A stretch of 63,210 nt of DNA, filler included, from a bacterium (lineage in GTDB: Bacteria > UBP15 > UBA6099 > JAJRTR01), in the NCBI GenBank assembly GCA_024278215.1. It is 3 parts of 3 records of this genome, joined end to end, with 100 filler letters (N's around TTAATTAATTAA, not from the genome) between each part and the next. Parts side by side here need not be neighbours in the genome. Positions count along the whole stretch, not along the records: positions 1 to 30,070 come from JAJRTR010000100.1; 2 more parts are not named here. One strand, given 5' to 3'. The notes beneath the pieces are model-generated. The model did not search any database and had not been told where the DNA came from. It saw only the letters and a list, made by a program, of their open reading frames with translations. Every line of letters begins with the position of its first letter. The stretch's first letter is position 1. A program made the position numbers and the translations under genes. Shown piece after piece: positions 1-63,210 of the stretch.

Positions 1-140
1 GAAATTGTTCAGAGCAAGGCGGAGGTGCAAAATCCTCGCAGGCGTACTTGTAGAGTACGTCGAGGACGATTTTATGCCGACAACGCAGCTATGGACAATA
101 GCAGCCGACCGCAGCAGAATCAGAATTTTGCAATTGGCTC
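1..140 (+). mobile_element. MITE family A, right part (truncated by window start)
   Basis: Matches the internal sequence of the full copies at 16108 and 51413 and ends in the right TIR AATTTTGCAATTGGCTC at 140. Confidence 0.88.
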
Positions 141-157
141 TAAGGAAGGAATAGGAA

Positions 158-664
158 ATGTCAACTGCAACAGAAGAAACCGGATCGCAGACCGCGACGG
201 AAGAAAGTATTGATAAATACCTGACGTTCGCCCTGGGCGAAGAGGAATACGGACTTGAAATTCTCAAGGTTCGTGAGATCATCGGGCTGATGAAGATAAC
301 ACGCGTGCCCAGGATGCCGGAGTTCGTGCGCGGCGTGATCAATCTGCGCGGGAAGGTGATCCCGGTGATGGACCTGCGCCTCAAGTTCGGCATGGAGAGC
401 GTCGACGACACGGATCATACGTGCATCATTGTCGTGGACCTGGACGGAATGCTGATGGGAACAGTTGTGGATAGGGTTTCCGAAGTAGTGAATATATCTG
501 AAAGCCAGATAGAAGAGGCCCCGTCTTTCGGCGTGAAAGTCAATACTGAATTCATACTCGGGATCGGCAAGTCGGGCAGCAGAGTGATAATCCTGCTGGA
601 TATTGCGAAAGTACTGAGCGCGGACGAAATAGCTGTGATAGCAAATGGCGCGAGCGGCGAATGA
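158..664 (+). CDS. cheW: Chemotaxis coupling protein CheW
   Basis: KYLTF..GEEEYG.EILKVREI, P..V.GVINLRGKVIPV.DLR motifs; RBS AGGA upstream. Confidence 0.95.
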   Translation: MSTATEETGSQTATEESIDKYLTFALGEEEYGLEILKVREIIGLMKITRVPRMPEFVRGVINLRGKVIPVMDLRLKFGMESVDDTDHTCIIVVDLDGMLMGTVVDRVSEVVNISESQIEEAPSFGVKVNTEFILGIGKSGSRVIILLDIAKVLSADEIAVIANGASGE

Positions 665-720
665 ACTCAAATTATCGGCCGGAAGAGATCGAAAAACAAT
701 ATTAAAGGAGATGGAAAAAA

Positions 721-3078
721 ATGAATACGGAAAAATCAATAGGAATAAAGCTGGTGGCCGGTTTCCTGAGCCTGTCTGTTATAACGCTCGTTGTCGGGCT
801 GATGGGGTTCAGGTATGTGAAATTTATTGAACACGACTTCGATAACGTGATACGAACGGCCCCGCTTGTGGACGCCGCTATGGAGATGAAGTTTGATGTC
901 TCAAAGGACATGCACGTACTTATGAAATTGATGGACGCGGAAGACAGGGAATCCCTTGATGCGGTCTGGAAAGAACACGAGAGCATAGTAAATGACTTCG
1001 ACACATCCGGAAAGACGATTCTGGAGGACAAAGTAACCGACGAAGGAGCGATTTACACTTCGGAAAGCCAGGATATGAAGAATGTCGTCATGGAAGCCGA
1101 CAGATTCCATAATGATAAATTTCAACCACTGGCCCGGGAGATGTACGAAGCGAAACAAAAAGAATTTTCTCTGAGGAAGAAAATTAAAGAGTCCACGGTT
1201 GATCCGCGAATGGCGGAACTGACAGGCCAGCTTTCCGAACTGAATGTCAAAGCCGATAGTATCGGCGAACAAATGATCGACATTATCGGTAAAGTGGGAG
1301 ATTCGGCAAGACAAAAGATCGACACCGCCAACAACGACGCCGGCAACACGATAGCCACAACCGTGAGGATTCTCATCATAGGCGTCATCGTCGGTGTCCT
1401 CTTCGCTGTCGTCCTGGGCTTTTTCTTCACCCGGATGATAGTGAAGTCGGTAATGGGCCCGATCAAAGAGGCCCTGGCGGAAGCCGCTGAAAAGGTGGAA
1501 TACATCCAGAATCTGCCCACGCCTTTAATTGCGATAGACAGAGACTACAACATCAAGTATGCGAATATAGCAGCGGCGAATATACTGGGCAAAAGCCAGG
1601 GCGACCTGGTGGACTGCAAATGCCACGAACAGTTTAACACGCCCCATTGCAATACGCCGGAATGCCGTGTCCGGCAGGCCATGGAGCAGGATATAGTTGT
1701 TTCCGGAGAGTCAAAAACAGTGCAGGGTGGAAAGGAAATCACGACCGAGTACACCGGAGCGCCCATCAAGGATACATCGGGTAATATTATCGGCGGGATA
1801 GAGTTCATACTGGACATCACGGAAAGAAAGAACGTTCTTAACGACATAATAGAAGTGTCCAAAGGCATGGCGGCGGGAGAACTGAACAAACGGCTGGACG
1901 GCGAATACCAGGGCGATTATAAGATGATCGCCACAAATATTAACAGAGCCATGCAGGAACTCGGCAATGTGATACAGGAGATCAACATCGTCTGCCGGGG
2001 CCTCTCGAACGGCGACCTCACAAAAGGCATAACAGGCACGTACAGGGGAGCATATAAAGAGATAAGCATGAACCTGAACGACGCGCTGGCGAATCTCAAC
2101 AACATGGTCTCCCAGGTGTCGGACGCGGTCTCGCAGATAAATTCCGCCGGTGTGCAGATAAGCGCGAGTTCACAGAATGTCGCCGAGGGCGCCACCGAGC
2201 AGGCCAGCACGATGGAGGAAATCTCCAGCAGCCTCGAAGAAATGTCCAGCATGACAAAGCAGAACGCGGAGCACGCGGCACAGGCAAAGACTCTTTCACA
2301 GGAGTCCATGGACAACACGGCCAAGGGCAGCGACTCCATGAGAAAGATGAACCAGGCTATCCAGGACATCAAGAAGTCGTCCGATGAAACTGCCGGTATT
2401 GTAAAAACAATCGACGAGATAGCGTTCCAGACCAACCTGCTGGCGCTGAACGCCGCTGTGGAAGCGGCCCGCGCCGGAGAAGCCGGCAAGGGCTTCGCCG
2501 TGGTCGCCGAAGAAGTTCGCAACCTCGCGATGCGCAGCGCCGACGCGGCCAAAGAAACATCCGAGCTTATAAAGGGGTCCGTGAAAAACTCCGACAACGG
2601 TGTCCGGATAGCGGACGAAGTCGCACAATCACTTGATGAAATTGCCCGGGGCGCGGAGAAGGTCAACGACCTGCTCAATGAAATATCAGCGGCGTCGAAA
2701 GAGCAGTCGCAGGGGATCGAACAGGTCAACGTGGCGGTATCCGAAAACGATAAGGTCACACAGCAGAACACTACAAACGCTGAAGAGTCTGCAAGTGCCG
2801 CGGAAGAACTTTCCGCCCAGGCGGCGCAGCTTGCGGAGATCGTCGGCAACTTCAAAGTAAGGCGAAACAGCGCGTCACGCTTCGGCAACAGCGCGGCTGC
2901 CTCGCTTCCGGACGCCCCACAGTATGCGACGGGCACGCCTGCGGTGCGTAGTTCCGTCAACAGGGCTGTCGCTCAGGGAAATAACGGGAAAAACAGACCC
3001 AAAAGTTCTGTAGCGGCAACACCCGAGCAGATAATCCCGCTCGACGACGGCGACTTCGAAGATTTCATGGATTATTAA
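721..3078 (+). CDS. Methyl-accepting chemotaxis protein (helical periplasmic sensor, Cys-rich PAS, HAMPs, MA domain)
   Basis: Two TM helices, PAS-like segment, [34 protein letters not shown] hairpin tip, acidic/aromatic C-terminal tail; RBS AAGGAG. Confidence 0.95.
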
Positions 3079-3219
3079 CAGATAATAGCCTTCATATCCG
3101 GGGGCTTGAATCGGAGAACAGGATCATACCACATGAATTTCGGCAGAAAATCAAAGGTCTGCAAGTCTGGTTGCTGAAATATGGGAAATGAGACATAAGT
3201 TGTTCGAAACGGTGCAATA

Positions 3220-3645
3220 ATGAGCATGAGAGTTATGATTGTCGACGATGAAGATGATTTGAGAATCATTATGCGTGAGTTGCTCGAAGATGAAAGTTTT
3301 ATTGTTTTCGAGGCCACCCGCGGGGCAGAGGCACTGCTGCTGCTCGATGAACTCATAGCGACCGGCGATACTCCTGATCTTATCATCCTTGATATTATGA
3401 TGCCCGGTATGGATGGATTTGAGGTTTGCAAAAAGATCAAGAATAACGACAAATATCCACACATACCCATTCTGATTATCTCGGGAAAGGAAGAACAACG
3501 GTCCATACTGGATGCTTACACTTCGGGTGCCAATCGATACCTCACAAAACCATTCGGCATGGATGATCTGCTTCACGCCGTGAAAACCCAAATCCGGCAG
3601 ACCGAACTCAGCAGGAAACAAATGGAGAGCGATCCTACCTGCTGA
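3220..3645 (+). CDS. Single-domain response regulator (receiver)
   Basis: VMIVDDE, DLIILDIMMPGMDG, GANRYLTKPF motifs. Confidence 0.92.
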   Translation: MSMRVMIVDDEDDLRIIMRELLEDESFIVFEATRGAEALLLLDELIATGDTPDLIILDIMMPGMDGFEVCKKIKNNDKYPHIPILIISGKEEQRSILDAYTSGANRYLTKPFGMDDLLHAVKTQIRQTELSRKQMESDPTC

Positions 3646-3762
3646 TCCTGTTCCCATCGGGCGATACAGGCTCATCACGACAGAATGCCTGTAGTGGTGT
3701 TTTCTCCGATTGACGACAACAATAGGCCAACATATCTGAAAGGTTTACAAGGAGGGTGTGTA

Positions 3763-6315
3763 ATGAGTTTTAAAAGAATGAGCTTGAAAACAAAGTTATT
3801 GCTACCCGTGGTAATCTGCGTTACGCTTGCCGCGGGCGTCACTTTTTTTCTTTTCTCGAAGATATTTTCCGACATCTTTGCGGACAACATTTCGTCATTA
3901 CAAACTTATCAGCAAAAGTCCGTGGAAGATGAATTCCGCAGCAAGACTGTCGACTACAATACATTTCTCAAACAAATAGAGAAAAAAGCACTTGAAGAAG
4001 CGTCATTGTTCTCGCAGGTTCCCGCCGTCCAGGAGGCATACGCGGTAGCTCTTCAGGGGAATATAGACGATGAAGAGGACCCGCGAACCAGTGAAGCGAG
4101 GAATATGTTGCGCAAAAGCCTGAAACCGTTTCTGAAAGGTTACGCGGCCAACAATGGGAACGAACCGTTACAGTTGCATTTTCATCTCCCGAATGCGCGC
4201 AGTCTTGTTCGACTGTGGAGAGATGGCTGGCAGACAAAACGTAATGGAAAGAAGCTCGATATTTCCGATGACATCTCCACCTTCAGGCAAACCGTGATAG
4301 ACGTGAACAGAAACAAAAAACCTCTGGCAGGTATAGAAGTGGGCAGAGGCGGTTTTGTGGTCAGAGGTCTTGCGCCGGTTGTGGACGCGCAGGGACACCA
4401 CCTTGGGTCCGATGAAGTGCTTTACCAATTCAATCCTATACTCGACATGATGAAATCTCAAAATACAGAAGCTTTCGCCGTGTTTATGGACAAGAAACTG
4501 CTTGACATCGCCACACGGCTTCAGGACGAATCCAAATATCCGGTTATCGACGATGCTTTTGTGTTCTCAGCCGCGACTGATAAACAACACATCATGGAAG
4601 TGCTTGATATCGATGTTCTGCGAAAGGGCGCAAAGGAGAATGTTTTAATTCTCAAGGGCGACCATTATTTATCTGCCTTTCCCATACTTGATTTCTCTAA
4701 AAATCCCGTCGGTGTTATGTTCATGAGCTTCGATGTCTCCAGGCAGATGAAGACCCTGGCGGAAAAGAAAAAGCAATCGGTGAAAAAGCTGCTGGAAATC
4801 AAACTTCTTCTGGGCGGCGGCATATCGGCATTCGTTCTGATCATCTCGATACTGATATATTTCAGCATAGGAAAGACAACGAGAAGAATAGAGAAATTCG
4901 GCAAAGTGGCGGAAGACATTCGAGACGGTCATATAATGAATCTCAATATTGAAAAAGAAGATGACGACGAGATAGGCAGGATATCCGATGCGTTCTCTGA
5001 AACGGTAGACAACCTCAAGAACATAGTAGGTGCGGCGGGGCGGATAGCAGAAGGCGACTTCGATGCCGAATTCGAACCGAAGGGCCGAGATGACGAACTG
5101 GTTGTGCCGCTGGAGATCATGCGTCAGAAAATAGTCGAGCTTATCACGGAGTCGAAAAGGAAGCAGTCCGAGATAGAAAAGGACAATAACTATCTGTCTG
5201 ACAATGTGGCGCGAATAATCAAAGTAATGGAATCGGTTGCGGACGGTGACCTCACCCAACGGCTCGGGGCGGATAATAAGAACAATGAAATAGGGCGGCT
5301 TGTTGCGGCGATAAACAACACGCTGGAAACCCTTGAAGACATACTGGGACAGGTGACAGGCGCAGTGGTCCAGATAAATTCCGTTGGAGCACAGATCAGT
5401 TCGAACGCGCAGAGCGTCGCTGAAGGTGCTTCCGAGCAGGCGAGCGCTCTGGAAGAGATTTCCAGCAGTCTCGAAGAAATGTCCAGCATGACCAGGCAGA
5501 ACGCTGAGCATGCGGCACAGGCGAAGACACTTTCGCAGGAGTCGATAGACATTACAAGAATCGGCGGAGACGCCATGAAGAAGATGAATCAGTCCATACA
5601 CGACATCAAGAAATCAGCCGATGAAACCGCCGGCATTGTGAAAACAATCGACGAAATAGCGTTCCAGACCAACCTGCTGGCATTAAATGCCGCTGTGGAA
5701 GCTGCTCGCGCGGGCGAGGCGGGCAAGGGATTCGCCGTAGTAGCCGAGGAGGTCCGCAACCTCGCAATGCGCAGCGCCGATGCGGCAAAGGAGACGGCGG
5801 AACTCATAAAAGGCTCGGTCAGGAACTCCGATAACGGGGTGCGCATAGCGGATGAAGTGGCGAAATCCCTTGATGAAATCTCGCATAGCACGGAGAAGGT
5901 CAACGATCTGCTCAACGAAATCTCCGCAGCTTCCAAAGAGCAGTCATTGGGTATCGAACAGGTCAACAGGGCTGTAGCAGAAAACGACAGAGTCACTCAA
6001 CAAAACACAACCGATGCCGAGGAATCGGCCAGTGCCGCCGAAGAGCTATCGGTCCAGGCCGAGCAACTTGCGGACATCATCGGGAGGTTCAAAGTCAGAA
6101 ACGACAGCTATACCGGAAGCGGAAGCGGCGCGGCGACCTCTCTGTCGGGAACAAATCATGACGCGGAAGCGCCCACCGTTGGGCTGAATCTTCCCGGAAA
6201 AGGTATCGCGTATGACGGCGGCGGCGAATGTATCAAGAAAAACGACGCCGTGTTGAAACCGGAAAGGATTATTCCGCTCGAAGACAGCGATTTCGATGAC
6301 TTCAGTGATTTCTGA
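3763..6315 (+). CDS. Methyl-accepting chemotaxis protein with Cache (dCache_3-like) sensor
   Basis: [31 protein letters not shown] motifs; HAMPs; MA tip. Start moved to ATG 3763 behind RBS AAGGAGG. Confidence 0.93.
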
Positions 6316-6342
6316 CCTGATGCGGTTTCCGCCCGACGACCG

Positions 6343-6482
6343 TGTAATACTGCACCTGCCCGGCAAGTGAATGGTGATGGAGCATACTGAATAGTATGTG
6401 ACCGATCCCGAATCGCCGCTGCAACGGGCGTAGTATGGCATTGTCGCGATTTTCCGGATTACTTGGTGAGAAATCCGGGTTA
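6343..6482 (+). mobile_element. MITE family B (ERIC-like), diverged copy with decayed left end
   Basis: GGCAAGTGA..GGAGCATACTGAATAGTATGTGACCGATCCCGAATCGCCGC core and right end GTGAGAAATCCGGGTTA shared with the 14498, 31205 and 42446 copies. Confidence 0.8.
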
Positions 6483-6584
6483 AATAATATATCCTTACCC
6501 TGTTCAAGGGTGGATACCATTTTGTGAAACGGGGGTCAAACTGCGATTTCACAATACATATTTCAAACTGGAGGTTTTTTCCAA

Positions 6585-7748
6585 ATGCGTATCAGAAACA
6601 CGGCTGTATTGCTTTTCGCAAGTTTAATATGTGCTTTTGTGTTCACGACAGCTTCAGCGGCGCAGAAAGATGATCGTGTCGACAGGCTACTAAAGCTCCT
6701 GGTCGAAAAACAGGTAATCACAGATCAGGAAGCGGATGTCCTAGCGGCCGAGATCGACACCCCGGCGGAAAAGGAACAGCCGGCGGTCAATATTGTATCC
6801 AGCAATATTAAACTTAAAGGCTTCATGCACCTCGCTTCATACTGGCGCGAAAACGATGTCACGCGCAATACCGATACATTCAGGATTCGCCAGGCCCGGC
6901 TCACTGCGTATGGTTCGCCACACCCGAACTATAAGTTCAAGATGGGATTCGCTTTCGAGCGCACCGCGCCCATTCTTCTCGACGCCGAGATCGACTACAG
7001 GTATTCCGACAGCACCACAGTCTCGTTCGGCCAGTTCAAACTGCCGCTCAGCCATGAATCAATTATCAGCGGGAAGGCTACGGACTTGATCGACCGGTCG
7101 CAGTTCATCAACCAGTTCCGCCCGTCGAACGGTCGTGACATCGGTCTGAAAATCACCCGCAAATTCGCCGGTGGCACGACATTCGAACTCGGCGCGTTCA
7201 ACGGCTCCGGCAAGAACAACCTCGACTCCGGCGACCAGGACGCACTCGTGGCGCGGGTCTCCGGCTCGTACAGAACCGGCAATCTCGAACTGGCCCCCGA
7301 GGCTGCCTATTTCATCGCACAGTCGGAATCGGGAACAGCGACACCGATAGAAAGCTCCATCATGGCCACACCGGGCTTCGCGCCCTACGATAAAAGCCTG
7401 AAGCAATTCGGACTCAGTGCGAGATACGGCAGACTCACCTACAAGACCGAGTTTATCGAAGGCAGGTTCAAGTCGAAAGATGACACTATAAATTCCGTCC
7501 GCGCCGATGGCGTATTCCATCAGCTTGGCTGGGATTTCGATTCGAGATATACACTGTTCTGGAGATATGAAACCTACGACCCGGATATGAGCACAACGAC
7601 GAATAAAGATATCGTATGGAACACTCTGGCACTGAATTATCGTGCCAGGAAAAATGTTCTCTACAAACTCAATCATCTCTGGAAGCAGGAAGCTGTCGGC
7701 AGTGAGGACAACGACGAGTTAAGAATGCAAGTGATGATAGGATTTTGA
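6585..7748 (+). CDS. Outer-membrane porin, phosphate-selective OprO/OprP-like
   Basis: Signal peptide, F.IRQARL, LLDAEIDY, FGQFKLPLS.E, GRDIG, G.FNG.G motifs; C-terminal Phe (QVMIGF). Confidence 0.8.
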   Translation: MRIRNTAVLLFASLICAFVFTTASAAQKDDRVDRLLKLLVEKQVITDQEADVLAAEIDTPAEKEQPAVNIVSSNIKLKGFMHLASYWRENDVTRNTDTFRIRQARLTAYGSPHPNYKFKMGFAFERTAPILLDAEIDYRYSDSTTVSFGQFKLPLSHESIISGKATDLIDRSQFINQFRPSNGRDIGLKITRKFAGGTTFELGAFNGSGKNNLDSGDQDALVARVSGSYRTGNLELAPEAAYFIAQSESGTATPIESSIMATPGFAPYDKSLKQFGLSARYGRLTYKTEFIEGRFKSKDDTINSVRADGVFHQLGWDFDSRYTLFWRYETYDPDMSTTTNKDIVWNTLALNYRARKNVLYKLNHLWKQEAVGSEDNDELRMQVMIGF

Positions 7749-7808
7749 ATACGACGAAACGACGTGCGCTCTCTCCAGCATGACAACAACGCGCGCGGGC
7801 AATCGGCA

Positions 7809-8285
7809 ATGACTCACGAAGTCGGCATTTCTGAAATGAAAGTTACGAGCAACCCGGAGGATACTCTTTCCACACGTTCTCTCGGCTCTTGTATCGGTGT
7901 GGCGATATTCGATCCCGAGGCCCGGGTCGGCGGCATGTTGCACTTCCAGTTGCCCGTGTCGAAAAACAACATGGATAAAGCTGCCATAAATCCATGTATG
8001 TACGGAGATACAGGCCTTGCGGCGCTTCTGAAAGCCGCCTTCGACAGGGGCGCGCGAAAGAACAGGATGCTGGTGAAGATAGCGGGCGGCGCCAGGGTGG
8101 CGGATAAAAACGGTTTCTTCAATATCGGTAAAAGAAATATTATCATCGCGAAAAAGTTCTTCTGGAAAAACGGTATTATCATCAGTGGTGAAGACACGGG
8201 CGGTGAGCACTGGAGAAACATGGCCCTGGAAGTCGCCTCGGGCCGCGTGACGGTCAGGACAAAAGAAAAAACATTCGAGATTTGA
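7809..8285 (+). CDS. cheD: Chemoreceptor glutamine deamidase CheD
   Basis: LGSCIGVAIFD, GGMLHFQLP, KIAGGA, IGKRN, EDTGG..R motifs; start uncertain (7764 or 7809). Confidence 0.93.
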   Translation: MTHEVGISEMKVTSNPEDTLSTRSLGSCIGVAIFDPEARVGGMLHFQLPVSKNNMDKAAINPCMYGDTGLAALLKAAFDRGARKNRMLVKIAGGARVADKNGFFNIGKRNIIIAKKFFWKNGIIISGEDTGGEHWRNMALEVASGRVTVRTKEKTFEI

Positions 8286-8295
8286 GGAGTTCATT

Positions 8296-8715
8296 ATGGC
8301 GTTGAACATTCTGCTTGTAGACGACTCCGGGATCATGCGCAAAATGATAGCCCGCGTAATAAACATGTCAGGCGCGCCGGTAGGTGAGATCATCGAAGCG
8401 GATAACGGCAGAGCCGGGCTCGATGCGCTGGGAAACAACTGGATCGATCTCGTCTTCACCGATCTGAATATGCCTGTCATGGACGGTGCGGAAATGATAG
8501 AACGAATGCGGGACGACGATGTCATGCGCGAGATACCCATCATTGTCGTTTCCACAGAAGGCAGCGACACGAAAATCAATAAACTGCTGAGTATTAAAGG
8601 TGTCCGCGGCTTCATAAGGAAGCCATTCGATCCCGGAGAGGCGCGAGATGTAATCTTCAAAGCAATCGGAATAGACACGGAGGCAACGGAAAATGTATCG
8701 ACAGACCCTTTATGA
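8296..8715 (+). CDS. cheY: CheY-like response regulator
   Basis: ILLVDDS..MRK, DLVFTDLNMPVMDG, FIRKPF; lies between cheD and a cheX-like gene. Confidence 0.85.
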   Translation: MALNILLVDDSGIMRKMIARVINMSGAPVGEIIEADNGRAGLDALGNNWIDLVFTDLNMPVMDGAEMIERMRDDDVMREIPIIVVSTEGSDTKINKLLSIKGVRGFIRKPFDPGEARDVIFKAIGIDTEATENVSTDPL

Positions 8716-9154
8716 AACTGCGCAACGAATATTCGAGGATGCCGCTTTCGCCCTGGTCGATCCGCCCGATGAAACAACCCGGCAAGAACGACATTTCGGC
8801 GTCGAGCTATCCGCTGTCGTCGCTTTCAATGGAGAATTTTCCGGCTTACTTGTAATCACAATTCCGCAAGAGCTGGCACGCTCGTTTGCTGCTAATATGC
8901 TCGGCATTGAAGAAGACGATCCGGCTGCCGCGCTCAAAAGCGATGATGCCGTCGGTGAGATCCTCAACATGATTTGCGGGAATCTGCTGCCTGCTGTCGC
9001 GGGCACCGGCCCCGAGTTCGACATCGGCGCTCCTTATGAAATATCGAGCTTCGATCTGGCCGGACTCCTCAAAAGACATCCGACAAAAGAAACAACAAAT
9101 GTGGAGATAATTGTGGAAGACCAGCCGGTGCAACTGGCACTGCTGCTCGATTAA
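8693..9154 (+). CDS. cheX: CheX/CheC-family phosphatase
   Basis: DAVGEILNMICGN (E-x2-N active-site motif), F.GEFSG.L; overlaps cheY. Confidence 0.8.
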   Translation: MYRQTLYETAQRIFEDAAFALVDPPDETTRQERHFGVELSAVVAFNGEFSGLLVITIPQELARSFAANMLGIEEDDPAAALKSDDAVGEILNMICGNLLPAVAGTGPEFDIGAPYEISSFDLAGLLKRHPTKETTNVEIIVEDQPVQLALLLD

Positions 9155-9377
9155 GTGCCTCGCGATACTTCCAATGAACAACCATAGCAATCCGCGAACT
9201 AAACATGACTGAACCCGCGCAAAAGCACACCGGGGAACAAAACGCTATCTGTCTCTGTTTGTCAGAATAGAAATCCCGTAGCGATTGTAAACGGACTTTC
9301 TCGCGATAAAGACGAGTGAACCCATAGTCTTTGTCCGAAACGGAATCTCAAGAATAGTTAAGAAGAGGGTAAAGAAA

Positions 9378-11459
9378 ATGACAATCGAAAAGCCAAGCTC
9401 GCGGAAAGTGAAAAGCGGCGTCGGAATCGCAGTCTCACTCGGTATCATGTTCGGCCTCATCGTCGCGTTGCTGTTTGTCAATATAGCCGGTGTGCTGTGG
9501 ATTTTCTCGCTCCAGAAGTCGGACGCGGTGAAGATCAACGTGGCGGGCAGGAACCGGATGCTGTCGCAGCGTTTCACCAAGGAGACGCTGTCGGATGTGA
9601 TGGCCGGCAGCCTGGGGAAACAGATGGAGGCCAAACAATCCGGGAAAACCCGATTCCTGTTCGAGGATTCGCTGAAAAAACTGATTCAGGGCGGTGACGC
9701 CATCATCGACCCGGCCAACGGAATTACTGCGAGCATCCCTGTCGAGAGCGACCCGGTGACTGCGGCACAACTCGATAAAGTCAACGTGTTGTGGACGGAA
9801 CTGATGGCGCAGGTCGATGTCATGCGCAGCGAGCCTGCCGGCTCGGAGGCTTTCAGGGCTTCCTGGGAGAAGGTGTCAAAACTGAATATTGATGTTCTTA
9901 AGAATATGAACACCGCTGTCGGCATGATGGTGAAAAATGCCGAGGCGAAAGGTGAGATGCTGAAAATGCTCCAGTATATTCTCGGAACGGTCTCTCTCAT
10001 AGTATGCGCATTCGTGTTTTTCTTCATCCGGCGCAAGATAACAAATCCTATAAAAGAGCTCGAGGCAGTGGCGGAAAACATCAGGGACGGCAGAATAATG
10101 GACCTTGAAATACGCGCAGGGTCCGGCGACGAGATAGGCCGGCTGGCAAACTCTATGGCGGAAACTGTGGATTCGCTCAGGGAAATAGTCAGGACGTCGA
10201 ACGAGATAGCCGCCGGAAACCTCGACGCGCAATATACGCCCCGCAGCGAGAACGACGAACTCGGCAATCCGCTCAAAATAATGCGCGACAATATTGTCAG
10301 ACATATCGAGAGCATCAAAAAGATGCGCGCCGAGATGGAGGCGAACAGTAAATACCTCGAAAAAAGTGTTCGAAAAATGATCAGCGTTATGGAAGCCGTC
10401 GCCGACGGTGACCTGACGCAGTCCCTGGAAGCCGAAAAGGATGACGATGTCGGGAAACTTGCCGGGCAAATCAACTCCACCGTGAAAAGCCTGCATGATC
10501 TGGTTGTGCAGGTAACGGAAGCCGTGTGGCAGATACGTAACGCAAGCGACGATATAAGCGGCGGGGCACAGAACGTCGCCGAAGGCGCTTCCGAGCAGGC
10601 AAGCATGATGGAAGAGGTGTCCAGCAGTCTCGAAGAGATGTCGAGCATGACAAAACTGAATGCCGAAAACGCTTCCATGGCACAGGTGCTGGCAAAGGAA
10701 TCTTCTGAAAATACAAAGAAAGGCGCCGGGGCCATGACGCGCATGAATGACGCTATCCGCAAGATCAGAAAATCCTCTGATGAGACCGCTTCAATTGTAA
10801 AAACAATAGACGAGATTGCTTTCCAGACAAACTTGCTCGCCCTGAACGCCGCTGTCGAAGCCGCCAGGGCGGGCGAAGCCGGCAAGGGGTTCGCGGTGGT
10901 TGCCGACGAGGTGCGAAGCCTCGCCATGAGGAGCGCGGAAGCCGCGAAAGACACTACTGATATGATCCAGGAATCCGTTAATAATTCGGAAAACGGCGTG
11001 CTTATCGCAAACGAAGTAACTGAATCACTGCGTGAGATCGAGGAAAGCGGCGACAAGGTCAATAATCTTATCGCCGAAATCGCTGCCGCTTCCAAGGAGC
11101 AGGCGCTCGGCATCGAACAGGTCAACATCGCGATGAACGAAAGTGACACAGTGACCCAGAAAAACGCTTCGAGCGCGGAAGAATCCGCAAGTGCCGCCGA
11201 AGAACTCTCGGCCCAGGCGGAGCAGCTCGCGAAAATTATCGGAAGCTTCAAAGTAAGACAAAATGAGTTCGCCGCCGGCGGCAATCCTGCCCCTGCACTG
11301 CATCAAGGCCCCATGTCGAATGCAACCACTGGTTCCTTTCATAATATCATCGGCCCCGCACACAGCGATATGAAAAGTCGAAAAACACCTTTATCTCGTT
11401 TACCTGATACAGGACTATCAGCAAGCGACGAAAAGTTTGATGACTTCAGAGATTTTTGA
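9378..11459 (+). CDS. Methyl-accepting chemotaxis protein with NarX/PilJ-type sensor
   Basis: [17 protein letters not shown] motif after TM1; HAMPs; MA tip. Confidence 0.93.
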
Positions 11460-11628
11460 TCATGGCCGAATGAATTTGCCGACTCAGGGGTTGGGTAGAA
11501 ATATGATGGAAATTCAGGTGCGCAACGGTTCGGCTTCGTTACTGTTGTTGTCGGGGTCTGCCGGGTTTTCGTTCAGGCACTATTCAGTCGGCGTGATCGA
11601 CAGAGGGTGCGTCGCGTGTCCTGCGGAC

Positions 11629-11657
11629 TTGAAAAATCGCGCGGCATCCTTTATTCT
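11629..11657 (+). promoter_or_regulatory. Putative sigma70 promoter of the oxidoreductase operon
   Basis: TTGAAA-17 bp-TATTCT, about 54 bp upstream of the ferredoxin-subunit ATG. Confidence 0.5.
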
Positions 11658-11710
11658 TTCCTGATGCTCCCGCGGGAGCATTTCAATCCATCGGGCGGGA
11701 AACAGTAAAG

Positions 11711-11920
11711 ATGGCTTATGTGAAAATCAACAAAGACAGGTGCAAGGGCTGCGGCCTGTGCATACAGAACTGCAAGCTGGCGCTGCTTGTTATTGTCGAG
11801 GACGAACTGAACGTGCTGGGCTATCACCCGGTGGGTTTTGTCGACGGTGAGGGCGAGTGCAAGGGCTGCAAATTCTGTGCGGAGACATGCCCCGACTGCG
11901 CTATAGAAGTTTACAAATGA
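11711..11920 (+). CDS. 2-oxoacid:ferredoxin oxidoreductase delta subunit (2x[4Fe-4S] ferredoxin)
   Basis: Two CxxCxxCxxxC motifs; first gene of the operon. Confidence 0.92.
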   Translation: MAYVKINKDRCKGCGLCIQNCKLALLVIVEDELNVLGYHPVGFVDGEGECKGCKFCAETCPDCAIEVYK

Positions 11921-11977
11921 CACACCACCCTGCCATGCGTGGCGCGGCGGGTGAGACCTTTTTTTGGACCAGTGACC

Positions 11978-13033
11978 ATGGAAAGAAGAATGATGAAAGG
12001 CGCGGAGGCGATAGCGGAAGGTGCGATTCATGCCGGTTGCCGTTTTTATTTCGGCTACCCGATCACCCCGCAGAACGATATACCGGAATACCTCTCGAGA
12101 GAACTGCCGAAAGTGGGCGGCACGTTTCTGCAGGCGGAAAGCGAAGTGGCGTCTATCAACATGCTGCTGGGCGCGTCCGCGGCGGGAGCGCGTGTGATGA
12201 CATCGTCGTCCGGTCCCGGCATTTCGCTCAAGCAGGAGGGCATCTCGTACCTTGCGGGCTCGGAGCTGCCCGGTGTGATAGCCTATGTGTCGCGCATCGG
12301 CCCCGGCCTCGGCGGTATCGCCGCCACACAGGGCGACTACAAGCAGGTGACCGCGGGCGGCGGACACGGTGATTACTATACTATCGCCCTGGCGCCTTCG
12401 TCTGTACAGGAGATGTTTTCGCTCACAAAACTGGCTTTCGATCTCTCCGACAAGTACCGAAACCCTGCTATCGTACTGGCCGACGCGATCCTGGGCCAGA
12501 TGAAAGAACCTGTCGAGATCGGCGAGCGGCCCGCGCTCGAAGATATCGAGATGCCCGAAAAACCATGGGCGCTCACAGGTGCCGAAGGACGCGACGCGCA
12601 ACTCGTGAAATCCCTCTTTCTGGGCGACGGCGAGATGGAAGTGCAAAACTGGAAACTTTACGACAAGTATGAAAAACTGAAAAAAGAAGACACATATTAC
12701 GAAGAACTGCAACTTGAGGACGCAAGGCTGATGATCGTCAGCTTCGGATCGTGCTCGCGCATGGTGCTCAGCGGCATCGAGATGGCGCGCGCGGAGGGAC
12801 TCAAGGTCGGACTGCTCAGGCCGATTTCCATCTATCCATTCCCGGAAGAAGCCGTCCGAAAAGCGTCGGAAGCGATAAATAAAGTCCTCGTGATCGAGAT
12901 GAACACTGGCCAGATGGTCAAGGACGTGAAGGTGTCGGTAGACCGCGCGGCGGACGTGCATTTCTATGGCCGCCCCGGCGGCGGGCTCCCCACACCGGAC
13001 GACATACTTGCGGAAATAAAAAAGGTATATTGA
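11978..13033 (+). CDS. vorB: 2-oxoacid:ferredoxin oxidoreductase alpha subunit (VorB-like, 3-methyl-2-oxobutanoate dehydrogenase family)
   Basis: [38 protein letters not shown]; start set at ATG 11978. Confidence 0.9.
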
Positions 13034-13034
13034 T

Positions 13035-13811
13035 ATGACAACAGAGGCAAAAGACAAACCGAAAAAAGTGTACGGCAGACCGGAATCGCTCAAGGATGTC
13101 GGATTCCACTTCTGCCCCGGCTGCAACCACGGCAACGTGCATAAGATGGTGGCCGAAGCCATCGACGAGTTCGGCGTGCGCGAGAAAACCATCGGCGTGG
13201 CCGGTGTCGGTTGCGGCGTGTTTCTTTACAACTACATTGACATCGACGTGCTGGAAGCGCCTCATGGCCGCGCCTGCGCGGAGGCGACAGGCGTCAGCCG
13301 CGTGCATCCCGACCATGTCGTGTTCACATACCAGGGCGACGGCGACCTCGCCGCAATCGGCATCGCGGAAACCATCCACGCAGCCAACCGCGGCGAACAC
13401 ATCACCGTGCTTTTTGTCAACAACACGGTATATGGGATGACAGGCGGCCAGATGGCGCCGACAACACTGCTGGGCCAGAAGACGACAACATCGCCCTATG
13501 GACGCGAGTTCATGGGCGAGGGCTACCCGATAAAAATGGCGGAGATGCTCGCCACGCTCGAAGGCACGGCATTCGTAGCGCGTGTCGCGTGCAATACCCC
13601 GAAAAATATCATGGCCGCCAAACGCGCGATCAAGAAAGCGTTCAAGATGCAGATCGACAAGATGGGCTTCACCTTCGTCGAGATACTCTCGGCATGTCCC
13701 ACCAACTGGGGCATGGACGCCGTCACTGCGAATAAGCGCGTGGAAGAAGAAATGATACCATATTTCCCGCTGGGTATTCTCAAAGAACGCACCACCGCCG
13801 ACTATCTGTAA
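13035..13811 (+). CDS. 2-oxoacid:ferredoxin oxidoreductase beta subunit (TPP-binding)
   Basis: [36 protein letters not shown]. Confidence 0.93.
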
Positions 13812-13826
13812 GAGAGGGAACGGGCA

Positions 13827-14375
13827 ATGTACCACGATGTGATAATGGCAGGATTCGGAGGGCAGGGCATATTGCTGATAGGCGACATGCTGGCCCAGGC
13901 CGGAATGATAATGGGACTGAACGTGACATGGATGCCGTCCTACGGCGTAGAGATGCGCGGCGGCACGGCCAACACAACGGTTGTCGTCTCAGACAAACGC
14001 ATCGGTTCGCCGATTACCGGCAGACCCTTCAGCGTCATCGCCATGAACGGCCCGTCTCTGGAAAAGTTCAACACTTGGGTGCGCCCGGAAGGCCTTATTA
14101 TTGCCAACACTTCAATGGCGGACAAGTCGATCGTAAAGCGCGACGACGTGGACGCCGTCTTCATGCCCTGCCTGGAACTCGCCGTGGAAGTGGGCGCGGA
14201 CCGTGCCGCAAGCATGACCGCACTCGGCGCTTACGTCGAAAAAACCGGCGTCGTCACCATCGACGCGCTCGGCAAGGCTCTCGAGTCCTACCTCACCGGC
14301 AAAAAAGCTAAGTTCATCCCCATGAACAAAGCCGCCATCGAACGTGGCGCACTGTTCGCGCGCGAAGGCAAATAG
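13827..14375 (+). CDS. 2-oxoacid:ferredoxin oxidoreductase gamma subunit
   Basis: AGFGGQGIL, PSYG.EMRGGTAN motifs. Confidence 0.93.
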   Translation: MYHDVIMAGFGGQGILLIGDMLAQAGMIMGLNVTWMPSYGVEMRGGTANTTVVVSDKRIGSPITGRPFSVIAMNGPSLEKFNTWVRPEGLIIANTSMADKSIVKRDDVDAVFMPCLELAVEVGADRAASMTALGAYVEKTGVVTIDALGKALESYLTGKKAKFIPMNKAAIERGALFAREGK

Positions 14376-14497
14376 CAACCGAACCCGCGAAAATGCGCGA
14401 GATTTCATTCTGCAACCGTATTTAAGTGCAATGTGTCGGGCCTGGTCGAGTCAAGTACATACCCACCATAAGCGTTATACCGTCGCTATCGCGCAAC

Positions 14498-14678
14498 TAT
14501 CCTGCATATTTCACCAATGCGGGCTCAAAATCAGGAGAATGCCTGTAATACAAGGCGCGGCAAGTGAGTGGTGCGGGAGCATACTGTTAGTATGCGACCG
14601 ATCCCGAATCGCCGCCGCAACGCAGTAGAATAGGCGTTATCCCGATTTTCCGGATTTCTTTGTGAGGAATCCGGGCTA
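14498..14678 (+). mobile_element. MITE family B (ERIC-like), full-length, TA-flanked
   Basis: TA-TCCTGCATATTTCACCAA ... TTTGTGAGGAATCCGGGC-TA imperfect TIRs; complete core CAAGGCG...CAACGCAG at 14551-14625. Confidence 0.88.
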
Positions 14679-15993
14679 TCCTGAAAAGTCCGCATGTATA
14701 AGAAATTACGGGGTCCCCGGAGCCGCGCTCTATGGATACACCCCGCACGAGAGGACCGACATTGTATCTTTCTATCCGCCTGCCGGTTCGCGTGTCGAGC
14801 ACATCGACGGACCCGTCGAAATAGTTGCCGCACACGAGTTTGCCGCGTGCCGTATCGAGCGCAATGTCGCGCACTCCATAGCCTGCTTTCAATTGCCGCA
14901 CGATCACCATTTTTTCTATATCGACAACGGCAACGCGGCCACTGAGCGGACGCGAGACGTAAGCCAGACCTGCGGAGCTGTCCACACGGACATTAAACGC
15001 GGAAGGTGGAAGCAGGAGTTTGCTTACCGCGCCGCCGCGGAGGTCGACACGGTGCAGATACAGTCCGGCCCAGTCGGAAACGAGAGCATAGCCGCGTTTT
15101 TGATCGACAGCCACCGAATATGCGACCCCCGCGCCCAGCGGAATCCGGCGTTTCAGGCTGTAGTCTTCGCCCGACATCACAAAAAGTTCGTGCTTCATTT
15201 CGCCTGTGAGCGCCACGTCTCCGGTTTTATACTCCACGTCCGCCCCGATCAGCCCCCGTGCTCCGGGCACCCCGGCATAAGTTGTAATCTCGAAAGGTCT
15301 CAGCGTTGCGACAGCCACGAGATTCGTGCCGCGAAGCGGGAAGTAAACCCTGTTTCGGCGCGGGTCCGCCGCTATCTGCTGGGGATTGCCGCGCACTTTG
15401 TAATAGTCGGCCCTGCCTGCGCAGTCGACGACCCCGATTTTCCTTTCCATACTGTAACACGCGATCACCGGACAACCGCCGGGAGCGACATAAATGCCAT
15501 AAGCGTTTTTATGCGAAGGAAGTCTTTGAAGCGAAAAATCCGCCTGCCCCGCGATGCTGCCCCGCGCCTCGCAACGGTTGAATCCCGCGTCGCCTCTCAA
15601 AGGCACTGATACGGCGAATCCAGCCGTGACCGACAGTATCGTCAACCATCGAAAAACCGGCCACCACCGCCTCTTCATAAACAGTAAGACACATGACGGC
15701 AGAACCACTGCCGCGAAAGCAACTGCTATCGTCCACGGTCTGTAAAGATAACCACCCGCGCCGAACGGAATGTTGATGATGCACAGAGCGAAAAGCATTT
15801 CGCAAACTGCCCGCCACGGCCTGCGCCCGTAAGCAAAAAACACAACCCCCGCCACAACCAGCGGCACACCGAGCGCAACCCAGCGAGGCACAAAGTAGCT
15901 GAATGCCGCCAGTGCGGCATGTAAAGCGATCACTGCCGTGAGCAGCAGTGTACCGATGATGCGCAGTTTGCCGATGGTTTTATTTTCCTTCAT
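14587..15993 (-). CDS. Membrane-anchored YncE/YVTN-like beta-propeller protein; C-terminus encoded by MITE B
   Basis: Several N-terminal TM helices followed by propeller-like repeats (G.GVRDIALD, V.VLD..TG, VGPLVRGVSI). Confidence 0.75.
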   Translation of the reverse strand: MKENKTIGKLRIIGTLLLTAVIALHAALAAFSYFVPRWVALGVPLVVAGVVFFAYGRRPWRAVCEMLFALCIINIPFGAGGYLYRPWTIAVAFAAVVLPSCVLLFMKRRWWPVFRWLTILSVTAGFAVSVPLRGDAGFNRCEARGSIAGQADFSLQRLPSHKNAYGIYVAPGGCPVIACYSMERKIGVVDCAGRADYYKVRGNPQQIAADPRRNRVYFPLRGTNLVAVATLRPFEITTYAGVPGARGLIGADVEYKTGDVALTGEMKHELFVMSGEDYSLKRRIPLGAGVAYSVAVDQKRGYALVSDWAGLYLHRVDLRGGAVSKLLLPPSAFNVRVDSSAGLAYVSRPLSGRVAVVDIEKMVIVRQLKAGYGVRDIALDTARGKLVCGNYFDGSVDVLDTRTGRRIERYNVGPLVRGVSIERGSGDPVISYTCGLFRIARIPHKEIRKIGITPILLRCGGDSGSVAY

Positions 15994-16107
15994 TACCAGT
16001 GCCTTTTCAAATATTATATGGTTGTGTGCTGTTCCTCATTAACTGTTTGAGATATTCTATGAATCGATTACACACATGTCCAAAACAAATAATACTCATA
16101 GCCTTGT

Positions 16108-16285
16108 GAGCCAATTGCAAAATTATGTTCATAGCGAGGTCGAGCGAAATTGTTCAGAGCAAGGCGGAGGTATAAAATCCTCGCAGGCGTACTTGTAGAG
16201 TACGTCGAGGACGATTTTGCGCCGACAACACAGCTATCGACAATAGCAGCCGATCGCAGCAGAATCAGAATTTTGCAATTGGCTC
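16108..16285 (+). mobile_element. MITE family A, full-length, TSD TTGT
   Basis: Perfect 17-bp TIRs GAGCCAATTGCAAAATT/AATTTTGCAATTGGCTC flanked by TTGT on both sides. Confidence 0.92.
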
Positions 16286-16595
16286 TTGTGTTAATAACTG
16301 AACTTCTGCGTTTTCTATAGAAGGCAGTACCATGTCAAGAAAGAAAAGATGTAAGATGGGGTGTAAAAACTTCCAGCGACATTACAAGCCTGACGTGACA
16401 GTAGTAGTATTTCTGGAGATACGATCCGGAATTGAGATGCAAATTCAAGTCATGTCCCTCAAATCCTCACTTGATTTTGAAAAACGCACAAGTCAAGTTA
16501 ATGATAGAAATAAGGACGGTATAGTGTGAAAAGGCGTTTTTACATTAGAATAGTTGTGTGTTTGTTCGACATTGTTTTTTAAAAGCGGCGGTTTT

Positions 16596-18455
16596 GTGGA
16601 AAAGACAGAAGAAATAACGGTTGAGTTTCCAGGTTGCGGGAAGAGTGTGCGTGTACGTGCGGGCGGCACGGCGTTCCGGGCGCTGGCGAAGGCCGGTGTC
16701 GGGATTCAGGCGGAATGCGGCGGCAGGGGCAAGTGTGGGAAATGTAGAATTCGCGTCGAGGGTGTGGCCGACCCGCTTACCGAACTGGAGAAGGCCCTGC
16801 TTTCCGCTGAAGATGCGGATTCCGGTGTGCGGCTCGCGTGCCTGTGCAAACTTTGGTCGGATTCGACAATCTCTGTGGAAACGCCTTCTGCAAACCTTGA
16901 TATTGCTGATTACCCTTTTGTTTTCAGAGCCGCGCCGGGTTTCGTTGTCGATAGCGCTTTGAAGGCAATAGGTCTCGACCTCACACCGCCCGGCGGGCAG
17001 GACAGACGTGCCGACCTTAGAAGAATTACAGATGCCCTGCCCTGCCCTGCGACGGGATCACTGTCGCGCCGGTCTCTTTCGGCACTTGCGGAAATTATAA
17101 GAAAAAACGACTTCAAAGTGACTTCTTATGTCGATGCCGGAAGGCTTTTGGAAGTAACTTCCGAAACGGCGGCAGGCGGTCCGTTCGGCGCGGGGATAGA
17201 TGTCGGCACTACTTCGATCTGCGTTTCTATCGCTGATCTATCGACCGGAGAGATCGTTGCTTCCGCCATGTCGATGAATCCACAGCGAATGTACGGCGCG
17301 GATGTGGCTTCGCGAATAAATTTTGCTAAAACGGAACGGAACGGACTGGAAAAACTCAGAAGGCTTGTCATAGACAAGGTGCAATCGTTAATAGAGTATG
17401 CCGCAGCCGGGGCGGGCATCGGTCCCGATGAAATAAGAAAGCTTACGCTGGTGGGGAATCCGACGATGACGCACATTTTTCTTGGTGTTGATCCCGCCTG
17501 GATCGCACCGGCGCCCTATATCGCACCGACGACGACGCTGCTTGATTTTCGTGCGTCCGACATCGGAATAAAAATCGGCGGCGGCGCGCGACTCAGCATT
17601 CTGCCCGCGGCGGCGGCATATATCGGAGCCGACGCACTTGCCGCCGGTCTCAGAATGAGGCTGCACGAAAGCGGCGCGACACGGCTGCTGATAGACCTGG
17701 GAACAAACGCCGAGATACTGCTTTCCATCGGCGATACAATATATGCGTGTTCGGCCGCCGCAGGCCCGGCGCTCGAGGGGGCGCATATAAAATGTGGAAT
17801 AACCGCGCGGTCGGGCGCAATTTCAGAAGTGCTCATCGACGATACAGTCCATATAAAAACAATCGACAACGCCCCTCCTGCCGGTCTATGCGGCACAGGG
17901 CTACTCGACTCGATCGCCGGTTTGCTCGAAAAAGGCATCATAAACCCATCGGGCAGGCTCGGCTCGGAGATACCGGACCACCTGCCTGTCGAGTTGACAG
18001 ACAGGCTCATCCCCGCCGGCCCGGACACGGAATACACGCTGACCGCCTCGGACAGCAGTTCCACAGGCAACGCAATCGTTTTGACCCAGAAGGATGTTCG
18101 TGAAGTGCAACTCGCAAAGGGGGCGATAAGAGCCGGTGTCGAATTCCTTCTCGAAGAAGCAAACCTATCGCTCGACAACATTGACAAAGTGTATCTTGCC
18201 GGCGCGCTGGGTACCCATCTGCGGCCCGGGAGTGTGCTGCGCGTCGGACTGCTCCCGCCTGTCGCTCCGGAAAAGATTTCTTTCGTCGGCAATGCCGCAC
18301 TCGACGGCGCGCTCGAAGCACTTCTTTCCGAAGACATTCTCCGCGCCGCCGAAGCCTTCGCTGATAAGATACACTACATCGAATTATCCGCCCTGAAATC
18401 ATTCACCGACAGATTTGTTGAATCCATGAGATTCTCAACAGGCGTCGGGACATAA
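16596..18455 (+). CDS. ASKHA-family reductive activator of corrinoid proteins (RACo/DUF4445) with N-terminal [2Fe-2S] domain
   Basis: CGGRGKCGKC...RLAC, GIDVGTTS, NPQ..YGADV.SRI, DLGTNAEI, AAGPALEG, QLAKGAI; GTG start assumed. Confidence 0.9.
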   Translation: MEKTEEITVEFPGCGKSVRVRAGGTAFRALAKAGVGIQAECGGRGKCGKCRIRVEGVADPLTELEKALLSAEDADSGVRLACLCKLWSDSTISVETPSANLDIADYPFVFRAAPGFVVDSALKAIGLDLTPPGGQDRRADLRRITDALPCPATGSLSRRSLSALAEIIRKNDFKVTSYVDAGRLLEVTSETAAGGPFGAGIDVGTTSICVSIADLSTGEIVASAMSMNPQRMYGADVASRINFAKTERNGLEKLRRLVIDKVQSLIEYAAAGAGIGPDEIRKLTLVGNPTMTHIFLGVDPAWIAPAPYIAPTTTLLDFRASDIGIKIGGGARLSILPAAAAYIGADALAAGLRMRLHESGATRLLIDLGTNAEILLSIGDTIYACSAAAGPALEGAHIKCGITARSGAISEVLIDDTVHIKTIDNAPPAGLCGTGLLDSIAGLLEKGIINPSGRLGSEIPDHLPVELTDRLIPAGPDTEYTLTASDSSSTGNAIVLTQKDVREVQLAKGAIRAGVEFLLEEANLSLDNIDKVYLAGALGTHLRPGSVLRVGLLPPVAPEKISFVGNAALDGALEALLSEDILRAAEAFADKIHYIELSALKSFTDRFVESMRFSTGVGT

Positions 18456-18494
18456 ACAAAGTCCCTGTGTTTTCATCCAGGCTATAATATAATA

Positions 18495-18673
18495 GAGCCA
18501 ATTGCAAAATTCTGATTCGGCTACGGTCGGCTGCGATTGTCAACAGCAGCGTTGTCGGCACAAAATCTTCCTCAACGTACTCGGCGAGTACGCCTGCGGG
18601 GATTTTGCACCTCCGCCCTGTTTCTGCAAAATTTCGTTCGACCTCGCATCGAACATAATTTTGCAATTGGCTC
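18495..18673 (-). mobile_element. MITE family A, full-length, reverse orientation
   Basis: Both TIRs intact; flanks AATA/AGTA (3 of 4 match). Confidence 0.9.
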
Positions 18674-18694
18674 AGTAGAATGAAGATAACACTT

Positions 18695-18724
18695 TAGCCC
18701 GGATTTCCCGGTGAGAGATCCGGA
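18695..18724. repeat. Solo family-B right-end palindrome
   Basis: TAGCCCGGATTTC...GAGATCCGGA resembles the CCGGATTTCT/AGAAATCCGG end hairpin of family B. Confidence 0.5.
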
Positions 18725-18780
18725 GCGTCTCGATTCCTTGATGATAAATATCGACAACATGACATCGGAGCACTAATATC

Positions 18781-19596
18781 ATGAGTGAGATAGATTTCAA
18801 ATTCGAATACGAAGCCGTGGGAAAATGTCCGCTGTGCAGGTCCGGCAACAGGGCGGAGCACCTCAGTGTTCCGATGCCGCTGGGCGGGACAGGAAAGTTT
18901 ATGCTATGCGCGGACTGCGAGCTTGTCTATCTCGACCCCGCGCCGACAGGCAGGTCGCTCAGGGAATTCTATGAACGTGTTTACACGACTGAAGAATACC
19001 GCAAGCTGGAAGGATTCAGAATACCCGACCCTGCCGATGAAATGGTGATTACATATATCGAAACAGAGAAAAAGTTCAACTTTATCGAGGACCACACCCG
19101 GCCTCCGGGCAGGTATCTCGACATCGGCTGCGCTTACGGCAACATGCTTCTCGAGGGTGGCGCGCGCGGCTGGGATGCCGTCGGAATAGAACCCTTTTCC
19201 ACCGCCGTAAATTTTTGCCGTGAAAAGCTGGGGCTTCATGTCGAACAATGCGGAATCCTTGACTCGGGCCTGCCCCGCGCAAGCCTCGACCTGATCACTA
19301 TGTATGAAGTTATCGAACATGTCGAGAAGCCGGTGCAGGTGATGAGACATGTGGCGAAACTCGCGAAGCCGGGAGCAACACTTGTGATGACGACCCCTAA
19401 TCCGCTAAGTCCGCTCGTCCGGATAATCAATGAAAACTGGATAGGCTGGAAGCCCCCGACACACCTGTGCCTTTTTTCCTACGACTCACTGCGCTATCTG
19501 CTGAAACGCACTGGCTGGGAACCTGTCCGCCTCAAAGCATCCGGTACTTATCCCGGCCAACTGCTTGCAGTAGCGAAACGCGCGGGGGCTTCATGA
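18781..19596 (+). CDS. Class I SAM-dependent methyltransferase with N-terminal Zn ribbon
   Basis: CPLC...CADC, LDIGCAYG, EVIEHV, TTPN motifs. Confidence 0.88.
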   Translation: MSEIDFKFEYEAVGKCPLCRSGNRAEHLSVPMPLGGTGKFMLCADCELVYLDPAPTGRSLREFYERVYTTEEYRKLEGFRIPDPADEMVITYIETEKKFNFIEDHTRPPGRYLDIGCAYGNMLLEGGARGWDAVGIEPFSTAVNFCREKLGLHVEQCGILDSGLPRASLDLITMYEVIEHVEKPVQVMRHVAKLAKPGATLVMTTPNPLSPLVRIINENWIGWKPPTHLCLFSYDSLRYLLKRTGWEPVRLKASGTYPGQLLAVAKRAGAS

Positions 19597-20043
19597 CTTC
19601 AGCCGTTCCGGTGTTTCGAGAATGATTGTAACAGGGCCGTCGTTCTCGGCGACGATATTCATCATCGCACCGAAAACACCTGTCTGTACATCAAGTTTAT
19701 CCGCCGCCCTCTCGCAGAAGGTTTTGTACATTCTTTTCGCTTCTTCCGCAGAAGCAGCTTTCATGAAATTCGGTCTGTTGCCCCTGCGGCAGTCCCCGAG
19801 CAGCGTGAATTGCGATATCACGAGCGCCTCGAATCCACGATCGAGCGCCGACAGGTTCATCCTGCCCGCATCGTCCTGAAATATCCTCAGGTTTATTATC
19901 TTCTTCAGCATCCAGTTCAACTCCGCCTCACTGTCGCCCTCTTCAACGCCCAGGAACACCAGCAACCCCTCTCCTATGCGGCCTTTTTCTTCTCCGCCCA
20001 CTGAAACCGATGCTGCTTTCACTCTCTGCACAACTGCTTTCAT
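19591..20043 (-). CDS. dtd: D-aminoacyl-tRNA deacylase
   Basis: MKAVVQRV, SQFTL, G.FGAMM, NDGPVTI. Confidence 0.95.
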   Translation of the reverse strand: MKAVVQRVKAASVSVGGEEKGRIGEGLLVFLGVEEGDSEAELNWMLKKIINLRIFQDDAGRMNLSALDRGFEALVISQFTLLGDCRRGNRPNFMKAASAEEAKRMYKTFCERAADKLDVQTGVFGAMMNIVAENDGPVTIILETPERLKS

Positions 20044-20126
20044 CTTTGTTCCTGCCTCTTCAATCACTCATTTCTTTATTTCGAATAATCCTCGGAATAA
20101 TCCCAGCAGGGCGGCTAAGAGTGTTA

Positions 20127-22415
20127 TTACATTACCATGCGCTTAATTGTGTTTATGGCCGACCCCGCTTTAAACCATTCAATCTGTTGTTTGTTGAGCG
20201 TATGATCCACGGTGATAGTCTCCGACGAGCCGTCTTTGTGGTGCAGCGTCACAGCCAGCGACCTGCCGGGCGCGAGGTCTTTCAGCCCGTCGATACTGAT
20301 CCTGTCTTCCTCCCGGACCCTTTCGTAGTCCGCGGCGTTCGAGAAAGTGAGCGCAAGTATCCCCTGTTTCTTAAGGTTGGATTCATGAATGCGGGCAAAA
20401 CTGCGCACGATGACAGCGGCGCAACCCAGCAGGCGTGGCGACATCGCAGCGTGTTCCCGGCTGCTGCCTTCGCCGTAATTTTCATCGCCGACGATCACCC
20501 ACCTGAGCCCTCGTTTTTTATAGTAGCGCGCAAGCTCATTCGCCGGTTGTCGCGAGCCTGTCTCAAGGTTCAGCCCCTGCCCGGTTTCGCCGGAGAACGC
20601 ATTGACGGCACCGTTGAGCATGTTGTCGCTGATATTGTCGAGATGTCCGCGGAAGCGAAGCCATGCGCCCGCCGGCGAGATGTGGTCGGTCGTGCACTTG
20701 CCTTTGGCTTTTATCAGCAGCGGAAGCTTCTCGAAGTCGTTACCGTCCCACGCCGCGAATGGTTCGAGCAGTTGCAGTCGCTCGCTGCCGGGGTCGATGT
20801 CGATAGTTATGTCCGATCCGTCTTCGGCCGGTGCGACATATCCCCTGTCTTTATTTACGAACCCTTTTTCGGGCACCTCCGGGGCTTTGGCCGGTGGTGA
20901 AAGTCGGAACTTCTTTCCGCTGTCACCGGCGGGGATTGCGTCTGTGAGCGGGTTGATGTCGAAAGAGCCTGCCAGTGCATAAGCCACGACGACCTCCGGG
21001 CCTGCGATGAACGACCGTGTCTCGGGGCTGCCGTCGTTTCTGCGCGGGAAGTTTCGATTGAATGAATTAATTATAGAATTACTTTCACCTTCAGGCACAT
21101 CGAGCCTTTTCCACTGGCCTATACATGGACCGCAGGCATTTGCAAGCACAACGCCGCCCAGGGCTTCGAGCGCCTCGAGCTGACCGTCCCTGATTACAGT
21201 CGCCCGCACCCTTTCTGAACCCGGCGTCACAAAAAACGGGATGCGGGCCTTCGCGCCATGTGTCAGTGCCTGCTTTGCCACGTCTGCGGCTCTTGTGATG
21301 TCCTCGTAAGAGGAATTCGTGCAGCTCCCGAGAAGTGCCGCGGTGAGCCGTGGATACTGTTTTTCTTTCACTTCCTTCGCAAACCCGGAAACAGGCCGCG
21401 CCAGGTCCGGCGTATGCGGACCGACAATGTGCGGCTCGAGTTCACTGAGGTTGATTTCCACTATTTCATCGTAGCATCTCTCAGGATTCTTTTCGACCTC
21501 GGGGTCTGCCGTAAACAGGTGCTTATAGTCCTTGATAATATCCGCCTGCCCGCTCCGCTCGGTGGCTCGCAGGTATGTATCCATTCTGGAATCGTAAGGA
21601 AATATCGAGCATGTCGCGCCGAGCTCCGCGCCCATGTTTGTTATTGTCGCCTTGCCGGTGCAACTTATGGAATTCACGCCGCTGCCGAAGTATTCGACGA
21701 CCCTGTTTGTGCCGCCCTTGACCGTGAGCAGACCCGCCAGAAAGAGTATTACATCTTTCGGAGCCGCCCAGCCCGTCAGCGCACCTGTCAGCTTCACCCC
21801 TGTCAGCTTCGGCTGTAGTACTTCCCAGGGCAACCCGGCCATAACGTCCGTAGCATCCGCCCCGCCGACACCTGCCGCGAAAGCGCCCAGGCCGCCCGCG
21901 TTGGGCGTATGAGAATCGGTCCCTATCATCAACAGGCCGGGGAAAGCATAGTTCTCAAGGACAATCTGGTGAATGATGCCGGAACCGGGCTGCCAGAAAC
22001 CGATACCGTATTTCTGAGAAGCGGCTTTCAGAAAGTCATAGACCTCCCGGTTTTCTTCTTTTGCCCTGACGATATCCTCATCCGCACCCGTCTGCGCCCT
22101 GATAAGGTGATCGCAGTGAACTGTAGAAGGCACGGCAACACTGTCCAGCCCGCTCTGCATAAACTGGAGAATCGCCATCTGTGCGGTGGCGTCCTGCATA
22201 GCGACGCGGTCCGGCCTCAATTTGATATAGCTTTCGCCGGGCGACAATTCAGCGCTTGCCGGATCGTCCAGGTGCCCGAACATTATCTTCTCCGCAAAAG
22301 TCAGGGGCCTGTCGAGGCATTTGCGAATCAGGTCCAGCCGCTCCCCCATTTTTCGATATGTTTCTTTTACAAATCCTGTGCTCGATTCAATATTTATTCT
22401 CATTATTGTCTCCAC
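20127..22415 (-). CDS. Aconitate hydratase (mitochondrial-like subfamily)
   Basis: DRVAMQDATAQMA, VHCDHLI, GSCTNSSYED, NACGPCIGQW, KCTTDHIS, NYGEGSSREHAA. Confidence 0.95.
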   Translation of the reverse strand: METIMRINIESSTGFVKETYRKMGERLDLIRKCLDRPLTFAEKIMFGHLDDPASAELSPGESYIKLRPDRVAMQDATAQMAILQFMQSGLDSVAVPSTVHCDHLIRAQTGADEDIVRAKEENREVYDFLKAASQKYGIGFWQPGSGIIHQIVLENYAFPGLLMIGTDSHTPNAGGLGAFAAGVGGADATDVMAGLPWEVLQPKLTGVKLTGALTGWAAPKDVILFLAGLLTVKGGTNRVVEYFGSGVNSISCTGKATITNMGAELGATCSIFPYDSRMDTYLRATERSGQADIIKDYKHLFTADPEVEKNPERCYDEIVEINLSELEPHIVGPHTPDLARPVSGFAKEVKEKQYPRLTAALLGSCTNSSYEDITRAADVAKQALTHGAKARIPFFVTPGSERVRATVIRDGQLEALEALGGVVLANACGPCIGQWKRLDVPEGESNSIINSFNRNFPRRNDGSPETRSFIAGPEVVVAYALAGSFDINPLTDAIPAGDSGKKFRLSPPAKAPEVPEKGFVNKDRGYVAPAEDGSDITIDIDPGSERLQLLEPFAAWDGNDFEKLPLLIKAKGKCTTDHISPAGAWLRFRGHLDNISDNMLNGAVNAFSGETGQGLNLETGSRQPANELARYYKKRGLRWVIVGDENYGEGSSREHAAMSPRLLGCAAVIVRSFARIHESNLKKQGILALTFSNAADYERVREEDRISIDGLKDLAPGRSLAVTLHHKDGSSETITVDHTLNKQQIEWFKAGSAINTIKRMVM

Positions 22416-22625
22416 GGTATATTATTCGATGTAACGGTTAGAGCCGCAAATTTCACAAATGCGATCGACCTCGCTGCGAACTGACTTTGTTGACATGGCA
22501 CTACCTTTTATAAAAACGCACAAATTCAGTAGTTAATCTAAATTGTTCCGGCCTGTTAAGTCAATGCCGCAACATAATTTATGTAATGCGTTGCTGCCTG
22601 TAATGCGCCGCCGAAAATTCAACGC

Positions 22626-22654
22626 TTTACAATTTCGCCGTAGTTTACCATAAT
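22626..22654 (+). promoter_or_regulatory. Putative sigma70 promoter
   Basis: TTTACA-17 bp-CATAAT upstream of the FmdB-like gene. Confidence 0.5.
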
Positions 22655-22681
22655 CCTGATACGGAGTCTGGAGACACAGAG

Positions 22682-22972
22682 ATGCCTATATACGAGTATG
22701 TTTGCAGAAAATGCGGTGCGAAGAATGAATTCGTCGAGAGCCTGGGCAGCGGCAGAATAGTTGCGAAAAAGTGTAAAAGCTGCGGCAGCGGCAGATTGAA
22801 AAAAACTGTTTCGTCATTTGTGTATAATCCGGAAGTTACTCTTGAAGACCTGGGCGTCAACGTGATTCACACGCCTGCCGCGCCACAGTCGGAAGCCCCG
22901 CAGGGGCCACCTCCCGGCGGTTGTCCCTATTGCGATTCCGATTCCGACACGAGCAATGACGGCAACCAGTGA
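22682..22972 (+). CDS. FmdB-family zinc-ribbon protein
   Basis: MPIYEYVC..CG...C..CGS motif; RBS GGAG. Confidence 0.88.
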   Translation: MPIYEYVCRKCGAKNEFVESLGSGRIVAKKCKSCGSGRLKKTVSSFVYNPEVTLEDLGVNVIHTPAAPQSEAPQGPPPGGCPYCDSDSDTSNDGNQ

Positions 22973-22999
22973 ACAGCTATAAACCAGGGAGATATGGGG

Positions 23000-23740
23000 T
23001 CAGACCTGAACCTGATCCCCTATGAGGAAAGACCTGAACCCCGGCCCTTTTGTCGCCAGTATTGCGAATCTTGGCGCGTTCTGCACTGTCATAGTTTTCA
23101 TGTTACGCAATCTTTCCAGTGTTTTGCCGATGAAGTTTGCATGAACAGTTTCTCCCGCGAGTGGGATACCTTCTTCTATGATGAATCCGAGTTTCTCCAG
23201 GGCGACAGCAATTTCACTGTAAGTGAAAGCTTTTTGTGGAAGCGAAGGCTTGTCGTACTTTATTGATAGCCTGCGGCGGTACGGATTGTTCGAGTTCCGG
23301 AACTCGACAAGCAGCTTTCCGCGCGGCCTCAGCACACGCACCATCTCCGCCAATGCCTGGTGGATGTCCGGCCAGTCGGGCATATTGTGCAGTGTGTTGA
23401 CGGAAAGCGCCGCGTCGAAACTGTCGCGTGCGAACGGAAGCGACTGCGCGACAGAGTTCACTATGAACAGGTTCCTGCCTGCGTAAGTCTGCAATCTCAT
23501 TTTTGTTTCATGAATCATTCCAATAGAAAAATCGACTGTATAGACCTCCTGCATGTCGGGCCGTATGTATTTTTCTATGAGTGTGCCCGCGCCGCAGCCG
23601 ATGTCGAGAATGCGGCCTTTCCATCCGGCGACAACCGGAGCGAGAGTCATGCGGTTTACTTCTTCCATGCCGCCCCTGAACGCATAACCGGAGGCAAGTC
23701 TGTCGAATGTCTCCACTATTGGCTTGTAGTTGGGTTTCAT
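23000..23740 (-). CDS. Class I SAM-dependent methyltransferase (UbiE/Methyltransf_11-like)
   Basis: ILDIGCGAG, LPF..DSFD, EMVRVLRPRG; start at ATG 23740 after AGGA. Confidence 0.85.
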   Translation of the reverse strand: MKPNYKPIVETFDRLASGYAFRGGMEEVNRMTLAPVVAGWKGRILDIGCGAGTLIEKYIRPDMQEVYTVDFSIGMIHETKMRLQTYAGRNLFIVNSVAQSLPFARDSFDAALSVNTLHNMPDWPDIHQALAEMVRVLRPRGKLLVEFRNSNNPYRRRLSIKYDKPSLPQKAFTYSEIAVALEKLGFIIEEGIPLAGETVHANFIGKTLERLRNMKTMTVQNAPRFAILATKGPGFRSFLIGDQVQV

Positions 23741-23932
23741 GGTTCCTATTATATCTGAAGTGTCCAACCCTTTTCCATACCTGTTTTTGTTTAAGCAATT
23801 CAGATGAACCAATTGCGAAACCATAATGATTATTGTAGACTGAACAGGAGTTTCTCGCGTTTGGCTGCGGTCAATATTGCGGTTGCCTGACATAGATATT
23901 AACACCGAAAATCTCGAACGGAAAAACGATAG

Positions 23933-25525
23933 ATGGCAGAAGAAAAGAAAAAGAAGCTGGCTGATGTTTTTTCAGCCGGCAGTACAGACGACGAGAAGAA
24001 GGCACGGCATGAAGCCGGAAGCATAATAGCGATGAGCGCCATGCTGGCAGGTGGCATATTCCAGGCCCTGTGGATGATCTTCACAGCCCGCATGCTCGGC
24101 GACAGGGACATGGGTCTCTTCGGCCCTGTGATTTCTCTTTTCTTCATGCTCTCCAATCTTGCGGGACTTGCTATTCCACAGACAATAATGACATTCGTGT
24201 CGTATCACTATGAAACGTCGTTCGATGAATCTCTCAAGTTTATCCAGGATGGAATGGGGCTGATATTCAGGCTTGCGATAGGATATGTGACGATCGTGAC
24301 GCTTGTCGCGCTGGGGCTCGGCGTGGCCGGCGTCGTGAAGTGGGAAAACGCGGTCCTGGCGATTGTCCTCGTTGTTTCTGTTGCTTTTACGGCCCTCTTC
24401 TGGGGCATGAGCGGAGTGCTCAACGGATTCCAGAGACTGGACCTTGTTTCGCTGGCCAACCTCATTTTTCCGATAGGTGTGTTCTTCGGCACGTTTCTTC
24501 TTATATGGATCGCGCAGAAAACACTGGGCAGCGAGACGCAGTGGGACGTTGTGTTCGGCATCGGAGGACAGGGCGTCGGCTCCGCACTGGCGTTAATCGT
24601 TTCCGTGATAGTGCTCGCCAGGCTTGGGAAATTTCACGTAAAGAGCCTTTTCAGACTTGGAGCAAACAATGGGTTGTATGTCCGCATACTGAAATTCGGG
24701 GGTGTCACAGCCGTCGCAATGATATGCACGACTATGGTCCAGCAGATGGCTCCGGTGATCGTGCGTTATGTAGGGATGAAATATATGCTGTTCGGCCCAA
24801 CAGCCGCGGTTTGCGAATCGGCTATCGGACACTTCAGCACGGCGATGATGTTCGGTCTGGTAACAATGCTTCTCGCGGGAGTGGCACTCGCGCTCGCCCC
24901 GGCGGTGTCGGAGGCTGAAAGCCAGAACAGACCCGACCTCATGCAGCATTATTATAATTCCGCGCTCAAACAATCGTTTGTCGTTATAGGCATATTTGTT
25001 TTGCTGTTTATCCCTTATGCCGGGAATATCATCGAGTTGATGGACGGACCGGAGTTCCCCGCTTCGGTGATGCAGCCGCTCGGTATGTTGTCCGTTTTCG
25101 GCGGTTCGGGCGCATCGCTGCTGTTTGTTATCATCCATCTGTACATAGGACTCAAGAAACCTGCTACGGCTGCAATTGCGCTCGGGGCTGTTCTTGTGCT
25201 TCTCATTGTGATCACCTCATGGGCAACCATTCACTTCAAAAGCATCGAGTGGGCCTTCGCAGGACTGATAATATCGACATGGTCGGGCATCATCGCTCTG
25301 TGTACCATCGCAAAATATTCGCACAACCTCGCATTCCCCTTCAAATCCGTTCTACAGCCTGTCGCGGCAGGCATACCGGGCGTACTCATAGCTCTGTTCC
25401 TGCTGCCGAAGACCCTTCCTTTCGTCCTGCTCGGCATCGTGATCATCGTCGCAATATATCTGTTCATTCTATGGCTCTTCGATAAAATGGATAAATCAAA
25501 AGTAACGCAATTACCGGCGGCGTGA
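23933..25525 (+). CDS. MOP-superfamily flippase / polysaccharide biosynthesis membrane protein
   Basis: Many TM helices, ARMLG..DMGLF, GVLNGFQR, P.VSEA patterns. Confidence 0.75.
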   Translation: MAEEKKKKLADVFSAGSTDDEKKARHEAGSIIAMSAMLAGGIFQALWMIFTARMLGDRDMGLFGPVISLFFMLSNLAGLAIPQTIMTFVSYHYETSFDESLKFIQDGMGLIFRLAIGYVTIVTLVALGLGVAGVVKWENAVLAIVLVVSVAFTALFWGMSGVLNGFQRLDLVSLANLIFPIGVFFGTFLLIWIAQKTLGSETQWDVVFGIGGQGVGSALALIVSVIVLARLGKFHVKSLFRLGANNGLYVRILKFGGVTAVAMICTTMVQQMAPVIVRYVGMKYMLFGPTAAVCESAIGHFSTAMMFGLVTMLLAGVALALAPAVSEAESQNRPDLMQHYYNSALKQSFVVIGIFVLLFIPYAGNIIELMDGPEFPASVMQPLGMLSVFGGSGASLLFVIIHLYIGLKKPATAAIALGAVLVLLIVITSWATIHFKSIEWAFAGLIISTWSGIIALCTIAKYSHNLAFPFKSVLQPVAAGIPGVLIALFLLPKTLPFVLLGIVIIVAIYLFILWLFDKMDKSKVTQLPAA

Positions 25526-25626
25526 CGCGCGCGATTCTTTCGCGGGACTTCGTCCGGGAGAGGCGGAGAATGCGCATAGAACAATACAGGCGGCACACCG
25601 TTTGGTCATGGCTTTGCCACGGGGCA

Positions 25627-26556
25627 TCACTTGCCGTTATCGGATTTTCCGGCTTTGGTTTTCGGTTTCATAAGCCTTTCGGGATCGACGTTATTCAGTT
25701 CGATATCGGATAGCACATATTTTGTTGCGATCAAATCTCCGTATGTTAATTCTCTGCGTACAATAAGCTTGCTTTTGGGATCAACCCACATTTTGGATAC
25801 CACATCACCCGGTGCATACTTTTCCATCCTGTCTCTCACCATTTTCAGTTCTCTGTTCAGTTGAACATGAGTCTCCTCGGGGACATCGTAATCGTCGCCT
25901 CCACATCCCACAGCCCACTCTTTATCGCCTTTCAGATAATGTATTTCGAGAATAATATAATTCGTATCTTTGTATTCTTCCGTGCCGGTGACTTCTGCTT
26001 CTCCGCCGTTCGCGAGGGCACAGTCCATCTCGATCATTTCGTATGTCCAGGTAGTATTGAACAGGATGCCCGAGTCTGTCGTCACATCATTTTTCAGAGA
26101 AAAGCCGAACCCCGGTGTTCGCATAAAAACCAGATTTTTACTTGTTTCAGGATTATAAGACACTTTGGAATTCTGGAGGAAAGACGGCAGGAAATCGGAT
26201 ATTTTCATAATCATTTCTATGGTAAACGGCTTCACGAAAAAAAAACGGGAAACACTTTCCTTGTATTCCTTGGCCATTTCGTTTTGTTCGATTTTTTTTC
26301 GTTTATGCAGTCTTTCGAGTTGTTCAAGGATTATCTTGTATTTCGACATAGCTTCCCTGTTGCGACTTTCCACAAATTCATCGTCGAGGTCTTTCCTGTG
26401 AACCGTGAATGAATAACTATCGAGTGCTGCCACAGCTTTGTGCATATCCGCGATCAACTCTTCGGCATCCGGCAGGGCAAAAGCAAGCCTGCCTCCGAAC
26501 AAGCTGAAAAAAGAGAAAGTAACAGTGAGCGCAATAATTCTTCTGAAATGCAGCAT
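25627..26556 (-). CDS. Secreted hypothetical protein, possibly LolA-like fold
   Basis: Signal peptide; AEELIA.M..A...LDSYSF and KMWVDPKSKLIVRRE patterns. Confidence 0.6.
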   Translation of the reverse strand: MLHFRRIIALTVTFSFFSLFGGRLAFALPDAEELIADMHKAVAALDSYSFTVHRKDLDDEFVESRNREAMSKYKIILEQLERLHKRKKIEQNEMAKEYKESVSRFFFVKPFTIEMIMKISDFLPSFLQNSKVSYNPETSKNLVFMRTPGFGFSLKNDVTTDSGILFNTTWTYEMIEMDCALANGGEAEVTGTEEYKDTNYIILEIHYLKGDKEWAVGCGGDDYDVPEETHVQLNRELKMVRDRMEKYAPGDVVSKMWVDPKSKLIVRRELTYGDLIATKYVLSDIELNNVDPERLMKPKTKAGKSDNGK

Positions 26557-26705
26557 ATATACCGCCTCCCGGACCGTTATTTTCGGGATAAAATAATATT
26601 ACCGATAAGCGTCGGCGCATTGTTTGAAGCAAATTAAGCGCCGTAATCCCAATTTGTACCTGTGATCTTCTGTCAGTAATTATAACTTTAAATCGAGTGC
26701 CGGAG

Positions 26706-26787
26706 GAGCCAATTGCAAAATTATGTTCGTGGCGAGACTGAACGATTGCAGCCGGACACGGCGGAATCAGGATTTTGCGATCGGCTC
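26706..26787 (+). mobile_element. MITE family A, internally deleted derivative (82 bp)
   Basis: Intact left TIR joined to a degenerate right end GATTTTGCGATCGGCTC; core absent. Confidence 0.8.
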
Positions 26788-26827
26788 GATGGTAATGAAA
26801 AATATAATGTCGCAGAAAAGATTCCGA

Positions 26828-28165
26828 TTATTTATAATAAACCGGACGTGGAACAAGGTTAAATATCCATTCCGCCCGCCTGCGCCACTTATTAAATTCA
26901 CGCACTGAATATCTGCGTGGATAATGTTGATAATGCCGGTCGACCATCCCTGCCAGCACAAAAGCGAATGTTATGCGAGCAAGATATGCCGGGCGGTCCG
27001 CAATCTTCAGCAACTTCGGCAGAATCTTTATCCCGCCAGCCGCGTTCAACATGTGTTCCATTTTCCAGAACATTTCCGGGTCCGAAACCACCCTGCTGAG
27101 CAACGCATGAATATTCTCAGCGGATTCGGAAAACATTGTTTGTTGCAGTATATATAACTGTGCGAATCGTATGTCGCGTTCGCGCTTATATTTCACATTG
27201 TAGTCCCACAGATCGGCGATGCCGAAACTGTTTGCGAGCAGCGCATCGTGAGCAGTGCCCGCCGCGTATGCAGCCGCGTCCATAGCGGAGGAAACGCCCG
27301 AGCCGTTCAGAGGGTTGGCCATGCTCGCACAGTCGCCCACAAGCATCAACCCCGGCGCGACAAAAGAATCGAACGACCTCCTCACAGGAATACGGGCCGC
27401 ATGTCCCGCCCGCAGAATTTCCCGCCCCATTCCACCTTCATCACGCACCAGCTCGGCGCAAATATCCTTTGGATTCGCAGCGCCCGCAATATTCGGAACA
27501 CATGCGAACACATCCACAAGCCCGGCGTTGTCGCGGCTGACCCACTGCACACCATTGTACTTGCCTAACACAAGTATCGTTCTGCCGCCACGGGAAGTAT
27601 CTTCTCTGATCTCGCGCCATGTAGCTACACAGTCGCCGCCGCGAAAGCGTCTCGGGAAACCGTACTTCTCCGGCATTTTAGACCTCAAAACACCTCCCGC
27701 GCCCGACGCATCGATTGTTATTCTCGCTTCGACATATTCCTCCCCGCCGTCCCCTGTCTGTATTTTAAGACCCGCGACTTTTCCTCCGTCGAACAGAGGC
27801 CCGGCAACAACCGTGTCGAACATAAATCGCGCGCCTGCCCGCTCTGCCGCCTCGATGACTCTCTCGCCGAAAAGTCTTCTGTCGACATTGCACTCGCTAT
27901 CGCTCATCTCTGCACGGGTGCCTGTGTCGCCAAGCGGAGTGAAAATTCTAAAATTGAAACCGGACATCAGTTCCGGTGGCTTCGGTTCCGCAAGGCCCAC
28001 CTTTTCGCAGATGCCCGCTTCGATTGTGTCCCACCAGTCGTGTCCCATCTCCTGTCTGCACCGTTTTTCCACGAGCAGCACGGAATGTCCCTTTTCAGCA
28101 AGTCTTTTCGCCGCGACACATCCCGCCACACCCGCCCCCGCAACGGCTACATCCCACTTTTTCAT
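26828..28165 (-). CDS. FAD-dependent oxidoreductase, geranylgeranyl reductase family
   Basis: GAGVAG, IDASG, GLMLVGDCA.MANPLNGSG..SAM motifs. Confidence 0.85.
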   Translation of the reverse strand: MKKWDVAVAGAGVAGCVAAKRLAEKGHSVLLVEKRCRQEMGHDWWDTIEAGICEKVGLAEPKPPELMSGFNFRIFTPLGDTGTRAEMSDSECNVDRRLFGERVIEAAERAGARFMFDTVVAGPLFDGGKVAGLKIQTGDGGEEYVEARITIDASGAGGVLRSKMPEKYGFPRRFRGGDCVATWREIREDTSRGGRTILVLGKYNGVQWVSRDNAGLVDVFACVPNIAGAANPKDICAELVRDEGGMGREILRAGHAARIPVRRSFDSFVAPGLMLVGDCASMANPLNGSGVSSAMDAAAYAAGTAHDALLANSFGIADLWDYNVKYKRERDIRFAQLYILQQTMFSESAENIHALLSRVVSDPEMFWKMEHMLNAAGGIKILPKLLKIADRPAYLARITFAFVLAGMVDRHYQHYPRRYSVREFNKWRRRAEWIFNLVPRPVYYK

Positions 28166-28224
28166 AACCTGTTCTCTTTCCGTGTTCTCATTACAAGCAC
28201 TATGGATAATGAAAATGATAAGTA

Positions 28225-28602
28225 TTATTTGACGCTTCGAATCTTTTCGAGGGCTTTGTCGGTGTCGTCACAGATCAGGAAAAACGAGTCTATCGAGAGA
28301 GTGCTGAATACATCCATGATTTCGTTACTGACGGATGTCAGCCATATTCGTTTGCCGTGCTTTTTGAAGTTTTCGTTGGCGTTGACGAGGCAGCCGATGG
28401 CGCTGCTGCCGATAAAATCCAGACGTTTGCAATCCAGAATCAGGTGCGTCGCCTCGCTTTCCCTCTGGTTATCCATCATGTTCCTGAAATCGTTGAGGTT
28501 GGACACGAATATGCCGCCGTTCATGTAGACGACGACGGTGTCAGTGCAGCCTGAAGGGATTTTTATGCGAAAATCGAATTCCTTAAAATTCAATTCAATC
28601 AA
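28225..28602 (-). CDS. STAS-domain anti-sigma factor antagonist
   Basis: ILDCKRLDFIGSSAIGCL motif; start uncertain (TTG). Confidence 0.85.
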   Translation of the reverse strand: MIELNFKEFDFRIKIPSGCTDTVVVYMNGGIFVSNLNDFRNMMDNQRESEATHLILDCKRLDFIGSSAIGCLVNANENFKKHGKRIWLTSVSNEIMDVFSTLSIDSFFLICDDTDKALEKIRSVK

Positions 28603-28684
28603 CTCCTGAATAAATTTACGAGAAGCGTATCATGATTTAATATATATTATTCTATAAATGCTGTAAATGCCGGTTGAATTATTT

Positions 28685-29761
28685 TTACAGCACGACACGG
28701 GCCACCATAACTGCTCTTTCCTTCCTGGTGACATGTTTGAAGTAACTTACGAATACTTCGCCGTTGTCGTTCTGCATCGCACGTGCCCATCCGCAATCAT
28801 TGGAAAGTGTATCGTCGTCAATCGTTATACTGTTGCTCTCCGGCCATGATCTTCCGCCGTCTTCGCTGAGCCTGGCCTTTATCCCGAAAGGCTTTTCAAG
28901 TGAGGAAAAAGTCATAAGTAAAAGCCCGTCTTTGAGGACACGCAACGAATGGGCATTGCCTTTTATGCCTGCAGGCGAAGGAAGCGACCAGTCCGCGCCG
29001 CCGTTTTCGGAGCGGCATATATATATTTCCGAACCTGTCATAACCGCGGAAAGCGCGCATATCAATGTGCCGTCATCCTTCAACGCAATAGAGGGACATT
29101 TCAGTTGTGGCAGGTCTTCATGTTCTTTCCCGCAATAAGTCATACCGTGCAGTTTCCATGTCCGGCCAAGGTCATCGGAGCGCATGATCACCGATTCCCA
29201 GGGGTAGTCGAATTTCTGTGATGCGTCCTCGTCATAATCGCAGGCGAGCAGAATCGAGCCGTCGCCCCACAGTATCGGCGCGTCATAACCGGCGACCACC
29301 GGATAGTCGCGGCACTTCACAAATCGAGGCTTGCCGAACTTCACGCGCTCACCGGCGGCATCGACCACCATTGTGATTGCGCCTCTTAGAGTGAGCACCC
29401 AGTCAAGATCGGTCGCCACTTTGACTTCCGGCTCTCCCATCCAGTTATATACGTGCCAGAGGTTGTCCGAAATCAAGTAACGGCCTTCATCTATGCGTAT
29501 CATGGTCGGCGCGGTTCCGCAACTTCTAATCCTGGGCACCTGGCGTTTGCCGCGCTCGGAAAGTTCTGTCGGTGACGGGCCGGTGATCATGTTCAGGATG
29601 CCCTTCGGGTCGATTTTCACTGTTGAATCCCTGGACGGTGCATCGTGATAGAGAAGCGCGAATCCCCCGCCGGCGAAACCACAAAGATATGGATTGCAGT
29701 AATACCGGTTTTTGCTCCTGATTATTTCATAACGTTTAATTGTGATTCCATCTTTTTTCAT
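28685..29761 (-). CDS. BNR/Asp-box repeat sialidase-family protein
   Basis: Three Asp boxes: SDDLGRTW, SENGGADW, SEDGGRSW. Confidence 0.82.
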   Translation of the reverse strand: MKKDGITIKRYEIIRSKNRYYCNPYLCGFAGGGFALLYHDAPSRDSTVKIDPKGILNMITGPSPTELSERGKRQVPRIRSCGTAPTMIRIDEGRYLISDNLWHVYNWMGEPEVKVATDLDWVLTLRGAITMVVDAAGERVKFGKPRFVKCRDYPVVAGYDAPILWGDGSILLACDYDEDASQKFDYPWESVIMRSDDLGRTWKLHGMTYCGKEHEDLPQLKCPSIALKDDGTLICALSAVMTGSEIYICRSENGGADWSLPSPAGIKGNAHSLRVLKDGLLLMTFSSLEKPFGIKARLSEDGGRSWPESNSITIDDDTLSNDCGWARAMQNDNGEVFVSYFKHVTRKERAVMVARVVL

Positions 29762-29933
29762 TCCCGGTCTCCAGGTGGATTCCCCCCATAGTATTCAGAG
29801 CTGTTCTCCCGCTGTCCACAAATTCAATCATAACATGTTGTGAGTCACCTCGCAATTTTGCAACTGTCCCGAACATTGCGAAATCCTATTATTTTGACAC
29901 ATAGCCACTTGTTTGATATTCTTTTCTGCATAA

Positions 29934-30070
29934 GAGCCAGTTGCAAAATTATGTTCGAAGCGAGGTCGAGCGAAATTGGTCGGAAGCAAGGCGGAGGTGC
30001 AAAATCCCCGCAGGCGTACTTGTAGAGTACGTCGAGGATGATTTTGTGCCGACAACGCAGCTGTTGACAA
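29934..30070 (+). mobile_element. MITE family A, left part (truncated at contig end)
   Basis: Variant left TIR GAGCCAGTTGCAAAATT and full core, running into the N gap. Confidence 0.88.
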
Positions 30071-30170
30071 NNNNNNNNNNNNNNNNNNNNNNNNNNNNNN
30101 NNNNNNNNNNNNNNTTAATTAATTAANNNNNNNNNNNNNNNNNNNNNNNNNNNNNNNNNNNNNNNNNNNN
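30071..30170. other. Artificial contig linker
   Basis: N-run, TTAATTAATTAA (stops in all frames), N-run; 100 bp. Confidence 0.97.
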
Positions 30171-30171
30171 G

Positions 30172-31092
30172 GAAATGGGCATCGTCGTGCCTCCCATCCG
30201 CATCAGGGACAATATACAACTCAAACCAAACGACTATTCGATAAAGATCAAAGGCACGGAAGTCGCGTCCGGCGCTCTGATGGTCGATCATTTCCTCGCC
30301 ATGAATCCAGGCAACGTTACACAGGATGTCGAAGGAGTAGACACCACGGAACCAGCGTTCGGGCTGCCTGCCAAGTGGATACGTGAAGCAAACAAAGAAC
30401 AGGCCGAAATACTGGGTTACACTGTTGTCGATCCGGCCTCGGTCGTCGCCACGCACCTGACGGAAATAATAAAAAATCATGCCCACGAACTGCTCGGTCG
30501 ACAGGAAGTCCAGAGCCTGCTCGATGTCGTGAAAGAAAGAAACTCCGTCATCGTCGAGGAACTGATACCCAACAAACTGGAACTGGGCGAAGTGCAGAAA
30601 GTCCTCCAGAACCTTCTTCAGGAGCGTGTCAGCATCAGGGACATGGTAACAATTCTCGAAACACTCGCAGACTTTGCGTCAATGACCAAAGACGTGAACG
30701 TATTGACGGAATATGCGCGCGCCGGGCTATCGCGGCAGATATGCAGACAACACCAGATGCCGGATGGCACACTGCCCGTAATCACCATCGATCCGCAGAT
30801 CGAAGACATGATCCTCGAGTCCGTGCAGGAAACCGGCACAACGTCGTTTCCGGTCATGGCACCCGACGTCATGGAAAGTATTTCCAGCAATCTCAGTACT
30901 TTGATCGAAAAAGCAGTATCCCTCAATTACCAACCCATGGTGCTGTGTTCGCCCAGGGTGAGAATGTACGTGCGCCGCCTGTTCGAACGCATCTTTCCCT
31001 CGCTCACAGTACTGTCTCACAGTGAAATCACCCAGGAGACCAAAGTAAGGTCCGTCGGCATGGTCGGTATCGATCAGGAAGTCAAGATATAA
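30172..31092 (+). CDS. flhA: Flagellar export protein FlhA, C-terminal part (5'-truncated by gap)
   Basis: P.IRIRDNIQL, EPAFGLPA.WI, GYTVVDP.SV.ATHL, VLQNLLQERVSIRD. Confidence 0.95.
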   Translation, partial: EMGIVVPPIRIRDNIQLKPNDYSIKIKGTEVASGALMVDHFLAMNPGNVTQDVEGVDTTEPAFGLPAKWIREANKEQAEILGYTVVDPASVVATHLTEIIKNHAHELLGRQEVQSLLDVVKERNSVIVEELIPNKLELGEVQKVLQNLLQERVSIRDMVTILETLADFASMTKDVNVLTEYARAGLSRQICRQHQMPDGTLPVITIDPQIEDMILESVQETGTTSFPVMAPDVMESISSNLSTLIEKAVSLNYQPMVLCSPRVRMYVRRLFERIFPSLTVLSHSEITQETKVRSVGMVGIDQEVKI

Positions 31093-31204
31093 TGCGCGGA
31101 TGAAAACGCACGGCTTCATGCAGTCCGCATCCATCCGCCGCACTGATAATTGTATGGAACCCGGAAGTGATCACAGGTTCCCGTGAGAATGAAAAAAAAG
31201 GCGC

Positions 31205-31388
31205 TATCTCGCATATATTTTCACAGATGCGGGTGAAAAATCGGAAGAACGCCCATAATACAAGGTGTGGCAAGTGAGTGGTGAGGGAGCATACTGAAGG
31301 TATGTGACCGGTCCCGAATCGCCGCCGCAACGAAATAGAATGTGCGTTCACGCGATTTTCCGGATTTCTTTGTGAAAAATCCGGGCTT
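31205..31388 (+). mobile_element. MITE family B (ERIC-like), full-length, between flhA and flhF
   Basis: Both palindromic ends and core GGCAAGTGAGTGG..GGAGCATACTGAAGGTATGTGACC present. Confidence 0.85.
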
Positions 31389-31419
31389 TATCCGAAACAG
31401 GAGAAGAACGGCATTGACG

Positions 31420-32625
31420 ATGAAGGTAAAAAGATTCGAAGCGTCGACAATGCGCGAGGCGATAATGAAAGTCAAGCGAGAGCTTGGCTCCGACGCTGTA
31501 ATCCTGCACACCAGGAAATATGACCGACCGGAGTTTTTCGGACTGCGACGCCGCAACTTCGTCGAGATAATTGCAGGCACGGACATAGACAAATCCGGCA
31601 ACACAGCCGCTAAATCGAACGGCAACACAAAAAGCCCCGTGGCAAGAAAATCTCAGTTGCGGCCGATACCACCGACGCCCGCACCAGTTCGCCGGGAGCC
31701 CGCCGAAGTCGAAAACCTGAAAAAAGAACTCTCGGAGATGAAAACCTCTCTTAACGCTCTCATGCAAAAGCGGCAGCAGGAAGCGGCAAACATCAGAGTA
31801 TCACCGTATCCGCGTGTTTTCGGAGACATATACCTCAAGTTAATAGAAAACGAAGTCGACGAAGCAGTGGCGCAGGACATCATAAGATCGCTCGACGGCG
31901 CCCTCAGCGAAGAGCAGAAAGAAAACGAAGAATCAGTATACGCAGCGCTGGGCAAACAGCTTCGGAGGCTGATCAAGGTCTCGGGCAGCATCAACCTGAC
32001 ATCAACAGGCCATCCGAAGACAGTCGCGTTCGTGGGCCCCACCGGGGTCGGAAAAACAACTACAGTCGCAAAACTCGCCACCATTTTCTCCCTGTCGCAA
32101 AGAAAAAAAGTCGGCATCATCACATCCGATACAATGAGAATCGCAGCTGTCGAACAGATAAAAGTATACAGCGACATCATCGGAGTTCCCGTCCAGGTCG
32201 TATACAATGCCGAAGATATGAAACATGCCCTGGCCTATTTCTCGGACCATGACCTTGTGCTCATAGACACCGCCGGACACAGCCACTGGGACACGGAACG
32301 AATAAACGAAATCAGGGACATACTCGCCGTTTGCTATCCCCTGGAACTGCACCTCGTATTAAACGCGGCGATAAGGTACAGGGATATGCTGGACATATCG
32401 CGGCAGTTCAGGGCTCTGGCCTATAACCATCTTATCTTTACAAAGCTGGACGAAACATCATGCTTCGGCAGCCTGATAAATATGATAACCAGATGCAACG
32501 TCGGCGTTTCGTACCTGTGTTACGGACAGAATGTACCGGGTGAAATACAGGTGGCCACAGTGGAATCACTGCTTGGCCTGACAATCGGGAAACCGATCTC
32601 GAAGGTAATCCGGAAAAATAATTAG
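31420..32625 (+). CDS. flhF: Flagellar biosynthesis SRP-type GTPase FlhF
   Basis: MKVKRFEA, GPTGVGKTTTVAKLA, DT.RIAAVEQ, TKLDET, GQNVP. Confidence 0.95.
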   Translation: MKVKRFEASTMREAIMKVKRELGSDAVILHTRKYDRPEFFGLRRRNFVEIIAGTDIDKSGNTAAKSNGNTKSPVARKSQLRPIPPTPAPVRREPAEVENLKKELSEMKTSLNALMQKRQQEAANIRVSPYPRVFGDIYLKLIENEVDEAVAQDIIRSLDGALSEEQKENEESVYAALGKQLRRLIKVSGSINLTSTGHPKTVAFVGPTGVGKTTTVAKLATIFSLSQRKKVGIITSDTMRIAAVEQIKVYSDIIGVPVQVVYNAEDMKHALAYFSDHDLVLIDTAGHSHWDTERINEIRDILAVCYPLELHLVLNAAIRYRDMLDISRQFRALAYNHLIFTKLDETSCFGSLINMITRCNVGVSYLCYGQNVPGEIQVATVESLLGLTIGKPISKVIRKNN

Positions 32626-32633
32626 GAAGCGAT

Positions 32634-33527
32634 ATGGCGGATCAGGCACAGAAAATACGCGAAATGAAAAAAGGGAATGTAAGATACCTTTCCGATCTGA
32701 AATCCGACACATCCGAAAATGAACGGAAGGTAATAACATTCACAAGCGGTAAAGGCGGCGTCGGGAAAACCAACATCGCCGTCAACCTCGGCATATCGCT
32801 TATGAAGTTTGGACACCGGGTGCTTCTGGTGGATGCCGACCTGGGACTGGCAAATGTCGATCTCCTGCTCGGGCTCACACCCCGCAACAATCTTTCACAT
32901 GTTCTGGCAGGAAAAAAGTCACTCGAAGATGTCGTAATAACCGGCCCGTCCGGTATTAAAATCGTGCCGTGCAGTTCAGGCGGTAAAAGAAATATCAGAA
33001 TCACATCCGACGACCGCCGTGAGATAGTTTCAGCCATCAACAGCAATCGAGAACTCGGGGACACCGTCTTTATTGACACCGGCGGCGGAATAACAGATAA
33101 TATAATAGATTTTCTGCTCCTTGCCGACGAAGTTTTTCTGGTGACAACGCCGGAACCGACTTCGATAATGGATTCTTATGGTATGATTAAAATCCTTGCA
33201 CAGGAGAAAGAAAAATCTCTGGTAAGACTTATAGTGAATATGGCTGGTGACAGCTCGGACGCCGAGCATGTCCTGTCCACAATGAAACTTATAACAAAAC
33301 AGTTTTTCAATGTGGAACTTGATTACCTCGGCTGGGTCAGCTACGACCAGAATGTATTCAGGGCCGTGAGGGCTCAACAGCCGTTTGTGCTCTATAATCC
33401 TTCTTGCAGGGCCGCAAGAGATGTCGACAGGATCGCTATGAAACTGGCAAACTATGAAGTGGGTATAAGAGCGGAAAGCGGCATAAAGCGATGGTTGAAA
33501 AAAATCGGTTCTATTTTTACAGGTTAA
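32634..33527 (+). CDS. flhG: MinD-like ATPase FlhG/FleN
   Basis: MADQA, TSGKGGVGKTN, DADLGLANVD, TTPEPTSI.D.Y. Confidence 0.93.
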   Translation: MADQAQKIREMKKGNVRYLSDLKSDTSENERKVITFTSGKGGVGKTNIAVNLGISLMKFGHRVLLVDADLGLANVDLLLGLTPRNNLSHVLAGKKSLEDVVITGPSGIKIVPCSSGGKRNIRITSDDRREIVSAINSNRELGDTVFIDTGGGITDNIIDFLLLADEVFLVTTPEPTSIMDSYGMIKILAQEKEKSLVRLIVNMAGDSSDAEHVLSTMKLITKQFFNVELDYLGWVSYDQNVFRAVRAQQPFVLYNPSCRAARDVDRIAMKLANYEVGIRAESGIKRWLKKIGSIFTG

Positions 33528-33566
33528 GTCGGCTCGCATACAAAAAGAAAGGATATACCGCCACTT

Positions 33567-33890
33567 TTGAAAATCATATTTGAAAACCTTATAGTTTCAG
33601 TTAGGATCATGACCGGTGCGGTGGCGTTCCTGCTGTTCATCGTAGCGGCGGCGCTCATGGAAGCCGATCCTGCCGTGATTCTGTTCGGCGGCATTTTCGT
33701 CTACTTCTGGTTCTATCTGCTCGGCGCAGCTGTAGCCAATATGATGAAGCAGATAAACCGGGAAGTCACTCTCGAACCGATAGACGAGGAAGCCGAAGCA
33801 AAGGAAAAAGAGAATGGGAAAAACCCCAACGAACATCTTGGGCAACTGTTGGACTCTTACCAGGGCTCTGAAGTGCCTTACTACAAATAA
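33567..33890 (+). CDS. Small two-TM hypothetical protein in the flagellar operon
   Basis: Co-oriented ORF with two hydrophobic helices and a charged tail. Confidence 0.65.
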   Translation: MKIIFENLIVSVRIMTGAVAFLLFIVAAALMEADPAVILFGGIFVYFWFYLLGAAVANMMKQINREVTLEPIDEEAEAKEKENGKNPNEHLGQLLDSYQGSEVPYYK

Positions 33891-33937
33891 TTCGGGGAAT
33901 AAGCAAACGAGTACAAGCAAGCAAAAGGGGAGCTTTC

Positions 33938-35053
33938 ATGGACGCCAATGTTAAAATGATTATGGATTCGACAGGATGCACGGAAACAGAAGCCCAGTCT
34001 GTACTTGAGGATGCAGGCGGCGACATCAAGAAAGCACTGAAAATGCTGGATGCCGTATCCAAGGAAATCATGGTTTTCCAGATCAGGTTCCAGTCGGCCG
34101 ACAAAGGGCAGGGAACCGGTTTCGTGACTATCATGGTCGATACTTCTTCCGACAATGTGCCTTACGCCGACATCGCTTTTCCGCTCTCTCCCGAACAGGA
34201 AAGAGTGCTCGATGTCAACATGCCGCCGACAGTATTTGCGTCGACAGTCAAAAACATTCGCGGCCAACTCAGCGAACGGCACAAAGGCGCCTGCAAAAGC
34301 AACGCTTCACAACTTAAATCGAAAATGTCGTCCAACCTCATTCAGAAACTTCTTAACCTGCACAAAAAGAGACAGATAAGTGATATAAACGAGCGGTTCT
34401 CGAAGATCATCAGCGGCATCGTGGGGCAACCCGTGATTGTAAGTTCACGCGCAAATATGCACTCTCTTTCTTCGCTCTCATCAATTCTCGGCGATGCACT
34501 CAAGAACGGCGAAAAGAAGACCGGCGCCGCAGGCAAAGCATCCGGCGCGTCGGCTTCCTATGGCGGCCCTGTCAATCCTTCAGACTTGCCCAGCGCTTCC
34601 CCGCAGGAGAAACTTCCGCATGTCGTTCTTATCTGCGAACCGGAGATCGACCCCTTCAACGGCAAACCCGCAAGGGAGTTGGTCGACGGTGAAGAACTGA
34701 TCGTAAAAATAAAGGACGGCCGGCCCGCAGCCCGCTACTATGCGGAACTGCTCGGCGGCTACGCCAACGACGAAATCATTCCCCTGTGTGTGCCCATCGT
34801 CAGGATCAACGAGACTACCGAAACTTTTATTGACGCCTACGTCGAATTCGGACCCGGAATATACGGGGAGTTTTTTATACCGCCGGATGTAAAAGTGCGC
34901 CGGAAAGACGAAAATGTGGAACTCTACGATCCTTTCCAGGACGAAGAATCGCTCTTTTCGGACAATCGCATGGGACGAAGGATTCTTATGCAACTGGGTG
35001 TCCTGATCGTTTCCGTCGTAATTCTTATTATCGCGTTTTTTTCCCTTGCATAA
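33938..35053 (+). CDS. Hypothetical protein with N-terminal UBA-like helical domain and C-terminal TM anchor
   Basis: VKMIMDSTGCTETEAQSVLEDAGGDIKKAL pattern; RBS GGGGAG; C-terminal hydrophobic helix. Confidence 0.7.
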   Translation: MDANVKMIMDSTGCTETEAQSVLEDAGGDIKKALKMLDAVSKEIMVFQIRFQSADKGQGTGFVTIMVDTSSDNVPYADIAFPLSPEQERVLDVNMPPTVFASTVKNIRGQLSERHKGACKSNASQLKSKMSSNLIQKLLNLHKKRQISDINERFSKIISGIVGQPVIVSSRANMHSLSSLSSILGDALKNGEKKTGAAGKASGASASYGGPVNPSDLPSASPQEKLPHVVLICEPEIDPFNGKPARELVDGEELIVKIKDGRPAARYYAELLGGYANDEIIPLCVPIVRINETTETFIDAYVEFGPGIYGEFFIPPDVKVRRKDENVELYDPFQDEESLFSDNRMGRRILMQLGVLIVSVVILIIAFFSLA

Positions 35054-35084
35054 ACAGGGGCAGGCTTCAAACGGATAACCACAA

Positions 35085-35879
35085 ATGGCAGGCAAGGCAG
35101 CGGAAGCTCTAAAATATGAAAACGACTGGCAGCTCTTCAAGGAGTCGGGTAGTGAAGAAGCAAGAGGCAGGCTTGCCGAAAATTATCTGCCGCTCGTCAG
35201 ATATATTATCGACCGCGTGGCATACAGACTCCCGGAATTCATAGACAGAGAAGACCTCATCAGTGAAGGCATACTCGGGCTCATCGACGCGCTGGACAAG
35301 TTCGACCCTTCACGCATGAATAAATTCGAGACCTATGCGGTAGTCCGGATTCGCGGCTCTGTCCTGGATTCTCTAAGGCACATGGACTGGGTGCCGCGAT
35401 CACTCAGGCAGAAAAGTAAAGAGATCGAAAACTCGATTGTCGAACTCGAGCGCAAGCTGGGGCGAAGCGCAACCGAAAATGAAGTGGCCGAGTTTATGGG
35501 AATCTCGGTCGCGGAACTGAACGAAACGCTCATGGAAGTTTCCGGCTCGGTGATTTTCTCTTTCGAAGAACTCCTGCAGATGTCCGACGACGACAAACCA
35601 CTGCCTTTCATGGCGAGAATAAAAAACCAGCAGACACTCGACCCTTCCGAATCCATTATGAAAAGAGAAATCAGGAGGATACTTATAAAAGCGATCGAGA
35701 CTCTACCCGAAAATGAAAAAAAAGTCATCGGACTGTATTACACAGAAGGCATGACGATGAAAAACATCGGCGAGATACTGGATGTCACGGAATCCAGAGT
35801 ATGCCAGATACACACAAAGGCCCTGCTCAGGCTCAGGGCTTCGATAATCGAAACAGACGACAACATATACGAAGATTGA
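35085..35879 (+). CDS. fliA: RNA polymerase sigma-28 factor FliA/WhiG
   Basis: FETYA..RIRG..LD.LR..DWVPRS.R and VTESRVCQIH motifs. Confidence 0.95.
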   Translation: MAGKAAEALKYENDWQLFKESGSEEARGRLAENYLPLVRYIIDRVAYRLPEFIDREDLISEGILGLIDALDKFDPSRMNKFETYAVVRIRGSVLDSLRHMDWVPRSLRQKSKEIENSIVELERKLGRSATENEVAEFMGISVAELNETLMEVSGSVIFSFEELLQMSDDDKPLPFMARIKNQQTLDPSESIMKREIRRILIKAIETLPENEKKVIGLYYTEGMTMKNIGEILDVTESRVCQIHTKALLRLRASIIETDDNIYED

Positions 35880-36136
35880 ATCAGCAAAAGCGTAGCTGAA
35901 AAGAAACATGCGAAGCGCGAACAAAAAAAATAAGGCTTTGAATTAACTCTATTGCTTTTTTATGATAAAATAACTGATATATTTAATACAGATAATGCTG
36001 AAGCTGAAATTGACACATAAAACCTGAAAGCAGAAGCATATACTGCGATCAGATGTGATATATGTTAACAGGAGCGATTCGACCTGTTGCCGGGGTTTCG
36101 CAGGCCGGGAAAATTTTATAGAAAAAGAGCAATAAA

Positions 36137-37744
36137 ATGAGCGATTCAGCAATCAACCTTCAGTTTTCTTCCGACGGCCGCGAAGTGGTCGCCAAACTCG
36201 ACCCTGAAAAAGCAAAAGGGTTTCCGATAGTTGCCGAGCAGATAATGATGGAACTCGAAGGAATCGGCGCGGAAGAGTTTGATATAGACTATGCCGCTAT
36301 AGATCGAATTATCCAGACACAGGGATCGGGCGGAAAAGCATTCACAATAGCCCGCAAAATTGATGGGTGGGTCGATGTCAGCATCGGCAGCGACCAGATG
36401 GATGCCTCGGTGACATTGATACCCCCGAAGGGCGGCAAAGACATCGACGTCAGTGATGTCATGAGCGCGCTGAATCTTGCCGGCGTCAGATACGGCATCA
36501 AGGAAGATGTCGTCGAGAATATTGTGGCCCAGCAATGGTACAATGAAAAAGTTACCGTCGCTGAAGGAAAAGAAGCCGAGGACGGAAAAGACGGCAATAT
36601 CGAATTCCTTTTCGACCCCGAAGAAGGAAAGCCGAAACCGACGATTGCAGAAGACGGAACTGTAGATTATTATGAACTCAATGTAATCCAGAACGTCGGG
36701 CGGAATGAACCGCTCGCACGCAAAACACCACCCACACCGGGCGAACCCGGCATGAATGTACTCGGCGATGAAATTCCCGCGAAACCCGGCAAGGATGTCC
36801 CTTTCCCCATCGGAAAGAACGTTACATTCTCCAAAGAAGACCCGAACGTAATCGTATCGCAGATAGCCGGTCAGCCAAAACTCATGTCCGGCAAGATCCA
36901 TGTTTTGCCTGTCTTCGAAGTCAAGGGCGATGTTGACTTCTCGACAGGAAATATAAACTTTGTCGGTGACGTGATTGTCCGCGGTGGAGTGCTCGAAGGT
37001 TTTGTCATCAAAGCGGAAGGCGGGATAACAATCTTCGGACCTGTCAGCGGCTGCATTATGGAAGCGGGTGGCACGGTCTTCCTCAACAAAGGTATGCACG
37101 GGCAGGACAAAGGTATAATCACAGCCGGAGAAGATGTCGTCGCAAAATTTCTCGAGCACACGACGATAAAAGCCGGCGGAACCATAAAAGCGACAGACGG
37201 TGTCATTCAGTGTAACGCAACAGCAAAAAAGAGTATAATCGTCGAAGGCAAAAAGGGCCTTATTATCGGGGGGCGTGTGAGCGCGGGCGAAGAGGTCAGG
37301 GCAAAGACAATCGGCAACTACCTCGCTACCCCCACGGAAGTCGAAGCAGGCGGCAGTCCCAAAGTCAGGGACGAACTCAGGCAGATCGAATCACAGAAAA
37401 AACAACTGAAGCTTAACCTCGACCGTACGGAAAAAGGTGTCAAATCACTAAAGCTTCTCCAGGAAAAACAGGGCTCGCTGCCGACCGGAAAAAAAGACCT
37501 CCTTCTGCAATTGACAAGAGCCCAGTACCATCTTATGGGGCAACTAAAAAAACTTGAAACGCGCGAAGAAGAACTCGAAGAAATACTGTCTTCTTCATTC
37601 AAAGGCAAAGTTACCGTCTCCGAAGGTATATATCCCGGCACCAAGCTGATAATCAAGCAGGCGGTGCTTCACATCAGGGACCACATAAACTCGACAACTT
37701 TCTATGAACAGGAAGGTGAAATACAGATCGGCGTTTACGGATAA
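36137..37744 (+). CDS. FapA/DUF342 family protein
   Basis: G.VDYYELN.IQNV, GDVDFSTGNINF.GDV, GLIIGG motifs; follows fliA. Confidence 0.9.
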   Translation: MSDSAINLQFSSDGREVVAKLDPEKAKGFPIVAEQIMMELEGIGAEEFDIDYAAIDRIIQTQGSGGKAFTIARKIDGWVDVSIGSDQMDASVTLIPPKGGKDIDVSDVMSALNLAGVRYGIKEDVVENIVAQQWYNEKVTVAEGKEAEDGKDGNIEFLFDPEEGKPKPTIAEDGTVDYYELNVIQNVGRNEPLARKTPPTPGEPGMNVLGDEIPAKPGKDVPFPIGKNVTFSKEDPNVIVSQIAGQPKLMSGKIHVLPVFEVKGDVDFSTGNINFVGDVIVRGGVLEGFVIKAEGGITIFGPVSGCIMEAGGTVFLNKGMHGQDKGIITAGEDVVAKFLEHTTIKAGGTIKATDGVIQCNATAKKSIIVEGKKGLIIGGRVSAGEEVRAKTIGNYLATPTEVEAGGSPKVRDELRQIESQKKQLKLNLDRTEKGVKSLKLLQEKQGSLPTGKKDLLLQLTRAQYHLMGQLKKLETREEELEEILSSSFKGKVTVSEGIYPGTKLIIKQAVLHIRDHINSTTFYEQEGEIQIGVYG

Positions 37745-37843
37745 TTGTCAATATCAGCGGATGTTTATCACCCGTGCAAAATATTGTTTATAATATTATA
37801 ATGTATGTAGTTGTCGCTTATACAATGAAGGGGTTGGATTCAA

Positions 37844-38170
37844 ATGGGGATAAGGTCCGTTGATCTTATGATACTCTTCTCCAAAACTGCGGATGTGGAG
37901 AAAGCCCAGCAGGTGGACCAGCAGCAGGGTAGGATCAACAATGAAAATGTTACTGCGAATGAAATAAAACGCAAAGATGTCGAAGAGACCCGGGTCCAGC
38001 AATCGCCGGAACAGGCCGGCTCCGGAGCTATCAAAGAAGAACCCGAACGGAAACGCAAGGGAAAACAGAATTCCCGTGAACGCTCGCAGGATGAAGAGGG
38101 CGCAGATGGAGAGAACAGTAAAAAGTTCAGTATATCACCTCACATGGGATCAATAGATATAACGATTTGA
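37844..38170 (+). CDS. Small hydrophilic hypothetical protein downstream of DUF342
   Basis: MGIRSVDL... start and G.IDITI end, a pattern typical of flagellar-operon small proteins. Confidence 0.7.
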   Translation: MGIRSVDLMILFSKTADVEKAQQVDQQQGRINNENVTANEIKRKDVEETRVQQSPEQAGSGAIKEEPERKRKGKQNSRERSQDEEGADGENSKKFSISPHMGSIDITI

Positions 38171-38399
38171 ACAGATGATTTCCCAATAGGATACGAGGAC
38201 TTGAAAACAATCATAATTACTGAAAAACTTCATTTTTTTTCAATAACAGGCAAAAATCTGCTGTTTTCGTGTATATATATTAATAAAGATTTGATAGGAT
38301 ATTGCTAAATCTATGATATTTTGATACGCTATAATTTCGAAATAACTGATTCCGTTGAGTTTAATAAGATTCGATACATAAGAATCCGGGAGGCTGGTA

Positions 38400-39440
38400 A
38401 TGAAACTTAGCACAGAGTTGAAAGATCTTCCCATCGTAAGCATTGCAGAGGGTGAAGAGGTCGGTATAGTAAAGGATTTTATCATCGACCCAGATAATAA
38501 ATCGGTAGTCGCGCTGGTCATAGAAGACAGCACTGTCTACTATGAAGGGGTCAAGGTGATTTCCTTTTCACTGATACACAGCATCGGCGATTTTGCAATC
38601 ACCACCGAGAACTCTTCCTCCGTCGTCGTCCTGAGCAATATGCCGGAACTGATAGACTTTATAAAAAGAGAACTCACCATTATCAAGGCAAAAGTGATAA
38701 CCAGGAGCGGACGCCTCATCGGTTATGTGAAAGAATACAGTATCGACTCGCGCACCGGTGAAATTGTCGGTCTCGAGTTGTCGAGCGACTCGGATATCGC
38801 AACTCCCGAAAAAAATGTCATACCTGCCAATGCTGTCATTACGCTTGGCAAGGATGTCATTATCGTAAACGACGATGTGGAAACCCAACTCGCGTCAAGT
38901 CACGCCGAACTGGTCGGCCTGGTGCCCCCCGTCCCGAAACGCGCTCCCGCTCCCAGACCCGCGCCCGCACCCGTGCCGGAACCCGCGCCGGAACCCGCGC
39001 CGGAACCCGCGCCGGAACCGGTCATCGAGCAAGAACCGGAACCCGTGGTCTTCGATGAAGAAGCTGAGCCTGATGTTGCCGTAGAAACTATCGACGACAT
39101 AGACGACGAGGCTGAGGTGGATATCGAGGAACTCCTTGATCTCGACTCTGATGCCGAAGTCTCGGGACTCGTCGACGAACCTGTCGAAGAAGATACCACT
39201 GCTCCCGAATTCGAAGAAGAGCCTGTCGCCGATGACGATTCGAAAGAAAGCCTAAGCGAAATCTTCGAACGCAGACAGATCAAATATATGATCGGCAAAA
39301 AAGTCAGCCGGGAGATACAGAGCGACGATGGTATCACCATCGCCGAACAGGGCGAAACAATCACCGACGAAATCATCGATAAAGCTAAAGAAGCAGGAAA
39401 GTTTCTCGAACTCTCAATGAACATTGAGATCGAAGAATAA
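38400..39440 (+). CDS. Tandem PRC-barrel protein with Pro-rich/acidic linker
   Basis: Two PRC-like repeats (G.EVG.VKDFIID; G..IG.VKEYSID..TGEI), PEPA repeats; RBS GGAGG. Confidence 0.85.
   Translation: MKLSTELKDLPIVSIAEGEEVGIVKDFIIDPDNKSVVALVIEDSTVYYEGVKVISFSLIHSIGDFAITTENSSSVVVLSNMPELIDFIKRELTIIKAKVITRSGRLIGYVKEYSIDSRTGEIVGLELSSDSDIATPEKNVIPANAVITLGKDVIIVNDDVETQLASSHAELVGLVPPVPKRAPAPRPAPAPVPEPAPEPAPEPAPEPVIEQEPEPVVFDEEAEPDVAVETIDDIDDEAEVDIEELLDLDSDAEVSGLVDEPVEEDTTAPEFEEEPVADDDSKESLSEIFERRQIKYMIGKKVSREIQSDDGITIAEQGETITDEIIDKAKEAGKFLELSMNIEIEE
38975..39019 (+). repeat. 12-bp tandem repeat (GCCGGAACCCGC) x3.75 encoding PEPA
   Basis: Three perfect units plus a partial fourth, read directly. 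Confidence 0.9.
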
Positions 39441-39458
39441 ATCATAACACAGAGAATC

Positions 39459-39492
39459 AAAAACCGGGCATAATCATCAGCCCGGTTTTTTT
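39459..39492 (+). terminator. Intrinsic terminator
   Basis: AAAAACCGGGC-loop-GCCCGGTTTTTTT. Confidence 0.8.
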
Positions 39493-39570
39493 ATGCCTGT
39501 TTATCCAGGTTTATCCAACACTTGCTCACGATATAAACAATCGACATTACCGCGGATACGATATAATATG

Positions 39571-39749
39571 GAGCCAATTGCAACATTATGTTTGAAACGA
39601 GCTCGAACGAAATTGTTCGGAAGCAAGGCGGAACTGCAATATCCCGGCAGGCGTACTTGTAGAGTACGTCGAGGAAGCTTTTATGCCGACAACGTAGCTG
39701 TTGACAATTGCAGCCGACCGCAGCCGAATCAGAATTTTGCAATTGGCTA
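39571..39749 (+). mobile_element. MITE family A, full-length, more diverged
   Basis: TIRs with one mismatch each; flanks TATG/TATA. Confidence 0.88.
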
Positions 39750-39843
39750 TATAGATCCAACATCTTGAGGCTTGTTACACGGGATACCATGGGGCTACCC
39801 CGGGATCGAATTTCAGCATAATAGTTTTCACTGGAGGAGCGTG

Positions 39844-41556
39844 ATGAAGATACTCAGGATAGACACCGGCAGGAAGAAAGTTACGGGGGAGCAAGTGCCG
39901 GATAAATATATGAGATTCGGTGGTCGAGCGCTGACATCGAGGATAATAAGCGATGAAGTTCCGCCGACATGCCACCCGCTGGGGCCGCTGAACAAACTTG
40001 TCGTTTCCACAGGTTTGCTTGGCGGCACATCCGCGCCGAACTCGGGACGCATATCAATCGGAACAAAGAGTCCGCTCACCGATGGAATCAAGGAAAGCAA
40101 CGTCGGAGGCCGACTGGGTGTGGCGATGGCGCGGGCCGGCATAAGGGCGATAGTTTTGGAAGGTATACCTGAAGACGATTCCCTTTATGTTGTAGTCGTC
40201 GGCCCGGACGGCGCTGTGCTCGACGATGCTTCACAGTGGCGCGGGCTCGGCACTTATGCACTTGCAGACAGGCTTCGTGAGAAGTACGGTGAAAAGATGT
40301 GCGCGCTCTGCATAGGTCCCGCTGGCGAGCAGCGTCTCGCCGCCGCTTCAATTATGGCTACGGATATGGACGGCAACCCCTCGCGCGCGGCGGGTCGCGG
40401 CGGCACAGGCGCGGTGCTGGGCGCTAAAGGTATCAAGGCTATAGTCATGCTCCCGATGCCTGCCGTAAAAACCGAATACCGTGATGCAGGGAAGTTCCGT
40501 GAGACAGCATCATTATTCGCGCGGGAACTCGCAGTTGCAAAAAAGGGACTGACGACCTACGGCACGGCAGCTATGGTCGCCGCGGCCAATGCTGTGGACG
40601 GGTTGCCGACACGCAACTACACTTCCGGCGCGTTCGAGAGGGCATCCGAGATGGACGGACAGGCGCTGCATGACCGCATCGTCGAGCGCGGCGGAAAAAT
40701 ATCGCGTGGCTGCCACCCCGGTTGTGTTATACGTTGTTCGAATGTTTACAAAGACGAAAACGGTGAATATGTTACGGCGAGTCTGGAATATGAGACGATG
40801 GTGATGGCCGGCCCGAATCTCGATATCAGCGACCTCGACGCGCTGGCTGCTTATGATCGCGCATGTGACGACATGGGACTCGACACCATCGATACCGGTG
40901 CGGCGCTCGGCGTTGCGATGGAAATGGGTTTGATTAAATCCGGCGACTCAGAAGCAGTTCTGGACGCTGTATATGAAGTGGGGAAGGGCACTCTGCTCGG
41001 GCGGTTAACCGGGAGCGGCGTTAGGGTAATGGGAAAGGTGCTGGGAGCGTGGCGTGTGCCGGAAGTGAAGGGACAGTCCACTGTCGCTTATGACCCGCGC
41101 TCGTTCAAGGGAATGGGTTGCGCTTATGCAACGTCGCCCATGGGTGCCGACCACACCAGCGGTCCCGCCATACCGGGACGCGGCGGACTCGACCCGGAAA
41201 AAAGATTCGAGCTCACCGATGCGGCCGGACAGGTCGAGTTGACAAGAGACCTCCAGATAATGATTGCAGTCTGCGACAGTCTCGGATATTGTTTTTTCGT
41301 CGGACCCGACATAACCAATATGAAAAGATCGGCTGTACTGCTCAACGCGATGTACGGTTGGGACATGAGCTATGAAGATGTGCTGGACCTGGGCGTTTCC
41401 ACATTGAACGTGGAAAAAGAATTCAATAATCGAGCCGGGCTCGGCCCCGGCACGGACCGGCTCCCGGATTTCTTTTATTGCGAAAAACTTCCCGGCAGCG
41501 GGCGCAGTTTTGACATATCGCATGAGGAACTGAAGGATATGAATTACAATCTGTAA
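39844..41556 (+). CDS. Aldehyde:ferredoxin oxidoreductase family (tungsto/molybdopterin)
   Basis: KSPLT.GIKESN.GG, AAGRGG.GAVLG.K, C.PGCVIRC, EYET, D.MGLDTID, SPMGADH; RBS GGAGGAG. Confidence 0.92.
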   Translation: MKILRIDTGRKKVTGEQVPDKYMRFGGRALTSRIISDEVPPTCHPLGPLNKLVVSTGLLGGTSAPNSGRISIGTKSPLTDGIKESNVGGRLGVAMARAGIRAIVLEGIPEDDSLYVVVVGPDGAVLDDASQWRGLGTYALADRLREKYGEKMCALCIGPAGEQRLAAASIMATDMDGNPSRAAGRGGTGAVLGAKGIKAIVMLPMPAVKTEYRDAGKFRETASLFARELAVAKKGLTTYGTAAMVAAANAVDGLPTRNYTSGAFERASEMDGQALHDRIVERGGKISRGCHPGCVIRCSNVYKDENGEYVTASLEYETMVMAGPNLDISDLDALAAYDRACDDMGLDTIDTGAALGVAMEMGLIKSGDSEAVLDAVYEVGKGTLLGRLTGSGVRVMGKVLGAWRVPEVKGQSTVAYDPRSFKGMGCAYATSPMGADHTSGPAIPGRGGLDPEKRFELTDAAGQVELTRDLQIMIAVCDSLGYCFFVGPDITNMKRSAVLLNAMYGWDMSYEDVLDLGVSTLNVEKEFNNRAGLGPGTDRLPDFFYCEKLPGSGRSFDISHEELKDMNYNL

Positions 41557-41570
41557 TCGGGAGCGTGACA

Positions 41571-42404
41571 ATGAAAAGAATAGCGTTCTTTGAAAACCCG
41601 GCCGGTGAAAAGTTTCGCTACAGCGAAGTTGTCCCGGACGATGCGAAAGCGGCGATTATCGGTGTACACGGTTATGCGGAGCATCTGGGGCGTTACGATT
41701 ATATTGCCGAACATTTCACAGGGCGGGGTTTTTCCTTCCATATAATGGAAAACAGGGGGCATGGTGAGTCCATCGGAAAACGCGGCCATATTGATAGTTT
41801 TGATCTGTTTATAGAAGACCTGCACATATTCCGAAAAGCCGTCGAAAGCCGCATTGCCGGTAAGCCGCTCTTCATGCTCGGACATTCGAACGGTTCTTTG
41901 ATAGCGGCGCGATATGTCCTGAAATTTGGTGAAGGTATCCAGGGCCTCGTCCTGTCGGGGATACCCATAAGGGCGGCGGTCAAGGTGAATCCGATAAAAT
42001 TAAAGCTGGGTTTTTTCCTTGCCGGATTCATCCCGAGGCTTACACTGCCGAGCGAACTTGATCCGCACGTAATATGCCGTGACAAAAAAGTTGTAGAAGA
42101 CTATATCAATGATCCCCTGGTATTCAGGGTGATGAGCGTTGGATTCGCAAAAGAGTTTTTCGTTGCAATGGCCGATCTGCTGGAGCGCGCGCCCGAGTTC
42201 AAACACCCTGTGCTTTTCCTGCACGGCAGTATGGACATGGCCTGCGCACCCGATGCGGCGCGGGAGTTCTACGAGAAAATATCATCGAGCGATAAAAAGT
42301 TTATTATGTATGATGGGTTGTATCACGAAGTTTTCAACGAAGAAGGAAAAGACGATATACTCGCGACTGCGTCCGGATGGATCGAGAAAAGGTTGCCGGT
42401 GTAA
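41571..42404 (+). CDS. Alpha/beta hydrolase, lysophospholipase/monoglyceride lipase family
   Basis: VHG..EH.GRY, RGHG.S.G.RG, GHSNG, YHEVFNE. Confidence 0.9.
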   Translation: MKRIAFFENPAGEKFRYSEVVPDDAKAAIIGVHGYAEHLGRYDYIAEHFTGRGFSFHIMENRGHGESIGKRGHIDSFDLFIEDLHIFRKAVESRIAGKPLFMLGHSNGSLIAARYVLKFGEGIQGLVLSGIPIRAAVKVNPIKLKLGFFLAGFIPRLTLPSELDPHVICRDKKVVEDYINDPLVFRVMSVGFAKEFFVAMADLLERAPEFKHPVLFLHGSMDMACAPDAAREFYEKISSSDKKFIMYDGLYHEVFNEEGKDDILATASGWIEKRLPV

Positions 42405-42445
42405 CAGGTTCCTCTCGCTTGCGATGCCGAAAGTTCCTGAACCCT

Positions 42446-42626
42446 TGCTCCGGATTTATCACAAAGAAATCCGGAAAATCGGAAGAAGCCTATTCCACTG
42501 CGTTGCGGCGGCGATTCGGGATCGGTCACATACATGACAGTATGCTCCATCACCACTCACTTGCCGCGCCTTGTATTACAGGCATTCTCCCGATTTTTGG
42601 CCCGTATTGGTGAAATATGCGGGTTA
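42446..42626 (-). mobile_element. MITE family B (ERIC-like), full-length, reverse orientation
   Basis: Reverse complement of the 14498 copy; terminal GGGTTA overlaps the TAA stop of the minus-strand gene. Confidence 0.88.
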
Positions 42627-43970
42627 CTCCCACTCGAGCACATCGTCGTCGGACAGACTGTCATCTTTGTCGACGGGGGTGGAGGCTGCGTTGTCGACGA
42701 CGTAGCTGTGTCCGTGCATGGTGACGGCGGCGGACAGCGAGATGTCGCCGGGCAGGAACTCCGGTTTTGTCATGTCGCTGCCGGCGATGCGGATATTGCC
42801 GGTGAGGAAGATGATGGTGTCGTCTCCGGCAGGGCCCAGCAAGCTGCGGTCAATTGTCAGGTCGAGGTAATTGCCGGTTAATTTGTAGCTCCAGCCTTCA
42901 CTCTCGAATTTCAGGCATGAGAGAAAACGCTCGTCCATTTTTCCAAGATCGGATAAACTTTTCATATCGGCGACAGGGCAACCGGAGGCTTCGAGGTCGA
43001 GGTGCAGCATGTCGACACCATTGAGTTTTTCGATGCCCGGCAGAGGCGGCAGTATCTCGACGAGCGGCGCGTGATACCATACCCACAATCTCTCGATAAG
43101 ATCGACGATCTCGCTGCGGTGTTTGTCGAGTTTCGCCATGTCGGGCGCTTTGTCCGGTTTCGCGTTTCGCAATTCTTTGAGTATTCCACGGCTCAGGATG
43201 AGCGAGCGGTTGAAGAGCACAAAGAAATATCCTTTCGCGTCGAGCGGCGACACTGTGCCGATCTCGACCGGGCTCTCGAATTCCATCCGGAAGTGATAGA
43301 AGTCGTCTTCATAGCCGAAGTCCATTTCGAGCAGATTCAAGTAGGACGGGATATCATATTCCGTGTCATCGTCGGTGTCATCATACATTCGGACAAGGTA
43401 GTCGTTGGGATAGGCATCGGCGAAATCTTCGTCGCTCATGTAGTACCAGTCGTCGGACATGGCGACATTGCCGGGCATCTCGCGGGCGATGTTGCCGACG
43501 GTGTCCACGGCTTCAATGTAATAGAGCACCCCGGTGCCCGCCGGTTGGCCGGGGATATACTCCGTCCATGATATTTCGTTGTCTTCCTGCGACATTTCGA
43601 TTTCTTCCCACGAGTCGCCGCCGTCGATTGAATAATAAATGTAAACTGAATCGACAGCTTCGAAGTCCTCGACGAACTTGAGGTGAGCGACATTCGCTGT
43701 TATGAGAACGTTTTCATCGGCGGCTGGGCGAACAGGTTTTTGTGTGACTTTTCGAATGATGGGTGGCAGATGCCGGAAGAAATCCTCGATGCCTGTCATG
43801 CCGCCCATGCCGCCACTGAATCCCTTTGCCACTGCATTGCCCGGACAGAGCAGGAACACACTGAGGACGAGAGCGGAAAAAAACATGAAAATACGTGGAA
43901 ATGATGAAGGGAAAGGTATTGGATTACCGTATCCGCGTGCATGACACTTCGAGTCGATTCGGATTTTCAT
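42624..43970 (-). CDS. Secreted acidic hypothetical protein with Ig-like domain
   Basis: Signal-like hydrophobic stretch; V.IYYS.DGG.SW..IEM...W...IPGQP.G..V.YYIEA.D pattern; start uncertain. Confidence 0.72.
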   Translation of the reverse strand: MKIRIDSKCHARGYGNPIPFPSSFPRIFMFFSALVLSVFLLCPGNAVAKGFSGGMGGMTGIEDFFRHLPPIIRKVTQKPVRPAADENVLITANVAHLKFVEDFEAVDSVYIYYSIDGGDSWEEIEMSQEDNEISWTEYIPGQPAGTGVLYYIEAVDTVGNIAREMPGNVAMSDDWYYMSDEDFADAYPNDYLVRMYDDTDDDTEYDIPSYLNLLEMDFGYEDDFYHFRMEFESPVEIGTVSPLDAKGYFFVLFNRSLILSRGILKELRNAKPDKAPDMAKLDKHRSEIVDLIERLWVWYHAPLVEILPPLPGIEKLNGVDMLHLDLEASGCPVADMKSLSDLGKMDERFLSCLKFESEGWSYKLTGNYLDLTIDRSLLGPAGDDTIIFLTGNIRIAGSDMTKPEFLPGDISLSAAVTMHGHSYVVDNAASTPVDKDDSLSDDDVLEWE

Positions 43971-44197
43971 CCTCGCTGCACCTCTTGCTTTCGTATTGCT
44001 GTTCTCTATTGAATGATCACCCTCGCTGCACCTTCTGCGAGGTGCAGCGAGTAATACTCTTTATAGTCATCATTCACGGTGCCCATTCCGGGGAACGCAG
44101 TTACAGAAAACGCTGGTTTTAACATAAAAATCTCAGCGAAAACATCTTACTGTTTACGTCGAGAAAAGAACTGAAAATATATTTTAACCTATGAATG

Positions 44198-44226
44198 TTT
44201 ACAAATCAAAAAATGGTCTCTATAAT
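44198..44226 (+). promoter_or_regulatory. Sigma70 promoter of the nusA-infB operon
   Basis: TTTACA-17 bp-TATAAT. Confidence 0.75.
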
Positions 44227-44271
44227 AAGCATCGATGTGTTCGCGCCGACAGAGTGCGGACTCCACGTGGG

Positions 44272-44297
44272 AAAAGTGGGCTCGCCCACTTTTTTTT
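44272..44297 (+). terminator. Leader attenuator hairpin upstream of nusA
   Basis: AAAAGTGGGC-TC-GCCCAC-T8 between promoter and first gene. Confidence 0.75.
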
Positions 44298-44378
44298 GTT
44301 AAAGATAAGCTTCCTGAAATGCGTGAGTGCGGTACGGCATGGTGCGCGGGGAGCGCAGGATATAAGGGAGAGTGTGAC

Positions 44379-46073
44379 GTGCATTCAGAATTTCTACTTG
44401 CGATACGCCAGATCGAAAGAGAGCGGGAGATACCGCCCAGTGAAATTCAGGCGATAGTGGAAGATGCGCTGACTAAAGCATTTCAGCAGGAATCAAAAGG
44501 GCTCCAGTCAATTCGCGTAGAGTTTGATACCGATACGGGACGCCTGAACATCTTCCAGATCAGGGAAGCCGTGCTGGAGGTCGAGAATCCGAGTCTGGAG
44601 ATTGATCTCGAGGATGCAATAGATATAAACGAGGACGTGGAAGAGGGCGATCTTGTGATGACGCCGATATCGCTGAGAACCTTCCGTCGCATCGGCATCC
44701 AGGCTGTCAAGCAGCACATCGTTCAGCGTGTCAGGGAGATGGAGCGAAATATTCAGCTCGAGCGGTTTATCGATAAGCAGAACACAATTATCACCGGAAC
44801 CGTCAGCCGCATAACATCCAATGCTGTTTATGTAAATCTTGATCGCATAGACGGTTCGCTTCCCAACACTGAGCGCATTTCAGGTGAAAGATATTCCATC
44901 GGCAAACGGTTGAAAGTCTATATAACTGAAGTCAAGATAGGCGGCAGGGATTCAGAGATAGTGCTGTCGCGCAGCCACCCGGAATTTGTCAAAGAATTGT
45001 TTGCACTCGAGGTGCCGGAAATAGCACAGCATATCGTACTGATTAAAGAAATCGTTCGTGAAGCAGGCTACAGAACCAAGATGGCCGTCGAATCCACCCA
45101 GGACAAAGTCGACCCTGTAGGCGCATGTGTCGGCTATAAGGGCAGCAGGGTAAAGAATATAGTTAATGAACTCAACGGCGAAAAAATAGACATCATCCCC
45201 TGGGACGAAGACCCGGCGCAGTTCGTGGCCCATGCGCTTAGCCCGGCGCAGGTTATTTCCGTCGAGATTTTCGACGACCACAGCGCGGAAGTTATCGTGC
45301 CGGACAACCAGCTTTCTCTCGCGATCGGAAAACATGGCCAGAATGCCCGCCTCGCGAACAAGCTCACCGGCTGGAAGATCGATATACTCAGCGAGCAGGA
45401 AAAAGAGAACATCATGCATGAACTCCGCAACGCGGAGATACTCGCATACCCGGTCGGGAATCTTAATATCGGCCCCCAGCTTGCTAAAACACTCACAGAC
45501 GCGCAGATCGAGCATGTCTACGACCTGGTCTGCATGACGGAGGAAGAAGCCGAGGCTGTCGAAGGACTTGACAAGCTTAGTGTTATCGAGATAAAAGGCA
45601 GTTTGAACGAATATGGATTGAGCATGCTCGAACCAGGCGCGGAGCCGCCTGCCAAACCTGCCGCCCTGATAGAAAAACAAGAACTCACGGACGAAGACAT
45701 GGAAGAAACCGAAGAAGATTCTGAAATGGATGCGGACGATGAAATTGCGGACGATGAAATTGAAGGAGTCGACGATGGAGAAGTACCTGAAGCAGAAAAA
45801 GAAGAAGAAATAGAGGACGAGCTCGACACCGATGACGTTGAGGATATTGACGAAGATATAGACAAAGAGGTTGAAGTTGACGACGACGACGAAGAAGAAG
45901 ACGAAGATGTAGAAGAGGTAGAAGATAATGGTGACGAAGATAACGACAACGACGAAGAAAAAATAGAAGAACCTGTTGATGACGAGGACGACATGAAACC
46001 CGAACCTGAAGAGGATGTTGCCGAAGAGGATGTGGACGAGGGCGGCGAAGAAACAGAGGATGAAAAGGATTAA
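44379..46073 (+). CDS. nusA: Transcription termination/antitermination factor NusA with extended C-terminus
   Basis: LSRSHP.FVK.LF.LEVPEI, REAGYRTK.AV, DPVGACVG..G.RV, QLSLAIGK.GQNARLA.KLTGWKIDI; GTG start behind GGGAG. Confidence 0.95.
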   Translation: MHSEFLLAIRQIEREREIPPSEIQAIVEDALTKAFQQESKGLQSIRVEFDTDTGRLNIFQIREAVLEVENPSLEIDLEDAIDINEDVEEGDLVMTPISLRTFRRIGIQAVKQHIVQRVREMERNIQLERFIDKQNTIITGTVSRITSNAVYVNLDRIDGSLPNTERISGERYSIGKRLKVYITEVKIGGRDSEIVLSRSHPEFVKELFALEVPEIAQHIVLIKEIVREAGYRTKMAVESTQDKVDPVGACVGYKGSRVKNIVNELNGEKIDIIPWDEDPAQFVAHALSPAQVISVEIFDDHSAEVIVPDNQLSLAIGKHGQNARLANKLTGWKIDILSEQEKENIMHELRNAEILAYPVGNLNIGPQLAKTLTDAQIEHVYDLVCMTEEEAEAVEGLDKLSVIEIKGSLNEYGLSMLEPGAEPPAKPAALIEKQELTDEDMEETEEDSEMDADDEIADDEIEGVDDGEVPEAEKEEEIEDELDTDDVEDIDEDIDKEVEVDDDDEEEDEDVEEVEDNGDEDNDNDEEKIEEPVDDEDDMKPEPEEDVAEEDVDEGGEETEDEKD

Positions 46074-46236
46074 CTACATTCATGTGGGGTAATCAAGAGA
46101 TACATAACCATGGCAGACAGAGTGAAGCTGATAAGAATCATACGGGAATTCGGCAAATGATTGGCCGGCAATCGGAAGGACGCGAAGGAACAGAGAATTT
46201 TCGAGAGATGCAGGCCGGAACAGTAGGAGGCAGCCT

Positions 46237-48936
46237 ATGGCAAAAAAGAGAAAAAGAGTATACGAATACGCGAAAGACCTTGGGATTTCCAGCGCTGAGC
46301 TTATGCATAAGCTCAAGTTCATGGGAGTCAGGGTTGCTAATACATTTAATGCTGTAGATGAAGAAACCATAGACAATATAAAGCGGCAAATGGGGCTACA
46401 CCTGTTTGATGAAGAACCCGAATTGACACCGGTCGAGATAAGAAAACAGAAGAAAAAACTTGCCGCTCAGAAGAAAAAGGAACAGAGAAGAAAAGAAGAA
46501 GAGAAAAAGAAACAACAGGCATTGAAGCAGGCTGAAGAACAGAAAAAATTACTGATAGAAGCCGAAAAAGCCAGTAAGTCAAAAGCCGGGCAAGGTCAAC
46601 AACAACAGGCCAGGTACGGCCCGAAAGTTATTCAAAGAGCGCCTCGAAAACCTGCTCCACGTCCCAATCCCCCAGGTGCTACGAAACCAAAAGCGGAAGA
46701 CTCGAGGCAAAGGTCCGCCCCGAAACGGCAGCCCAGACCAGAAGATGGAAAACCGGGACCGAAACCGCTGCGGAAATACAGGCCCGATGATAGAAAACCG
46801 AGACCGGCCGGTGCGACAGGTGGAAAGCGACCTCCGGTGAAAAAGGATGAAAGGGAAAAACTGCCGGATAAAAAATCATTCCAGGACCAGAAACGAAAGT
46901 CCGACTACAAAGGAAAGAAGAAACGAGGCGGCGATACCAAGAAGTCCGAAGATGTAGGCAGGGACAAACGACCCGGTAAAAAAGGTAAGGGGGGCGAGAA
47001 AGATATTTATGCGAGCCCCAAACGCCGCCTTGAAGCGATAAAGCAGAATCGATTCCAACAGTCGCGTAAGGGCACGAAAACCACTTTTTTCAAGAAACGC
47101 TCGAAAAAAGGCAAGAAGAAAACACCTGAAGAGAAGGCTATCGAGAGAGAAGCCGCCGCCCTTGCGGCCCGGAAGCATATCACGATTTCCGGCCCCATGA
47201 CAGTGAAAGAACTCAGCCATGAGATGGGAATAAGATCATCGGATATTATCATGCATCTGATGCAGGATATGTCTCTGATGACCACGCTCAACCAGAGCCT
47301 CGATCCTACTATCATCGCGCTGGTGGCCGAGCACTTCGAGTGTAACTTCACGATTGAAGAAAATGCACCGGAAAAACATGGCGATATTGATGTGCCCGCT
47401 CCAGAGCCGGCCGATGACCGGCACAGCGAAGAACGCGCTCCGGTTGTCACTGTAATGGGACATGTCGATCATGGAAAAACACGGCTTCTCGACACGATCA
47501 GGAAGACCAACGTGATCGACACGGAATCCGGCGGCATCACGCAGCATATAGGAGCATACCAGGTCGAGCACAACGGCAGGAAGATCACCTTTCTCGACAC
47601 ACCCGGCCATGCGGCGTTTACCAAGCTCAGGGCCAGGGGCGCACAGGTCACGGATCTTGCCGTACTAGTTGTCGCGGCGGACGACGGCATCATGCCGCAG
47701 ACGGTTGAAGCCATAGACCACGCGCGAGCAGCGAATGTGCCCATTCTCGTCGCTATAAATAAGATAGATAAAACGCAGGCCAAACCCGACAGGGTCCGCC
47801 AGCAACTCGTCGATCACCAGCTTGTGCCAGAGGATTGGGGCGGAGACACTGTCTGCGTCGAAATCTCAGCCAAGATGAATACCAACATCGAAGACCTTCT
47901 CGAAATGATCTTCCTCGTTACAGATATGCAGGAACTCAAGGCCAACCCGAAGCGACAGGCTGTCGGCACGATAATCGAAGCGAAACTGGACAAAGGGAAG
48001 GGGCCTGTCGCTACTGTCCTTGTCCAGAATGGAACTCTCAGAATTGGCGATAATGTTGTCGTCGGCGAAGTATTCGGAAAAGTACGCGCTATGGAGAACG
48101 ACCGTGCAGAAAGAATAACCGAAGCGCCGCCTTCCACTCCGGTAGAGATTATCGGCCTGAGCAAAGTGCCCGAGCCCGGCGATCAGCTTATTGTGCTGGA
48201 AGATGAAAAGACCTCGAAAGAGATTGCTCTTAAGAGACATGCGAAAAGCCGCGAAGAAAAACTTCACTACGAATCGCGCATCACACTCGAAGCCCTTTTC
48301 AGCAGGATAAAGGACAACAAAATCAATGAATTCGAGATAGTCCTGAAGGGCGATGTGCAGGGTTCGCTTGAAGCCCTCAAACAATCTCTCCAGGAGATCA
48401 CCCACGAAGAAGTTCGTGTGAATGTTATCCGCTCCGGAGTCGGCGACATCAGGGAAACGGACATAATGCTCGCAGCGGCCTCGAACGCTATTGTCATGGG
48501 CTACAGGGTTAATATCATCCCGGACGCCAAGGTGATTGCCCAGAATGAGGGCGTGGAAGTTCGTTTTTATGAAGTTATTTATGACCTGACCAATGAAGTG
48601 CGCAGCGCCATGGCGGGTATGCTCGCGCCCGTGTATGAAAAGATACTTACGGGCAAAGCCCAGGTCAGACAGGTGTTCGAGTCTTCAAAGCATGGTCGCA
48701 TCGCAGGCTGCTACGTTACAGACGGGGAAATCATCTCCACGGGACTTGCCCGCATTATCAGAAGAGACGAAGAGATTTTCGATGGAAAACTTTCATCGCT
48801 GAAGCGGTTCAAGGACAATGTAAAATCCGTACGCCAGGGAATGGAGTGCGGAATCACGCTCGATGGTTTCGAAAAGTATGAGGTGGACGACATCATCGAG
48901 GTGTTTAAACTCGTGCGAAAAGTGCGCGAGTTGTAA
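46237..48936 (+). CDS. infB: Translation initiation factor IF-2
   Basis: [41 protein letters not shown]. Confidence 0.97.
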
Positions 48937-48973
48937 ACCCACGATTTCCGGCTCGCAGGCCGGGTGTGTGCTT

Positions 48974-49255
48974 ATGGCTGCAGGTATCCTCTCTATCGGG
49001 CTGTACCTTCCGGGCAACAGTTCGCTTAAAGAAAAGCGGCAGGTTCTTCAAAGCCTGAAAATGAAACTTGGGAACAAGTTCAACATCTCTGTTGCGGAAA
49101 CCGATTATCAGGACTTACGGCAGCGAGCGGAGTTGACTGTGGCGGCTGTGAGTTCGGACATGAATCTCCTGCGGAATGAATTAAACAGAGTGCTGGAAAC
49201 GATAGAGTTGCGCGACGGAGTGGAGATAATAGGACATGACATTGAGTTTATATGA
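48974..49255 (+). CDS. DUF503 (YlxP-like) protein
   Basis: SLKEKR.V..SL....NKFNISVAE.D.QD motif; between infB and rbfA. Confidence 0.88.
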   Translation: MAAGILSIGLYLPGNSSLKEKRQVLQSLKMKLGNKFNISVAETDYQDLRQRAELTVAAVSSDMNLLRNELNRVLETIELRDGVEIIGHDIEFI

Positions 49256-49286
49256 ATATTTATGGTTTATGTGAGTTGTTGTAATT

Positions 49287-49661
49287 ATGTTGCCTGACAG
49301 GATGAAAAGCGTTTCGAGCCTGCTGAAAGAAGTCATCAGCGAGGTGATCATGACCGAAGTCAAAGACCCCCGTGTCGGCGATTTTGTCACGATAACCGAG
49401 GCCAGACCCGCGCGTGACCTGCGCTCGGCCAGAATATACATTTCCGTTCTCGGCGAAAAAGAAGCCGGCCTCAGCGCTGTGGAAGGGCTCAACAAGGCAA
49501 GCGGATTCATCAGACACCGTATCCGTAGTGAAATGTCGATGAAAAGGATTCCCGAACTCAAGTTCTTTCTCGACGACAGTATCGAAAGAGGTGTGCGCGT
49601 GAGCAGCCTGATCAACCGCTTAAGGGAAAAGGACAAAGAAATCGAGGAGATCGAAGAATGA
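49287..49661 (+). CDS. rbfA: Ribosome-binding factor A
   Basis: VKDPRV, DLRSARIYISV, PELKFFLDDSIERG. Confidence 0.95.
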   Translation: MLPDRMKSVSSLLKEVISEVIMTEVKDPRVGDFVTITEARPARDLRSARIYISVLGEKEAGLSAVEGLNKASGFIRHRIRSEMSMKRIPELKFFLDDSIERGVRVSSLINRLREKDKEIEEIEE

Positions 49662-50677
49662 GAACCGGACCTGTCGAACTCGATTTCGATGCACTCGACG
49701 AATTATTTGCAAAAGCCGAATCGGTTTCCGTATTCTGCCATATAAATGCCGATGGAGACGCCATCGGCGCGATGCTTGCGATGGAACTTATCCTGAAAAA
49801 TCATTATAAGAAAAACGATGTGAAACTTTTTTCGCGTGACGGTGTGCCGGAGTTTATGAAGTTTCTCCCCGGCGCGGAAAACATATATGATGCGAAAAAC
49901 GCACCGGTGGCGGCGGATGTTGATGTCGCGCTTCTTGTAGATTGCGGAACGGCAAAACGAATAGGGCGCGAATTCAGCGGCCACCTCGAAAAGGCGGGAA
50001 AGATTGCCGTGGTCGACCATCACGTGACAGACGGCGGATTCGGCGATCTCAACCTGACTGACCCGGACGCATCGTCGGCCTGTGAAGTGGTCTACCGCTT
50101 TGCCGAAAGTATTGCTGCCGTAATCGACCCGGATACGGCGACTTATCTTTACGCGGGAATTATGTACGACACGGGGCGTTTCATTCATTCGAACACAACG
50201 CCAGAAGTCTTTCGGATATGCGCCGAACTCGTGGCGGCGGGCGCGAAACCGGGCGAGATCGCCGAAAATGTTTTCAACAACAGAGCACTCTCGCACCTCA
50301 AGCTGTTGGGATACTCGCTGTCGAATATGGAGATTACCGGTGATGGAAAAATCGCTTATCTGCTTATACCAAGGACGATTTATGATGAACTCGGTGCGAC
50401 CGATGAGGATAATGAAGGTATTGTAGAACAGTTGGGCGCATATCGCGAATGCGAAGTGCACACAACCATAACGGAAACAGCAGACGGACGCACGCGAGTA
50501 AGTATGCGTTCCACGGGCAGGATAAACGTCGGTAGTATATGCGCCGAACTCGGTGGTGGCGGACATGTTTTCGCGGCAGGAGCCCGCTCCGATGATCCGC
50601 TGGAGGAAGTGGCGCGCAGAGTGCTCGAAAAAACCAGGGCCGCACTGGCAGCCCTTGACGGCACCGTCGAAAAGTGA
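49658..50677 (+). CDS. nrnA: DHH-family phosphoesterase (NrnA-like nanoRNase/pAp phosphatase)
   Basis: H.NADGDAIG, VDHH, DTGRF, GGGGH..AAG. Confidence 0.9.
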   Translation: MRTGPVELDFDALDELFAKAESVSVFCHINADGDAIGAMLAMELILKNHYKKNDVKLFSRDGVPEFMKFLPGAENIYDAKNAPVAADVDVALLVDCGTAKRIGREFSGHLEKAGKIAVVDHHVTDGGFGDLNLTDPDASSACEVVYRFAESIAAVIDPDTATYLYAGIMYDTGRFIHSNTTPEVFRICAELVAAGAKPGEIAENVFNNRALSHLKLLGYSLSNMEITGDGKIAYLLIPRTIYDELGATDEDNEGIVEQLGAYRECEVHTTITETADGRTRVSMRSTGRINVGSICAELGGGGHVFAAGARSDDPLEEVARRVLEKTRAALAALDGTVEK

Positions 50678-51396
50678 GTGCGAGAAACAGGAAAAACAAA
50701 GAGGTTGTTTTTGATAAAGACGGCCTGCTGAATGTCTTCAAACCGCCGGGGATGACATCTCACGATGTCGTCTACGCGCTGAGGCGGCGACTGAAACCGC
50801 GTAAGCTCGGACACGGCGGCACGCTCGACCCGGTCGCCTGTGGAGTGCTCGTCTGCCTTGTAAACAGGGGTACACGGCTTTCGCAGACTGTCTCAAAAAC
50901 TCCGAAAGTTTACAGGGCGCTTGCTCTGCTGGGAATAAAGACGGATACGGGAGATGTCGAAGGAAAAATCGAAGAGAAAAGCCCGGTTCGCCTCGAAGGG
51001 AAAGTAATCGAAAGCGTGCTTGCCGATTTCACAGGCGACATCGAGCAGGTGCCGCCCATGACATCCGCGATAAAAGTTGATGGCAAGCGCCTCTATAAGC
51101 TGGCACACAAGGGGATAGAGGTCGAGCGGCCTGCAAGAACGGTACATATCGAAAGACTCGAACTGGTGAGTTTCATGCCCGATCCGGAGTATCCGCGCGC
51201 GCTTCTCGAGATCGAATGTTCCGGCGGCACATACATCAGGACACTTGTCGAGGACATCGGAAACGCTCTGGGTGTGCCCGCCACGACAGCTTTCCTCGTG
51301 AGAACGGCAGTCGGGCAGTTCGATGTGCGGGATGCGGTGAATATCGAGGACATTACACTTGAGACAGCCGGCGGGCTGCTCGCTCAAATGCAGTAA
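50674..51396 (+). CDS. truB: tRNA pseudouridine(55) synthase
   Basis: KPPGMTSHDVV, GH.GTLDP, CSGGTYIRTL. Confidence 0.95.
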   Translation: MSARNRKNKEVVFDKDGLLNVFKPPGMTSHDVVYALRRRLKPRKLGHGGTLDPVACGVLVCLVNRGTRLSQTVSKTPKVYRALALLGIKTDTGDVEGKIEEKSPVRLEGKVIESVLADFTGDIEQVPPMTSAIKVDGKRLYKLAHKGIEVERPARTVHIERLELVSFMPDPEYPRALLEIECSGGTYIRTLVEDIGNALGVPATTAFLVRTAVGQFDVRDAVNIEDITLETAGGLLAQMQ

Positions 51397-51412
51397 ATGT
51401 ATTATAAATAAT

Positions 51413-51591
51413 GAGCCAATTGCAAAATTATGTTCGAAGCGAGGTCGAACGAAATTATACAGAAGCAAGGCGGAGGTGCAAAAACCCCGCAGGCGTACTT
51501 GTATAGTACGTTGAGGAAGATTTTGCGCCGACAACGCAGCTATGGATAATTGCAGCCGACCGCAGCCGAATCAGAATTTTGCAATTGGCTC
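51413..51591 (+). mobile_element. MITE family A, full-length, TSD TAAT
   Basis: Perfect TIRs flanked by TAAT on both sides; lies between truB and ribF. Confidence 0.92.
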
Positions 51592-51621
51592 TAATGAAGA
51601 GGAAAGTTCCGGAGCGGAAAA

Positions 51622-52557
51622 ATGGAGATATATCATTCTCTGGAAGATGTTCCAACCCCTGAAGAGATGAATGTCGCCCTGACGATGGGTTCATTCGACG
51701 GGGTTCATATCGGACACCAGAAAATTTTAAAGAAAGTGGCGGAGTACAGAGACCCTGGTGTGCAGGTTGCCGCAGTGGTGACATTCGAGCCACACCCGCT
51801 TGAAATTATAAGCCCAGCGGCGGCACCTTGTTTGCTTACCCCGTTGAGAGAAAAGTTGCTGCTGCTGGAAACATACAGGTTTTCGTATACCCTGGTGTTG
51901 AATTTCGACAAAGAGTTGAGCATGATGTCTCACCAGGATTTCGTCAGGGACGTACTGGTCGGAAGGCTCGGCGTAAAAAAACTGATTATCGGCCACGATG
52001 TCCACTTCGGAGCAGGTGCGGGAGGCAACGGCAAATATCTCGAATCGGCAGGCAGGGAATTGGGCTTCAGCACGGAAATTGTGGCGCCCGTCAAGAACAG
52101 TGGTAAAATCATAAGCAGCACGGCAATAAGAACCACGTTAAAAGAAAAAGGTGACGTGCGGATCGCAAAAGCCATGCTGGGACGGCCTTACGCTATTACC
52201 GGAAAAGTTGTTAAAGGTATCGGACTGGGCAGGAAACTGGGAGTTCCAACTGCCAACATAGCGACTTATCCGAAAAAACTCATGCCGCTGTACGGTGTCT
52301 ACGCCGCTTACGCGGAAGTGGGCGACAGGCGCGTCAAAGCAGTCGCCAACATTGGTGTGCGCCCCACGATACCGATGAAAAAACCGGTTTTGTGCATCGA
52401 GGCACATCTTCTGGACTTTTCGGAAGATATTTATGACGAGAAAATGACGATCGAATTTGTCAGGTTCCTTCGCCCCGAAAAGAAGTTCGACAATGTCAAG
52501 CTATTACTCGCGCAGATGCAAAAAGATATTGCTATTGCATCTACGGTCTTGAAATAA
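51622..52557 (+). CDS. ribF: Bifunctional riboflavin kinase/FAD synthetase
   Basis: G.FDGVHIGHQ, TFEPHP, ISST.IR, GRKLG.PTAN, IEAHLLDF. Confidence 0.96.
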   Translation: MEIYHSLEDVPTPEEMNVALTMGSFDGVHIGHQKILKKVAEYRDPGVQVAAVVTFEPHPLEIISPAAAPCLLTPLREKLLLLETYRFSYTLVLNFDKELSMMSHQDFVRDVLVGRLGVKKLIIGHDVHFGAGAGGNGKYLESAGRELGFSTEIVAPVKNSGKIISSTAIRTTLKEKGDVRIAKAMLGRPYAITGKVVKGIGLGRKLGVPTANIATYPKKLMPLYGVYAAYAEVGDRRVKAVANIGVRPTIPMKKPVLCIEAHLLDFSEDIYDEKMTIEFVRFLRPEKKFDNVKLLLAQMQKDIAIASTVLK

Positions 52558-52633
52558 TAGAATATAAAATTGGCTTAAAGCAGGAGGAACCATATATGTG
52601 TGGTTTCCGCAAGAATGAAAAGGAGGTGAAACT

Positions 52634-52903
52634 ATGCCGCTGGACCTGGAAAGCAAATCTGAAATCATTGGAAAATATAAACTCCATGAAACCGATTCAG
52701 GCTCGCCTGAAGTTCAGATAGCACTGCTCACCGAGAGGATCAATGTGCTCACCGAGCACCTGAAACAGAACAAGAAAGATCACAGCTCGAGACGCGGTCT
52801 GCTCAAGATGGTAGGCAGGAGAAGAAAACTTCTCAACTATCTGACACAAGTGGACGCAAGGCGTTACGACAGGATCATCAAAGAACTCGGCCTGCGCAAA
52901 TAA
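52634..52903 (+). CDS. rpsO: 30S ribosomal protein S15
   Basis: [39 protein letters not shown]. Confidence 0.97.
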
Positions 52904-53217
52904 GCGTTATTTATCATACGGAGCTTTTTTCGTGCAGGTCTCGTGCGGCGTGTTTTGCCCTGTGTGCAATACATGCCGCTGAGTTGCGAATCATTCACCG
53001 GGGAGGTGTCTTACAGACAGGTAATCGCAGGAATTGAATTACACGGTCTGTGATTCTGCGATGTAGTGCGCGTGAGATGAAATCACCGATGAATATAATA
53101 TATTACAAAAAGAGTTTTTAACGCGGGGGTTTTGCAGGGGTGTCGACACCCCAAACAACTGGACTGTTAACAAGTACTTTTTGAATGAAGAGGGCAAATG
53201 CCCCGGAGGAGATTTAA

Positions 53218-55419
53218 ATGGATAGTTATAATGCAAGTGTAATGCTCGGAGATAAGGAACTTCAGATAGGAACCGGGCTCGTCGCTAAACAGGCGCACGG
53301 CGCAACGCTCGTACGCTACGGAGACTCGGTCATCCTGGTCACCGCCACGCATTCGCACAGCGAAACGAACCGGGATTATTTCCCGCTGATGGTGGATTTC
53401 GAAGAAAAAATGTATGCCGCGGGCAAGATTCCCGGCGGCTTCATAAAGAGGGAAGGGCGGTCATCGGATCATTCAGTCGTGTCGGCAAGGCTGGTCGACA
53501 GGGCCATCAGACCGCTGTTCCCCAAAGATTACAAATACGAAGTGCAGGTTATTTGCCTTGCGCTATCGTCTGATATGGAAAACCCGCTCGACGTATGTGC
53601 CCTCTCCGGCGCTTCGGTCGCGCTCGGCATCTCGGAAATACCGTTCGCCGAACCTGTGGCCGCCGTGCGTGTCGGTCGGGTCGACGGTGAATTTGTGGTC
53701 AACCCTACCTTCCAGCAGATAGAAGACGGCGACCTGGACATGGTAGTCGCCGGGACCGAAGACGCTATCATGATGGTCGAAGGCGAATCGAAACTCATCA
53801 CCGAAAGCGAGTTTCTCGCTGCTCTCGATTTCGCTCGCGGGCAGATCGACAAGATCATTCCGATGCAGAAAGAAATCATCGAGAATATGGCCAGGCCGAA
53901 GATGGAATATGAAAAACATGTTCCGGACGAGGAATTGATCAAACAGGTATATGAATTCGCGGAAGCCAGGGTTGCAGCCGCTCTCGACGGCATGGAAAAG
54001 AAAGCGCGCGAAAAAGAGATGTCGCTGATTACCGATGAAGCAGTCGAGAAGTTCGCCACAGTGGACGGAGAAGTCGACGCTTCGAAAGCAGGTGATGTGC
54101 GTAACGCTGTCGAGGATACGGAAAAACGCATGATGCGCAAAATGATCAAAGAAAAAGGCATACGCGCCGATGGAAGGAAACTCGACGAAATACGACCGAT
54201 ATCATGCGAAGTAGGGCTTCTGCCGCGCCCGCACGGTTCGGCGCTCTTCACGCGCGGACAGACACAGGTTCTCTCTATCGTCACACTCGCCTCGCGCGGC
54301 GAATCCCAGCGTATCGATGGTATCAGTCACGACGAAAAAAGACCGTATTATCACCAGTACAACTTTCCGCCGTTCAGCGTCGGCGAAGTGCGCCCCATGC
54401 GCGGACCCTCCCGCAGAGACATTGGACACGGTACACTGGCCGAACGCGCTCTCATTGCCATGCAGCCGAGTGAAGACGAATTCCCCTACGCAGTGCGCGT
54501 GGTATCCGAAGTGCTCGAAAGCAACGGCTCCAGCTCCATGGCAAGCGTATGCGGCAGCTCGCTCTCCCTGCTCGACGCCGGAGTGCCTATCAAGCATCTC
54601 GTCAGCGGCATCGCCATGGGCCTGATAGTCGACGAAGAAGACAACTCGTACAACATCCTCACAGACATACAGGGACTCGAGGACCACGATGGCGACATGG
54701 ATTTTAAAGTCGCCGGCACACGTGAGGGCATCACCGCAGTGCAGATGGACATCAAGGTAAAAGGCATTCCGAAACAGATAATGCAGGAGGCGATGGAAAA
54801 AGCAAAAGCGGCACGTCTCTTCATTCTCGACAAGATGGAAGCCACTATCAGCGAACCCCGCAAGGAACTTTCTCCCTACGCACCTCGCTTCCTGACCGTT
54901 CAGGTCGATATCGAAAAGATCGGCACGGTCATCGGCCCCAGCGGGAAAACAGTGCGCGGCATTGTAGACGAAACAGGCGCTCAGATCGACATCGAAGACG
55001 ACGGTCGCATCTTCATCTACGGCAAAGACTCCGAAGCTGTCGAGAAAGCAAAAACCATGATCGAGGCACTCGTCGAGGAAGTAGTCATCGGGAAGATATA
55101 TACCGGCGCAGTGAAACGCATAGTAAGCTTCGGCGCTTTCGTCGAGATACTACCCGGCACCGATGGACTCGTACACATAAGCCAGCTTGCAGAGGGCAGG
55201 ATCGAGCGTGTCGAAGATGTAGTCAACATCGGCGACGAAGTCAAAGTCAAAGTGCGCGAGGTCGACGACTTCGGCCGGGTCAACCTGACCATGTTGCTCG
55301 ACAGCGACACGAAACCACGCCACGACGGACCGCCCCGCGGCGGTAACAGGCGCGACGACAGCAGGCACAGCGGCAGCCGCAACGACAGGGACCGCAGGAA
55401 ACCGCCCCCGAGACGCTGA
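53218..55419 (+). CDS. pnp: Polyribonucleotide nucleotidyltransferase
   Basis: GKIPGGF.KREGR, ESNGSSSMASVC, GDMDFKVAG, KH and S1 domains. Confidence 0.97.
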   Translation: MDSYNASVMLGDKELQIGTGLVAKQAHGATLVRYGDSVILVTATHSHSETNRDYFPLMVDFEEKMYAAGKIPGGFIKREGRSSDHSVVSARLVDRAIRPLFPKDYKYEVQVICLALSSDMENPLDVCALSGASVALGISEIPFAEPVAAVRVGRVDGEFVVNPTFQQIEDGDLDMVVAGTEDAIMMVEGESKLITESEFLAALDFARGQIDKIIPMQKEIIENMARPKMEYEKHVPDEELIKQVYEFAEARVAAALDGMEKKAREKEMSLITDEAVEKFATVDGEVDASKAGDVRNAVEDTEKRMMRKMIKEKGIRADGRKLDEIRPISCEVGLLPRPHGSALFTRGQTQVLSIVTLASRGESQRIDGISHDEKRPYYHQYNFPPFSVGEVRPMRGPSRRDIGHGTLAERALIAMQPSEDEFPYAVRVVSEVLESNGSSSMASVCGSSLSLLDAGVPIKHLVSGIAMGLIVDEEDNSYNILTDIQGLEDHDGDMDFKVAGTREGITAVQMDIKVKGIPKQIMQEAMEKAKAARLFILDKMEATISEPRKELSPYAPRFLTVQVDIEKIGTVIGPSGKTVRGIVDETGAQIDIEDDGRIFIYGKDSEAVEKAKTMIEALVEEVVIGKIYTGAVKRIVSFGAFVEILPGTDGLVHISQLAEGRIERVEDVVNIGDEVKVKVREVDDFGRVNLTMLLDSDTKPRHDGPPRGGNRRDDSRHSGSRNDRDRRKPPPRR

Positions 55420-55428
55420 CTCTGAATC

Positions 55429-55457
55429 CAACCCGCATATTTTACCAATACGGGCTA
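55429..55457 (+). repeat. Solo family-B left-end palindrome
   Basis: CAACCCGCATATTTTACCAATACGGGCTA matches the left end of family B. Confidence 0.7.
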
Positions 55458-55492
55458 AAGATAGATATATGAATGCTTCGCTCTCAGTCAAC

Positions 55493-55526
55493 AAACACCC
55501 TCATATCGCCTGGGGGTGTTTTATTT
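55493..55526 (+). terminator. Intrinsic terminator after pnp
   Basis: AAACACCCTCA-loop-TGGGGGTGTTTTATTT. Confidence 0.65.
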
Positions 55527-55936
55527 AAAAGATTATTTGTATTCAGGAATCGTTAATTGTCAGGGAAATCGTATCTTGCAGTCTGTCACAAGTATTTCGC
55601 GCGGAACTTATTCCCAACTGGTAATGTAACTGTTCACGGGGGGCTGGACATAATGCGTTAAACACCTGGAGGTTCTTCGCTTCGCTCTGAATGACACCCA
55701 CGGATTTTAAGTTTAGCGGCACTATCAGAAAATCCTGGAATACAAAAACGTCAGTTTTTGCGAAATGCGACTTTTTCACAGTTGCAGCGATACAGTCGTT
55801 GCATTCCAGGAATTTCAGATGTTCCATTGCGAACGGTTGCCTGTGAACGGATACCTGGTAATAATGATTGTTTTCAACAGGCAATGTTGTAAGGCTGCGG
55901 TTCTTTAATATAAAGAACGCAATAGGAGGAGCGGAT

Positions 55937-56338
55937 ATGCTTTTTAAAAAAGTAAAGGAAATTGAAGAAGCATACGAAATGGGAGAGCCCATTTCACAGG
56001 AAGACCTCTCCGGTGAGTATTATGTTGTGGTGCCGTGGTTCCCATGGTTATCGCTCGAATTACTGAAGCACCGCAAGTCCGTTGGCGAAGACGGCAACGG
56101 CGCGAATGTCATCGCAGGCGGATTGCGTTTCGGCGATTTCGAACTTGTCGAGGAAGACGACGCATTGCTCATAGACTACGACCAGCCGGGAAACGGTTTT
56201 GCGATGCGCGGTGTGGTCGACAGGCTCCGAAAGCTCGATGATGGCCGTATCATCGGAAAATTGTCGTATAAAGTGCTTGGGAAGGAAGTCTTTCTGATGT
56301 ACTTCCGGATGGTACCGAAAGACGAATACGAAAAATGA
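55937..56338 (+). CDS. Hypothetical protein (133 aa)
   Basis: Strong RBS AGGAGGAG before ATG 55937; coding-like composition. Confidence 0.75.
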   Translation: MLFKKVKEIEEAYEMGEPISQEDLSGEYYVVVPWFPWLSLELLKHRKSVGEDGNGANVIAGGLRFGDFELVEEDDALLIDYDQPGNGFAMRGVVDRLRKLDDGRIIGKLSYKVLGKEVFLMYFRMVPKDEYEK

Positions 56339-56387
56339 ACTCGAAACATTTATGAACATTGATAAGGAGTATAGACAGCATAAATTG

Positions 56388-57686
56388 ATGAATAATAACT
56401 TCAGCAGATATACGCTCGAATGTGGAGCCACTGTACTTACCGAACATCTGCCCCATGCCCGCACCGTGTCGGTCGGTGTCTGGCTCGGCTACGGCTCCAG
56501 GCTCGAGGAAAAGAAATACCACGGCGCGGCACACTTCATCGAGCACATGCTCTTCAAGGGCACTCCCGGCAAAACACCCAGAGACCTCGCCCTCGCGTTC
56601 GAATCCGTCGGTGGCTCATTCAACGCATCGGCATCGAAAGAAAACACTAATCTTTATGCCCGTATGCTCTCCGACCACCTGCCACTCGCCATTAACCTGC
56701 TATGTGACATGGCTTCGAAATCGACGTTTCCATCCGAAGAGTTCGACCGCGAAAAACTTGTCGTGCTCGAAGAAATACTGGCGCATCTGGACGAACCTGA
56801 AGAAGTTGCCTACGACATATTTATCGATACAATATACGGCAACAACGGCATAGGACACCCGATACTCGGCACGGAAGAAACTGTCAGGAACCTGACACGC
56901 GACGGTCTTTACGAACTTTATAGAAAATATTATCGCCCCTCGCATCTTGTTGTCGCAGTCGCCGGAAACATCGAGTCCTATAACGTCCCGGCCCTTGTCG
57001 CCGATGCGCTGAAAGCCGACGACAGGCCGTCGTGCAACGTGCTTGGGAGCACACACGAAAGCCCCGACTTCTCCTTCCGCACACGGCTTGTCGCCCGCGA
57101 CACTCATCAGGTATATTTCTATCTCGGTATGCCGGGTGTGCCGTACAAAAGCAGCGACCGCTACGTCTACGCCATCCTCGACATGATCCTCAGCGGTGGC
57201 ATGAGCAGCAGGCTCTTCCAGGAAGTCCGTGAAAAACGCGGCCTCGTATACGACATCGCAAGCGAAAACACAAGCTATAGCGACACGGGCTTTTTCAACA
57301 TTTACGCCGCCACCAGCCGCAGTAATATCGAGGAGGTGCTCGAAGTCACCACAGACGAACTTTGCAAAGTGCGCGACGGCGACATTGCAGAACACGAACT
57401 TCGACGGGTCAAGCAGCAACTCCGCGCATATATGCTCATGAGCCTCGAAAGCGTCAACAGCCGTATGATGAAACTCGCCCGCTGCGAACTCTACTACGGA
57501 AGGAACCTCTCCGACGAAGAAATACTCGACATGATCACAGGAGTCACACTCGACGACATTGTGCGTATCGCGCGCTCGATTCTGAATCGTGATAATATGG
57601 TATTCTCCGCACTTGGCCCCTTCGACAAAAAAGACGGTGCAAAGCTCGAATCCGTGATCGCAGGAATTTTGGAAAAATTATTGTAA
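56388..57686 (+). CDS. M16 (pitrilysin) family zinc peptidase
   Basis: HFIEH (HxxEH), GGMSSRLFQEVREKRGLVY; start uncertain. Confidence 0.93.
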   Translation: MNNNFSRYTLECGATVLTEHLPHARTVSVGVWLGYGSRLEEKKYHGAAHFIEHMLFKGTPGKTPRDLALAFESVGGSFNASASKENTNLYARMLSDHLPLAINLLCDMASKSTFPSEEFDREKLVVLEEILAHLDEPEEVAYDIFIDTIYGNNGIGHPILGTEETVRNLTRDGLYELYRKYYRPSHLVVAVAGNIESYNVPALVADALKADDRPSCNVLGSTHESPDFSFRTRLVARDTHQVYFYLGMPGVPYKSSDRYVYAILDMILSGGMSSRLFQEVREKRGLVYDIASENTSYSDTGFFNIYAATSRSNIEEVLEVTTDELCKVRDGDIAEHELRRVKQQLRAYMLMSLESVNSRMMKLARCELYYGRNLSDEEILDMITGVTLDDIVRIARSILNRDNMVFSALGPFDKKDGAKLESVIAGILEKLL

Positions 57687-57753
57687 AAACGCGATTCTGT
57701 AGCTATTTTATATAGTGGCGTTCGGGCAGTCACGGACGTGCGAAAAGAAACAT

Positions 57754-57829
57754 CGGAGTGTAGCTCAGCCAGGTTTAGAGCGCTGCGTTCGGGACGCAGA
57801 GGCCGGAAGTTCGAATCTTCTCACTCCGA
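57754..57829 (+). tRNA. tRNA-Pro(CGG)
   Basis: Acceptor CGGAGTG/CACTCCG, anticodon arm CTGCG-TTCGGGA-CGCAG, T arm GGAAG-TTCGAAT-CTTCT. Confidence 0.95.
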
Positions 57830-57835
57830 CTCCAC

Positions 57836-57860
57836 AAAAGCCCCACACCGTGGGGCTTTT
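57836..57860 (+). terminator. Intrinsic (bidirectional-type) terminator after tRNA
   Basis: AAAAGCCCCAC-ACC-GTGGGGCTTTT. Confidence 0.82.
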
Positions 57861-57897
57861 GCATTTCTCTGTTTTCCTTTGTACGGGCATCGCATTT

Positions 57898-57955
57898 TAT
57901 CCCGCATATTTCACAAATGCGGTTTCCCGGATCTCTTTGTGAGAAATCCGGGTTA
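57898..57955 (+). mobile_element. MITE family B, internally deleted derivative (58 bp, ends only)
   Basis: TA-TCCCGCATATTTCACAAATGCGG fused directly to CCGGATCTCTTTGTGAGAAATCCGGGT-TA. Confidence 0.82.
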
Positions 57956-58262
57956 TCTGATCTTCACATCCTTATCCCGTATTGTGCAAGATCGAAAAGA
58001 GGGGCGTTTTTGTGGGGACAATGCCTATTGGCGACATTTGCATTTTTTACAGTGCGGGAATTTGAAAAAAAACTTCCGCTTGTTCATCATAGATTGTTGA
58101 CAGTACGCAACTCGCCGGTTTTGAGGCGGCTTCCGGTGACCGCGACTGCGCATATATTACGCAATAAATGTTTGTGCGAACACAGGTTGAAGCGCGGCAC
58201 GGTGACCTCGCCCTTGTCTACACCTTTTCCGCGACTGTGGCACCTCTTCCGGGCGTTCGCTG

Positions 58263-59573
58263 CTACTCGCTTCGCAGCATGGCGTTCCGCATTTCACTTT
58301 TTACTATTGATGTCCCTTGATCAGTGACAATACGCGCGAAGCAGTCGTACATTTCATCAGGGATGATGCCTTCGAGTATCAAGGGTATAGTAAGAGTAAT
58401 CGAGTAAATGCCGTCGCCGGCTTTTGCGTCGCCGCGAAGGCCGTCGTCTTTGAGTTCGAACCAGTAGTCAATAGCAGGGAAAACCGCTTCCACTTTCAAG
58501 GTGTCGGCAAGTGCGGCGGAAGGCACGGCGGAGAACGAAACCCGACGTTCCTGCCCCTCGCCGCGTGCCACCAGATTGAACTCGATCTTATATTTGCCGG
58601 GGAATGTATTTTCGACCGGCACTCCGACTTTCTTTCTCCTTTTTTTCGCATGTTTCAGGAATTTCGAGAACCACTTGATCGAGTGTTCGAGTACTTTGTC
58701 GAATGGAGGTATGTGGCCGGAATCGTACCATATAATTTTTTTCGGCTGCCCGGCTGCGTCGAACAGAGCCTGTGCCGCGCTGGGCGGAACGACATTGTCG
58801 TTTTTACCGTTGAGCATCAGTAGCGGACGCGGCGCAAAATTCGCGATGTGATTCACCGGGTCAACCGCCTTGAATTTCGCTGCTACTTCGCTGAGAGGAA
58901 CATCGGAAGTTTCACGCAGGAGAATAAAAGGCAGAAGACTGGAGTCGCGCATAATGATCTCGAAGTTGCCGCCGCCGACGAGCATGACGGCGGTGACGAT
59001 TCGCTTGTCGATACTAACAAACGGTGCACCGATCAGCACGCCCATGCTGATGCCGAGATATCCTATTCGGTCGGAGTCGATCTCGGGCAGAGTTTCGAGG
59101 TAGTCGATACCCCGCCGGTTGTCGACTATACTCTGCATCAGCACCTCGCGCATCGTGTAATAGCGTCTGCCGAGGATGTCCATACCCTTGATCGCGCGTT
59201 CGCCGTGATACTGTGCGTCGACAGCAAGTGTTGCGTAACCGCGGCTGGCGAAATAGCCGTAAACCATATCGAAATCCTGCTTCGAGCCGCCGAGTCCGTG
59301 ACCGACCATAATGCACGGGAAAGGCTTTTTACCTTTTGCGGGAATTGTCAGCCAGCCCGGCACTCGCTGATTGTTCGTACTCGTATATTCAATGTGATAT
59401 CGCTCATACATCTGGTTTTTAAGCATCGGTTCGCGTGTTGGATTAAGCGGAGTTCCCCTGTCGTATTCGAATAGTTGCGATGCTGGTATCATGAGTTCGT
59501 CATCGGCAGACAATGCGATAGCCGCAACGGCGACTAACAGTATAGGAAGCATAGTTAACGTTTTTCTGTACAT
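58263..59573 (-). CDS. Secreted alpha/beta hydrolase (acetyl-xylan esterase/peptidase S9-like) with choice-of-anchor-X-like C-terminal domain
   Basis: Signal peptide, GYLGISMG, NG..D.VVP, SGH; C-terminal LKDDG..GD..AGDGIYS. Confidence 0.82.
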   Translation of the reverse strand: MYRKTLTMLPILLVAVAAIALSADDELMIPASQLFEYDRGTPLNPTREPMLKNQMYERYHIEYTSTNNQRVPGWLTIPAKGKKPFPCIMVGHGLGGSKQDFDMVYGYFASRGYATLAVDAQYHGERAIKGMDILGRRYYTMREVLMQSIVDNRRGIDYLETLPEIDSDRIGYLGISMGVLIGAPFVSIDKRIVTAVMLVGGGNFEIIMRDSSLLPFILLRETSDVPLSEVAAKFKAVDPVNHIANFAPRPLLMLNGKNDNVVPPSAAQALFDAAGQPKKIIWYDSGHIPPFDKVLEHSIKWFSKFLKHAKKRRKKVGVPVENTFPGKYKIEFNLVARGEGQERRVSFSAVPSAALADTLKVEAVFPAIDYWFELKDDGLRGDAKAGDGIYSITLTIPLILEGIIPDEMYDCFARIVTDQGTSIVKSEMRNAMLRSE

Positions 59574-59717
59574 TTGTGAGATGGTCCCTTCGCGAATCAA
59601 CGGAAAGATAATATAAAGCCTTTTGTGCCGAGTTGCGAACATGATTCTGTAATCGGCTCATTTATCGACAGATTATATCACGATGAAACGATGATTGGAA
59701 TATCGGATATTGCAGTG

Positions 59718-59766
59718 GAGCCAATTGCGGTCGAACACGGCAGAATCAGAATATTGCAATTGGCTC
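59718..59766 (+). mobile_element. MITE family A, minimal derivative (49 bp)
   Basis: GAGCCAATTGC ... CAGAATCAGAATATTGCAATTGGCTC; flanks AGTG/TGTG. Confidence 0.78.
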
Positions 59767-60031
59767 TGTGGATTATTAAATGGAGTTTTCAATATTGAAC
59801 AGGACTTCGGGCTGCTGAAAAACCCCGAACTTATCCGTTTCCTGTTGAATCAATCTTTAAGTCAGGCGATGAAAAAGAATTCCAGTATTTCTCCCATAAT
59901 AGTAGTTAACAACATCAAGCTGCCAGTGACAGCCTGATCAACAATTTATAAAATGATATCAAGGGTGATGAGGACAACATCTTCATGATTATTGTGGCTC
60001 GACCACGAAAAGGAGAATGATGCCTCACTCC

Positions 60032-60131
60032 NNNNNNNNNNNNNNNNNNNNNNNNNNNNNNNNNNNNNNNNNNNNTTAATTAATTAANNNNNNNNNNNNN
60101 NNNNNNNNNNNNNNNNNNNNNNNNNNNNNNN
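60032..60131. other. Artificial contig linker
   Basis: N-run, TTAATTAATTAA, N-run; 100 bp. Confidence 0.97.
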
Positions 60132-60132
60132 A

Positions 60133-60561
60133 GGAATAGCAGACAAAGTTTCCAAAGATTTTATCGAATAGAAAATTGATGAATGCTACATACTGTACTC
60201 ACTGTACAAGTCACCGGCAGTATGTGACCCGACAATCGACAGGCTGCTTCCCGTCGGCGCCGATGATGGAACCGAAGAAGAAGCGTCAGCGGCATCACAT
60301 GCCGATTATATTATAGAACCTTCGCCGGAAGCAGTGCTGAAAATACTGTTTCCAAAATTTGTTTATACGAAAATAGTAATGGCGCTGGCAAACAGTTTCG
60401 CAAGCGAACACGGCCAGCGAATGGTGGCCATGACAAACGCGACAGATGCCGCTAGAGACATGGTAGACTCATTAACACTAAGATATAACAAGGCCAGACA
60501 GACCGCCATAACAACAGAAATATCAGAAATAGTAGGCGGCTCCGAGGCTCTCAAGAATTAA
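60133..60561 (+). CDS. atpG: F1 ATP synthase gamma subunit, C-terminal part (5'-truncated; in-frame TAG at 60169)
   Basis: YIIEPS, ASEHGQRMVAMTNATDAA, YNKARQTAITTEISEIVGG. Confidence 0.92.
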
Positions 60562-60741
60562 TTAATGGAACGAACCGTTCATTAAGTTAGTTGTTCCGGG
60601 CTTAATCCCGGAATCCGGAAGACAGGATGTAGGAGATGGAATTAAGGGACAGGATGATTTTGAAACTTAGCTGAGCGGATTGTATATAAGGCGGCAACTG
60701 CCCGCCTGATACGTTGCAGAATCTATTTGCATAAAGAATAG

Positions 60742-62165
<1,424 letters not shown>

Positions 62166-62166
<1 letters not shown>

Positions 62167-62573
62167 TGGCTGACAAAATTTTTGAACTCGAAATTCTGAC
62201 ACCTTTCAAAACCGCCTTCAAGGGCGAGGTGGAATACCTTGTTGCGACAGGTGACGACGGTCTTTTCGGTGTCCTGGTGAATCATGCGTCGATGATCAGC
62301 GGCCTGGGATTCGGGCCTCTTTATGTTCGCATGGCAGACGGCAAGGACAAGTGGTTTGTCGTAAGCGATGGATTTTTTGAAATAAATCAGAACAAGAGCG
62401 CCATCCTTGTCGACACAGCGGAGAGCAAGGATGAAATCGACGCAGCGCGTGCCGAGAGTGCAAGAGACCGTGCGATGAAACGACTTGCAGAACGCACGCA
62501 GGATATAGATTTCGAGCGAGCGCGTGCCGCACTCAACCGCGCGCTGACACGACTTCAGACAACAAAACGTTGA
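62166..62573 (+). CDS. atpC: F1 ATP synthase epsilon subunit
   Basis: LEILTP, G.FGVL.NHA, GFFEI, RA..AL.RA; follows atpD. Confidence 0.95.
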
Positions 62574-62598
62574 ATATCACTATTACATGAAAAACCAT

Positions 62599-62623
62599 AA
62601 AGGGCCTCAAGGGTCCTTTTTTT
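62599..62623 (+). terminator. Intrinsic terminator after atpC
   Basis: AAGGGCC-loop-GGTCCTT followed by a T run. Confidence 0.7.
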
Positions 62624-62747
62624 GTTTACGTCGTGATCTGCAATTTTAACCCCAATACCGTTTACTTTAGCAACAATGATGCGCAAAAAAGCCTGTATTT
62701 TCGCAAATATTGATACCCATAGCCTCTTAAGTAAGCGGTATTGATTT

Positions 62748-62776
62748 TAACCCGCATTTTTCACCAATGCGGGTTA
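62748..62776. repeat. Solo family-B left-end palindrome (29 bp, TA-bounded)
   Basis: TAACCCGCAT-TTTTCACCA-ATGCGGGTTA, perfect 10-bp arms. Confidence 0.8.
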
Positions 62777-62910
62777 ATAGGGTGTGCGACATAAAAGTGG
62801 GTTTTGGTCAACCAGAGGCTGATTCCCAGAAATCCTCGATGCGGTTTGAGAAGTATATATGACCTGCAACCTGTGCCCTGAAAAGCACGGCGCAGACTCT
62901 CTGAACGTGT

Positions 62911-63087
62911 GAGCCAATTGCAAAATTCTGATTCGGCTACGGTCGGCTGCAATTGTCAACAGCTGCGTTGTCGGCACAAAATCATCCTCGACGTTCTACA
63001 AGTACGCCTGCGGGGATTTTGCACCTCCGCCTTGCTTCCGACCAATTTCGCTCGACCTCGCTTCGAACATAATTTTGCAACTGGCTC
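62911..63087 (-). mobile_element. MITE family A, full-length, reverse orientation, TSD GTGT
   Basis: TIRs (one mismatch) flanked by GTGT on both sides. Confidence 0.92.
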
Positions 63088-63210
63088 GTGTGGTATTTTA
63101 TTTGGGGCATCCGGGAATCAAGTGGGTGACCACAACATGTAGTGTAGAAAGGAGAGAAAGGCGAGTTTATCGCATTCAGGACGATAACAGGAGAGAAAAA
63201 GAAAGAGAGG

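Follow-up and report, generated by a model that had tools for sequence, protein, structure and literature searches.

The window, by which we mean the whole 63,210-nt stretch of DNA analysed here, consists of three contigs joined with N44-TTAATTAATTAA-N44 linkers at 30071-30170 and 60032-60131, and harbors two families of short elements which display the features by which MITEs are recognized, namely terminal inverted repeats, a target-site duplication (TSD), multiple copies and the absence of coding sequence (Table 1). Family A, delimited by GAGCCAATTGCA.../...TGCAATTGGCTC and 177-179 bp in length, is represented by seven copies bearing a common structured core and by two short forms of 82 bp and 49 bp. 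Family B, with the ends CCYGCATAT.../...AATCCGGG and a length of 175-178 bp, is represented by four core-bearing copies, one of which has no 5′ arm, and by one 52-bp form. Both lengths agree with the initial annotation, which had put the two elements at about 180 bp. The first contig join cuts a family A copy, indicating that these repeats disrupt assembly. At 158-664, the next gene beyond the truncated A copy at the window start presumably codes for a CheW-type chemotaxis coupling protein, judging by eye from its N-terminal translation, and a tRNA gene (57754-57829, 63.7 bits) is located 72 nt upstream of the 52-bp B form.

Inspection of the flanks revealed 4-bp repeats in both families. In family A they are perfect in three of the seven copies and agree at three of four bases in the other four, as anticipated from the 4-bp duplication ascribed to this family at the outset. 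Family B had been assigned a TA target signature; its duplications are instead 4 bp long, with perfect ctat/ctat and ttat/ttat pairs and two copies in which three of four bases agree. An IS630/mariner-type identity for family B is therefore rejected, as the TA duplication is absent. The short forms are internally deleted: the 82-bp A form has the trinucleotide ATT repeated at its deletion junction, and the 52-bp B form and 49-bp A form have suffered larger central deletions. Because these deletions are of unequal extent, they do not demonstrate that the module moves by itself.

Table 1. Elements of families A and B in the window; the fifth column gives exact matches to the core pattern
Element	Position	Strand	Module	Core pattern match	Flanks and remarks
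Family A	1..142	+	3-100	15-88	truncated by window start
Family B	6343..6482	+			no 5′ arm, core start degenerate; weakest model match (22 and 15.6 bits)
Family B	14501..14675	+	14539-14637	14551-14625	ctat/ctat; originally noted copy
Family A	16108..16285	+	16148-16245		ttgt/ttgt
Family A	18495..18673	-	18535-18632		
Family A, short (82 bp)	26706..26787	.			almost exactly the ~98-nt module missing
Family A	29930..30070	+	29975-30072	29987-30060	cut at contig join
Family B	31208..31385	+	31249-31347		
Family A	39571..39749	+	39611-39709		
Family B	42449..42623	-	42486-42585	42498-42573	
Family A	51413..51591	+	51454-51550	51466-51539	taat/taat
Family B, minimal (52 bp)	57901..57952	.			ttat/ttat; two terminal hairpins alone
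Family A, minimal (49 bp)	59718..59766	.			
Family A	62911..63087	-	62951-63046	62963-63034	gtgt/gtgt (+ strand reading)

The initial annotation had proposed that the two families, in spite of their different ends, carry the same core, CAAGGCG...GCRTACT...CAACGCAG, with a span of 74 bp in one and 75 bp in the other, and three lines of evidence agree with this proposal. First, the pattern CAAGGCG-N55-70-CAACGCAG yields six exact matches in the window and none in 100 shuffles. Second, the global alignment of the A core to the B core scores 9, as compared with -7.3 +/- 4.4 in dinucleotide shuffles, and a score as high is reached by only 3 of 2000 of the latter, so that the similarity is significant against shuffled controls. 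Third, a covariance model (R2) built from 59 sequences, all of them from other genomes and none from the window, retrieves from the window exactly the seven A and four B copies, at 60.3 to 15.6 bits, and nothing further at E<=1; the same 11 core copies were obtained with BLAST and covariance models. The R2 training sequences had been gathered with a pattern derived from the window's shared motifs, so that the constancy of those motifs is in part a consequence of the sampling, while the spacing of the module and its covarying helices are not. Observed core spans are 72-76 nt, with the central GCRTACT hairpin at the expected offset.

The 74-75-nt core forms the centre of a ~98-nt hairpin module. 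Its outer stem comprises about 8 bp, followed by a 2x2 loop and three further pairs, and is covarying; the bases immediately flanking the core, which had been noticed to differ in concert between the families (G..C in A, A..T in B), are part of this helix, and in a diverse set of 64 copies the same pair is GC in 29, AU in 17, UA in 13 and CG in 2. Next comes a conserved basal loop region, in which 5′ C-AAG-GCG is paired against 3′ CAA-CGC-A-G, the exact register being unsettled because this region never varies. The middle is occupied by one or two variable, covarying stems with purine-rich internal loops between them, and the apex by a GCGUAC-loop-GUACGY hairpin. A reading of the basal region as a bulge-helix-bulge, the motif of archaeal introns, was considered and set aside, since the central helix strands, as we read them, have their bulges to the 5′ side, opposite to the canonical motif. 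Also noticed were GGA motifs of the CsrA type and purine runs resembling Shine-Dalgarno sequences.

To evaluate pairing, 64 diverse module copies were aligned with MAFFT (alignment A3). Standard pairs occupy 88.2% of the pair cells, compared with 68.3% after shuffling, a value reached in 0 of 500 shuffles; the covariation score is 0.524 versus 0.168 in shuffles, and pairing falls to 28-42% when the partners are slid by 1-3 columns. The stems thus covary well above shuffled controls, as the hypothesis of a structured core demanded. The two strands are not equivalent: the basal pair of the apical stem is G-U in 37 of the 64 copies and G-C in 25, and, among the matches listed, the sense strand has the lower folding energy in 112 of 118 copies, the means being -39.9 kcal/mol for it and -31.4 kcal/mol for its complement (a difference of 8.5 kcal/mol). 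These data show that selection maintains the module on one strand only.

We then scanned one genome per species with the pattern CAAGGCG-N15-25-GCRTACT-N30-50-CAACGCAG, and found at least 118 module loci in many phyla; in the first 100 loci, a covariance model (R1) confirmed 120 matches. Judging from their record titles, the matches listed belong to Desulfobacterota, Acidobacteriota, Nitrospirota, NC10, Planctomycetota (Scalindua) and Bacteroidota, and also from Clostridia, Campylobacterota, Gammaproteobacteria, Gemmatimonadota, Bdellovibrionota and Patescibacteria. Whole-genome model searches, in which most counts are lower bounds, gave from three to at least 150 copies per genome: at least 150 in Ca. 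Scalindua, at least 140 in Desulfovibrio sp. 7SRBS1, at least 137 in a Bryobacterales genome, at least 77 in a Terriglobia genome, at least 67 in Geobacter sp. AOG1, at least 43 in an NC10 genome and at least 26 in Porphyromonas, with 6 in a member of Clostridia (Acutalibacteraceae), 5 in Halarcobacter and 3 in a 0.5-Mb Patescibacteria genome. Density reaches 31 copies in 400 kb of evenly spaced windows in Desulfovibrio sp. 7SRBS1, and 60 copies in 400 kb in Scalindua, where the windows were picked around known matches. Of 61 genomes sampled from one phylum, 23 contain a module match at E<=1e-5, a patchy distribution of the kind expected of a mobile element. A scan of viral contigs produced 11 pattern matches, some of which are due to chance, judging from their lengths.

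Two observations concern the local arrangement of copies. On C1 of Desulfovibrio sp. 7SRBS1, modules occur in head-to-tail arrays with a spacing of ~127-165 nt, reminiscent of BIME-type clusters (e.g. 2240554-2241644 and 1997407-1997760), and none were found in four windows sampled between 0.1 and 1.0 Mb. Elsewhere, the sequence 45 nt downstream of one module core resembles, by eye, the beginning of a 5S rRNA gene, and we take this copy to lie in an rRNA operon spacer.

The elements carrying the module are of several kinds. Besides those with A-type ends and those with B-type, IS1380-like ends, there are short-armed forms in Geobacter, carriers with GACGGYTTCGTAAAAAGTC ends and apparent 7-8-bp repeats, as read from the flanks, and Scalindua carriers with TAGTGTTTGAACG ends adjoining TA. 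Like family B, acidobacterial carriers combine 4-bp duplications with CCCGCAT... termini. In the Bryobacterales genome, full-length IS1380-type copies begin with CTAG|CCCGCATTTT, which resembles the B-type ends; the likeness of the family B termini is to the left end alone of these copies, which belong to that genome and not to the window's own. None of four such full-length elements contains the module, the one match found there falling outside the element. One further module match lies near an IS1380-type gene of Scalindua. As a separate observation, the NC10 chromosome contains some 25 IS1380-type transposase genes that are nearly identical (134.5 bits each), which speaks of a recent IS burst.

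The suspicion voiced at the outset, that the usual view of MITEs as deleted IS elements would be insufficient here, is borne out: the module covaries, folds on one strand and occurs in many phyla within carriers that differ in termini and target duplications, and the four elements with a B-like left end contain none. The module is a cargo of unrelated non-autonomous elements across many phyla, and not an IS remnant. The earlier proposal of a conserved functional module on different sets of ends therefore stands as far as conservation, structure and independence from the ends are concerned. Overall, we put the probability that it is a conserved, strand-specific cargo module at about 0.9.

These results also bear on a scenario in which the module has no function, its motifs being inherited from one old palindrome in which pairing was kept by hairpin-templated correction and not by selection. 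Palindromes are able to correct themselves via template switching, which lends this scenario some plausibility, and the short A and B forms are central deletions of differing size, as in unstable hairpins. Self-correction, however, would erase asymmetric loops, bulges and G-U pairs, which persist across phyla while the stems change, and the module is common to carriers with unrelated ends and different target duplications. Such an origin consequently appears improbable.

Genes adjacent to the module did not reveal a constant companion. Among 1101 ORFs near 118 listed loci, the largest cluster of related neighbors has four members, and Pfam searches with 10 neighbors returned housekeeping families such as aminotransferases, kinases, ABC ATPases and MetRS. 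Twelve loci with Y1 (HUH) transposase genes contained no module matches, and the module-rich Geobacter sp. AOG1 genome gave no Y1 match at all; identity with the REP/RAYT system is accordingly not supported, as the Y1 genes are not flanked by modules (0 of 12 loci).

At one intergenic site within an operon, the element is present in three Geobacter species, with flanks 92-94% identical. One species displays a C-G to G-C swap in the apical stem; another has compensated changes in the arms and inner stems, with ~190 nt in place of the apical hairpin, a segment that may represent a nested insertion into the loop. A neighboring site is occupied by the element in one species and by unrelated sequence in the other. 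The first site shows either long residence or repeated replacement, with pairing retained, and such same-site retention with compensated changes could reflect a local host function.

To examine orientation relative to genes, we called genes by a codon-usage score trained on each genome sample, a rough procedure with unreliable start codons. In three lineages, namely Geobacter, Desulfovibrio and Scalindua, modules adjoining a stop codon mostly have their folding strand as the template strand of the gene concerned, and the host message therefore carries the complement. In Geobacter sp. AOG1, 24 of 26 copies are antisense, one is sense and one lies between divergent genes; in Desulfovibrio sp. 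7SRBS1, 14 of the 31 copies examined lie no more than 30 nt from a gene end, 13 of them antisense and one sense; and the 60 Ca. Scalindua copies comprise 33 antisense, 10 sense and 15 between divergent genes, with two at locus edges. The bias is also visible in the diverse loci, a set of 112 from which seven loci with no trainable caller are left out, where 45 copies are antisense, 24 sense, 9 divergent, 31 at edges and 3 inside ORFs. Within the window itself, copies between co-directional genes are sense in four cases and antisense in one, and these numbers are small.

Orientation was also compared with the direction of replication. In Desulfovibrio sp. 7SRBS1, the sign of the GC skew switches near 3.03 Mb, where a DnaA-like gene is located, and near 0.55 Mb; insertion events are divided 36+/11- and 12+/47- between the two replichores (Fisher 6e-9), with the folding strand on the lagging strand. 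The same polarity is seen in 15 of 16 Geobacter matches listed, in a genome whose genes are themselves strongly co-oriented with replication. No replication bias was detected in the NC10 genome, where the 26 matches listed run 9+/6- and 5+/6- on the two replichores. In Desulfovibrio, four copies abutting lagging-strand genes obey the gene rule and violate the replication rule, and exposure during replication alone thus does not explain the orientation.

The preference for gene ends raises the question of whether the module serves as a mobile terminator of transcription, or as an insulator, and so makes insertions tolerable. Copies adjoin stop codons and sit between convergent genes, and in many carriers the outer stem is preceded by A5 and followed by T5, all of which would suit such a role. 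However, no U run follows the hairpin on either strand, T accounting for about two of the nine bases after the outermost hairpin in all sets tested, and a canonical intrinsic terminator is therefore not supported. Moreover, the main Geobacter carrier has its T run before and its A run after the hairpin, such runs are absent from families A and B in the window, the conserved bulges would be needless for a plain terminator, and copies also occur between co-directional genes in operon-like clusters. We regard a terminator or insulator role as having little chance of being correct.

The strand asymmetry of the fold could alternatively mean that the module works as RNA, either as a small structured RNA with its own promoter, antisense to its neighbors, or as an element that is recognized by an RNase or another RNA-binding protein or that cleaves itself. 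One strand tolerates G-U wobble pairs, purine-rich conserved internal loops lie beside covarying stems, and the sense orientation is depleted near gene 3′ ends in three lineages. According to a review of MITEs (PMC10969869), ERIC and Correia elements exert orientation-dependent effects on adjacent messages, through RNase E in the former and RNase III cleavage in the latter, and the depletion that we observe resembles these effects. With an RNase-recognized or self-cleaving RNA, sense copies in host messages would be harmful and would be purged by selection. On the other hand, the arms contain no convincing promoter, a sigma-70 consensus scan of window positions 6000-19000 giving at most weak 9-of-12 matches inside elements, and Rfam 15 returned no match for the module: a tRNA was the sole match in the window at gathering scores, and the cores of five loci gave none at E<=1. 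An RNA acting in host messages would also be expected to show a sense bias, the opposite of what is seen outside the window. The RNA interpretation can thus be entertained tentatively.

The function that we favor is that of a folded single strand benefiting the carrier element, rather than one exerted within host messages. This preference for an element-serving role is based on the findings that the folding strand is mostly not present in host messages, that the distribution is patchy and that a terminator signature is missing. In our preferred version, to which we attach limited confidence and about as much as to the RNA interpretation, the module would act as a single-stranded DNA hairpin whose fixed bulges would be recognized by a putative trans-acting protein, resulting in mobilization or maintenance, by analogy with attC, REP or IS608-end hairpins. 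The terminal repeats would then be interchangeable add-ons supplying extra ways to move. The orientation bias might arise if copies survive longest where the well-folding strand is least exposed, i.e. on the template strand of the neighboring gene and on the leading-strand template. Counting against single-stranded DNA, RNA is at least as usual a setting for G-U pairs and tandem G-A loops, and no partner protein was found among the neighbor genes and Y1 loci examined. The broader proposition, that a functional folded nucleic acid spanning phyla, be it a hairpin that a putative trans-acting enzyme would recognize and mobilize independently of the terminal repeats or a catalytic or protein-binding RNA, was captured repeatedly by unrelated transposon ends, strikes us as less likely than not.

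Bacterial MITEs are usually regarded as internally deleted IS elements; in the present case it is the interior that is conserved, and the ends are exchangeable. A one-strand fold with conserved bulges, present from Patescibacteria to Desulfobacterota and in up to hundreds of copies, points by its breadth to a factor or process that very different bacteria share. Given its preferred orientation next to stop codons, the module probably influences many genes at the level of expression or stability. If it does constitute a functional folded class, it would be among the most abundant undescribed structured motifs in bacteria. We found no published description of a module shared across MITE families or phyla, in a search that did not cover the supplementary repeat lists for Geobacter, and the part of the 2024 MITE review considered here (PMC10969869) mentions none. 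The “multicopy nucleotide sequences” of Geobacter bemidjiensis, which, according to Aklujkar et al. 2010 (PMC2996986), are given in the supplements of that paper, may include a module-bearing element.

Comparison with known systems shows partial similarity to several of them. In the case of IS1380 elements and their MITEs, the resemblance lies in the CCCGCAT... termini of family B and the acidobacterial carriers, with which the left ends of the full-length Bryobacterales copies agree, and in the 4-bp duplications; the four full-length IS1380-type elements, however, are devoid of the module, and family A and other carriers have different ends. The attC sites of integrons are likewise imperfect hairpins with conserved basal motifs, bulges, variable covarying stems and one active strand, and in large chromosomal integrons their folding strand lies on the leading-strand template. 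They differ, however, in having complementary R''/R' boxes (RYYYAAC/GTTRRRY), in forming cassette arrays and in depending on IntI, whereas the end motifs of the module are non-complementary and its copies are dispersed. REP/REPIN sequences are also abundant extragenic palindromes often situated downstream of genes (PMC3733652). REPs are, however, 20-40 bp long and tagged by GTAG or CGTC, while the module measures ~98 nt and does not flank Y1 genes. Finally, Correia/NEMIS, ERIC/IRU and RUP, bacterial MITEs whose interiors are structured, share with the present elements a short length, the lack of coding sequence, hairpin formation, an intergenic location and multiple copies, along with terminal inverted repeats and target duplications (PMC10969869). 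Each of them is confined to one genus or family and one type of ends, in contrast to the module, which is found between unrelated ends in many phyla.
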